A stretch of DNA of 64,000 nt from Lepidodermella squamata (lineage: Eukaryota; Animalia; Gastrotricha): assembly GCA_047495785.1 (NCBI GenBank), contig JBLDXI010000014.1:186001-250000 (forward strand), in the 5' to 3' direction. This document shows positions 1-64,000 of this stretch, piece after piece; position 1 is the stretch's first letter, and each line of letters opens with the position of its first letter. Below the pieces are notes generated by a model. That model ran no database searches. It worked only from the letters and a program-made list of their open reading frames with translations, and had not been told where the DNA came from. The position numbers were made by a program, and so were the translations under genes.

Positions 1-3000
1 TCCAACCGGGCAGTAACAAGATCCTACAGAAAAATTCCTGATTCAGAGTGAACAAAGAAAAGGAAGAATTTCACCTGTAGCAGGTTCACAACCAACAGCT
101 TCGAGGTAGCCGCCTGAAACTGTATCCATCGAAAGCGAGTCCAGCTCGGAAGCGTATTTAGCAGATGAAAATTGGAAGCCGCCACCTGCCAGCGGTGCCA
201 TCATAACGGAGCAGTTGCACGCCTGTGAGCATTCAGGGCCGAAATAGCCGAACGGGCAGTCTTCGGCACACTGCACGCCGATTTTGCCGGGCGGGCACAC
301 GCACTTGCCCGAGACTGGGTCGCAGCCGTAGGGTGCGCAGTCGAGGCAAGCGTCCAGACACATGGGTCCATATCGACCGGGTGGACAAGCTGTCATTTCA
401 TCGAAAATTAACTCACGTTCAATGTAATGATATTTTGTACTGACGGTCTGTAGCGTCATATCGCAATTACTTTTAAATATCTAATACTCAGCTATATTAG
501 TTATACGGGGGTGAGTATTGGGATCAAAAAAGCTGACGTTCGCTGACTTACGAAGTGAGCAGGTATCTCCATAGTAGCCGTTCGCGCAGTCGGTTCGCGG
601 GCACTGGCCGGATGCTGAAAAAACATCAACGCAGGGCAATTAAAATGCGGTGCGAAATTCGATAATATCAATCGGCGGCGCGTCAACGCCGACGAAATGT
701 CACGTACCGGGATCGCACAGTAGAGAGCAGTCATCGGGGCACGTTGCCGAACAGTTCGAGCCATAGTAACCCGCGACGCACGGCTCGTCGCACTTGTCGC
801 CGCGAAAGCCACTCTGGCAGATGCACGCACCAGTCTGCGAAAAAATTATGCGAAAATTTAATTTTAATTTTTAAGGAGGGTTAATTCTTACAGTAGCATT
901 GCAGGCTTGGGTGTGTTGCATGTTGCAGTCGCACTCGGCCTCGCAGAATTTTCCGAAGCGACCAGTCGGACACGGTGCACAGCTGGGTCCGAAGTAACCA
1001 GGCTGGCACTGGCAGAAGCCGAGGTCAGGATCGCACTCGCCCGACACGCACTTACTAGAGCAGCGGTTGGCGCATTCGGGCGGGCCGTACAAGCCTGATG
1101 CCACCAGCAAAGACAACAAGCATCATCATCATCATCATTTGAATACGTATACAATGAGAATGAAACAAAAACAAAAGAGGCCAGCACGGTGAGTAAACAC
1201 TCGGGCGAGATTTCGCTCGCCTCTCTTTATCAAATTCGGTGTGTATGCGAAGGGCCCGTCGAGAATTCTTACTGCTGAGATAAACAATAACAAAGCCATT
1301 AGACAAGAGGCGGGGACACGCTGCTAAAAAAAATCGGCGTAGCACGCACGCGCGTTCAATAATTGAATTTCGCGCAGGCATGTCATTTTTTTCTCGCATC
1401 TAAGAAATTATTGCGCCGGCATCATCGCATATGACGAACCAGTACTGTAGCGTATGAATAGCCGCTATTATAAGTTTATTGAATCGCGGGCATTTTGCGA
1501 CCGCGACGCCGGCTCACTGCAGAACAATAATCTCGGCTGTGAAATAAGCCTCATCGATACGCGCGCGCGCGCGCGAGCCCATTACAAAGCCGCGCCCTCT
1601 TGCGCTGGCCATTTTTTGGCGATCAGGCACTTGCTAAATCGCTTTTGTCGTCGCAATATTTTTCATGGCGCGCGCGTGCGCGGTGAACCTAATAGCTGGC
1701 GATTACGGGCGAACGACCGCACCTCTAGCTAAAAAACTGAATGCCACACAGTGCGGCGGCTGTAAGCTTACAACAATATGCGAAGACATGATGTGAAATG
1801 CATTAAAAATGTCAATGGCGCGTGTGTGCTGTGTTTGTTTTACGAAAATCGAACGTGCGATATAAGTTCGAACGACAAGAAATTAAAGCATCCGGTCATA
1901 ACAAAGGCGCCGCACGCCCTCGTCGTCGAGTGGCTAGCATTTACTCGCCGTTTTTTTCCACTCCAACGGAAAAACGCACCTTTCGGACAGCCGATTTGAC
2001 AACGCTCGCCCGAAGTGCCGGCTGGGCAGAGGCAGCGCCCGGTGGCGCGGTCACACGGCGCCTTGTGTTGGCAAGGACCACATTCGAGGGAACAGTCAGG
2101 CCCGTAGCGTCCCTGGATTCATCGATTATTTATCCATAAATTATAGGAAATGATGGTTATATACCTGTTTGCAAACACTGGGCTGTTGATCAGCTATCGG
2201 CGGCGTCGGGGTACTCGGTGGCTCGGGCTCGTTGACCTCGGCAGATTTTAATAATCTCGGAACGAATGCGATTGATTCTATACGGATCTTCGCCGATGGG
2301 GCTGCCCCAGTGCCTCGTTGATCGGCGACAGGTGTCATTGAGGCATTGTCAGGCGCCAACAAATTATTTAGATCCTTGAAACCTAAAAATCAGAATATTA
2401 CTAGGAGGTGCCTAAATAAATGAAGTAAACAAACAAGTCGCTTTATCGACGGGCGACAATTGGTAACCAGGGCGACATGCGCAACGATAAGAGCCATCAG
2501 TATTTATACAAATGTGATCACAGATTGGGAACGAGTTCGAAACTGCCGCCTCAATTATTCGAACGGTCCGATTCTCGGCGCATTCGTCAATGTCTAGAAA
2601 TAAATAGCAGAAGAAATAGGAATAGTGAGGTGATTCGCAACACAAACTCACCGATACAACCGCATTTGTTTGCTGCTAAGCGGAATCCAAGCTTGCATTG
2701 GCATTTGAAAGAACCTATAAATTTTTCAAAGTTAACGAGTTTAATCTTAATTGTAACTTATACCTGGGGTGTTTATGCATGTCTCGGCGCAGCAGTGAGT
2801 TCCAAGGGAGCATTCGTCAACGTCTAAAAATCTCAAGCTCGTTTAATTCATTGATCTCTTATTTCTTGGATAGCCTCACCTAAGCAGCCAGTCCTGTTCG
2901 AATCAAGTTTATAACCGGAACCACATGAGCATACAACACCTACGAAAAATGTGAGCAATATTAGAATGATCTAGAATTCAGTTAGTTGAGATATTTAAGG

Positions 3001-4955
3001 CTGGTATCGGCGAGGAATCGATATTATAACAAACCTGCGGGTGTGTCCTGGCACAGTTGCTCACAGCCTCCGTTTTTGTGGCGGCACGACGCCGTGACCT
3101 CGGCCACTTCGCGGTTGTAATCAATGCGCACAACTGTCGGCGCGCGCTGATTTTGCCGCTGTTGCTGGCTGGCTACTTTCGGTGCTCGATCAGCTGCTGC
3201 AAAAGCACAACAAAAACAACACATTGCGATCATTCCGCTATATTATGTTCATCAATTATTCATCGGTAAACATCAATAAAACGACAAAAAATCATCAGCT
3301 CACATGCGGCCGTGCGGCTGGACAACAGCGCCGCAGCCGGCGGGGCAGCGGCTTGGGGAGCAGTCGGTGATTTCGTGACGTTGCTAGCCACAGTCGAGTT
3401 TCCATCACTCTGAAGACAGGTCCTGTCGTCGTCTTGCAACGTGTAACCGGCGTAACACTGGCACGAGAACGAACCGACGGTGTTTCGGCAAATCTGGGAG
3501 CAAGTGCTCGCCCGCTCATCGTCCTCAGGCTCACTTTCCTCCATGCTATAGATTCGGATAGGTTTGAATTCCGGCTGCCCGTCCATTTGCTTTTTCTCAA
3601 CACACTCGTCCACGTCTATATAAAAATTATATTAAGTGAGCAAATTTGGTTCAAAATTGAGATCTCCCTTAATTTTCTGTTGCATTTAATTTGTATGATT
3701 ATTTAATCGCTAACCCTCGCAAGACCGTTTGTCAGCAGCCAGTCTGAATCCGGGATAGCAGTCGCAGATGACTGACTTGCGTTCCGACGAGGTGAAGTAC
3801 TGCCGGCGGCGGCATATGTGAGCGCAGCCGCCGTTGTGAACCGAACAGCTGTAGAAGGGCGCAGCTGACGACGACGCCGCCTCGTCGACAAAGGCCAGCG
3901 TCGTCGTCTGCGTCGCGGCGACTGATGGCGCCGGAGTCGACACGCTGCGATTCCCGACGAGAGTGTGAGTGACAAGGTCGACAATTTCAACCGGTTCACC
4001 TGAATCAGTAAATTAAAAAAAAAGCTGTAAAAAATTCTGCAGAAATACCAATGCAGGAGAGGCCATCGGGAGCGAGGCGTCGGGGCAGTTTACATGAGCA
4101 AAGGTAACTGCCGAACGTATTCTGGCATTGCTCTTGGCAGCCGCCGTTGTTTTGGGCGCACTCGTCCACGTCTATGCTGCATGTTTTGCCCTGAAGGCCA
4201 GGTCGGCAGCGGCACCGGTGACTGAAAATTCCGGGCCGGCAAAGTGAGGCGAATCCGCACTCGGTGTTGTCGCACGACCGGTAAGGGCAGCCAAAGTCCT
4301 GCGAGCCGACGCGAAACCAGCCGCGGCAGCATGACGGCTCGGCGATGACCTCGGGTATAATAATCGGCTCGAGAGTGTCGTAATAAATTAATCTACAAAT
4401 AATTAGGTAAAATAGAAATATGAGATAATGCTCAACAAACTTTTGTTCCCGCTTCAGACACCCTACGCCGTCGGTTTCCTCCTCGCTGCCGGTACAATTT
4501 TGAGACCGATAGGTTAAATAAGGACCCGGTTTCGATTTACGGCAAAGCTTCCAATCACGCCTCAGTTGAATCGATTTGCGCTCGCAAACGTTTGGCCTGT
4601 AAAAAAGTTGGGTAAAATCAGAAAACAATTCGATTGTACGATTCTCTTACATTCCATTGCTTAGCCTGCGAGGCGAAGGTGTTCTTTGGTATGAACGACG
4701 GGTGGCATATCCATAAGGTAGTTCTTCATCTTCGGAAACAGGTGAATCCCAGAGAGGATGCTGCGGGTCGTCGTACGAGATAACTTCCTCGCCGCCGCTA
4801 TCAACTAAAGCCGGCTCGAGGTTATCGGGTTCGTTTTCTTGCTTTTGAGAAACACTCGGCTGCTTCCAAAAGCCGTCGCCATTTACGGGAAGGATAATTA
4901 AAAATTGAGCAGAAATCATCACCGTGAGAACCAGATTCATTGAGCGGTAAATCAT
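1..4955 (-). CDS. MEGF6: Multiple EGF-like domains protein 6 (signal peptide, EMI domain, cbEGF repeats, laminin-type EGF repeats); multi-exon, 3' part continues beyond the left edge
   Basis: ATG at 4955 (aaaaaaATG) gives a signal peptide [29 protein letters not shown]-like PNVCERK...SCCRGW, then [41 protein letters not shown], further cbEGFs (DIDECAEN...[12 protein letters not shown]) and laminin-type EGFs ([10 protein letters not shown]...[13 protein letters not shown]) in successive GT-AG exons. Domain order matches MEGF6. Confidence 0.85.
1560..1575. repeat. (CG)8 alternating tract in a MEGF6 intron
   Basis: cgcgcgcgcgcgcgcg read directly; a similar tract lies near 9951-9965. Confidence 0.9.
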
Positions 4956-7900
4956 TTTTTTGATAATGAGATGATTAGGATAGTCGATAAAGTTACAGAA
5001 GATAATCACCTCACTAAGGATCGATTTCGCTGAGTTCGGCGTGGTAACTTTAACATAATAATTAATTAAAACTGTGATCTAGGAAAATGCGAAAAGATGA
5101 ATTAAGATTCGGAAAACAAGCATTAGAACTGTGCGAGGGATTTATGTTTTGGTTCAAGTAAATGGTCTGTAAGAGAAGCGGCACTTGAGCTCAGATAACA
5201 AGGGTTGAGAAATTTCAATACGCCACCGCACATTTCACCTGTGGAATAATTTGTTTAAAAACACCGGCGCAGATTAAGGTGGGTGGTTTTGTTTGCGCAG
5301 TTTTTGCCGGCTCGTCGCGTGTCACCTGAATGGCCGCGCTCGGCCGCGCAGAATAGAAATTAATTAGGGCGCGCGCGGCGAACGGCACGCGCGCGTCGAG
5401 CAGGCCTCGATTGTTGTCGAGCCGGGCTGGAGAGCAAATTTTTTGCCCGGCACCAGGGCACTTGACGCTGACATGCGATTCGGCGCGCTCCAAGCACGCC
5501 GCCGTCGCGATACCTTTGTTTACAGCTCGCTAATTAGCGTAAACACGCCCGGTCGAGGGCACGGCGATAACAATAAACAACAGAGAGAGCGCGCTCGTTC
5601 ACATAATAACAGAACAACCGAAAATAACCGGTAGCATGACCGCGGAGATATATTCTGTAACAGCAATAAATAATGATTATTTACCGGCGGACAAAGACGG
5701 GCGCCTCTCAATGGCGAAATTACGACGTGAACAGCGAGGAAGAAAAAGAGCGCATCATCAGCGCATGCGCAAGTCAACAAACGCGCATCGCCAGTCGCAG
5801 TTTTTCAGCGACGCCAGGCGGGCTAAGCCGATTTTACGGCGCAAAATAACAGCGACAACGACGTCATTGCTTGGCTGGTATATGCCGGAGGAATTAAATC
5901 TGAGACATTTTACGGGCGTTGCGCAACCGTGTCAGGTGGTGTTGTGTGGTACTTACTTTATCTACTCGGCACTTGGCCTGTGAAGACGGCACCTGGCCGA
6001 ACTTTTGGCTCGCCTTATCGCCGGAGCTGACACTTGGCGACGTTAAATTTATCGCTACCAGTTTTAATTGCCGCCCGTCGAGTAGTTCATGACCAGTTGA
6101 CAACACTTGTGCGCGAAGATCACGGCGCTACCTGGTTGTAGGCTACTACACCACAAACCAAAACTCGGGATTGACGCCGGGGAGAGATACGGTGCAAAAC
6201 ACGGGCAGAAGTAGTAGTTTATTGCTGTGTTTATTACTGTAATCTCAGAGTAAATAAACAAGTGTGACTTGGGCGACTGCGCAATGCACTACGTTTCAGA
6301 TGAACCGGGCGCGGCTCGGCGTCGCCGAATGCCACGCTACACCGCGATAAATGCGCGAATGCTCGAGCCAGGCACGTCGCGGCATGTAATAAGCCACGCG
6401 CTGCCATCGACTTCGCGAGACAAACCGCTTTATTCTGCTCCGCGAAAATTTCAGGACTCTTTCTTTATCATTAAGGAGGTAACAGCTTGTGAGATGATGA
6501 AAGCATTATACTGGAAAAATCCCTGTTCAAGTCTGTCAATTCCATCTGGAAATCTAGACAAGTCGTGAGGCAAACCGATATTGAAAGAATAATTTCAAGT
6601 TTCCATTTAATTTTTATAATTAAAAAATGAAAAACTATCCCAGCTCGATTGAACCTGACACAAGTGCTAAGTTCATCATGAAAAATTAATCGATGCTGTA
6701 TGGATGACTGTCGAACTTATAGTTTGTACAATCCAATATAGCCACCCTAACCTTTGACATGATTATAGTGGCGGGTGGCGGATCCTTGAACAAACTTCCA
6801 AGTGAACCATAGCTCAAAAATGCATCATAGTGTTTTTACCTCGCACTCCTCAATGCACAATTTGGGAATTTAATTGTCAAATTTTTTTCCTCCAACTCGC
6901 GTGTAGTATCGCTATAGTGATGGGTTTCGGATGGCGCTGAGGCAGAGTAATTTCCCTACTGCAGTTCATTACTGGGTTCACATTATACTCAGCCACAATT
7001 GGATGGCGATCTCTAAGACCAAGTACACGTACCCTAGAGCATTGTTTTTTTCATCGTTAAAGTAACTGTATCATCGTTGAAGTATAATGCAGAGATGAAA
7101 CCCTCGTCGCTGCCCACACATGACAAAGTCGTACTTGACAATCATCACTCTTTACTTCCAACAACGAGCTCAAACATCGTGGGCGAGTGGTTCAAAAAAT
7201 GACTTCAAACATGTTATTAAAACGGCTTCAGCTGCTACAAAATAGTACATGCAGCACCGGCAAACTTTGCGGCAACAACAAATCTGCACCGAAACGTTCT
7301 GCTTTGCCAATGAGCCAATTCAAGGCCTCGGTTGTAGTCACCGGCGAAAAACCGATTCTGATTTTCGCCCGAGCTTTCAATTTTGAAGTGTTTGAATTCT
7401 TCTCAGAACCCAAGTGCTTGAAGCGTCCAGGCAAACACTACAGAGCACTTGCCATTTTCAAGTTATTTACCAAAAAACTAAAAATCAATTGCAGCTTCGT
7501 GTATCGAACCCAGGACCACATGTGGCACACCCATGTATCTGAACCACTGCGCCACGCTTTACTGTAACAGAAGTAGTACAATTACGCCCTTATATAGTTA
7601 ATTTTTAATTTTGAAATTTTCAAGGTTTCTCAGATTCAAAGGTTAAAGCAGGTCACGCCTTTCAATAATGTCCATCGTCGGGTTTATTTATAAATTTTTT
7701 CATGAAATAATTTGGAGCGTTTGTTGCCCTTTCGTTTCTATTCATGAGACGTACTATAGTACTATGTTTCTATTAGCTCTAATCGAAAGACGTAATGAAA
7801 TGCTGGAATCTGGGATGCTCCTAACTTGGCCGAACTCGTCATAGCTTCTGTGTTTTCTTGCCATATCGGAACAACACCCATCGAGATTATACAATATAAC

Positions 7901-8227
7901 ACAGTTCATATTATAATAGTTCAAAGTTCAGGGCTTTTTACTTTAAAAAATGAAGCCGTGTGCGCAGGTGCGCAGGTGCGCAGCAATCACGCGATATCAC
8001 TACGAAAAACTAAGCATATGGCATAATTCCTTTTATGAAGCTGGCATATCGTCATAATGAGCTTTTTCCTTTCTACTGTTAACCATAAACAGTGCTCTAG
8101 TGGCGGTTGTTATCTCTATACAGAAATGCGCAATTATCCGGAAATTATAAAATTATTTGATTCATATATACCTATATATTTATTACTAATTCAAATGCTA
8201 TGTCTAAGTATTTTCCGTTTTAGAAAA

Positions 8228-9058
8228 ATGAATGATAATGAATTCAAAATCAGAAATAGCAGTACTGCTGATAATTCTGAGCTGGCTTGTGAATTTGCTG
8301 AATATTCTACTCCTCCGGTCTATGAGAAAGGCCGTACTCAGCTGCACTGGGCTGCCGCGAAGGGCTGTCTCGATGCGGTTCGGTATTTGTCATGTCGCTT
8401 CCCTGAAGAAGTTAACCTGCACGATGGCAATCGCAGTCAAACCCCTATCATGCTGGCAGCTGAAAATGGGCATCTGTCCATAGTAATATTTCTATCAACG
8501 CATTGGCCAGAGACAGTTTATGCAACCGACATTTTGGCTCAAACCCCGGTTATACTTGCGGCGAAAAATGGTTGGATGAGGGTGGTTCAGTACCTCACGC
8601 GGCAATGTCCGGACTGCTTGGTGGTGACAGACAGTCATAGACGAACGCCGGTCCTGTGGGCAGCGGCGAAAGGCCACTTTGGCGTCGTCGAATGTCTCAC
8701 GAGTTACCGCCCCGATTCGATTCAGATCGCCGATTGTTACAAGCGCACACCGTTGGCCTGGGCTGCCATGAACGGCCATTTTGAATGCGTTAAACTTCTG
8801 CTGGCAGAATGGCCAAAGGCGGCACTTATCGCCGATGAACTGATGGGCCAGACGCCGCTGTCGCTCGCAGCAGAGCGTGGCCTTATCGAAGTAGTACGGC
8901 TTTTGTTGAAATCGGCGCCTTCAGCAGCGAGCCAGCTCGACTTGCGGGGCGAAAGTGCATTAACGCTGGCGTCGAAAAACGGCCATCTACGGGTTGCTCA
9001 GCTGATAACCGCTCTGACTACAGCGAAGAGCAAAAGCCATTCCGAAAGTTCAATATGA
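8228..9058 (+). CDS. Ankyrin-repeat protein (7 repeats), intronless CDS
   Basis: Repeats GRTQLHWAAAKG, QTPIMLAAENGH, QTPVILAAKNGW, RTPVLWAAAKGH, RTPLAWAAMNGH, QTPLSLAAERGL, ESALTLASKNGH. Likely start is ttttag|aaaaATG at 8228; the ORF part from 8057 is AT-rich and intron-like. AATAAA follows the stop. Confidence 0.85.
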   Translation: MNDNEFKIRNSSTADNSELACEFAEYSTPPVYEKGRTQLHWAAAKGCLDAVRYLSCRFPEEVNLHDGNRSQTPIMLAAENGHLSIVIFLSTHWPETVYATDILAQTPVILAAKNGWMRVVQYLTRQCPDCLVVTDSHRRTPVLWAAAKGHFGVVECLTSYRPDSIQIADCYKRTPLAWAAMNGHFECVKLLLAEWPKAALIADELMGQTPLSLAAERGLIEVVRLLLKSAPSAASQLDLRGESALTLASKNGHLRVAQLITALTTAKSKSHSESSI

Positions 9059-10517
9059 GCTCAAAATAAATAAAACATATTTTCAATAAATTTGTGTATT
9101 TTTTATTGCACCGGTTTTCTCCGCAGTTAATAAATGTTCCCACCCTAGTGGCTATAATTATTGGTTGCGCTTCTGCTTTCTCTAAACAGGGAAACTATTA
9201 TTTTAACGTTGCACTGGAAAATACAAAAGCATGAACAGAGTCATATACGGCAAAGTTTAGAGAAATCTCCCACTTTTTCTTTCTTTGCCCGTTTGTCGCG
9301 ATTAATGAGTGGTCTCTCTCTCCAGTGCATTTTCAAGCCCATTTTAGCCCAAGTTTCCTGCTGTGCTGAATGCTGTACTTATGAGAGCATGTATTTAACA
9401 GCTAGTTTTCGTTGAACTGCTTTCTTTCATTTTAGAGACCAATTTCAGGTGACCCGAGCTTCGCTTTCTACAAACACTGCATTGTCTCCGAGGCATATAT
9501 TATGCATTTTTTAAGGGCATATGTGAAGCTCACTTCAACTTACTAGGTAAAAGTTTCATCTCAGATGGACTATATTGGTCACCGTAGAACTCAGTCGAGC
9601 CTAGCATCAACGTTTACGTCTTTCGCCACACGTTCAAAGAAATAAGTCAAACAACATTTGGCAATAAACAGGACCAGCGACAGTAAACGATATGTTTGTC
9701 GTCCATTATGTTCACTTTCATCGATGTATATAGATATAGAAACGTGCTGGCGCGTGTTGACTCTACGACAGAAAAGCTACCGTCGCAAATACGCGAAAAG
9801 TTTGGAAAATTTCGCAAAAATTCGAGCGTGTTTGCCGAACAAGACGCGCGTAAAGATGAACCCTCAATTATGCGCGCAATTACTTGTATCGCATCGCAAG
9901 CGTTGCCATATATTACTTTGTAGGTATAGCTGGTTTTCTTCGAAGGCGCACGCGCGCGCGCGCGCTCGCAAATGCCGCGAAAGAAACAAAACACCGAATG
10001 CCGGCGGCGGCGGTGGCGACAGGCGCACCTCCGAAATATATTGCGAATTTCCACTTTTGAAGTCTCGTCCGTGTTGTTGCGCACCTGTTGGCCGGCTTGC
10101 GCGTGTTTTGGCGCTGCCAAATAAAAGCTAACTGGGTCGCTATTTTCCTCCTTTATTTCTCACCTGGACGGCGCCAATTATTTCGCAATTTTTAACGCGG
10201 GCAAAGTAGCAATATTTTTGCTAAATTTCGCAGCAATTAGGCGGCAAACACGCGCTCGCACAAATTAGCATCCCGTCTAATAATCGCTTATTACAGCGAC
10301 GTTGTGGCGAAACGCGGCTAAATAAACGTTGCGCACTGTTATTTTAAGCTAAGCGTTTAATTTTCTGTGTTTTCACAGCCCGGCGGCGTTCGCTACCGTT
10401 AACACAAGGCCTGTTGATAAAATCTGGCGCTTTTTTCTCTTCCTCTTCTTCACGGCTATAGAGTACTTAAATAAGTAACGCATCGCACGAGTTTTAGCCG
10501 CGATTGAAGGACACGCA

Positions 10518-12487
10518 ATGGTGACTGGGAGCCGCCTCACGTTGACGCGGCTGGTAGGGTGTCTGCTGCTGGGCGCGGCTACGGCGCTGGCGGTCGAATC
10601 GGCCTACGACGGCGTGTCGAACATGATTAATAACGGACGGGCCGACTACTCGCTGAGTGACACAATCGACGCGGGCGCGACTTCCGACTACGGCTCGCAG
10701 CAGACCATCGACCCGGTGTCGAGCGAGACCGAACTGCAGCCGAAACAGGCACCCCGGCGCAAAGTTTTCGGCATTGGCAGTTCGGCGAGCCGCGACATCC
10801 GCGAGACCATTGGCGGATCGTCAACCGGCGCCATCCCGGGCGCAGATGTTCGTTTCTTAACAAAAATGATGAAAATCATGCTTTAACATTTTTTAGGGTG
10901 GAGCCGCCTCGACAGGAACCTGTGATGCTGCTTGCCAGTGTTGGACCGAAGTCGGCCCAAGAGTAGGCCGAGTTGTCTTATAAATCAACGAAGCTATATG
11001 CAATTTCATTATAGGGCCCTCCTGGACCGCCCGGACTTGGTGTGCCTGGTTCCCAGGGCCCACCTGGCCCCGAAGGTGCTCGAGGTGCTGTTGGTCCTCA
11101 AGGTCCGTCCGGAACATCCGGAACTGACGGATCACCTGGCCCTAAGGTAACTTGAATAATCGAGGAAACTTGATGACATGTAATTTTGTTTATAGGGTGA
11201 TAAAGGAGCGAAAGGAGATGCAGGCCTCGCTGGTGCTGCCGGAGATCCTGGCCGAGCTGGCTTACCGGGCCCCAGTGGCCCACCTGGCATTCCGGGTACC
11301 CCAGGAAAAGACGGCGACAAGGGCCGTGATGGCCGTCCTGGCTGTCCTGTTAGTTTTCTTAAATTCCTAGATGGTGCTATTTTGGTTGAAACAATACATT
11401 AACGTGTATGGTAACTATATAGGGTTCAGCTGGTCGCCCTGGCCCTCGTGGTGATCCCGGTCCACCTGGCACCCCTGGTCCCGCTGGTGCTCCTGGCGGT
11501 TGCTGCAACATGTCAGTCCCGTATATGGCCACCGCGCCGCCCCCATCAGCAACTACGACGCAAATGATGACCACTTTAAGGACTATCACTGAGAATGCAT
11601 GTGCCCTGCAGAACGTGCCGACGCCTTACGCGCGCCACTCGCAGCGCAAAGACCCGCCAGACTGCCCGTTCAACCAGACTATGCTGTGGAGCGGTTTCAG
11701 TTTGCTGCACACCGAGGACGAAGGCCGAGCTCACGTGCAAGATCTCGGCTTGCCAGGCTCATGCCTTCAGAAGTTCGACCCTATGCCGTTTATGTTCTGC
11801 GGCCTTAACCAGGTTTGCAACTGGGGCGACCGTACTACTACGTCGTACTGGTTGGCGACTGACGAGAGGCGGCGTCTGCAACAGCTGTGGGGCATGGACG
11901 ACTCGCGAGAGGCGCCGATGGATTCAATCGAACAAATCCTCCAGCACATCTCTCGCTGCGCCGTCTGCGTGTCCTCTGGCCCTGTCATCGCCATTCACTC
12001 GCTGGCGTCGAGCATTCCCGACTGCCCGGATATGTGGAAATCGCTGTGGACAGGCTACAGCTTTGTCATGGTCTGTTATTCGAACTGATTTAGTAGATTA
12101 TTTGAATGAATAATTTCGAATTAGCATGGCGTTGGTGTGATGGGAGGTGGCCAGCCGTTGAGCAGCCCTGGCAGCTGTTTGGAAAGCTTCTCGTACAATC
12201 CTTACATCGAATGCACGGCTGAAGGCACCTGTCACTATTACTCGGAGAAGATGATGTGAGTCCTAGATACGGCTGATTGATACATTTTATTTGTTTCTTA
12301 TCAACACAGGTACTGGATGCTCGCCTTCGACAAGGTGTCCGTCGGCCAAGCCCGGCACATCACTGTTATGAAGCGCGAGAACGTGACCGACAAGGTCAGT
12401 CGGTGTCGCGTCTGCCAGATGGACGTGGCCACGCAGTGCGAGCGCACGCGCACGCAACGACTCACCACCTCTGTGCCTACATTCTAG
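10518..12487 (+). CDS. Short-chain type IV collagen-like protein (about 545 aa; signal peptide, about 40 Gly-X-Y triplets, two-repeat C4/NC1 domain)
   Basis: Exons 10518-10847, 10897-10962, 11015-11146, 11196-11348, 11423-12070, 12125-12255, 12310-12487, all GT-AG and in frame. NC1 motifs RHSQ...LWSGFSLL...[10 protein letters not shown]...PFMFC...SYWL...ISRCAVC, then IAIHS...[10 protein letters not shown]...[14 protein letters not shown]...IEC...GTCHYY...VSRCRVC. Confidence 0.92.
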
Positions 12488-13039
12488 ATTATGTATTTTT
12501 GTCGTATTTTTTTCGTCAAATCATTATTACTGCCAAAAAACTGCGTGTGTCATTTTCAAATGTTTGATGCTTGTGCTGCGCTCAGCGTTGTTGATTGTTC
12601 GCAACCTATCATGTCGACATCAAAAAAGTTCGTCTCTCTAAGCAAACCCTTAAAATCGCTCACTTTTTGCGTCTGATGAAACTTATTCTTCGTTTATATT
12701 AGTCCCGCAGGTTGTGAAGTGTGTTAAACACAAAAGAGGTATCAATGCGGCAATCTTACGTGACGTTGCGTGTAAAGCGACAATCGCTTGTTTCCTTCAT
12801 CGCTATTCCACTCTCATCTTCATCGCCACGGAATCTGCTATTTCGAGCCTCACTACTCGCGTTCGCTTTTGAAAAAAATGTTAGATTTTACTTCACAAAA
12901 ATTAGCGCTAATAACTTCTTCTTTTACCTAAAATTAGTCTGGCTGATAGTAATTATGAAATGAACAGAGACGAAATATCTCTTCAAGCTACATATAAATA
13001 TATATATTTACACCCTGCCATATTTAATAATAAAAAAAG

Positions 13040-14257
13040 CTAATTTGTCTCCGTGTCGTCACTCATAGAAAAGAATTTCATTGCCATGAGAGATGCGTTG
13101 ATAAGCGATATTTGTTCGATGACGAAAACTGAATCATGGATGACGGAGTAGAACTGGTTGTCCAGAAGTTTCCGCACCGTATTAACAGTCACATCATTTT
13201 CAAAGTTTTGAAGCTGGAGCAGTCGTCGTTCGAAATCACTGACGTGATGCGAAAATTGATGTAGGGCAAAAGCGAAGTAGGAAACGTGGCCTAGAATTAT
13301 GGCTAAGCGACCATACCGCCATTTGAGATGATTACGACCAATCCAGTCGGGATTGCGGTAGAATATTGACGAAAGGAAGAGCGAAGCCACGGTGCCAATT
13401 AAAACTCCGCCTTAAATTTCAATATTGTTATTTACTATCGATATTATAAACAGTAACTCACCTCCGAAAAATGCCATGATGATAAGTTTGATGAGATCCA
13501 AACCAATGATCGTGCTTGAAGATTCCCGAACTTCGAATTGGTATATTTCATCAATTGGATCGCCACACAGCTCGCACTTGTTGCCAATCATTAGTATCAG
13601 AGCTTCGATCTCGGCGATGATCAGCAGCACCGCGACGACGAAGCGGTTCGAGGCGAAATTAAAGTTGGAGCAGTAGCAGGTTTTCTTAACATCGCGGTGA
13701 ACCAGAGCTGAGCTAACGCAGCTCCATATGAAGATGAACGAGTACATCTCGAGGAAGGCGAAAGCTGCGACACGGATGAAACAAGCCAGAGCGAGAACGG
13801 CGAAGCACGTGATCAAACCGAACACGCCTCGGTATCGAATCAGATGAGCATCTTGAAGTAGGAACTCGAAAATCATCGAAATTGAGTAGACGCAGAAGGC
13901 TCGAAGCACGATCTGAGTACTGGTTAGGAAGTTGAAAAATTCCATGGGCGCGACGTTGGATTTGAATTCACCCTGGCATTTCGGTCGGCTGGTTTCGATT
14001 GAACTCATCTCGCAACTGTAAGCAGCTTCGTCATTCGGCGACTCGTCGATACACCATTTCGCAGCGAATTTAAGCTTCTCTGTTTGAATCAGCTTGAGAC
14101 TTCGGGCGTAGACGAGTGTTGATACCAGAGCGACACATGGGATATACACGACCGCGTACATGAACCTAACCGGCCAAGCCGCGTTGCAAGAATCATCGGC
14201 GAAACAGTCGCAAGTTGACGTGAAGGCCGCCTCAGTGTTGTTACCGGTAGAATTCAT
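13040..14257 (-). CDS. Orphan multi-pass (about 7 TM) membrane protein A, about 388 aa, 2 exons
   Basis: A 51-nt GT-AG intron (13411-13461) joins ORFs 13412-14257 and 13040-13390 in frame (FGG|GVLIGTVASL). About seven hydrophobic segments; N-terminal sequons NST and NNT; clear paralog of the adjacent gene. Confidence 0.8.
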
Positions 14258-14395
14258 CCTTCTTTTATCCGCGAATTATAAATAAGAAGCCAGCTTCAAA
14301 AATTTTACTTAAAAAATTGAACGATAAGAACAGATTTCTCACGAAACTGTGTGATTATAATGAAACTTTATTCCCAGTTAAAATTCGTATTGAAT

Positions 14396-15669
14396 TTAAT
14401 TTTCATATAGAGATGATAAGACGTTTTCTTTAGTCAAGCATCGACTCAAATAAACAGTCAAACATGTCACGACAAAATTTTCTGCGTTGAAGACAATCGC
14501 ATCGGCTAGGGTGAACGCGTCGTCGCTGTACAGCCACTCTGACAGCCAATTGCGGCTTGCCATTTTTTTAAAAGTCGATGAGCTGCGGTACAATAACGAA
14601 AAGTTGTTGCTATTGTGCATCAGGCGATGGCAACCGATGACAAATGCCGCTAGGATGAGAAGCATGCCGACTCGACGCGCTTTACGGTGATTGTTCTCGT
14701 CATCATCGATCCAGTCGAAGCGGGATAACAAAATTACGGAGGCTATCAATGACCCAAGGATTAAACCACCTGTGAAAAAATGAGAAACAGTCCATCTTCA
14801 GACTAAAATAATCTCGAACCTGAAAAGAAGATCCTGAATGCTGACCAGACAATATCGATGGCAACTACATAGCTGTACTGGCTCAGTTCGAGCGGATACA
14901 TTTCAAAGTGGTAGTAGTCCACGCCGAGTTCAGCATTTGAGTCAGACTTTGGTCGACATTTGTCGCATTGAATGGTTAGAACAGTAAATATTGTCAAAAT
15001 TGTCGCCAGAATCAGAATCAACCCTATGCCGAATCGGCTTGACGATACTTTGAAAGCTGTAAAAGTTTTCGCCCCGCTCGGCTGTTGGCGATATCGCTGA
15101 TGCCATAGTTGTATAAGCCTTTCGACAACGCTGCTCCAGATGATCAAGAACAGGTATAATTCAACGAAAGCAATCACGGCTGCGTAGGCCAGATTCACAA
15201 AAATCAGAGCAAGGAGACAGACTAACAAGCCGAGGTCGCCGCTGTAATTTAGGATATGAGCATCTCGCAGTAGAAATTCGCAAATTTTGATGGTACTACA
15301 ACCCGCGAAACCGCGGAATAAGTTTTCGCCACATATTATCAAATTTCGACGTGTTAATCGCTCGATTGTCTCCTGCTGTTTCTGGATCTGAATGAAACTT
15401 TTCGCGGAGAGAATCAAATTTTTCTCATCGCATCGTTTTTCATAGGAAATCCTAGATAATCGGAGTTTCCGCAAAATATTGACTTGCAAAATCAGCATGA
15501 TGAACCCTGACGCTGGGTTGACGATTCCTATGAAAAACAACCTGAAGGGCCAGTCGACGCATTCGTCGGCGAAGCAGCCACATGGCGTCAGTTTTTGCTC
15601 GGGCGAGTCCGTTTCGGTGGGAAGATAATCCCCGGAAGATGTCGCAGTCTCTTCATCAGCAAAATCCAT
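14396..15669 (-). CDS. Orphan multi-pass (about 7 TM) membrane protein B, about 407 aa, 2 exons; paralog of A
   Basis: 50-nt intron 14770-14819 at the same position and phase as in A (FFSG|GLILGSLIAS). Shared motifs CxCFAD..C..WP.R, EFLL.DAH...Y.G..GL..C, F.E.Y.F..IWS.V, S.RF, CxxC, Y.FE. Confidence 0.8.
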
Positions 15670-15850
15670 CACTTACTTGAGCCCTTATTTTTGCAGCCTA
15701 ATAACATGTAAGCAGAATCATCTCAATAACTGGTTTTATCGCAGATTTAATCGAAAATCACATGCCAACCATATGTTCGTATTAAAGGAATTAATTCATT
15801 ATCACACGCATTTTACAGAAATCGCAACTTATCGATGCCAACATTTGGCC

Positions 15851-17147
15851 TCATTCGTAGGAAGTGTTAGGGTCAGGCCTCTGAGTCATCATGCCGAAAA
15901 AGAGGGCGTGTTCCACAAATACAATGCTAACAAAGGCGATAAATGTGCAACCATCAATTTTGCGAACAAGCATCCACGTGGTATCTACGTCTTCATCGAG
16001 AATAGCCTTCACGTGAAAAATCTTTCGCACCAAAGCTAGAAGAGGGTTAAATGTCCCTGGCTGTAACTCGTGCGTTAAGCCAACAATAATAGTTGCATAG
16101 ATAGTACATAGCCCACATAGAATGTTGTTGAAATTGATGTACCAAACGACGAGAATAGTTTCGGCTGACTTGGGCGTAATGTTATTGATTTGTTCATTCA
16201 GCACGAATAGAGTCAGAAGTATCGTCTGCACGAACATTGGCCGATCCGGGGTATCGGGTGGGATAGCAAAGGCAAAAGTTTGCAGGATAATTAAAATCCA
16301 GGCCGGAATAAACAGTGCGGAAACGTAAGGATGCCATTTCCGCTCCATTAAAATCCTGTGAAATATTTCAAATTTACCAACTGATCACACTGTAATAGGC
16401 GAATAAGAATTACACAAATTGGCATCTGGCTGAGCAATCCTCCAAGCCGTCCGCGAGCTGCCAACACGTCGTAGACATTCGGGTGTAATTATCTATTATT
16501 GACCACTGCGAGGTTTGCGACGTGAATTGGTAGCCAGGAACCATTTTTATTCTCGTTGTTGAAATATTGACATACTGGTGCGACAACCATCCCTCGAAGT
16601 CGAAGCTACAGCGTTGAATATCAAACGGGAAGTAGCGCAATCCCATAGGACAACGGGTGCTGAAAGAACCCGCTGCATACATTTCAACCATCCCTGCTTT
16701 CGGATATACATGTGCCCATGATTTCTCCGCGTTTGTAACCAAAATCTGAAAATTCAGGAAATTCCTATTCGTTTGAGCAAGATTTAATAGAGTTAATACC
16801 TGAACATCACCGACGCTGCTCGTGAAGTAAATTGGAGGGATGCGAATTTGATCAATCGGTATAATAAAATAACCATCTCGATCGGAGTAGTCTGAGTAGT
16901 TCAAGCCTAAACCGCTTGCTATTTGCTGCCATGTACAATTATCGCGCCAAATTAACTTCAACGACGCGTGAATCTCCATAATTTCATTCACTTCGTCTAT
17001 TTTAACAAGGTTGTGTAGGTTCAAAATCATATCCACTTGCATGCCTTGGAAAGGAAGAAGATTGCAATCTTCCATCAAGATCGAAGCGTTGACAGGTGAT
17101 GCGAAGAGAGTAGAGATTAACACAATATAGCTGCGAAATGAAAGCAT
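15851..17147 (-). CDS. Divergent Cys-loop (pentameric) ligand-gated ion channel subunit, nAChR-like
   Basis: Signal peptide; IDEVNEIMEIHASLKLIW; Cys-loop CPMGLRYFPFDIQRC; pre-M1 ERKWHPYV; M2 region PPDTPDRPMFVQTILLTL; four TM segments. Probable in-frame intron near 16746-16799 and an intron near 16357-16413. Confidence 0.88.
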
Positions 17148-17451
17148 AATTTTTTTTTATGAACTCGCAAAATTGTCGTGTGATAATTATCAGGTTGGCA
17201 TTTTCGTCTCATGATTTGTTTGCACATTCGATTCTCCCCATGTTTCTATTCTTCCCAATTATAGTGCCTTCCAAATCATGAATTTCCTATGTTGACAGCA
17301 AATATGTATCACTGAATTTTTAGCAAACAATAAAACCTCGATTCGCTTGAGTGAAATTCCGATGCGATGTAATACCCCATTATTTATTAGTTTTAGATGC
17401 ATCAGGTTAATCAGGTTAATTTGCTACCAAGGAGAAAAATTAGTTATGATA

Positions 17452-18591
17452 TCAATGAGCCACCAGCACAGCTATAGTTGCGACGCATAATATGAAACTG
17501 CTTAGGAATAGAATGAAAAACACCCAGCCATCAACAAGTCCTAAAATACGGTCGTATCCGCGGTCGATTCCGCATGAAGCCACTCGGTTGCTGACATACG
17601 CCATTGCAGCTACATAAATAGTTATAATAGCGCCAATAGCTGTTTGTCCAGTTATTGAGAACGTCAAGGTAACAAATTGTGAGGTTGATGGAATGCCTTG
17701 TTGTACCACTGTCATGTGAACTCCGAATGCAAGCATTACAGTCACCGCGTAATTCGCCCGATCAGGCCCATCTCGCGGCAAACCGAAAGCTGTCAGTTGG
17801 ACGACCGTCAACACACAGCTAGGTAGCAGGTAAGTCACTACGTAAAAAGCCGGTTTCCGTCTGAGGTCTAGCCGATACTTTACTGTTGAAAAATTGGCCT
17901 TAGGGGCGTAACTAACGCATCCTTCGTGGATTATGGCGGTAGAAATAACTTCCCAATTGGCGTTGGTCGGCATGAACAGCATGTCAAGTCCGATGAATGA
18001 ATCATTAAATTGTGTTAAACTACAAAAGAGATCCATTTGAAGCCGGATATCGCAGGATTGCCGGTCAAATGGGTAGTACATGAAATCGAGCTGGCATTTT
18101 GTTGATAATTCAGTCAAGGCAGGGTACCAAAGCACGGTACCATCTCGCCTGACGTAAACATTCATCAACTGCCTGTCGCCCTGGGTGCCCATGAGAAGGT
18201 ACCGGTCATTTGCTGTATTGTCCAAAACTAATGCAGGTAGATACACGTCGTTTTCAGATAAATTCAAGTCATCAATGTGGCGGAACTGGGGCTGATCGTC
18301 CCATGCGATGAAGGGATTTTTCCATCTTAATCCTACGAAACCCTGAACATGCAGCGTTTGTTCAATTTCATTGACTGCTACGAATCTAGTCAGCGTAATC
18401 TGAACGCTGACCACAAGCAACTCGGAGTGATTGCTTACAGGTCTCACAAACTGGTCAACGCCGGCATCTGAACTGCGACCAAGGATGAAAGTTCGCAAAG
18501 CGCCATCTTCACTCTTAGCAATGGCTAGGGTTAGGCCAATGAGCTGAATCAACGGCGAGAGATAGCGAAACAGCAAGCTGTGGGAATGCAT
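17452..18591 (-). CDS. Divergent Cys-loop ligand-gated ion channel subunit, nAChR-like, intronless
   Basis: ATG at 18591 with signal peptide; VRPVSN, VNEIEQTL, WKNPFIAW, VYLPALVLDN, DGTVLWYP; Cys-loop CQLDFMYYPFDRQSC; LRRKPAFYVVTYLLP; M2 region LPRDGPDRANYAVTVML; M4 VDGWVFFILF. Confidence 0.92.
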   Translation of the reverse strand: MHSHSLLFRYLSPLIQLIGLTLAIAKSEDGALRTFILGRSSDAGVDQFVRPVSNHSELLVVSVQITLTRFVAVNEIEQTLHVQGFVGLRWKNPFIAWDDQPQFRHIDDLNLSENDVYLPALVLDNTANDRYLLMGTQGDRQLMNVYVRRDGTVLWYPALTELSTKCQLDFMYYPFDRQSCDIRLQMDLFCSLTQFNDSFIGLDMLFMPTNANWEVISTAIIHEGCVSYAPKANFSTVKYRLDLRRKPAFYVVTYLLPSCVLTVVQLTAFGLPRDGPDRANYAVTVMLAFGVHMTVVQQGIPSTSQFVTLTFSITGQTAIGAIITIYVAAMAYVSNRVASCGIDRGYDRILGLVDGWVFFILFLSSFILCVATIAVLVAH

Positions 18592-18770
18592 TTCAAAATA
18601 ATCGAGAGAATCAACTACTATTCGACACAAGCCGATAGCTGACTAGCTGGTTCTTCGGCTGTTCAATTTCCTGTGAAAACATTCAGTTTTATTGGAATTT
18701 TTTTGCATCAAAACTTTGATGTTATGAGACTTTGTTTCCTGTATATTGGAAATGCAAACAACTCCAAATC

Positions 18771-19361
18771 GTCGGGCGTGCGGCCAATAGTCCCATCTCC
18801 ATCCAATCGAAAATGAGATTTTTACAGTTTCTAACTCAGTTTTTCATGCTGCGGTCAATTATCTGAAAACCGCTTCTCAAAATTCGCCAAGGATCAGAAG
18901 TCCTATCTCCACTTTCGTGTTTTTTTATAAGGTCATTCTTTGCGCAGATAGGTAAAAAGGGCCATGTCCATGGCATGATGAAGAAAATTGCATCAAAAAT
19001 CCTATCTCCAGCAAAAAATCCCTCAATCGCGATTTCGATGCCAAACGAAAAAATAATCCTATTTTTTTACGCTCAAAAATAAAATAGCTTAAAAATGGAT
19101 GTGTGCATGAGGAATCGAACCGCGGCCTAACACAAACCATTAACCAGAAACAAAAAGCGCACGAAAAAGTCCCATCTGCAACGCATGTCCCAATTGCGCG
19201 ATAACGATGCAACATCGGTCTAATTCGATCCGCCGTGATCTACTACCCCTATTCTCGACTCAGCGACATTTTTTACTGAAAGTTTTGAAAATAAAGCTGA
19301 TGTTTCGATTTATCTCAAAATAAACCCTCGTGGAGATAGGCCTTGTGGCCGCACGCACGAC
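18771..19361. mobile_element. Non-autonomous DNA element (MITE), about 590 bp, with 31-bp imperfect terminal inverted repeats
   Basis: Left gtcgggcgtgcggccaatagtcccatctcca versus reverse complement of right gtcgtgcgtgcggccacaaggcctatctcca. Internal copies of cctatctcca near 18902 and 19001. No coding capacity; TSD not clear. Confidence 0.7.
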
Positions 19362-20350
19362 TAAATATGCGCTTACATATTATATACGAGACATTTTCGC
19401 AAGCTTACAAAAAATGCATAACATTCGGTTTCCTGGATATTGGCGATGAGCGTCATTGAACACAGCGCATGCCGATAAGGCCTTGAAAGGCAATTGATAC
19501 CCACTTCTATAAAAAAGTTATGAAACCTTATAAAAATCGAAAATCGAATGGATATAGCAAGTGTTCGTATACTTGGCTTGCAAGATTGAGCGGCCTATGT
19601 CGTGTCCCAGATTTGACTGACAGAATTTGATTTTGAATCATTGCGTTATCGCCAGTATTGATTGAACACAATTATAGGCCATTCCAGCTTCAAATTAATC
19701 AACAGGATGGCAGAAAAATCAAATTTATTATTCGTACCTATTACTTTTTGGCAAAATGAATTCTGCCGATCAGTTGTTTTCCATGAATGTCGGGGGTTTT
19801 GGAAGCTACCACGTAATAAACAAAATGGTTAAAGAGTGCTGAACCTATTCGCAGATTAAGCGGAAGCAGTCAATTATGGTCGCATCCGGTATTTTTTACG
19901 CTCTAGGAAAAAAATATCAACGCACCGAAATATCAATGTTTATTTTAGCGAATTTCTTTCATGGATCTTGAACCCCGTAAAAACGCATACAGATCAAAGT
20001 CAGCTGCTTATTGCGTGGAAGAGGACGCGTTGGTTTCGTACTTGTTGAACTTAGCTAATCCTCAGTCAGCAAACGGCATTCCTATCCTTAATTCGATGAA
20101 TCGCGGGTAAGTAGGTCATTTTACTGTTCTAATATGAACCTCACTGCAATAAGGCGTGTTTTATTTTACACCGCTAATATTTTTCCTTTTGGCACATCCC
20201 AATTCCCACCATGCAGAAAAGCAGGTGGATAAGTGTTTCAAATTATACAAGCCATAGAAAATTCAAGCGCTAAGGTCGAGGCACCCGCGGCCTTGGCACC
20301 GTTCCTTAATTTCCAGATCTCTATTTAGCGTTAATGTAGCATCGATTATT

Positions 20351-20364
20351 GCTGCCTTGGCGAC
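20351..20364 (-). promoter_or_regulatory. Candidate RFX X-box
   Basis: GTCGCCAAGGCAGC on the minus strand is close to GTYRCC-NN-RGYAAC, about 360 bp upstream of the ATG at 20722. Confidence 0.3.
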
Positions 20365-20721
20365 GATTGCTGCAGGGTATCGCAGCTGACCTGTCAATGA
20401 GCCCATTTAAAATTCCGGCAATTCATTCGCGTAGGGATCGATCATCGCGCGTTTAATCCTAGCATGCATAACTAACTAAACGATAATTTTTCGATATTAG
20501 GAATGGAAGAAAACTGTTGCGCGTTGAAAATTATTACAATAAGTCGCTATGCCAGCAGCCGCGCGCCGGCTCAGCGGTGGCTTCGGTTTTGTTGAATGAT
20601 AGCTTGCTAAACGCAATATCTTAGGTAGTCTTTCAAATCGAGCAAAAAAGCATTGCGTGGAAAGCGCTTGTTTTTTACCCCGCCGTCGCCGTCGTACTAA
20701 AAGGTGCACAATTAGCGCGCA

Positions 20722-22020
20722 ATGCCCCAAGTTCAAAACAAGCAGCAATTGCGCGACCTCGACAGGATTGTCTCGAAATTCGGGTTGCAAGTCGATCCGC
20801 TCCGCGAATTTTCCACTCTGTAAATTTTTAAATCATCGGAATGATAAACGAACGCACGTTTTTTAACACACCTGATGTATTTTTCAGCATCTACGAAGAA
20901 GCTAATCGGCGCAATAGAAGTAAAACAAGACATAATTTTCTATCACAATTTTTAATTAATATAATTAATTAGGGATAGCATCGAATGGGAACAGTGACAT
21001 TGCGGTGATATCGAAAAATTTGCGGTTTTTCTTCAACGATCAGGAAAAACAGGTAGTTTTCAACCTAGAAGAATTCAACTTGCTTTTAAAAAATTTCTGA
21101 TACTCAAGAAACGGAACCTTGAGAGTAGGGACAAAGAACGTCGCGCTTATTTGATGCTTCTGCGAGAGCACTTCAGTGTTGACAAATGGCTGCCAGCCCA
21201 TGATAAGAGTCAAAGCGGCTACAACACGGCTCGAACGGAGACTGAGGAATTGCTGACGACTCGCTCGGAAAAGCCTCAACGTACTGTGAAGCATGTCAAT
21301 GGCGCCTCGAGTCTGCCGCCGATCGCAATCAGCGACGACGGCAATCTCGATAACCCGCAATCGATTGAAAACGTGACTAGAAAGCTGTTGAGAGGCGGAT
21401 TCGACGCTAGACTATTTCGAAAATTTCTCGACAATTGCATGAAAGAGGAATCGCCCGAAGCAGCGAATAAACGCCGCCTTGACACTCGAATTCAGCTGAT
21501 GGAGAAGAGAAATACGGAAATGGAAGCTGCCCTCAAAGCAGCCATCAGTTCTTCGACTAGCGAGGATCTCGATGCGTTCATAGACGTGTTAAAGCTGGCT
21601 GTTGAAACTCCACAGCAAAAGCGGCGGGCGAGAAAAAAGCAGCACGATCCAGCTGCTGAAACACACGACTCGTTCAGCATCACACCGGGTCAAAAGACAT
21701 TCACGCAGCTTCCATCGATCACAAATCTGAGTGAACCTGCTACGGTGATGCGATCGCCTACTCGTTTCGCGCGGGATAAAATCGAGCGGCAGCGCACTGT
21801 CCACTATACTGGGAAGCAGAGCAGCCAGTCGCCGTTTAATGCAGCAGCTGGTGGGAAATCTCCCCGAGCAGCAGACCCTTATAATAGCCCGGTAAGAACG
21901 CCATCGGCAATAGGCAACAGCCAGTCATTGACTTGGGAACAGCAGCAAAAGGTGCGAACTCATCAACTTGTGATGAAACACATCCAGCGAAGCAAAATGG
22001 GATTCATCGAAGATGATTGA
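20722..22020 (+). CDS. Uncharacterised protein (4 exons; helical N-terminal half, Ser/Pro-rich disordered C-terminal half)
   Basis: ATG 20722 (MPQVQNKQQLRDLDRIVSKFG) splices through three GT-AG introns (about 20820-20887, 20920-20971, 21053-21108) in frame into ORF 21151-22020. AATAAA follows the stop. No family recognised. Confidence 0.7.
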
Positions 22021-23749
22021 TATTTTATATTTTATCCGAATTTTTCACTCCAAATAAATTGAATGAAATGGTAATGGTGTTCATGTTAATCAATGTAGAT
22101 ACAAGTACCGTAAACGGGTCTGGGACGATAACGTGTTTTTCAGGCTTCGATTTTTGAGGTGGACGAATTTTTTCGACGTGCATTACGCCAAAAGACGCGC
22201 CTTAAAAACTGCATATTCCAGTGATAATCGTGGTGAAAATATACCTTCTCTTGCACAACTGTGGTAATTTCGGACAGCTCAGTGTGAATTTTCAGATTGG
22301 GTTCGAAGTTCACATTAAAGCGAGATAAGGATACAATTGTTTGTCAGCAGATTTAGAGGCAACACAATTTAGAACAAAATAAAATGCAAGATGACAATAT
22401 GGGCTGCCCATTGCTGCAATTATGGCGGTGGCCATATCAAAAGCCCTTCGCGCCGGCCTTCGGCTGGCTGAAATGAAAAAGCTCTGCAATTTCAAGACGG
22501 GTCGGGTTTTAACTGGGATTTCTAAGGAAATCTTAGTTGCATTCACTCAAAACTTGGGAAATTAAGAATCGTTTAGTTGGAATCCCAAGGTTACGGCTTC
22601 GATGGTTAAGCGGGTCCCGTCGCTTGATCCGTTCTCTGTGATTTCGCAATGGCAGTGAGACTGTAGGGACCGCTTTGATTGTTCTTCAGCAGGCGCGGCT
22701 TCTGAGCCATATGCCCCAGTAGGTTAGGGATGTGGGTAACAATGTGGGAACAAACTGCTGTAAAAATATGAAGTTTTGGCGAGAATTTGAGGGTCAATTT
22801 TGATCAAATGGGAAAATATGTCTCGCATCAATTTCGAAAACCGCGACTATTCGAATGCGTTCGCAATGTGAGCGTGAGAAATCATTTTTTCGGTAATCAT
22901 AAATGTTTGTACCGTAATTGCCTTATGTTGCTAAATCTGTTTGCCGTCTTTAAGGATCGAGCGATCACGCGTCATTGTTTTCAGCTGCGCGTACCTACAT
23001 ATATAAACTGACTATAACCGTGTGCGATGTAAGGGCGGGGGCGAGCGTGAAAGTATGCGTGTCCGCGATAAGAGAACTGGCATGTGACGCTGACCCCGCG
23101 CGTGTTTTTTCGCTTATGCCGACTATAAGGATTACTCGGAATGTGCGGTATAATCTGTCCGCTGATATTTTGACTTTGTGTAACGAATAGCCTCCTATAA
23201 TATTAATGCAGCAGTGCCCACAATATATAACAGAAATGGCGTGGTGGTATTGGATTGAGACCATAAGAGTGACTCAGCCGTGTTTTCATTGTGGCAAGTG
23301 GCCTGTAAAAACACACGGGCACTATCTGCAAATAGCTTCGCCTTTCTTATTATAATATGTTATCACTAGCTGCAACGCCTCAAACAAAAAATGCCGGTAC
23401 ACCGGCCCCATATAGTATTTTCTACGAGCAATGTATCGCCTAATTATACTCCATATACTGGTATCAATTTGTGATATCTAAGCCTCGAATGAACACCAGA
23501 TTAGGTCATTACACTATGTGCATATCAGTAAATGATACTATTTTCTAGTAGTAGGCTGCAATATAATCGTATTTTTTACAAACGCCCTACTGGTTCTACG
23601 CATTATTCTCCTACAACCAACCAGCAGTTTTTGCAGTTCGATCAAAAAACCTCAAATATTATATTGCTATCAATAAAACAAAATCTATCTTGAGAGATAA
23701 ACGAACCCATCATAAATCTTTGATTTCATTGTTAGATTACCGCCGGAAA

Positions 23750-26700
23750 ATGGCGATTAAATGGGAAGACGCTGCTGTAATCTTGGCTTTCATCGTAGTA
23801 AGTTGATGAATTTTAAGGAGATTCGCCATTTTTTCACTCTATCATTATAGGTGTCAAGTATACCTGGTCCCATTATCATGTTCCGTAAACGGCGCAATAA
23901 AGAGTTCCACACGCCTCAGAGCTATTTCATGGGCAATAGAGATCTGCCACCTATCGCCACTGCTATTTCGCTTTTCATGAGCTTCTCGCCGCTGGTGTTG
24001 ATTGCCGAATTCCCGGTCGAAATCTACAGCCGAGGAGCGACGCCTTTCCTTCGCTGCATCGGCCAGTCGATCGGCATTATAATCGCAGCCGGGCTGTTCG
24101 TGCCGATGTTATTTCGGCTCAAAGTCACTACAACGTATGAATATGCCGAAAAGCGGTACCATACCCGAAAAATTCGATACACCTCAAGCGCATTTAACAT
24201 AATAATCGCAATTCTCAACAATGTAAGTATAAAGGATGGGTTAACTGAAATTATTATTGAAATACTCGAATTCTAGGCTTTGGTTACATACACTTTGTGT
24301 TTGACTATCGTCAAAGTATCTCCCATGCCGGTATGGCTGGCAGCAATTCTCGTTACAAGTAAAACACAATTTTCATTGTGAAAAAGTTATAAAAATGCAT
24401 CTTTTCCCAAGTCAAAGCAACGTTTTCGGCTGGAGCGGGAGGAATCCAGTCGGTTGTTTGGACGAATTGTATTCACTATTTTTCCATGTTCGCCTGCCTG
24501 ACTGGCGTAGTCGTCGTCTCGTACAAAACGGTCGACGGCGGTCTACCGGCTGCCCTTCAAATGGCCGAAGATGGCGGTCGGCTGAACTTTTTGGGAGATT
24601 CCCTCGACCCGAGAGATGATTTCACGCTTTGGACGGCGCTATTGCCCGCAATTTTTCATTACATCGGTCTCATGTTCAGTCAAACTGCCCTCAGCCGTTA
24701 TACCTCATTTCCGTCGATGGGCCGATGTGTTGGGTATGAAGATGGCAATTTTTCCTAAATCAACAACTTTTTTTGTTAAATTTCAGTGCTGTTCTGTCGG
24801 TTGTACCTCAGACAATCATGTTACACACGCTGTTATTTTTCCTGGCGATCTCCATGTACGCTTCGTATCAAGAAGCTGGTTGTGATTCAGTTGGTCTCGA
24901 ACCGGACGATAAACACGCCATGAGTTCGCATTTCATCAAATTTTTCCTCGAGAAAAAGTTCCCAGGCATTGTCGGAGCGTGGACAGTCACCTTGATGTCC
25001 AGCACCCTGTCGACGTTATCAGCCAGCGTCAACGCGACAGTTGGTCTCGTCTGGCACGATTTCATCGGCGATTTCTTAGAGCATAAATTGCGCGAAAAAC
25101 GGCTTCAGACCTTCTTGAAGCTGGTGACAATTTTCATCGGTCTAATCAGCCTCGGCTTGGCTTTGCTCATGTGGCGAATGCCGGACGAATGGGTGCGTCT
25201 CATCGGCAAAGTCACATTTGTCCTCTCATCCGCATTCTACCTGCTTCATTTCGGTAATTTTTAATCCAGGTTTCTGTTAGGTTAGATTATGAATTTTTTC
25301 CAAAATTTTATAGCTGGGGCGTTGGTTCCATTTATCAACAGACCTGGAGTCATTGTCGGCATTCTTGTCTCGTTTGCTTTAATGACTAGTCTAACAGTTT
25401 GCCAATTCCACTATGGATTCCATGTGAAAGTAAGTAAACTACTGCAAAAATATTCGGTATTTAATTATTCTGCGAAATTAACAGCCTCAACGATTAGCTG
25501 TTCCTCGGCATAATTGCGAGGCGTTACGAGCTAATTTATCGGCAACTACTCCAATCTGCGACTACAGCTCGACAACTGCGCCACCCGTAATCGAAACTAC
25601 GACAAAGGGTGGCGGTATCGTTTTCCCGGACGAAGTGCGAAGAAAGCCGTTGGATATTGAAGAAGCTCCAACAACCAGAGTGCCTGTTATAACGATTAAC
25701 ATACCAGCGATTGCTGACACTTCGCAGCCAGTAATAGCTGCCGTTACAACCGAACAGCCGGTGATTACAACAGAGCCGGTAACCGAGCCGCCTGAGACCC
25801 CACCACCGCCCGCTCCGGCGGCTCCAGTGATACCGGAACGAGTGACTACACGAGAAGAGGTGATCGAAGCAGCTATCACCACTACAGCGGCACAAGCTGT
25901 CGCAGAGACAACAGTGGGGGCTGAGACAGGCTCAGGGGAAAATTTGCCAATTTCGACTGGATTACCGCTTTTGCCGGATAACGCGGAGGTCGTCGATGTA
26001 GCGGCGGCTACCACGATGGCAAGTGCGAGGAGAAAGCGCGAACAGCCGCCAGAGGAAAGGGAAGAGAAACCTACTACTGTGGTTTCGCCGAAACTTGACA
26101 AAATGTCAACGATGCATCCGCGTGATTTCAATAAATCCGCGAATGTATCCGCTTCTGCTCATAAAGGGTAAGCCTACTTCACAATTTTTGGATATCATTT
26201 ATTTTTGAATTATTTATAGCTCTCACCTTCCTGGCTGGTTCCAGTACATATTGGCGATCTCATTTTTCTACTACCCCATCTTCACCGTAGTTATCGGCTT
26301 CATTCTCGCAACTTTCATATCGATGTGCACCGGCGGCTTGACTCGGGCGAAGACAGTTGGCGCCGAGACGTTGTCGGTGACAAACTGCTTCGCCGACCCA
26401 GCGGCAAAGCCGACGATACCGGACAAGGCTGGCGACTGGCTGCTATCGCCAGAACGGGCAGCCGCTCGCTCGAGTCGCCAGTACCAGGACCAGCCGCCGA
26501 ACCGGAACCGGCGCGTCTACAACAGCCCGGACGAGTACGCGCGTAGCATCGACCCGAACACGCCGGCTATGATGCTGGCGGACTCGCGGACGAAAACAGG
26601 CGGTTCGAAGGACAACATCCTAGTGTCTAACATCCAACAGGCACCAGCTGTTTCCGTCTACGGCACGCTTGGCCGTAATACTGACGGGTCTAACCAGGGC

Positions 26701-26901
26701 GCCGCGACTTTGGTGATAAACAGCAGTCGTTTCGCGCCGATTGTGTCGGCGACTTCGCACCAGAATGCCGCGTACCAGCCGCTGCCGTTTGTCGCACCGG
26801 CCCAAGCGCCGCAGTACTACGAGGACGAAATCAACGATTACAACTCGAGCGGAACCCCCGATTCCGACGCAAGGACAGCATCCACTTTTCATATGCGTTG
26901 A
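23750..26901 (+). CDS. SLC5 sodium:solute symporter (SMCT/SMVT/NIS-like), copy 1; divergent, with a long mucin-like loop; 7 introns
   Basis: SYFMGNRDL, FPVEIYSRG, TTTYEYAEKRY, GGIQSVVWT, GGRLNF, SQTALSRY, FPGIVG...SSTLSTLSASVNA, ISFFYYP, SMCTGG. Confidence 0.85.
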
Positions 26902-27438
26902 ATCTGCTTATAATGATTAGCTATCTTAATCTGTCCTTGCTTCATGAAACGGAAATATATTGTAACATAAATGTAGAATTCGAGTAAACTGCCATAACGA
27001 GCTATCTCTGAAAAAACCTCGGCATGGACCTACTTTCGATATGTGAGACTAATCAAAAACTCTGAAATCAGAAATGACCAGTCGGAGCTCTCACAGTGCT
27101 TGTAATCTTGAAGATATACTATTTACTAATTTTTTCGAGTTTTGAATTCAACAGTTGATGTGACCATCAGTTGTTTCGTGTCTCGTCATCAATGTCAAAC
27201 TATGCTTATTTAGCTAGTGAATATTTTTCAAAACGTTGTTCAAGTCTTTTTGGCAAATAAAAGGTGGAGTACAAAACAGTAACCTGATTCCGAATAAACA
27301 AGATTTTATCCAGATATGCTGAAAAAAGGTGGCAAATTTCCCTGAGCCACTTGGATTTTAAAGTTGAATTTCTAGCGGCGTCAAATGTTCCGCCTATTCG
27401 GTTGCGCGATGGCTTCGAAAAATTCCCTATAGCAACTC

Positions 27439-27601
27439 AATAATGGCAACAAAGAAATCGTTAGATATCTTGTGTAAAATTCCCAGACTTGGTCAACGCT
27501 GCTGATAATGATGGAAAATGTCATCGCAAGTAGCTGCCGAGAATGGTCAAGTTAACATCGTCGCCCTGCTGCAATCTTCTTATAGGAAAACAGACATTTG
27601 A
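27439..27601 (+). pseudogene. Frameshifted ankyrin-repeat remnant
   Basis: Three successive frames read NNGNKEIVRYLV* / KFPDLVNAADNDGK / QVAAENGQVNIVALLQS, resembling the repeats of the 8228 gene (GCLDAVRYLSCRFPEEVN, AAENGHLSIV). Confidence 0.65.
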
Positions 27602-27827
27602 GGCGACGAAAAGAGCGTTCAAGGTTGTGTCTGAAATTTTGCACACCCGATTTCGCTGATATGGAAGCGGCTATCTTTAGGCAATCCATTATCAAGGTTA
27701 CGGTTTACGCTATCTCCGTTTGAAGTTCATAATATGTTTGGCAAGAGTTTTCTTATCGGCAGTGCACGAGTAAAGACTTAATTTTGGGTGCTAAAATCAA
27801 TTAGAATTTGCAGCCAAAAAACACAAA

Positions 27828-30193
27828 ATGGCACTCCACTGGGTCGACTACCTCATCTTCGGCCTGCTACTTTTTGTCTCGGCCATCATTGGGCCCATTC
27901 AGATGTATCGCAACCGCGGTAAAAAGGAAACGGCTGAAAGGTATAGAAGATTTTGGCGAGTTAAGTACCGATAATTATATAGTGTCCTGTCGCTCAAATG
28001 TGACCTAGTTATTTCATGGCGAAAAAAGGTATGCATATCATACCGACGAGCGCGTCGCTCTTCGCGTCATTCTTCTCCGCAACCGGCATAACATCCCTGC
28101 CGTTGGAGCTGTACACGGGCGGCGGTAAATTTTTCATGGCCAGTGTCGGCCAATTTTTCGGCATTTTCCTCGGCGCGTTCTTCGTCGTGCCAATGTTTTA
28201 CCATCTGAAAATGCTGTCCGTCTACAAATATTTCGAGCTTCGCTTCAACTCGCCGTTGCTGCGTAAGGTCTGCAGTGCCTTGAGCGTTCTTTCGGCCACG
28301 TTTTTCCTCGGCCTAGTCACATTTTCGCCTTGCATCGCCCTCGAAGCTGTCACCCCTATTCCACTCTGGCTCAGCGTTAGTGTCTCTGCTGGTGTCACCC
28401 TCATCTACACAGTACTCGGCGGCTTCAGAACCGTTGTCATCGTCGACTTTATCCAAGCTATCGTCATGTTTGCCGGTGTTATAGCGGCGCTTGTTGTAGG
28501 CATGTATTCGATCGACGGCGGTTTTTCACGCGCAATGGAAGTCGCGAAGGAGTTCGGCCGGCTTGACTTCATCGATTTCAACCCAGATCCAAGAAATACA
28601 TATTCGATTTACGCCACAGTGTTGCCGGCTATCGTCAGCTCTGCGACTATGTTTGCTACAGCTCAAGCATCGATACAACGCTACACGTCTCTTCCGACTG
28701 TCAGGCAGGCTACAATGTACGGCTGATTAATTTTTGGTTTCAAGAAATGTATTCATTCATTTCATTTTTAGATCAGTGATAACTCTTGCGCCACAGACAA
28801 TTTTGCTGAAGCTTCTGCTACTTTTCTTGGCTATTGCCATGTTTGCTCACTACCAAATTCAAGGCTGCGATCCGTTAAGAGGAGGCCTGTTAAAAAATCC
28901 GAACCAGCTTGTGACATTCTACGTCGCGGAGGTGCTGAACTACCCTGGTTTAATGGGCCTGTGGTTTGCGGCACTATTCAGCGGTTCCCTTTCGACCATG
29001 TCTACCATGTACAACTCGCTGGCCGCTATTGTTTGGGCTGATCTGCTTCAGGAGCCGCTTTCGAAACGGCTAACAGATCGCGGCATCTCTATCACGCTGA
29101 AACTCATCTCTCTGGCGATTGGATTAGGTTCTGTTGGCATGGCGATCGCTTTCCAGAACTTTCAAGGCTCAATTGTTCGACTCGCAAGGGCAACAGGTAT
29201 TTTTCAAACACTGAATCGTTTTCATAATTAACCTTCTTATATTAGCTGGAGTTTTTGCCAGTCCAATGGCAATTGCTTTCGTAGCCGGGATTACTATTCC
29301 ATTTGTCAACGCTATCGGCACGGTCGTTGGCATGATTTGCGCAGTGCTCGTGACAGCTTCGATTTCAACGGGTCAGATGGTGCTAAAACTGAACGTTCAG
29401 CAAGGCTGGTTGCCTACAACTATTGAAAACTGCCCGGCAATTAGCGCCAAATTAGGATTGACATCATTGATGAATTTAAACTCGACAAATGTCACAGCGA
29501 TGGCGACAAGTCTCCTGCTGTTGACGTCCCCTCTCGCGCCAGTTGTCACCCAATCGCCGTTGAATGTAACGAGTACAGATCTTCAGCCGACGACGACTGC
29601 GCTGGCCGATTTTCAGCAGTATTTCTTGTTGGACGAGCTTCATCCGATTGATAACTCGTCTTTTTCGGCCGCGACTGAAAACTTAGATGTCACGACAGAG
29701 CCGTCGCTGGTTTTCTCGTCAGGCCTCTCGCCTTTCGACGACGAAACCGCGCCAGAGACAATTGCGCCAAGGGCTGTCAGATCGGCTGTCACAATAACGG
29801 TAGTCAATAATAACACTACCTCACACGCCGCTAATGAGACAGCTGTAGCGCTTAAAGACAGACTTCCGGGTCCTATTAAATACGTGCTATCTGTTAGTTA
29901 TTTCCTATTTCCTTTCATCTCCCTGCTCATCGGCGTCATCGTAGCAGTGGCCGTCAGTCTTTGCACAGGTAAGCATTCCGCATTCCGCCAATTCCTTTAA
30001 CATTATTATTTATTTCCCCATCAATTTTTAAGGCGGAATAGAAATGGCGCGTTCACTCGACCCGCGTTACGTTGTAGTCAAAAATTGCTTCTACCGCGGT
30101 ATTCCAGTTCGGCTCAGTAAGACCGACGAAGAGGACGAGAAAGCCAGTGACGAAAAGCCGGCTGTTGAGCGGCCTCTTTTAACAGCGGCATGA
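27828..30193 (+). CDS. SLC5 sodium:solute symporter, copy 2; 4 coding introns
   Basis: MALHWVDYLIF, SLFASFFSA, LPLELYTGG, YFELRF, LGGFRTVV, GRLDFIDFNPDP, QASIQRY, GCDPLRGG..NPNQL, YPGLMGLWFAALFSGSLSTMS; stop at 30191-30193. Confidence 0.92.
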
Positions 30194-31182
30194 GATGAAA
30201 CGTGTCGCGTCTACAACCGGTCATTTTTGTGCGAGATAAAATTTGAACTGTTTGCGTACACGGTATTACATATTATTATAATAAAATAATAAGATAAAAA
30301 TGAAACGAAACTCGCTGCAAGGTGCGTAAGCAAATATTTGCATCGAGTTGACTCGCCGCGGTTGAGTCTATAAAAATCGTTTGAACTATACGAGATGATA
30401 ACACGTGTTATCTGCCGGAAGCGGAAGCAGCGCTGCTCTTAAATAGGTAAGGTATTTTAATCCAAGCCTCGCAGTATTTTGTTGTTCAAAACGACTCTAT
30501 AGAAGCTACACCGATTGATCAAGAAGGGTTTTGGAATAGACGGTTGTCATATCATTTGATGAACGTCTGTTGTAGCCTTTTGGTGTGAAATTCAAGATGA
30601 TCGCTTGTGACGGGACCACCGTCCGAGGTGTTGAAATCACTCTAGCCCGCGTGTCTCATCAAGGAGTTTTCTGTCAGACAGGCCTCGAGCATCAATATCG
30701 CATGTAAATTGTAATTATCAATCCGTCAAAACCATCTCTACGATATTAGCATTTCTACTGACTTACAGCAGTAGAGTTCACCTTTTCTTGCAGTAACTAG
30801 TCTTGATACGCGTGGTCTCGATGGCGCCATAATTTCGCAAAAGATATAATTATTTTGATATTACCTGGCATTATCTGCTCACTGTTTCAATGAACCCGCT
30901 GGCCGTGTTCCTACTGTAACTCTGAAAGCAGTCGTAGCCAAAAGAGCGCCGACGCGCGTAGGGCTATCTTGCGTGCGCGCATTATCGCGGCCGCGCAACA
31001 AAGGATCTGTCTCTGTTTTCCAGTTTTTGACCCAGTTTCGCGTCACTGGCGCACTGTTACGCCAATGACCGCTCGTTACAGCTTAAACCCGAAACACAAC
31101 CGGCGCCTTCCTGTTTTCGTCTCATTTTAATTCTGGTAATGGTAGAAATAACAATTTTTCATTGATTTATCCTAGAGAAAGA

Positions 31183-33508
31183 ATGGGCGAACTTCACGTC
31201 GTTGATTATGCTGTCTTCTCCTTGCTCTTGCTGGTCTCGGCTCTGGTGGGCCCGTTTTACATGTGGCGGGATAGGAAAAAGCGGGAAACTTCCGAAAGGT
31301 AATTGATATTTTCTCATTTAAATGATTACAATCATATTTCCATTACATTTTAGCTATTTTGTTGGAAATCGAGCGCTACACTTCGTTCCCACCGCTGCCA
31401 GCTTGTTCGCCTCGTTTTGGTCGGCGATCGCGCTGATCGGCATCCCTGCCGAGCTGTACACAGGCGGGGCCAAGTTTTTCATGTCAAGTGTGGGCAATAT
31501 CATCGGCATTTTCATCGGCGCCTACTTCGCCGTTCCAATGATGTACCGACTGAAGCTGATCAGCACCTATCAATACATCGAACTGCGCTTCGGCTCAAGC
31601 GCTGTCCGCAAACTCGGCACAGTCGCTGGCATATTGACTAGCCTATTCAGCCTGGCTGTGACAACGTAATTAATCAACTAAATTTTCCGAATTTGTTTTA
31701 AATTTGTTGTAAAGGTATGCACCTTGCGTGGCGCTGGAGGCCGTATCGCCTATCCCGATTTGGGTCAGCGTGATTTCGGTCGCGTCTATCACCATGATCT
31801 ACACGGTTCTCGGCGGCATTCGCGCCGTGGTAATCGTCGATTTCTTTCAAGCCATCGTCATGTTTTTCGGCGTTCTCGTCGCCACGGTCATCGGATTTTC
31901 GAAAATAGACGGCGGCTTCTCGCAAGCGATGGATATTGCTTATAAGGGCGGCCGGCTCGATTTTTTCGACTTTAATCCAGACCCGCGTAATACCTATTCC
32001 TTCTGGGCTATGGTAATACCGCAAATCCTATTCTCTGCCGGCATCTATGCTACCAGCCAAGCTGCTGTTCAACGCTATTCAGCCTTGCCAACGGTAAAGC
32101 AGGCGACATGGTCGATTCTTTCGATGACTCCGCAAATACTCATCTTCAAAATTATGCTGTTTCTCCTGTCTCTTGCGATGTAATTTGTCGAAAAATGGTC
32201 TTGATTTTGCAATTAATGAAATTTTACAGGTTTGCGTACTACGACGCCCGAGGCTGCGATCCATTACGCGGAAAAATCATCGACAACCCAAATCAGTTGA
32301 CGACGTTTTTCGTTGTAGAAGTGCTCGACTACCCAGGCTTGATCGGTTTATGGTTCGCAGCTCTTTTCAGCGGCTCCCTATCCACCATGTCGACAGGCTA
32401 CAATTCAGTAGCAGCGATAATTTACGAAGATTTCATCAAGGAAAAGTACGAAAAGCGCCTCAGCCCGCGTGGCGTTTCAATCGTGCTGAAAGTAGTCACC
32501 CTAGCTCTAGGCGTTTCATCCTGCCTTCTGGCCCTGGTTTTCAAAGCCCTATCAGGGTCTATCATCAAACTGACAATGTCTACAGTCAGCGTGTTCGGCG
32601 CAGCGGTTTTTATCGCCTACCTTGGCGGTGCATTATTCCCGTTCGTCAACTCACGCGGCACAGTTTTCGGCATGATCTCCGCCACGCTTTTGACCTGCTT
32701 CATGTCCGGCGGTCAGTTGATGTTCAAACTCGGAAATGAACAAGTCTGGCTGCCGACTAGAACCGATAACTGCAGCGCCTACCTCCCATCGACACTGATG
32801 CCGGCGATGCTTACTCCTCCTCAGCTTCTTAATACTACTACGGCAAGGCCGGTGATAACAGATGATTCGCCGAGTCTGAAGTTGTTGAGAGAAGCGATGT
32901 CTAGGCCTAAAATTAAGACTTTGAAGAATAATTCGACGAAGAGTGCGGTTGCTAAGAAAGCCGGTTTCAGTCTTGATCCTGAAACATTACCGGCTGGCTT
33001 GCTCTACATGTTCTCGTTCAGCTATTTCCTATTCCCGTTTTTCGCCGTCGTTGCCGGCGTGTTAGTCGCCATTTTCATCAGTCTGTGTTCCGGCGGGACG
33101 AAATCGGCCAAGTACGTCGAGCAGAAGTATCTGATGGTTCGAAATTGCTTTGTCCGGCCTGATGACGACAACTGCCAGTCGTCGGAGAGCGAAACCAGCC
33201 ATCCGTGTTGCAGCTTCAACGGCGACAGTTCAACGGGCAGCCCGTGCAGCAAATGCCTGAGCAAATGCAACTCGGATTATTCATGCTCAGAAGTCGTGTT
33301 TCGCGACCAGAAGACGTTGCCTGTTGTCGAGGAGAAAGCTTCGATTGAAAGTGTGGAAATGATGAATCTGTCGATACCCGTGGACGTCATTCCGATGGCT
33401 GATATTGCCAGCACCATGATCATGTCACCTGGCATTGGAGACTTTATGCCGCTTAAAAAGGACGAAGAAGCGAGGGAGCTCCCGAAAGAGGCCACTGATA
33501 ATTGCTGA
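31183..33508 (+). CDS. SLC5 sodium:solute symporter, copy 3; 3 coding introns, Cys-rich tail
   Basis: MGELHVVDYAVF, YFVGNRAL, FASFWSAIALIGIPAELY, LGGIRAVV, QAAVQRY, GCDPLRG, YPGLIGLWFAALFSGSLSTMS. Confidence 0.92.
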
Positions 33509-33868
33509 TGTTTCAGCTTTTGTTAATTTGAACTTTTAATACTTTGATTTCTCTGAAATGGCGCCGCCGGCTCAAATCACAATTGCTCAATTTTATTAAT
33601 AAAAGCTTTATAATATGTACAGACAATTTTGAAATTTTGAAAACTCCGTGGGTGGTGAAATTAGAATGAAAATATCCAGGCCGTGGTGTTTACGCTTGGA
33701 AAAAACGAATAAAATTAGCTTCGCATAGCATTTTGTTTACCGAAAACACACGAGTCAAGTGTTATTGTGCTGGAAAGATCCGAGCCGTGAAATTTCGGTC
33801 GGATGCTCTTGTTTGGCATTTTTTGACCCTCACAAATTGAGCAGTGATTACATAGGTACGGCTGAAAA

Positions 33869-36351
33869 ATGACCATCTCCTTGCGGATAATCGATTACAT
33901 CATCGTTGTCACCCTGATGGCGTTTCCCATCGCCATGGGTCCGATCGTCTACTGGCGAGACCGAGACAAACCGGCGACATCGGAGAGTTTCTTCGTCGCA
34001 AATCGCCGAATGTTCGGCCTGTCCGGTGTTGCAAGCATGTTTTCTGCTTACTGGTCTGCAACTGTGCTAATCCATGGGCAGGACAATATCTTGACAGCCT
34101 TCTTCGGTTTCTTTCTTTCCACGTAAAAGATTTCAAGATCTTCGATTTGAAGTGCATTTTTTTATCTTAGGATTGCGGAAACCGTCGGGATAGTTTTGTC
34201 TGCCTTATTCATCGTGCCTGTGTTGTATCAGTTGAAAATGATAAGCTCGTTCGAATATTGGGAAATTCGCTTCCAATCAACAACCTTGCGGAGATTTGGC
34301 GCCATTCTCAACCTGATACCAACAGTGGTACACATGGCTTTTGTCACAGTCGGCCCCTGCTTGCTGTTACAGAAAATATCGCCAATATCATCGTGGATTG
34401 TTACGATCATTCTCTTGCTTACCGGCGTCTCGATTTCTGTTCTCGGAGGCATTGAATCCGTGGCCTTTGCAGACATATCACATGTGGGTTTATAACCCAA
34501 AAAATAGCAGTGCAAAGATGTGCTATTTATTGATAGAACTTTATGATTTTTACCGGGCTCGTGTCTGCTTTCTTGACTCTGTTCAAGAGTACCGAAGTCA
34601 GCATTACAAACGGCATAGTCCACGCCTATGAAAACAGCGACCTGAAAATAATCGATTTCGACTTGAGGCAGCCATTCAACTTTTGGGCAATTATCGTCCC
34701 AGCCTTAATTTCAAGGTATTTGTCAAATTTTACGGCTTCAAATTATGTCTGAAATATTCTTTAAAGTGCTTTCTTCGCAACTTCTCAAACCGCAGTTCAG
34801 ATATATTCGGCTGTTCCGACTGTAAAAAGGACAAAATTGTGAGTATCGCTTTATTCAGAGTTGTTGTAGCTGAATTTTTCCAAATTCCCAGAATATTCCT
34901 CACCGTTATTCCGCAATCATTTGCAAGAAAAACCTTCCTATTTGCCTTAGCTATGGCCACGTAAGTCGATTCTTTTGTGAAAAAAATGAATTTTACTATA
35001 GATGTTGATAAAAGTTACGACAGCTTCAAGAAACGTGACATTTGTGCTATAGCCACTTACGAGAGTCCCAATCTCTTTTTTGTCGAAGTTTTACGCTACC
35101 CTGGTCTCATTGGCCTTTGGGTCGCTTGCTTCTTCTCCATGTCGATTTCAACAATTTCAGCCGGCTGTACTTCGATCACAGCGACTGTATGGGAAGATTT
35201 CTTGAAACACCGCATGCTTAGCCGGTTAAGCGCCAACGGAGTTTCCAGGCTGATCAGACTGATTGCGCTAACTGTTGGAGTGGCAGCTTTCCTCCTAACA
35301 ATTGGGTTTGGATTTCTTTCATCCCATCGCATAGCCGAGCTGGAATTTTTAGCAATTTCTACCGCTGGCTCGGCGATTCTCATCACATTTATCTGCGGCC
35401 TATTCGTGCCGTTCTCGAATGCAATTGGCGTCACAGCGGGAATGATTGCCGGCCCTTCGATAGCTGCTTTCATCATCAGTGGTCAAATGTATTACGAATT
35501 GGGCCGCGACAACGGCTGGTGGCATACTTCAACCTTGAAACATTTAAATTGCTCGAATTCAATCGCGCTGGATTCAATTAAAGATTTCAACGTGACCATC
35601 GGCAGTAGCATTATGCCAATCAGCACGATTGTTGATCCTACAGCTGCTGCTTTACAACAGGCTCAACCTTTCAATTCAATCAATTCAACTGAAGAGAACT
35701 TGAGGTAATTTATTTCTCTAATTTGAGGTATGAATGATGAATGCTGAATTTAGGCTCGCAAATCACCTGGCTCAACCTTTATATCATCTGTTTTCTATTT
35801 CGGTTCATCTCGTGCCATTTATTTCGATCTTTCTCGGATTTATAACAGCAATTGCTGTCAGCTTATGCAAAGGTAAGATATGATTGAAAACTTAATTTTC
35901 CATCTTAATTTTGATTTATTCAGGAGGAATTGTTAGTGCTAAAATGGTGAGCTCGGCATTGATGGTTTACAAAAATTGCTACAGCGAGGAAGAGGAGCTG
36001 CCCAACATCGAATGTACAGCGATGCGACGCCGCCGCAGCTCGAGATATTCGAAAGCTGCATCCACGTTGATGGGCGAGGAGCGGAATGACCTGCTGGCTG
36101 ATGCGACTAGTAAGCGCCTCGTTATTCAAATAGCTGGGCATCAAGCGGCGCCTGATCGCAAGTGCAGCTACTACGAAGCAAAGCCGCGAAGCCCTGGCAG
36201 TGTTCGGTCCTGGCTGACAACGAACCCAATCTACAACACCCTCAGGCCTGATCAGAATAAGCCGCCGAAAGGTCGGGTACCAATATCTGCGCCTCAGCAA
36301 CGTCAACACGAGACAGTAACGGTTAGGAGGCAAATGTTAACTACAATCTAG
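33869..36351 (+). CDS. SLC5 sodium:solute symporter, copy 4; highly divergent; 7 introns
   Basis: IIDYIIV, FFVANRRM, FEYWEIRF, LGGIESV, SQTAVQIY, YPGLIGLWVACFFSMSISTIS. An open frame can be kept through all GT-AG junctions, but one requires the ...gataaaag acceptor near 35014. Ends in LTTI. Confidence 0.8.
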
Positions 36352-36948
36352 CAAATTATTACGAAACTCGAGAAACAGCAACAACAGTTTTACTGCCCCA
36401 TATCTGACCGTGTTTTAGCGTAAAATAAACCTCTTTGATTTTGTTTACTATGCATCTTGGCGTGGTTTAATCTGTTCCAGAATGATAATACACTCAATTT
36501 GTCCTTACAAAGCCGAGACTCGGCCCATTCTTAGCATCCGAAGCGTTATCGCGCTGTAGCAAATGAACGCGGAAGTGATAAACTTTTGTTGTGCACTTGG
36601 TACGCAGATAACTGCGCTATTTTGATTCGTCAACTTCACTATTATACTAGACAAATTGCAGAACTTAATTACAACAGGATCGTGAAGATTGGGATGGTGG
36701 GAACTTACTAGCCGCGTATCTGCAAAAGTCCTGCGATAGATAACTTTTCACGGCCTACGTCGCTTGCAAGTGCGAATGCTTGGTGGTCATTTTTATGGCC
36801 TGGTTCGCCATCCAAATTTCGCCCTTTCCCAAGCAAAACCGCGTCCTATTTAGGACATTTGAAATCAGACCCGCCATTTTACTTGAAATTTGAATGAAAC
36901 AGCAATAGGTTTTAGTTTTTATGGTTATAACTCTATACCGGCTCAAAG

Positions 36949-39849
36949 ATGATGTCCTTACATTATGCCGACTACATCGTATTCGGCATCCTGTTACTCG
37001 TTTCAGCCGGCGTTGGGCCGTTCTACATGTGGCGAGATCGTAACAAAGTCACAACACCTGAGGAGTACTTGGTAGCTAGCAGAAAACTTCACATTCTTCC
37101 AACGGCCGCCAGTTTATTCGCCTCCTTCTGGTCGGCTATTGCTTTGGTCGGGATCCCGGCCGAGCTGTACACAGGTGGTGCGAAATTCTTCATGTCCAGG
37201 TTAGCATTCTCGTGATCTTGGAAATTCATTAGTAAAATAATTTGTTTCTTAGTATCGGACAAGCCATCGGCATAGCGATCGCTGCTTTTGTTGCCGTGCC
37301 AGTTGTCTACAACATGAGACTGATTTCGTCCTACGAGTACTTTGAACTCCGCTTCAAATCGCGACTACTTCGCAAAATTGGTACCATTTCGAACATTTTT
37401 GCGACGGCTTTCTATTTAGCTGTGGTCACATTTGCACCTTGCATCGCTCTCGAAGCGGTTTCGCCCATTCCTCTGTGGGTCAGTGTTATCGCAACAGCCA
37501 CAATCACAATGATATGTACGGGTCAATTTCTGGAATTAATTTATTAAAATAATTGAACTAATTTATAGACACTGTCTTGGGTGGCATCAAGGCTGTTGTC
37601 CTCGTCGATCTGATTCAAGCCGCTGTTATGTTCGGCGGAGTTATCGTTGCAATCGTCATTGGTTACATTAAAATCGACGGTGGCTTCACGCGAGCCATGG
37701 AGATTGCCAAGGAGGGCGGGCGGCTCGATTTTTTCGACTTCAACCCAGACCCGACGAACACCTACAACTTTTGGATCATGGTCATCCCTCCAATCCTGGC
37801 CACGTAATAAAAGCTAATTTTAATATGAAATTCCGAATTTACGAGTAAAATTGTCAGTTCTGGTCTTTATGCGACAAGCCAAGCTGCTGTGCAGAGATTC
37901 AGCGCCCTTCCTACTGTCAACCAGGCCATGTGGTAAGGAAGCGTGGTTTTTACTAAAATCAAGGGTCAACTCTCTTTTTATTAGGTCTGTCATGTCACTA
38001 GCTCCCCAGATCATTTTTCTAAAAATCTTACTCTTCCTCTTGGCACTTGTCATGTAAGTTACTTCGGGTAATTACCTTTCATCAAAATATTGTTTTATTA
38101 CCTCTGATAAGGTATGCTCACTATGACGCTCAAGGTTTTAAAATTGAAAATTACCGCTTGCTTTGAAGCTTTGAAATGTTTAAAACTCTGTCTAAATATC
38201 GATTCCTACATCAGGTTGTGATCCTTTACGAGGTGGTATCATCAAAAGTCCGAACCAGCTTACAACGTTCTACATTGCCGATGTCCTACATTACCCCGGC
38301 CTTCTTGGTCTGTGGTTTTCAGCGCTATTTTCTGGTTCCCTATCGAGCATGTCAACCGGCTACAACTCACTGGCGGCGTGCATCTGGGAAGATTTGCTGA
38401 AAGAACACTATCAGCACCGGCTGAGCGCGAAATGGCAGGGGCACATTCTGAAAATCATCTCACTGCTTCTCGGCGTCGTCACTTGCCTGCTGGCTATCTG
38501 CTTCAAATTCCTGACCGGAAGTGTCATCAAGCTCAGCAACTCGACAGTATCTATATTCGGAGCTGCTATTTACATCGCGTTTTTCTGCGGGGTAAAAGTT
38601 GAATCCTAATTGAAAATCAAATGAACAAAAATTATAATTACAGGCTCTGTTTCCTTTTATCAACACCCTGGGAACAATCATCGGAATGATTTTCGCAACT
38701 CTTCTCATTCTCTTCGTCAGTGGTGGCCAGTTGTTCTTCAAGCTCGGAAATGAGCAAGTCTGGTAATAATTGAAACTGTTGATCTCCAGAAGATTATTCA
38801 TTGCGTAATCGATATCATAGGCTACCGACAAAAACGGCAAACTGCACGACGTTCATGGCGAACTTGATTGCTTCGGGCAAGTTCAAACCGCCAACTTCAG
38901 CTGCTGTCGCTGTCTCGAACAACACTGCCAATATGACGAAAGCTATAACAACAAGCTTGATGCTGTTAACAGCGTCACCGGCATTACAAATCACCCAAAT
39001 GCAATCGGGCAATAGCACGGCGTTGGAAATGCCATCAGGTTCAGTATACGGGCCTGAAGATCAGTTTCTGGTTATGGGGGAAACCGTGGTGTCATCCGGG
39101 GAAGGCGAAGTGCCCGTTCATTACCTCAACGTCGATGAAACAACGCCGAATCCGGCTATGGAAACTACGACCAACGGCGAGATGATGGCGAAAAATGAAA
39201 CGTAAGCAATTTGCCCTTGGTTTGGTTACAATCAATGCGATCATTTTACTTATTTTTCTAGTCAAACAGAGCCGTGGGAGATGCTGCCTGCGCCGCTGCT
39301 TTACTTGTTCTCGATTTCTTACTTCATTTTCCCGTTTTTATCCCTGTTAGCTGGCGTCGTCATCGCATTGTTGATCAGCTTGTGCACTGGTTAGTTTGAC
39401 CTTGTAGTCTTCCTATATTCTTTCTACATCATTGATGAATAGGCGGGTTGACGAAAGCAAGAACTGTTGATCCTAAATACATGATAGTTCGAAATTGCTT
39501 CTATCGACCTGATGAAGCGGAACGTGAGGCTCAAACTCGTGAGGCTCAAAGTTGGTACTACGACAAAAAAGACGCGAAAGCAGCGTCTGACGACAAATTA
39601 GCAAAGTCACCCAGGCCATCGCACGAAAAACTCTCTGGACCGGTCTATCTTGCTGGCGGAGCTGGACTTGATGATGCCCAGGCCCTAGCAATGCCGCAAC
39701 TACCCCTTCCAACGCATTTCAACGATGAAGAAGACGATGAAAACTACGCGAACATTGGCACAAATCGCAACCGAGCAGCTATGGACAACCCTCTTTATTC
39801 CAAGCTGGGCGCCGCCAATGTTGAAATGAAGCCGTTCGTGAAACACTGA
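36949..39849 (+). CDS. SLC5 sodium:solute symporter, copy 5; 10 introns
   Basis: LHYADYIVF, EEYLVASRKL, FASFWSAIALVGIPAELYTGG, YEYFELRF, GGIKAVV, GCDPLRGG, YPGLLGLWFSALFSGSLSSMSTGYNS. Confidence 0.92.
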
Positions 39850-41399
39850 TGAACTGAAAGCAGCGCATATTAGTCGGACTAAAAATCGGAATATTCTACT
39901 TACAGAGTCTAAATTTATTTCCTTGATTGCCTAGTTTTAATATCCGGCCCTAATACCTAATGTCTGAGCAGGAAAAGCTAATAAAAAAATCGGAAAAAAT
40001 CGATGATTGTTATGAATTCTTTAAAAATTATTTTTTTTGCCTCCGTCCTAAGAGTTAAACCGATGAAGGCTTGCGAGTGATATAATAGCTCCGGGCAAAA
40101 TAATATAATATTTGCTGTGATGTTTATTCTGTGTTCTCGAAACGCGCAGCATTATTAATTTTGACGCAGCAACTGCAGTGCAGCAAATATCGGCGGGCAA
40201 TCAATATCGATGCGCACGAGGCGTTTTGTTGCTGTGTTGTCGAGGCGCCTGATGATGCTCGGCTCTCGATCGGCACAAGTGATCCATCGTCGCACGCCTC
40301 GTCGCCACAGCCTATAATAATTCTGCTCGCGCATGCCCCATTGTTGTTTGCAAGCGTGAGTCCGCCTGCTGTTGAGATTCCGCGAGCGGCGTTTATTATT
40401 ATTTTATTTTTCGATACTATTATTTCTAGGCTAATAATATAATATTATCGACTGTCGTATGCAATCTCGTTTTCGCCCAGTTAATGCATTTTTATAGCTC
40501 CGCCAAGGGTTCAGCTCAGATTATGCGCGCCTTATTATATAGTTTACTCGAGATAAAAATAAGCAAATTGTTTCATATTTCCGCAAGCAGGTGGTGGTAT
40601 GCAGCCAATCCCCGCCCAAAAATCCTGGCTGATAAATTTTTCATTAGCTCTGCATCAGCTGGAATAACAATAATTCTTCGTTTATTTCTGCGGGAGATGC
40701 GTGACCAATTTTTTCGAAGCAAAACCCCTACTGCTGCTGGTCGATGCACGTCTCCGCATATAGAGACAATTTGCTCAGTCGTCGTCGTTGTCGTCGCCGT
40801 CTTGCCTCATCGAGCTGGTGTTTACCGTGAATATTTTATTAGAGCAAACAAGTTGGGCTAGTATGAATATTAATGCACCACTCATTTTATCGCCCGTAGC
40901 ACACAGCACAGGTAATTCTTTTGCGATTTTTTTTCTTCCCACACTGCGTTTTTCGAGTTTTTCTTATATATACCTTAGCTCTTTACTACACTAGAGAAGC
41001 CTTTGTTTTGGCGAAAAATAACTCCTGATTTCCGGCTTTTATCTTTTAACAGCGTCACATGCTCGGTCGAACGCGGAAGTTGACGAGGCAGTATAGCAGC
41101 AATAAAATTTTATCGAATCGTGTTTTAAAATCATCGCTCAAAACGCCGCCGCTGCAGTCGATGATGATAATGGCAAGGGACGCGCGCGCCGCCAGTTCTG
41201 CGTCGACTAAGCATAAACACAACTTCCCTTGGGGAGCTGTTTCCGCTATGCCTTCCCATTCGCTAGCCCATGACCATAATCTTTCAGCATATAGCAGCAA
41301 AAAATCACAAACCACACACGATTTTTTATTCGTAATTTTTCAAATTATTATTATAGGACTTTTTTATTTTTCTTTGACGAAAGACAAAACCGGCAAATA

Positions 41400-41747
41400 A
41401 TGTGTAAGCAACTTTTCGTCTGTTAAGCTGTTTTAGTTGACTCTTTGCTATTTTCTAGCTGGACACGGCCACTCTCATGATCACGGAGCTCACGGTCACT
41501 CGCATGACCACGGGGGCCATGGACACAGCCACGAAGGCCACGGTCACGCCCACGAAGCCCCGTGCAAGGATGCGGTAATAAAAGCAGCCTTCATTTTTAA
41601 AGGAATTTTAAAAGTTCATGTCTTTTCTAACAGGGACACGGTGCTGACGGCCATCACCACCACCACGATCACCCCGAGGGAGCGTCTCACACCCCGGCTT
41701 GCGAAACCAAATGCGCGACTGATCACTGCGGTGACACCTGCAAATAA
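41400..41747 (+). CDS. 77-aa His/Cys-rich putative metal-binding peptide (3 coding exons)
   Basis: Exons 41400-41403, 41459-41574, 41634-41747 (GT-AG introns of 55 and 59 nt) give MSGHGHSHDHGAHGHSHDHGGHGHSHEGHGHAHEAPCKDAGHGADGHHHHHDHPEGASHTPACETKCATDHCGDTCK (23 His, 5 Cys). Confidence 0.8.
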
Positions 41748-42121
41748 AAGCAGTCAAGCCGCACTGGAAATGAGCCCGATGACTTGAAAAATCGCGGCTC
41801 GAACTTGAATTTTATCCGTGTCATCTCTTCGATACCTGTTTTTAAGCCTAACCTAGCTGACTTATTCAACACATCTTAAAACTGCCCGCTTAAGAAGCTG
41901 ATTCGCTATCCAGCAAAGATAGTTATAATGTTTCTCTTCTGCGAAATTCCACATTGAAAATATTCCGCTCTCTGCATAAATCAGTGTTTATGTAGTAGAT
42001 TCGATGAATAAAATTGTCGTGATAAAACTCATTTTTACCTGACTCTTTTGCTTTTATTGCACATTACCGCAGTTGTTGTCATCAAATTATTTCCCCGTAG
42101 TAAAAATTGGTTGCCTAATAA

Positions 42122-42882
42122 TTATTGCTGCTGATAGTACCGAGATAGAAAGAAAGTTTGTGGCGACAAGTTACTACTATAAAAGAACAGAAACAACAGC
42201 AGTAGCACAAATGTTAGATTCACGCCCAAAAAGGCACTTTGTGTCCATCGAAATCTTGAACCGGGCGCTGAATTGCAGAGATCACCTGAGATTGAGGAAG
42301 AGAAATAAGTGTCAGATATCAAATAAGGGATGTCAATAATAACTTACGTCCATTGCAGCAGTAGATGAACAGCTCGCCTTGCGGATTTCTGATATAGCCA
42401 TCGTTGCATGTTTCCGTGCAGAATCGAATAATTTCACCAACGATGGCGTTGACTAATACAACTTTCTGAAAAAATAGACATGCCCAGGTTAGAGATGAAT
42501 CATTTTATATCACTCAGAGAAAATTATTAAGATGGAATTAATCGCAGTTCATAGAGGGTAGAATTAGGGTAGAATTAGGGTAACGATGGGCATCAACACC
42601 CCAAATTTAGGTATTCGGAAATGAAAGATTTCAAGCCTTTGAATGAACTTACGGCGCACTTTTTCAGTTTATCATCGCAGTTAGTTGCTTCACCATAGAC
42701 ACCTTCGCATCCTGGAGGGATACAGCTGCCGTTGTAGCACCTGATAGCCTCTAGCAAAAAAACAGGTAAACATTAGAACAGGAGAAGCTTCGTGACATTC
42801 CACTCAACGAACCCACAGAGTTGATCGAGATGGATGAAAAACTGCCAGCAAATAAGAGCACAGGTACCAAAGCGAGCACCAT
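42122..42882 (-). CDS. Ly6/uPAR (three-finger) protein, probably GPI-anchored, 4 exons
   Basis: Spliced product MVLALVPVLLFAGSFSSISINSVEAIRCYNGSCIPPGC...NC...KKCA|KVVL...RFCTETC...YCCNGRDLCNSA plus a hydrophobic tail. Confidence 0.85.
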
Positions 42883-43396
42883 TTAACTTGTAATTAATTA
42901 TCTAGAAATTAAATTAATCAGGCCTGAGAAGGGGTGTCTCATTCAGACGTACGATATTATCTGGTAAGTGATAGATAAATATTGAAGTATTATCGCATTG
43001 GCAATTAATTCAACCAACTGCGATTACCGAATTTCGCGCGCTTTGCGCATCGCGAGTAATTAAAATGACACGGCACGGACGTGTTTATCATAGTACGCCA
43101 ACTTCAATGACCGTTATAATAACCTGAATTGAAAGCAAGTCACGCTCGCCTTGCGATATACCTGGGCGCGATGCCATTAATTAAGAGAAAAATAGTAGTT
43201 ATTATTACTGTCTCATCTCACACGAAGGTATTACACACTCAATGTCACCATAACAGCCGCTCCTTTGATGAAATGTCGGCGTAAATAAAAAGTCACCGTG
43301 AAAGATATAAAAAAAATAGAATAATAACGGGAAAATAATGAATCAATGACGCCTCGAGACAGAAGACATAGCTGAGCGAAAAAATTATCTTTTAAA

Positions 43397-43936
43397 ATGA
43401 AATTTTACGCATTGGTTGTTGCTTGTGCTCTTTGTTTAGCAGGTAAAAATTGACTCTTTGACCAGTTTCTTCATAATATGCTGCTCAAATTTTAGAAGTT
43501 GAGGCTAGAAGTTGCTGGCAATGCGATTATGCGTCAACTAACCAGTGCCGGTATCCAATGAGCGCCTTCTTTTTCCCGACAGCTTGCAACTCGTGGGAGC
43601 CTTACTGTTATGTAAAAATTGCTCGAAAATACTTTCACTTCCGTATTTCATTGAACTTTCTATTTTCTAGCAAGCTACGCGATCATCGGACGGGGCGATT
43701 ATGCGAAGATGTGCGGCGTGGTGTCTAAATGGCCTCGGAACCGATAGCTATGGCTCGGCAGCCACTTTTTTCTGCTGCGATACAGGTATAAAGCATACTC
43801 TACATAATATTATAGAAATAGCCTCTGTTTTTTTCCAGATAATTGCAACGCTGCGACTTCGACATTCGCCAATTCGAAGTTCGCGTATTTATTAACTGTT
43901 TCTATGACCTACACCGCAAAATTTGTCCTTCATTAG
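43397..43936 (+). CDS. Ly6/uPAR (three-finger) protein, probably GPI-anchored, 4 exons
   Basis: MKFYALVVACALCLAEVEARSCWQC...QC...AC...YCY|...RRCAAWC...FCCDTDNCNAA plus a moderately hydrophobic tail. Intron phases 1,0,1 are the same as in the partner gene. Confidence 0.87.
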
Positions 43937-44553
43937 AAGAACACAGCGCCATAATGGCGCCTAAGAATAATAATGGTATCCTAGGGTTAAAAAATGAGCA
44001 GAAATATCTGAATAAATTTTTATATTAATTAGCATGGTTATTACGAGGGTAAAAATACCTCAACATTTGTTGAATGAACAAATGATTAAGCTGGTGACCT
44101 TTTGCTGTTATTAGCAATCCGCTTTGCCCAACCAATGTGATATGTTTATTATATATGTGCGTAGGCTCCAAATCACGGCCACGTAAGCGTAACAGGTGCG
44201 CACACTATTTTGTGAATGTTTTTTATTACACTATTCAGGTGGGCTGGGTGAGACCATTGTTACTTGATGTTTCTGGTTACACGGCGTTTTCCCACACTTT
44301 TACTATTACACAAGAGCTTGCAGTGTCTCATGAACATTTATCGTGAAACTGAATGAAACAACGCAGAGTTGGAAAAGTCACAAACGAAATCATACGATTC
44401 TAAAAAACAGCTTCCACGAATTTTCTGGAACAAACCTGAAAATGAGACAATTTAGTGCAGAATTGATGCGACGGAAGCGTCTTTTTTGGCTGCTATAAAA
44501 CCGGTTCCTAACTAACATTGCTGTGATATATGATACATCACCAGATTATTTGA

Positions 44554-44868
44554 TTAATTAATTCGAAGGTACTGGTCGTTGTCTGTTTTTGATACAGAAC
44601 TGAATTTTGAAGAGCAGCGGCGTGAATTTTTTATCCACCTCGCGCTGACGCTGCTGAGTTGGAGAGCGCACGGTAAATGAACGCGGATCGCACCGGCGCT
44701 TTTGGCGCTGTGCAGTTGCAGTGAGTGGATGTTGTGATCGCAGCTAGAGCGCTGATAACGCAAATTGTTGAGTTCTGTGCTTCTTGCACCTGCGTAATTG
44801 CTGCTAATTGGTGATAAAACGATATTACCATAAAAGACCAGCATCACTGCTACCAGAACTTTCATCAT
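44554..44868 (-). CDS. Candidate small secreted protein or peptide precursor
   Basis: Removing a 39-nt in-frame GT-AG segment gives a signal-like MMKVLVAVMLVFYGARS, then TELNNLRYQR-SSC...C. Upstream there is a spliced non-coding exon pattern. No homology recognised. Confidence 0.35.
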   Translation of the reverse strand: MMKVLVAVMLVFYGNIVLSPISSNYAGARSTELNNLRYQRSSCDHNIHSLQLHSAKSAGAIRVHLPCALQLSSVSARWIKNSRRCSSKFSSVSKTDNDQYLRIN

Positions 44869-45498
44869 TAGAATCCCGGCTCTGATATCGCCTCATCAGC
44901 GCCTAGAAGAAATTTTTATTGCACAACAAGCCCTTAAACACAATAAAACTTATCTTCATTATTTACTTCATAGCTACAGCCCTCGATTGTTTGTTGCTTC
45001 GTACCCGCAAAAAACCCCCACGACTACTAACCTGTCAACGCTCCAGCGAATTCGCTCCTTTGTTTACGCCGTTCGCAATGAATCAGTCATCGCAGAACCT
45101 AAAATGAAACAATTAGAGCCAATTTTGTGGTAAGTAAACATGCCTGATCGGATATCGTTTATCGCCGATGAGGGATACCTAGTTTTTTGCGGGAAAACGT
45201 TCCCGTTATCCCGCCCTGTAGCTAGCAAACAAATGCAGCTGGAAACGACGCGCTTGGTGAGATTAATTAGCTCATCACAGCATACCCGGATTTGCATATC
45301 ATCTTTTGTCTCCATCACCGCATCCTTCACTGATTATTATTGTCTTGTGCGTTTATCTTATAGGTGTCTTAGAGCTTGCTAAAAAGTGTTGCTCATCCCG
45401 GCGATTTTTTTGTGGCATCGTCTCACATGTAAAAAAATTCCCCGGATTGAACGGCCAGAAAAGTAGCACTTAATTATTGAATCAAATTTCACGTTTTG

Positions 45499-47058
45499 AT
45501 GGCCTCGTCGAGCTACACCAACCGGCGGCGATTAGTGGTAGCCGCCGTTGTAGTCGCCGCCGCCGCTCTCCTTCCCACCTCCCTTGCAAATGACAGCAAC
45601 ATGTTTTTCAACCAGTTCATGAACGAAGTTGTCGACAAGTCGTGGCGCGGCAACAGTCAGAATGCAGCGTTTGCGCCCAATGGCCGGCAGACGGGCGAGC
45701 GCGTCTGGGTACCACCGGCTTCATCTTCGCGCAACGAAGAAAAACCGGGCACTCCGCCTCCGCCGCCTGGTAATCGGCTGGAGGTGCACCATTTGTTGCT
45801 CGGCAGCCCGAATGAACAGAAGCACGGGCAGAAGGTGCCGGGTATGCAGCGGAAAAACAAAACAGCTCACCATGAGCATCGTCAACCGGTGATGACTACG
45901 CCTCGACCGACGACCCTGGCTGCGGCGCCGCTCGAGTTGGAGATGTTCAGTCCGAAGCCGAGCCGGCCGCCATCTCGTGTTCGCACGCCCAAGGTGGAGC
46001 TGATGAAGGCTACTAATATGAAACGAGCAGCAACGGTGCCCAAGCCTGAAAGCGCGCCGGTAGAAGGTTCGGGCAGTTTGCCGAGTCTTGCCGCCGGAGA
46101 CGCTGGCTCAGGCCAGAGCTCTGGGGATGGCAACGCCTTGCCGATCCGCGGCCTGGATGGAGGTGATGACCCTGAACCCGAAGTGAAAATAGAACAACCG
46201 ACCGAGGCGCCCGCCAAACCGGACGTCCATCAAACTGTCACAGGCACGGGAGATGATAAACCGATCACGCCTGATGGAACTAAAGTCGGACCAGAATCGG
46301 TTGCTCCAGCAACTCCTCAGCCAAAACCCCAAGGCAGCACATGGTTTGCCTTTTATACTATATTTTTGCTATTCATCTATTTGCCGTGAATTTATAGGCT
46401 TGCTCCTCCTCGACCTGACGTTGATGCCTTCGGAGATTTGATGCGGTGTAGCAAGAGGCCAGATCCAGTCTGCTGTCGTGGTCGCGATGATTCCGAGTCA
46501 TGTAGTGTCAAGTGAGTTTAATAGTTTTACCCTTTCGCCGAGCAATCATGGCACATCCATTTCACCGCAGAAATAAGTCTCGTGTGCTTGAATTCATTCA
46601 TACGCTGCTAAATTTTAAATTTTTTTGGAGATCAACCAAATTCAAATAGATAAAATTTCCGGACGCGCGGCCCCTATCGGGAGCACCTATTTGAAGTCTC
46701 GATCATAATTTTGCTTTCTGCATTTATTAGAGCTGACCTTCCGAACAATCAAACTGGAATTTGTTACTGCGACGAGCATTGTTTGACAGTTAGCGAAGAT
46801 TTCCCCATTTCCGACTGCTGTCCCGACTTTTTGGACTTCTGCGGCGAGAAACTGGGCATCAATCAATCGTTGCTGGTGCAAAGCGTGAAAGCGCAACAAA
46901 TTCTGCCTGAGCAAGCGCCGACGATCCGCACGAAAGCGCGGAGTGGCCGCAAGTTGCGCAAGCACAAAAAGGTGCAACACCGCCACGGCAAGACCAAGGA
47001 GAAGCATTCACGCCTGCAAAAGGTAATGCGGGCCTTTGTGATAGATCCGAGCGACTGA
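45499..47058 (+). CDS. Secreted Pro-rich protein with a TINAGL1/TINAG-type somatomedin-B-like domain and a basic tail
   Basis: Signal peptide LVVAAVVVAAAALLPTSLA. Spliced exons give CSKRPDPVCCRGRDDSESCSVK...GICYCDEHC...SDCCPDFLDFCG, then RSGRKLRKHKKVQHRHGK. The 3' end is uncertain (possible donor near 47023). Confidence 0.75.
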
Positions 47059-47566
47059 ACAAGCGTGTATCAACTCTGTCTGCATTGCGAAACCAGTGCG
47101 AAATAATCATTTATTTTGAAATATACATGTATATTAGCTAGGACTAGTTAATTAGGATAAATTGAAGCTTACTAACCTGCGGATAAATTGAACGGACCTC
47201 TCTAGCTGCATTCTGAAATCATTTGTATATTATCGACCAAGGGCTTACTTCTGACTTTTTAAAACAAAATTACTAGCGGTGTTTTGTTGTGAATAAAAGT
47301 TGCCCGCAAAACAAGTTTTGAACGGTAATAAAACGGTTGAAGATGAGAACAACACCGCGTTTTATTTCATCATATCTTCCCATCAGCGATAATTATATTA
47401 GATTAGAATTCAACCGGATTAAAACAACAACCTATACCGAGCTATACACGTGTTTAAAAATAGCCCAACGTTGTGGAAACAGAAACGAAACAGCCACATC
47501 AGATTGTAACGACGAATCATCAAATCAGTTGTTTTTTCAAATTTTTGAGCTACTTGTTGAGAACAT

Positions 47567-48315
47567 TCACATAAATTCTATCGTATGCAAAAGTGTCCGG
47601 TTAGACTGAGCTTCGAATTTCTGAATGATCCCCTCGATTTCATCGTCGATATCCGAACTTTCGCGAAGCTAAGCAATAATAGACATTGAAACAAGGAAAT
47701 CATTTGGTAAAAATAGATCTTACCAGGGTGCATAAATCGCAAATTAGGAAAGCGCCGAGTGTCGCGTCGTTTGGGTTATCTTCAATGTCAATATTTATGA
47801 TATGAACTGCCTCGTTGTGGATTTTTTGTCGGTTCTGCACGTCCTCGACAACCAGGTCGTAAATCCGCTCTTCGCAAGTGATGATCACGTCGAATCGGTC
47901 GTGGCAAAGCTGAAATTTCTCCGGCCGCGGTTTTATCCTTTTATTTCTTTCCAGCATGTGAAGAATTCCGTTTTGAGTATAGCTTTAATTACAAAACATC
48001 GTTTTATCGTTATTAGGAGTTTTGAATACACCAACTAGTCTTTGTCCTTTGAGCTTAGATCCCGATACATCTCTTCGTAGGTAGTGTCAAAATCGTAGAT
48101 GTTCGGCTTATCAGCTGCTGTTCCAGGCAATTTCACGCAACTACCAGCGCCAAAAGATCGAACGCTGAACCCACGTTTACTGTATCAAATGCAGACGACA
48201 ACGTATAGAAGGTATTGAGACTTAGGTCCCAAATTTACCTCAAAAAGTTATGAGCCTCCATGGATCGATTTTGGTTCGAAGAACAGACAATAGCTATTTT
48301 CAAATCAGTGGGCAT
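47567..48315 (-). CDS. SSU72: RNA polymerase II CTD phosphatase Ssu72 (4 exons)
   Basis: MPTDLKIAIVCSSNQNRSMEAH (CX5R motif), VRSFGAGSCVKLPG, PNIYDF, YTQNGILHMLERNKRIKPRPEKFQ, FDVIITCEERIYD, HIINIDIEDN; ends LLHTIEFM*. Confidence 0.96.
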
Positions 48316-48524
48316 TTTTGCGCTCAGTGATCAAGATATTTAATAACCTAGTTGGAAGAATGAAAAATACCATATAAAAGTTCTACAAATATAAGCCTCT
48401 TAAATCTTGAAGTAGTCAGTTCCACTCGTGCGTATTCTATAAAAGATACCTTTTCCCACTTCAGCAATTTGTTCCTGAACCAACAAAAAAAGAACATTAA
48501 AAAATTCAGTAACCGTGAATGTAC

Positions 48525-48544
48525 CTCTCTCTCTCTCTCTCTCT
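48525..48544. repeat. (CT)10 microsatellite upstream of SSU72
   Basis: Read directly. Confidence 0.9.
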
Positions 48545-49880
48545 TTCGATGTAGATAACAGACTATGTAGATCAATTTCATTTCAATCGATAGCAAACAT
48601 AGTCGGTCTCGGACATTAGAGGCTCTGCTGTAAAAGAATAATGATTATTCACCGCGGTTCTTGATACCAATGAAAGCATGAAGAATCGCTCGCAATGCGC
48701 TCGATTTTAGAATCTTTTCAGATTCTTTCAGGTCGGCAAAGCTCTCGAGTACAGCCCATAGCAGGTTTAGGAAAATTGGAAACATGTTTCGAAATCATTT
48801 CGCCATTGGAGAGACCTGTATTACCAGCTCAATTAAGCCGGTTGAGTTATGCCAGGCTATTCCTGACAATTGTAATTTCGTGGACATCGCCTGGGATATG
48901 ACACTAAAGAAGACAACACTGTTTCAAATGTAGAAGCTCAGCCACATTTTACTAGAAAGCATCCAATTATTCACACGTCACAGCATTTACTATCGCACAG
49001 CCAAGTCATGAAAAGATCTTGCCATTCTATCAGCAGCATATTCAGATTGAATAATTCAGGAATAATAATTCTGGGTAATATTCAGATTGATGCAGTATAT
49101 GAGACCGCTTGAAAACTCTAGTTGACTTCTTTGAGATTCCATGAGCAGCAAAATTGATTAAATTCGATTGAATCAGAAGGTTAGCAGGATACAAACTGAA
49201 AATCAGTGGCCGAATGAAAACTTAGCAAACTCTACAATCATGGCACATGAGCCTTTCGATGTATCAAGGCTTGAAGATGTGTGACAATGAGAGCTGAGAG
49301 CGCCATGATCTTGAGTAAGCAGGCGTCGCAGGTTTTTGTTGCGTGCTTACGTGCAGTTCACAGTTCACCAGTTGGTTCTTTGAAGTGCCCCAGTCGACAG
49401 AAGCGAACGCATTTCTGCTTCCATTCCCAACTTTAAGTTCATCGCTCGCGCATAACGCGTAACACTGATCACTATGCACATTTGTCAGAATGAGAAGCCG
49501 TAGAATTCACGGGATTCATAGCGCTATCGATCGCGAATCACTGTCGGCTCGCATAGGTATCACGGCCAGCGACAGTGGCTGTTGGAAAAGGTTTCATTCT
49601 GCTTGCCTGGGGTGTTCCAGATTCAAGCAAAACATATATAAGTTCTATTCACAGAAATATCAATTAGAAAATGAGAAAGTCAGCATTGGTCCCTGAGTGA
49701 TAAGTAAGGTAGTGGTCCGTGATCTATGTCTTCAAATAACGATTCACGAAAGGCGATCTCGCGAATACGTTCAACTGACCGATCGGCGTGTGGATTCAAA
49801 CAACAAACAAAAATTGCTGACTGGAACATAACTATGTTAAGATCAGCATAGGGCAAATAAAGGCACACAGAAGCCCTGAC

Positions 49881-49911
49881 ATGTATGTATGTATGTATGT
49901 ATGTATGTATG
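49881..49911. repeat. (ATGT)n microsatellite, about 7.75 units
   Basis: Read directly. Confidence 0.9.
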
Positions 49912-50326
49912 CTTACGTTGGATTCGCGATTCGCGCTAAGGCGTTCTTCCATCCAACGGGATGACAGGAGCAAACACTCCCAAACTCTCAACTCAGGACT
50001 TCTGAGGAACTTCGAACTTCGAGCTTTTGCGAAAAAAAGAAACAATTATTGAAAAACCTCGATTAAAATATTGTCTTGAAAATATTAAAAATGTAGGATT
50101 AATTTAAATATTTTTGTAAAATTATACGTGAAGAATTAATGAAGGTGTTGGCAAGGCGACGCGTTCCAACTGTACATGGGTCCATGTGTACATACTGTAC
50201 AGTCGCTGCAAGTATGTGTCTCTTGCCAGAATTACAGCACAAAGCACAACACGGATTCCATTTTCCGTGTCCGCATTCCGGAACGCTTGACAATGAAGGC
50301 AGATTCCATTTCATCCGAGACCCAGG

Positions 50327-50376
50327 AAGCAAAACATAGAGAACGGAGTGATCACTCCGTTCTCTATGAAGCAAAA
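50327..50376. mobile_element. Transposon footprint: perfect 34-bp palindrome (17+17) flanked by an 8-bp direct repeat
   Basis: aagcaaaa[catagagaacggagtga|tcactccgttctctatg]aagcaaaa; palindrome at 50335-50368. Confidence 0.85.
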
Positions 50377-50800
50377 GGACTCAGCAAAGGACGATGTAAA
50401 AAAACTCAGATGAATCATTTAAGTAGTTCCTACTCAACTAAAATAAGCGAAATAAGCATGTAATTTGTAAACTTGGCGGTAAGAAATTCTGAATTTGCCT
50501 GAATTTTAATTACGCAGTAAAAGGGCATTGCTGCTATTATGTTTTTATTTCGGCTGACTCACATACAGGCTGAGTTGTTGAGACTTTCATGACTTGAGAC
50601 ATGCAATTATACCCATGTGGACTCCGCGAAGAACTCATTTTCAAGATACATCACGTTGGCGTAGTTCGAGTTTATTGAACCATTCATAAATCATTTCATC
50701 AATCTCATGAGTAAAAAAGTAAAACCTTCGGATACCTGCACTAATCCTGTCAAGGACAGTTTCGAACATTGTCGATTTTTCAAACGCATTTCGAGGAATA

Positions 50801-53800
50801 TCAGAGCATGTCCTCACGCGCCCTGTTAGCGCTGCTGCCAGTCGCAATGAGCACCTGATTTTCGTCATCGCGACGCTGATCGTTTATGTCATCCTGAGAT
50901 GCCGAAGACGAAGAAACATGAGCAGGGACAGGCGAACGTCGAACAGCCACGTCAGAGTCAACGTAGATCGAACTTGATGATATATTTTTGCCAAGGCAAG
51001 GTTCGACCTTGAGGAGATTGCTATTTACCACCGGCGATTTCATCTGTTTCTCGCACATCAACGCATCTCGGACGATTTGACTGGCCGATGTGATTGAAGG
51101 CTGATCGCTGTAACGCCGCAGTATCATGTTGTGAATATTACTGGTCAGAAAGGCCATTTTTCCAGTACCATCCGCTTGGCCGTCATCGCTGTCGAGCTGT
51201 TTTGGCGAAGATGAGTCATGAGACGGTGGCACCATCGAGCTGGCCCGCGAGCGAGGCGGGTGCTTACAATGCTTGCACAAGCTATGTTCGTGCCGGCTAG
51301 GTGAAGTGTTGTTTTTACTTGCCGACTGGTCGAATAGCGTCAACAGATTAGAATCGGCCCTAAAATGAGATAGAATGAAATTATACCCAATGTAATCACT
51401 CAATAGGTACAAGTTATGAAAATTCTTATGATTTATAATAAAAATTCGTCCCCGATAAAGCCTAGAAAATGAAAATTGTGGAATGCCGTAAAGCGGTACA
51501 ATTTTGTTCAACTTCAATGCATGTTTCTCGGAAATATTTAAAAAAGCACTAACTAGAGGGGGAGAAAAGTGAAAAAGTAAATAGACTTTTCCAGAAGCTC
51601 AGCTTTTACTTTCTCACTGATTGAATAGCGAACCGAGTACGGCAAAAAGAGTAAATGAAAAAAACGACAGACGCAACTTACAATTTTTTAACACTAACAA
51701 CCGGTGCCGAAACTACGTTGGTGATCGGAAAATGGGGCGGATTGGCTTGTCGCCGCTTCGCCAAGCTGTTGTTTGCCGGCTTTCCCTTCGAAACTTCGGC
51801 ATTAGGCGCCGCTGACTCCGCGGTCTCGTAGTTGTTATTATTATCGCTTCTACTGCTATTTTTCGCGACTTGCTGGTGATTATTACCACTGCTGTCTGAA
51901 CTCGCAGGTCGATTAATGACTGCGTCTGTCGCAACAGCGTGGCGATTCCGCCGAGGACTTCGCCACAACGGAGGCTGCTGATTATTATTGCCAGCAGTGA
52001 CTACAAACCTCGGGCCGCTGGGGCCGTGGAAATTGCTGGCTAAGACCGGGCGTTGAGCAACTTGATGAGTGACTAAAGGCTGTTGTTGAGCGGTAGGCGG
52101 CCGACCAGGCGAGTCAACAAGCGGCCGTGTCTGCTGGGCATGCTGGTGATTCGTAACAACCTGCCGGACAACATTATTCCGATCATTGTTTCCCGGTGCA
52201 CCGTACAGTTTAGCCATCAAAAGTTTGTGGGGCGCCCTTTAATAAAAAAAATCCCATATATCCAATATCCGTAACATTGTGAAATGAAATTACCTGAAAA
52301 ATCGGCAATAATTTTTCGTATCAGCAACCATGAGCAAGGTTGATTGGAAGGCGCGGCGAAATTTCTTTGAAAGAAGGTTATAAATCGCAGGATTCACACA
52401 GGCTTCCAGGTAATAGAGCACGCCGGCCAGGGCGTTGAACACGTGATACATCTTGAGCTGCTCCTCCGACCACTCTTCAGGATGCCCGAAAGTTACAACC
52501 AGTCGCTGCGAGTGAAACGGCGCCCAGCACGCGAAGAAAGTCAAAGTCACCGCAGCTAAAAAAAGAGAAAAGGCAAAATTTAAAAATGGGCGTAACAAGT
52601 GCACACCCTAAATATAAGGTTCCAGAATATGGGTTTCGAATTGAACGTCTTGCTTAGAATCTTACTGTTTATTATCATGCCTAACCTCACTGTTTTATAC
52701 GTATTTTGCGCTACGGCTATGAGGGGTCAGTTTGTGACCTTCGGCCTGCAGAGCCGATATCGATTTGTGTTCTCATTTTTACAGATCAGTGAGTTCTCGA
52801 TATCGGCAGTCTAGAAAGCCCGTAGAAAAATTCGGCATACATATACCTAGGGGTACCAGGTACCAGGTAACTAAAATAAAAATCCCAGGGTTATAAGGTA
52901 CATGTTCATCCAACACAAGATAAGAGAAAGCCGAGAAAGCGAAAATTCGATCAAATAGTCAAAATTAGTGGTGAGCTTCAATTTTAGTTGTTCAATTATT
53001 TAGAAAATCGAGGGATTGTAATTTGACCCACTTTTCCGCTATAGCGAATGAAACCAGGGCTGTAGACTATTGTAGTGCTAAAAGTTCGAGCAAGTCTGGG
53101 ATGTAAATACTTTATCCATCAAAGCGATTCCAATTATGCAAATATATGAATTCATTACGCACAAATCGATAAGCGGCGCTATTAGAATCGTAATGGGAAA
53201 TGGGAATCATACTTTGAACTTTAATCACAGTTGTCGATCTTCGATCTTGGCGGTACTGATGATCAGAAAATAGAGAAAATCGGTGATTTGACGCGTTCGA
53301 ACTCTGTTGTTGCAGCATCGGCTGCTGTTGCTGATTGCTAAGAAGCAGCTGCTCCGAGCACCTGTGACCTCCGCGGCCGCCGAACGTCATCGCCCGTCTC
53401 AGCGAGTAATTGTTGCGACAACCACCCGGGCTACCGAGCACTGTCATCATAATCTGCTGACCGCGCCCCATCTGCTGCTGGTTATTCGACGAAGTTACCG
53501 TGCTGCCGGCGTTGATGTTCGACGACGGCGCCGGCGATTCGATGTATCCAAACCGCGTTAAATTCGACACGCGTTTAATGGCCCGCCAAATCAGAATGTA
53601 AAGAATAGTGATGAGACCCATTGGGATGAAGAAAAACAAAACTACGGGGACGATGAACATCGCCGGTGTGTTGAGTTCCTCGAGGGGTATGCAAATGGCT
53701 GAGTCATGTAGCTCCCGCCCGTCCGGGCTGATGACGTACTGAATGCGCCACTGGTACGACACCATGGCTGCAAAGGCGCCGGCTACTAGCCAAATGCCGC

Positions 53801-54398
53801 CTATGGTCAAACTGACCCGTTTCAACCCGGCCGCGTGGGATCGTTCGAACAGCAGCGGCCAATGAACGGAACACGCGCGTTCGAAGGTGAATGCGCAGAT
53901 TGTTAGGACAGTCGCGTAGGCGCACGATTCCGAGGCCCAGTGGCGGAAAACGCACAGCGCCGGGCCGAGTAGCGCCCCGCCGGCGTGTGGGTACGAATAC
54001 CAGTATTCGTGCAGCTCCAACGGCAGGCCGGTCAGCACCAGCATCAGGTCGGCGATTGCTAGGTTCAACAAGTACAAATTCGGGGCGGTTTGCATGTCCC
54101 GCAGCCGGGATACGACGATGATGACGAGGGCGTTGCCGAAAATGCCGAAAAAGCACAACACCGAGTAGGCGAGTGTCATGGACAGGGTGAAAGGCAGGTC
54201 GTGGCGGAGGGGTGGCCGGTAGGCGGCGATGCATTCCGCGTCCGAGGTTGCGTTTAAACAGGCCGGGTATTGGTACGTCGCCAGGTCGACGTTGACGACG
54301 GGCGGCGCCGTGCTGATGACGACAGGTTCGTCGACGCCGCCGCTGCCGAACACCGACTGGCCGCTGCTGCTGCTGGTAGCCGATGACCAGCTAGACAT
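50801..54398 (-). CDS. Rhodopsin-class neuropeptide GPCR of the PRXamide/pyrokinin-capa/neuromedin-U receptor family (4 exons, long C-tail)
   Basis: GIFGNALV, PNLYLLNLAIADL, GLPLEL..YW..YP, SE...YATVLTI.AFT.ER, FFFIPM, CWAPFHSQRL, GVLYY...VNPAIYNLLSKKFRRAF. Exons at about 53213-54398, 52294-52555, 51681-52237 and 50801-51359 splice in frame. Confidence 0.9.
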
Positions 54399-57054
54399 TG
54401 CGATAATTATTACTATTACCAGCCGACGGCATATTCTTTTGATGAGCGTGTCCTAGTCGGAGCAAAAAAATAGTGATGGATATTATTGAAATTAATAGCA
54501 TGTCACATGGGCGGACTCGCATTCTAAAAACTAATTAGAGGAAAGTGCGAAGGCGCGCCGGCGCCAGAACTCGTACAGCGTATCTCAAGACGGTCTCAGG
54601 AAAGACAGACATTGGAATATCGAAAAATACGCAAGATTTATGTGAAAGTTTCATGGACTTCAGATTATCGCACTATAAATAGCCAATTGCTGAATCTAAA
54701 TTTATCTAAAAGGTCCGAATGTCTTCTAGCACAAAACAGTTTCAGGTGGGCTCAACAGACACCCCTAATTTTATATATAGGGTTCCGGCACCAAATTAAA
54801 GTGCTTCATTAAACGCAATATATGGCGTAAAATGAAAAAAAATAAAAATAAAAGATTTTCCCGACTTCAGAAGTCATGAAAGGAAAAATTTAAATAGTTT
54901 CTACCTCGCTGAGGGTACCATCAGGTAGCTAAACTGAATAATTCAGGTATCAATAATGGCCTAGAAAAACATGCCAAACTCATAAAAATAACTAAAATTT
55001 GGTACCAGGACGCGTAAACGTAGTGTTGGCTCCTCAATAGGATGAATAGGCAAATATTTTGACCTAATAGTTTTCCAGCAGATATGGAAATTAAATACGG
55101 TAAAAAAGTGTTGAGGTCACTGGAAACTGTTTAGAATCGCTTCAGCATACGACTACAGGATACACAGGATCGATATATATTAGGGTTTGGCAGCTAAAAA
55201 TAGAAAGGATCATCGCAGGTTCGGCTGTTTTAGAAGGTGCGTGTAACGTAAACGATTGCTTTCAAGGCTTTGCTACTCCGGTTTTTCTTCACTATATTAT
55301 ATTATCTACAAGACATCGCACATCGCAATTGAGGTAGCTTTTTATTGAAATAATAAATAAAGCGCAGCTTTACATTTTACACTGCTCGATAATGAGTTAG
55401 GCCTCAGTACGCACAAAGTATACGCTTACAAAGTGCAGCAGGGTCTCATCTCTGCGCTACTTCACCAGCTCTCGCGGCTAAATTAATGAGCGATATTGCG
55501 CGAGTAGCGCCTCTAACAAAGGTAATATTTTACAAACAAAAAATGGCGATGAGCCACACAGTATGGGGCGATATCTCTGCACTATATGTATACCTATTTT
55601 TTGCGCAAAAAATGTTCTTCGAACACGGCGCGGCTCGAGAAAAATGCGCACAGCCCGAAAAAATTCCAACGCCAGCAGCCTCTGATTATCGCCCCTATTG
55701 ATACAATGCGTTATTAGCCGTAGCGGGTTTTTTGCCCCGGAATAACCACATCTCAGACGTTGCGGTGTTTGAAGCGCATTTTTGGCGCATGATTTGTGGC
55801 GCAAAGTTAATTGGCAAGCACATCGGTTTAATCGAAAGTAAACATTTTCGACTCGTGTATTTACGTTAACATCATCGCGGGTGAAAATAACACTGCAGTA
55901 GTGAGTGGTGCGGGGCGCAAAGTACACTTGCAGAGGCTCCTGTTTTTTTTTAATATTTCAATTTACTATACTATATAGAGCGTCGTCTAATTTGCTGACC
56001 GCGAAGAGGCGGGGTGAAATACGAGATCGAAATTTTTTTGTAGAAATTTTGCATAGTAGTAGTATGACGACAGACTTGAGTGAGGTTGTAACCAGAATTC
56101 CCCGCAGACAACGCCCTAGATGTCTTTTTTCTTTGTCGCTCCGAATACGAGCCAAACGTTGTCGGAAACAAAGGCTGCATAGCCGCTGAAATTATGGTAA
56201 TGAAATGAAGCTAGAATTTGAGACACGACGCAAAATCGAATCAGAAAAAACGGGCGAAATGATGACTTTTATCAAAAGTAACAACGCAGCGGTCATTACC
56301 ATATTCGCATTTTTTCTCGCATACCACGAGGTCGGCAAAATAACTCAATAATTTTGGTTGAATATTACATTATATTATAACCAGCTAAAATTAGGCTACA
56401 ATTTAACCGCGCGAGACTTTATAAGAGAGAGAGCGAGAGAACGCGCGCAATAGGACGTGGAAAATGGAAGTAGAAATGATGATGATGATGATGATGATTT
56501 AGCAGTAGTTGAATAGCCGCATCGATGCGTAAGCTGCGCAGCACCTTCGTCGAGGCGCGAAATGGCCTGGACTGCAAAATTGATCGCGAAGCGCATAATA
56601 TACATCGCAGTGGGCGATTTTTCAGTTGACTAGCCCCAGCGCGACCGGGGAGGATGATGTCAGAGCGTGCGCTCTATATTGTAAAGAAAATGGTGCTGCT
56701 GTAAAAGCATTTGCCCGCGTGTTGTTTCCGATTGTTCAGAGTTGGCTATTTAGAAAAGAATGCGCAATCGAGGCCGCGGACACAAAACACTTTGCCTACC
56801 TATCAACACATCATCGACATTCGGCGCTCGTTTTCTCAAACTTAACTTTGCGAAAAAAACGAATTTCCGGTCGAAAACCAAAAGAAAAGCTGCTTTTTAG
56901 TCAATGTTCTGTAGTATAGGATGACGGCATAAAAAACGATAATTAAGTACGCTCCAAATACATCAGCCGGTAATACAATACACAACGAGATGCAATCGAC
57001 CAAGGTGAATAAGGACAGCCCCTAGTTAAAAAATCAGGGACACATCATACAAAG

Positions 57055-57468
57055 TACCGTACTGACCGAAATAAATTGTCAGCCTTGAATAAATGTCAGA
57101 GGATGGAGGTCGTTCGAAAAAATAAATGTCAGGTAGGCTGCGGGGACAATGCTGAAGATCACTTATGAATAAGTCATTTTCAGACATTCTGATCGGGTAT
57201 AATTTCTACTCTTGGCACTTATAGAAAGGTCAGGGACCAATATTTAGGGTCAAAGTACGTAGAATCTCAGGGAAATTTATGCCATTTTGGTCACCTAGGC
57301 CTTTACTTGTTGGTTGATGAAATTAAGCGCAACCATTTATACTAAAAAAACTGATTATCATAGTTTTTGGTTAAATTGATAAATAAATGTCTGCCTCTTA
57401 TAAATGTCAGAGGTTCATCAAAGTTTGAAAAAATAAATGTCATGGTTATTTTTCTGGGCAGTACAGTA
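57055..57468. mobile_element. Tc1/mariner-pogo-type MITE (about 410 bp, TA target duplication)
   Basis: TA|ccgtactgaccgaaataa ... ttattttctgggcagtacag|TA inverted ends, with multiple internal aataaatgtca sub-repeats. Confidence 0.75.
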
Positions 57469-57846
57469 TATACTTTGAATATTGCAAGTAAAAACCTCAA
57501 ATATGGAGCGTAGTGGAAGTCAAAAGACGGAGAAAGTCAATAGGTGTAGAAGTCGAGAGCATCAATTGCTCTAATAGAAAGGTTAATTGAAGCCCTCCGG
57601 CCGAAAAAGACACTGCTTTTGTTCATCAATCAGCAATCTTTATTCAAAATTCGTATAAAATAAGAATTGAACAGAGGCTAGGCTCTAATTGCCACATGGC
57701 TAAATCACAATCAAAAATCACACGTCGCGGCAACTCCGAAAATAGCGTCCATTAATGGAAATACTAGAACAAGCCAGAAATTTGAATTTCCTAGTGCAAA
57801 ATACGCCTTGCTATTGATCTCTCCTATAAAATATTACTTCAACGGA

Positions 57847-60800
57847 CTACGAAATGACACAGCCCTTTTTCTGTTCCTTTTTTTCTTCCGCCGATGGCTT
57901 TTCTTCCTCAGCTGGCTTTTTCTTTTCGCCTTTCTTGCCTTTAGCAGCCGACTTGTTGCCCGGTTTGCCACTTTTATTGCCTTTCGAATCGTCAAATTTG
58001 ACGTTAGCAGATTTACCACCAGCTGGCTTTTTGCCCGTGCCAGATTTCAGGGTCGATTTCTTCGGTTGAGGCTCCTCTTTCTTCGCTTCTTTGGCATCCT
58101 TCGTCTTCGACGCAGCACCCCCTTTCGCCGCCGTTGTTTTCGGCTTTTCTTCCGGCTCTTCGGTCTTGGGCTGTTGCTTTCTAGCCACTGTTTTCTTACT
58201 TTGAGGTGGCGGAGGTGGAGGAGATGGGCTTCTCCGCTTAGGAGGTGGTGGCTTTCGTTTAGGAGGCGGTGCTTTCTTCTTCTCGGGCTTCTCTTCAGGC
58301 TCCTCTTCGGGCTGCTCCTCAACCTCGCCGTCGTCTTCACTCTTCTTAACCGGAGCTTTCTTCTTTGGCGGTATTGTAGCAACTCGCGGCGGAGGTCTGG
58401 TTGACACTTTCTTCTTCGGCTTTTCCTCATCCGGCTCTTCATCTTCGCTCTTCCTAAACTCATCAGGGTCAGGCTTTTTCGACTCCCGCTTTTTAACCGG
58501 CAGATTGGCAACCCGGGGCGGCGGCGCATTGCTGATTCTCACCGCCGGTTTTTTCGGCGTCGGCGGCTTCGTAGGGCGGGGCTTGCTCAGCTCTTCGAAC
58601 CGACTCAACCCACCAGTAGGTTTCGATTTCGGCTTTGGTTTCGGCTTAATCGCGGCACCACCGCTGCGAACTTGGCTGCGGTAGGGTGACCGGGGTGGCT
58701 TGCGTAACGGCGGGCGCCGACGGGGCGCACCAGGCCCAGGTCCGTCTTCATCCCCTTCGTAATTATCGCCATTCGTATTGAAATCGGGTTGGCGGTGCAA
58801 TGGCTGTTCAAGATGCAACGGCCGGCTCTGGCGTTCCGCTTTCCGACCTGGCGGTGCTGGTTTCTTGACAGGCTCTGGAATTTTCTTCCGACCAACTGCA
58901 TTAAATTAACATAAAAGAAATGATTAAGGAGGAGAGCAAGACATCAACTCACGTTCGACTATTTCTGGGTACATGATAGCATTCGGGTGCGAGGACCCGG
59001 CGTCGACCAGCGGGTAAATGCTGCCGGTATTGGTGAAGCCGATGAAACTGCCGCGTTCGCGCAGCGATTCAATCATCACAAAATTTTGCTCGCGGTTGCG
59101 TTTGATTTTGAATTCGCAGTACCGATCGCCGTTACCCGCCGCATTGCACACGCCCTTGCGAAGCTGAAGGTAACACCCGGAGAATACGACCGATTCGAAC
59201 TTTCGAATACCGCCGCTTGACACCTTGTGAACGCGGAAATGCGCCAATTTGTTGCGTTTTCCTAACGCTGTCAGAACTCCAGGGTCTTTTTCGATGCACA
59301 GCGTTTGGATTTTGGAGGTACACAACATCACAACACCTCCGTCTCTGAAGCAACCCTAAAAATTTCGCAAAATTCAGGTTCAAATTTGGAATTTTTTCGC
59401 ACATATACCTTTGCATAGCAATAAAACGCCTGAGCTGGGCCTGGCATAGCATTTTCAGTCTCCGGATGCAGTTGTCCGCTAGATAGCACCGATACGTAAT
59501 TATTGGGAAATTTCTCGGATTCAAGATTAATAGCTCGTGAAGGAAGAACGTGAATGCGCAAGTCACATGAAGACGAATAGTCCGCCTTAGCGACGACTTT
59601 ACGCTGCGAAAACGCAATGTAGGCCGACGCTCGAGAGGCAGTCGAGCGAAGGGCGACGGTGTCCTCACGCCCCAAACCCTCGGCTGACGACACGTTGAAG
59701 ACGGCTGTGGAAGTAAATCGAGGGGAAAACTTGTTTCCTGAAATGTCATCTAAAACAAAACAATCACTTACCATATCCATCTAATGGCAGCATCGAAAAC
59801 CGGAAAGGTGAGCGCGAAAAAATAAATAGAAAAAAGCGTAGAGTTAGAATAGAATGCGAGACTCGGAATTTTGATTTGAAAACCTGAAATATCGACGGCT
59901 TCTGATCGAGCGTCTATGAAACCACCGGTAGTAATTCGAAGCGGCTTGTGGGAGTTACATGAATAAAACATCAGCTCAACATCCGGGAGAGTGAATTTCC
60001 ATCTTTCAAACGGCCACTAATTAAGTTCATTTAAGATTTAAGGTGGATTTTAGTACAAATTAAAATTACCATGTGCGCATCTTGCATTCGCATGTATTGG
60101 CTGAGATCGACGGGGCGAACTTCGATTTCAAGCAACCCGTCGTCCTCGTACATGTTCAGCCAGCGAGAAACCGGGAAAATAAACTGCGAATGCGAGTCCA
60201 GCTCGCGGAATCGCAATACAATGTTCTCAACATACCAACCAACCCCTATAAATGACATTTCCTCAAAAATTTGAGGCATCACCACGAAAACTACAAACCA
60301 TGCGGTCCGGGGTCGTGTTTCAGGCGTAAGAACCGGATGTCACCCAATGAAACGCATTCGAGCGGGAAAATGTCCACTTGGCCACGTGCAAACGGCGCAC
60401 CGTGATTCGAGTGTTTCAGAACCCGCCGACCTGTATCACCTCGATCGCCGTGAATTTCAAGCATGACCTTCCCAAGGGTCGCGCCATTCCAAACATTTCC
60501 GGTATGAACAATCACATCGTAATGAATAACTAAGGTTAGTAATTTCGTTAAAATTAGGCTCAAATAATCAAGAATTTATTTACGTGGAAGCGGATGTCTT
60601 GTTTCTGAAATCGCCGGAATTTCTCGAACAATTTGTTTATCGTCGTAAGTTTCGGAGAGCCACCTCTTGCAGGGAAACTCGAGCCGTTCACCGGTTAGCC
60701 CGTTTTCCATGACAATCGTGTCGCATCTCCAGTCAGGATTCGGGCCAGAATAGGCTGATTCGATTCGAATTTTGTAGATATCCCCGATGTTCGTTAATTT

Positions 60801-63162
60801 CGCCGTGAAATGCTCGACAGATCTCGGCATGAAAACTTTTTTCGGCGGGGTGAAACTGATCGGCTGCGATTTACCCCGACCACCATAAATTATCAGTGTT
60901 ATACTGGTGGTGGAAACTCCAGCCGGTAAATCACCGGTCGTGACTCGAACTTCCCATACATGATCTATAAAAAATTCTTTAAAAAAAACGATCGAAGGTG
61001 TAAAAAATGACCAACTGATTGGCTCTTCGCGAGTATCGCGTTTTCGCATTTTGACAAAGCCGGCAACTTTTGCGGTCATTTTTGGTGGTGGGGCCTTGTT
61101 GTCCCGCTTTAAACTAGTCGTCGCCTTTTTCGAAAACGACTGCACATCGGCAAGGATCTCCGACCTCGACCGCTGCATTTTCTTCTTATTCAAATCGTTC
61201 AACACAGCGTCAGATCTCGATTTGATCTTATCGCCCTTTTTCAGCCCAGTATTTGGCCCAATAGTCGGCTGGATGACAGGAAGAGGCTCGCCAATATTGG
61301 CGAGATGTTGGCCTAACCGGGATCGTCTTGAATGGCCTACGTTGCCATCGGCTCCAATTCGGGGTAACGAATGGGACGGCTTCGGCTCTGAATCCTTGTC
61401 GAATTGGACTTTCCGTTGCCGGTCTAGGACAACAGTTTTCGACCGAAGTCTTTTCGCCGGTGGTAATTCGTGAGCTGGAAGAAGATTGACAGGTCGTCGG
61501 AATTCGGGCGCCTCTCTCGAGCCTTTCTTGCCCTTGACGCCCGGGAGCGTAGGCAACGGCTCAGATCGGCGTAAATCCGCCTGGGTCGGCGCTTTTGGAA
61601 GAGTGAATGATCGCTCCATCGGAGGTAAAACTACGGTGTCGAACCGGCGGAGTGGGGGACCGGGAAGAGATTTGCTGAGTTCGTTCGGCTTTTTCGCATC
61701 TCGATCAGCCATTTTCGCGAGGTCGCGTTCCTGCAGATTCGCGTACTTTGAGTACCCAGTCATGGGCTTGTAGTGATCGCCGAAACTGATCACGAAAGCT
61801 GGCGCATCGCTTCGGAACATGTCTTCTATGTCGAGAACTAGCCGCCCGTCAATAGTAAAAACCCGCTCTACAGGCAGGCCGAACATTTCACTCAAATCTG
61901 CCTTCACTTTGAGCATGTTGCTTGCAGTCGATGTAGTCAATGAGTAATGTCGAACATTGTCGGGATCGCCGTTACCTGGACGAAAACAAATCAGGGTTTT
62001 TATTTAAAAAATCCCAAAATTCAGAAATAAACTAGGAATCTGAGAATACCTAAGGGACCGTAACGTAGGGTAACTTTGAATAAAGCCATATTTTCGGGAG
62101 AATAAAACTCAGCTGGCTCGAAATATTCTGAAATTTGATTAAGAATTCGCCCTAGAAATTTGGGTCGAATTTTCAAGAAGATTTTTATTCAAAAATATTC
62201 CATCATTAAAAATGAATTAGGGAGTCCCAAAAAATCCAATTTGTTGAATTTTTCTGAAAATCAAATTTTGCTCCAATCACCTCAAATTTCAAGTCAAACG
62301 ACGAGTCGATAAATTTTATGAAAAAAACGGGTTCCTAGCGTACAACCCAAAGGGGTTGTTAAATTGCAAACCCTTAAGTGTCTAAGACCGACCGGTTCTG
62401 TCCGCAATCAACCCTCGTTACGGTATTAAACAAATTTTGTTAGAGTACTCACGGATTAAAATGACCCGTCGGACTCGTTCAGCCCACGGCGCGTCCTTGC
62501 CCCGCATTTTCTCTTCTGCCTTCATGCGATCGAGCTGCCGCAGTTCTTGCTTTCGCTTAATCCGACTCTGAACATCCGGCAATTCAGAGTCACTCGGCTC
62601 GTCAGCCAGCAGACCCGTTCGAATGAAGCGGCTGTCCTCTCGAATGTAATCAGGCTGCGGCTTCGACGCCACGAATGGCTGCGGATCGACCTGCATATTG
62701 TTAACATCGATCGGCTTTGCACTTTCCGTAGACGACGAACACACGTAACTGCCTTCGTTCGTGATCTGATCTAAATCTTGAATTTGATGCCGACCTAAGC
62801 GAATTCGAATAAAATTTTAAACTATCCACCGTAATAATACAGTAAGCCTTACCTCTGGGGGTAAAAATCGCACGAACTCCCCGCGGGAGTTTGACCCGGT
62901 CTCCGAGATCGCTCAATAGCGCGGTTATATTATTGTACTTTCGCCGATTTATCGCGACTCGAACAGGCGCGAATCGCTGGTCGCCCTCGCGGTAGAAATA
63001 GGCGAACTTTCCGTTGAATTTATCAGAATCGCGCGGTAAATGAGCAGGTTGATTCTGCTGCCGCGAAACTTGCGGCATCTGGCCGCGATACGGCACTAAA
63101 GCTGAGGTGTTGTTAGCCGCATGGTTGACCATCGGCTGCTGGTAGAAGGTTTCAGCTAGCAT
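57847..63162 (-). CDS. RP1-like protein: 2 doublecortin (DCX) domains, 2 PLAT/LH2 domains, a probable beta-trefoil region, a Lys/Pro/Glu-rich tail and C-terminal CaaX
   Basis: DCX1 FYREGDQRFAPVRVAINRRKY...LPRGVRAIFTPRG; DCX2 NGDP...VERVFTIDGRLV; PLAT1 WEVRVTTGD...IGDIYKIRI...FPCKRWLS; PLAT2 YDVIVHTGN...GDRGDTG...GWYVENI...FPVSRWL; ends KKEQKKGCVIS*. Confidence 0.85.
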
Positions 63163-63321
63163 GGCCGCTCTCAGGTGTGAACTATCATCGCTTCGAGTCT
63201 AGAAGATACGTCATGCTGGTCGCAATTAATCGTTTTTTGCTGCTGCTGCTATAATCTATCTGTCTCGGTACGATTGGCGCCAATGCAAAAATTGAAAGTA
63301 CTGCGCCTGGTTTGTGCACCT

Positions 63322-63337
63322 GTCACTCCTTAGCAAC
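63322..63337 (-). promoter_or_regulatory. Candidate RFX X-box upstream of the RP1-like gene
   Basis: GTTGCTAAGGAGTGAC on the minus strand has a good GTTGCT half-site but an atypical spacer; about 160 bp upstream of the ATG at 63162. Confidence 0.3.
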
Positions 63338-63625
63338 GCTATCGATTACGGGCCATCAAACACGCTACTGCCTTAAAAATCGATCGCATCAATTGACAGT
63401 TATGAGCACCACTTATACGCATGACGAAAAAATGATGTTGAATATGATAGGGCTTGAAATATCGGTAATCAAATTTGTTCCAAAATTGCCCTCACTTACC
63501 AACCAAATAAGGCCACTAATGTAAAAATCTTTGTTTATTTGTCAACAACTTCTTATCGTTGCAACGGCTGAAAATTAGATGAGCACGCATGATTTGAGAC
63601 AACCTTTGATTAGATCCAAATTTTG

Positions 63626-64000
63626 CTAGCGTTTCATTTCATTTTCGTCCTCTTCATCGTCTTTTGGTGAAATCAACAAAGCTGCAGAAGTGTACCAAAT
63701 GTAAAACCTGAAGTGTAAATAAACAAAGAAAATAATAGCTAAAAAATAAACCTAAATTTTATGATTACTCTGATCCATTAGAGCTGCATTGCTTCTGGCG
63801 AACCAGAACATGTCCTATTTTCTGCTTCGGCCAATCGTTGACAAAAACGACAGGGCCATCTATGGCACTGCCAGCTGATTTGCCCAGTTTGAATCGAGAG
63901 AGCAACTCAGCGGCTGCTTCGTCCTCCTCTTGCTTCTCGAGTAAGCCGCGAAAGACCTCGGCCGGGTCTTCCCAATCGAACATTATAGTTTTCTGAGGGA
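63626..64000 (-). CDS. 3' end of an unidentified gene entering from the right edge
   Basis: ORF 63765-63983 splices (gtaatc...cttcag) into EFYIWYTSAALLISPKDDEEDENEMKR*, with the stop at 63626-63628. Confidence 0.6.

Follow-up and report, generated by a model that had tools for sequence, protein, structure and literature searches.

A short-chain collagen IV-type gene with altered NC1 interface residues in Lepidodermella squamata

The window, by which we mean the whole 64-kb stretch of Lepidodermella squamata DNA analysed here, carries on its forward strand a compact gene that encodes a signal peptide, a short collagenous helix and a collagen IV-type NC1 domain, as well as Cys-loop channel and rhodopsin-type receptor genes. 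The features of the collagen gene to which we refer throughout are as follows.

10518-12487, + strand: collagen IV-type gene, 7 exons, 545 aa plus stop, exon sum 1638 nt
10518-10847, + strand: exon 1, GT..AG model
10518-10592, + strand: predicted signal peptide, 25 aa, with a basic start, a hydrophobic core and an A-x-A end
10593-10847, + strand: N-terminal non-collagenous stretch, the remainder of exon 1, without a Pfam match
10897-10962, + strand: exon 2, Cys motif followed by helix triplet number 1
10921-10941, + strand: C-x3-C-x-C motif (CDAACQC) in exon 2, ahead of the helix, read from the sequence
11015-11146, + strand: exon 3, 14 triplets and the G-L imperfection (Pfam Collagen, 1.4e-06)
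11196-11348, + strand: exon 4, 17 triplets with G-C-P at its end (Pfam Collagen, 2.8e-09)
11340-11348, + strand: G-C-P, end of exon 4
11423-12070, + strand: exon 5, last 8 triplets, GGCC, spacer, NC1 repeat 1 and the start of repeat 2
11423-11506, + strand: last 8 triplets and GGCC, with R-G-D at 11447-11455 and GGCC at 11495-11506
11507-11629, + strand: spacer rich in Thr and Pro, about 40 residues long, which links the helix to the NC1 and includes an N-x-S sequon and a single Cys, in ENAC (11591-11602)
11627-11971, + strand: NC1 repeat 1 (C4 domain), PF01413 over exon 5 residues 69-183, E 3.6e-42, 143.6 bits
11636-11644, + strand: HSQ of NC1 repeat 1, read from the sequence
11825-11854, + strand: counterpart of the chloride-site loop (residues 74-83), with R76 kept and D78 replaced by Thr in the alignment to human alpha1
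11864-11920, + strand: conserved insert in the loop that bears Met93 in canonical chains, about 10 extra residues relative to human alpha1
11972-12070, + strand: start of NC1 repeat 2, with HSL (11996-12004) in place of a second HSQ
12125-12255, + strand: exon 6, central part of NC1 repeat 2 (PF01413, 6.3e-11)
12310-12487, + strand: exon 7, remainder of NC1 repeat 2, one extra Cys and the stop

An earlier, sequence-only reading of this DNA had described a complete gene of 545 aa, and this is borne out by GT..AG borders at all exons, by an intact frame and by the Pfam domains, which were sought exon by exon, as were all profile and similarity matches. That reading had also left room for extra collagenous exons in the transcript, and here public sequencing runs were informative. 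In spliced contigs of a run from 2015 (X1), five of the six introns (1, 2, 4, 5 and 6) were removed exactly as modelled: both splice joints of exon 2 and both of exon 6 were present, as was the joint from 11348 to 11423, and record 1 covered exon 1 from 10554. Intron 3 (49 nt) and the 5' end of the gene are without a spanning X1 contig. Contigs of another run (X3) are unspliced, and they span the whole gene stretch without any added sequence. The spliced X1 contigs, taken with the unspliced X3 contigs that hold nothing extra, indicate that the gene is transcribed and that its collagen region has not been collapsed in the assembly. A further joint from 11454 to 11685, which appeared in the RNA-like and in the DNA run but has no more than 23 letters to one side of it, was set aside as cross-mapping of a paralog and not a splice form.

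The protein begins with a predicted signal peptide, with a hydropathy maximum of about 2.3 across residues 13-26, and the Pfam scan found no match, and no recognisable 7S domain, in exons 1 and 2. The collagenous helix consists of exactly 40 Gly-X-Y triplets and a single G-L imperfection (11033-11038), 122 residues that correspond to a rod of about 35 nm; proline occupies 17 of the Y positions, and Pfam Collagen matches fall in exons 3, 4 and 5. Cysteine motifs stand at both ends of the helix and one cysteine lies inside it. The earlier description of about 40 triplets with one GL interruption was accurate in both respects, and the Cys clusters (CDAACQC, GCP, GGCC), the Thr-rich spacer and the two-repeat NC1 are each found where it had placed them. 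Reading of the spacer sequence revealed no visible dibasic cleavage site, and a second Gly-X-Y run of at least six triplets was found on neither strand of the window.

The NC1 domain is matched by PF01413 in exon 5 and, for the second repeat, in exons 6 and 7; its first repeat also matches the human and bovine alpha1 NC1 directly (E 5e-48), with identical residues over a large share of the aligned length. Aligned to human alpha1, the domain retains all 12 canonical NC1 cysteines, and the protein has two further cysteines outside it. In canonical collagen IV, a sulfilimine cross-link joins Met93 to Lys211. The present chain has a Lys exactly 11 residues before the equivalent of Cys222 (12368-12388), which is the Lys211 position, followed three residues later by an N-V-T sequon; a glycan at this sequon could hinder head-to-head contact. 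On the Met93 side, the stretch from SYWL to ISRC is 31 residues long against 21 in human alpha1, and HMMER aligned Met93 to a Glu, with a Met found two residues later within the inserted loop. An insertion in the Met93 region, noted in the sequence-only reading, is thus real, and so is the loss of Asp from the chloride motif, where D78 is replaced by Thr.

The roles of the residues that form the collagen IV chloride switch have been described by Cummings et al. (PMC4878091), and the present chain keeps some of them and replaces others. R76, which makes the main salt bridge across the interface, is retained, as is its partner E175 in exon 6. Of the two residues that hold the switch 'off', D78 is Thr and E40 is Gly in this chain; R179, which touches chloride, is Glu (the region of residues 175 and 179 lies at 12206-12232), and so is N187, the site of a networked interaction known in deuterostomes only. 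Since R76 and E175 are kept, the latch and R179 are lost and the insert is present, we would predict that chains of this kind pair among themselves within their own clade and depend less strongly on chloride. The changed mode of assembly that was proposed for the short chain is, on the evidence of these residues, plausible.

An ortholog of the gene lies on two metagenome contigs from other samples (L013 and L014), with the same exon layout and helix length, and L013 holds a second copy in tandem. The helix exons of the ortholog encode 44 and 51 residues, the imperfection has the corresponding position in each of the L013 copies, and the Cys motifs, GCP, GGCC and RGD are all kept. Exon 2 is 82% identical, its C-x3-C-x-C motif being the same in both L013 copies; exon 4 is 75% identical and of equal length; 42 of the 43 residues of exon 6 are identical; the insert in the Met93 loop is almost so. 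In the N-terminal stretch of exon 1 only the last 17 residues are conserved. One intron has been lost and one gained in the ortholog, exons 6 and 7 being fused and exon 5 divided by one additional intron, and because of this fusion the joint between exons 6 and 7 is independently confirmed. Comparison of gene and ortholog gave pN 0.11 and pS 0.84, a value at which synonymous sites are saturated, and the gene is under purifying selection. Conservation is strongest in the NC1, with pN of 0.01-0.10 (0.01 in exon 6) against 0.16-0.24 in the helix. Upstream of the gene, no synteny was found between the window and the metagenome contig that carries the ortholog.

We searched the whole genome (121.2 Mb, 151 contigs) with the C4 profile and obtained 59 matches at about 20 loci. 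Two of these are long canonical collagen IV genes, one on contig C11 with at least 456 triplets and one on C14, 183 kb downstream of the short gene, with at least 386; they lie on different contigs and are not paired. The C14 gene provides the only other C4 match on the contig of the short gene, so that the absence of a neighbouring partner, claimed from sequence alone, holds for the window, the nearest C4 locus being 183 kb away. Two candidate stand-alone NC1 genes, two Duox genes and one peroxidasin-like candidate, in which four Ig domains are followed by an animal haem peroxidase domain, were also found. A search of the genome for COX1 yielded no mitochondrial gene. The genome thus contains the full-length collagen IV and the peroxidasin candidate for which a search had been suggested, and since both are retained, the proposed link between this gene and a reduced basement membrane is not supported. 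The short gene is an addition to ordinary collagen IV and not a replacement for it, an extra matrix protein rather than a sign of a stripped-down basement membrane. The L. squamata genome paper makes no mention of collagen (PMC11660948), and a literature search on the gastrotrich basal lamina returned nothing useful.

A maximum-likelihood tree was built from that part of the NC1 which a single exon encodes, and its references were canonical collagen IV sequences and predicted short chains of other animals. The 13 short-chain loci of the genome and four metagenome proteins formed one clade (support 96/100) that includes the short gene, itself sister to seven others in an eight-member subclade (95/94). 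Outside this clade fell both long chains of the genome, vertebrate and arthropod collagen IV, and short 'alpha(IV)-like' proteins of amphioxus and the snail Physella. Both long chains grouped with the canonical sequences, and the short gene is not among the alpha1-like or alpha2-like chains. Of the phylogenetic placement that had been called for, the separation from alpha1, alpha2 and the long chains, with the short chains grouped with each other, was obtained from the tree, and the position relative to the spongin short-chain collagens (SSCC) is drawn from published descriptions of that family. The closest relatives and the clade of distant matches consist mostly of metagenome or Logan proteins.

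Of the chains in this genome, the two long ones alone have D78; R76 occurs in 14 of 15 chains, E175 in every match to repeat 2 except that of one very divergent locus (C24:370918), and a Lys occupies the 211 position in most clade members. The insert in the Met93 loop, with a conserved acidic-basic core, is common to the eight-member subclade. Loss of D78 and the loop insert are therefore traits of the clade and not private to the short gene. Other features set the gene apart among its paralogs: its helix is among the shortest of the examined loci that have one, the others having between about 35 and about 140 triplets; the C-x3-C-x-C motif was found, among the examined loci, only here and in the L013 copies, and GGCC only here and in the ortholog; and the Thr/Pro spacer of about 40 residues is likewise restricted to the gene and its ortholog, the paralogs having about 12 residues between helix and NC1. 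With a bona fide collagen IV NC1 carried on a helix of 40 triplets, and with transcripts and ortholog in agreement, the term 'short-chain collagen IV' given to the gene in the sequence-only reading is well chosen.

Our favoured interpretation, which we consider somewhat better than an even bet, is that the gene encodes an expressed and secreted short-chain paralog of collagen IV, one of a lineage-specific clade of at least 13 members that exists beside the two long chains. We infer its mode of assembly from sequence and by analogy with other collagens. By homology, and given that all the NC1 cysteines are present, the NC1 would bring three chains together, after which the 40-triplet rod would wind from its C-terminal end. 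Interchain disulfides at GGCC and at C-x3-C-x-C may then lock the rod, in the way of the collagen III knot and of nematode cuticle collagens. The flexible and probably glycosylated spacer would tether the NC1 cap to the rod, and because it parts the NC1 from the helix, unlike the arrangement in all canonical chains, the NC1 may not nucleate the helix directly. Two caps could pair head to head across a clade-specific interface, in which the R76-E175 bridge would be retained, the 'off' latch (D78 and E40) and the chloride-touching R179 would be replaced, and the insert of about 10 residues would fill the Met93 loop, by analogy the loop that crosses the interface between trimers in canonical hexamers. 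We would expect the product to be either a short dimer of trimers or a network of fine structure, probably unmixed with the collagen IV network of the basement membrane.

The same cysteines and spacer could be read in another way, in which the NC1 is a mere handle for trimerisation, possibly removed later, and the product is a disulfide-bonded mini-collagen of 35 nm in a cuticle-like or adhesive matrix. The Cys motifs at both helix ends, the cysteine within the helix and a long flexible spacer that uncouples the NC1, unique as it is to this gene and its ortholog, would all suit such a product, as would the two Duox genes of the genome. Duox is the type of enzyme that cross-links nematode cuticle collagens, and cnidarian minicollagens offer a parallel. 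However, a discarded propeptide would not be expected to be the most conserved part of the protein, and the low pN of the NC1, which fits a lasting function better, argues against a discarded handle; the spacer, moreover, shows no dibasic site at which the domain might be cut off. We therefore regard this possibility as distinctly unlikely.

It is also unlikely, though to a lesser degree, that the short gene is an ordinary member of the described SSCC ('spongin-like') family, which is widespread in invertebrates. These proteins are shortened forms of collagen IV whose NC1 is derived, known by report from sponges through to amphioxus and missing from Ecdysozoa and vertebrates alone (PMC5395295, PMC12549020); they have the same architecture, a short helix with a collagen IV-related NC1, and amphioxus and a snail have predicted short 'collagen alpha(IV)-like' proteins with 44-46% identity to our gene. 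Set against this resemblance are the 12 cysteines, the first HSQ and the 144-bit match to PF01413, where the SSCC NC1 is by description derived, and the tree of canonical collagen IV and predicted short chains, in which the short gene stays apart from those of amphioxus and snail. An artefact, be it a collapsed repeat, an erroneous gene model or a pseudogene in decay, might be suspected because chimeras arise readily in multiple-displacement-amplified DNA, from which the assembly was made (PMC11660948), but it would have to be reconciled with X1 contigs spliced as modelled, with X3 contigs that cover the stretch without added sequence, with an ortholog of equal length on two metagenome contigs from other samples, and with an intact frame under strong purifying selection; we consider it extremely improbable.

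Reviews put the number of collagen IV chains in invertebrates at two and treat large expansions and NC1-only genes as a peculiarity of ctenophores (PMC5395295). The genome examined here, that of a bilaterian micro-invertebrate, has in addition to its two long chains about 13 short ones whose NC1 is fully canonical, together with two NC1-only candidates, and if the interface changes do alter dependence on chloride or on the partner chain, the clade would represent a natural series of variants in which to study NC1 partner choice and the chloride switch. A bolder proposal is that the clade constitutes a second collagen IV assembly system apart from the basement membrane, with a private and largely chloride-independent interface around the insert, a role in a fine matrix outside the basement membrane (for example cuticle-associated or adhesive), NC1-only proteins as possible chain terminators, and a diversity that evolved independently of that of ctenophores; this proposal is speculative and we would give it only a small chance of being correct as a whole. 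The single gene brings a modest gain, as a well-supported variant and not a new kind of protein, its unusual extras being the Cys motifs on either side of the helix and the spacer ahead of the NC1.

Canonical collagen IV chains have about 1400 collagenous residues, in a helix of about 450 triplets with about 20 imperfections, are often encoded by head-to-head gene pairs and form tetramers through an N-terminal 7S domain; human alpha1 and alpha2 are the chains compared here, with NC1 structures 1LI1 and 1M3D. The short gene resembles the canonical alpha chains in its two-repeat NC1, the 12 cysteines, R76, E175, the Lys at position 211 and the presence of an imperfection in the helix. It differs from them in having 40 triplets instead of about 450 and one imperfection instead of about 20, in having no head-to-head partner, in the replacement of D78, E40 and R179, in the roughly 10 extra residues of the Met93 loop, in the 40-residue spacer and in belonging to a separate clade. 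A closer match in overall size, and in the combination of a short helix with a PF01413-type NC1, is found in the predicted 'collagen alpha(IV) chain-like' short proteins of amphioxus (398-822 aa) and of Physella acuta (556 aa), whose identity to the short gene was calculated over NC1 repeat 1, but these fall outside the clade; they are automatic annotations, for which we found no study. The likeness of GGCC and C-x3-C-x-C to the collagen III cystine knot, in which adjacent cysteines stand right at the end of the triple helix, and to the Cys clusters that flank the short helix of nematode cuticle collagens is one of analogy only, as the families are unrelated.

Ctenophores reportedly possess a great diversity of collagen IV, with 4-20 chains and stand-alone NC1 genes, as Fidler et al. 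are said to have described in 2017. The present clade shares with them a large lineage-specific expansion of chains with a true NC1, the absence of pairing, apparently changed cross-link residues and NC1-only candidates, but differs in that it has no NC2 domain and no cysteine loop and in that its chains are much shorter. The animal itself is not a ctenophore, given the presence of Cys-loop channels and a peroxidasin-like gene.

The spongin short-chain collagens, among which the spongin-like proteins 1-4 of Nematostella are counted, are said to have been described by Aouacheria et al. in 2006. Like the SSCC, which many invertebrates have in addition to true collagen IV, the product of the short gene combines a short helix with a collagen IV-related domain at its C-terminus. 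The SSCC NC1, however, is missing four of the collagen IV cysteines, has three cysteines of its own and contains no HSQ (PMC5395295), and the sponge members are not detected by PF01413 (PMC12749355); we likewise found no PF01413 match in the cnidarian Atlas cluster 'short-chain collagen C4-like'. In the short gene the full set of 12 cysteines, the first HSQ and the PF01413 match at E 3.6e-42 set it apart from the SSCC as that family has been described. As the features that define the SSCC NC1 are absent here, 'short paralog of true collagen IV' is the better name for the gene.

The genome that holds the window encodes, besides the short-chain gene studied here, long canonical collagen IV genes at two loci:

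G000:C11:1375610-1381615 (L025), long canonical collagen IV gene
G000:C14:380763 to beyond 385999 (L027), long canonical collagen IV gene

These lie on separate contigs, and a head-to-head arrangement is absent. The C14 chain retains the ASRND motif of the chloride site and has a Met at position 93, while the C11 chain reads AQRTD in place of ASRND and has no Met at that position. A peroxidasin-like gene and Duox genes were found at three loci, grouped here:

G000:C29:183032-186867 (L023), peroxidasin-like or Duox locus
G000:C55:478929-483584 (L021), peroxidasin-like or Duox locus
G000:C29:1746813-1751520 (L022), peroxidasin-like or Duox locus

One gene among them has an animal haem peroxidase domain preceded by four Ig domains and is, as predicted from its sequence, peroxidasin-like; no LRR or vWC parts were seen in it. 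Two Duox genes were also present at these loci.

In the window gene itself, an apparent 230-nt skip (11454-11685) has non-canonical ends (TC..GC) and only 23 letters on one side, and it is present in the RNA-like and the DNA run alike. It is most likely a paralog contig that was cross-mapped. Close to the helix C-terminal end, an R-G-D sequence lies at a triplet junction (11447-11455) and is retained by the ortholog, with similar RGDs near the helix end in two paralogs (C24:472488 and C15:2008398); such a sequence may be a chance product of Gly-X-Y sequence. An N-V-T glycosylation sequon (12377-12385) follows the Lys211 equivalent by three residues, and is identical in the ortholog and missing from the paralogs.

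The ortholog is accompanied by a tandem second copy on a metagenome contig from a relative:

L013 4857-6426, ortholog of the window gene
L013 7612-8675, tandem second copy

The intron pattern of the ortholog differs from that of the window gene in two ways: an additional intron has been gained within the conserved insert, and the one separating exons 6 and 7 has been lost. The GGCC motif is missing from the second copy, in which the last helix block is longer.

Closely spaced NC1 units also occur elsewhere in the genome:

G000:C42:4105925-4113637 (L034), close NC1 units on a single strand
G000:C43:311537-313877 (L039), close NC1 units on a single strand

The C42 locus comprises three tandem collagen genes, and the C43 locus two NC1 units 1.3 kb apart, with one collagen stretch upstream of both.

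A further tandem pair lies on C2 (L036):

G000:C2:1044512-1045369 (L036 6512-7369), gene 1, candidate stand-alone NC1
G000:C2:1046131-1047012 (L036 8131-9012), gene 2, candidate stand-alone NC1

In both genes the first open frame passes from a signal-peptide-like start directly into NC1, and the 10 kb scanned at this locus held no Gly-X-Y run of at least four triplets. We regard the two as candidate stand-alone NC1 genes; in the NC1 tree they fall within the window gene's own 8-member subclade. Stand-alone NC1 genes have been described as a feature of ctenophores only (Fidler et al. 2017).
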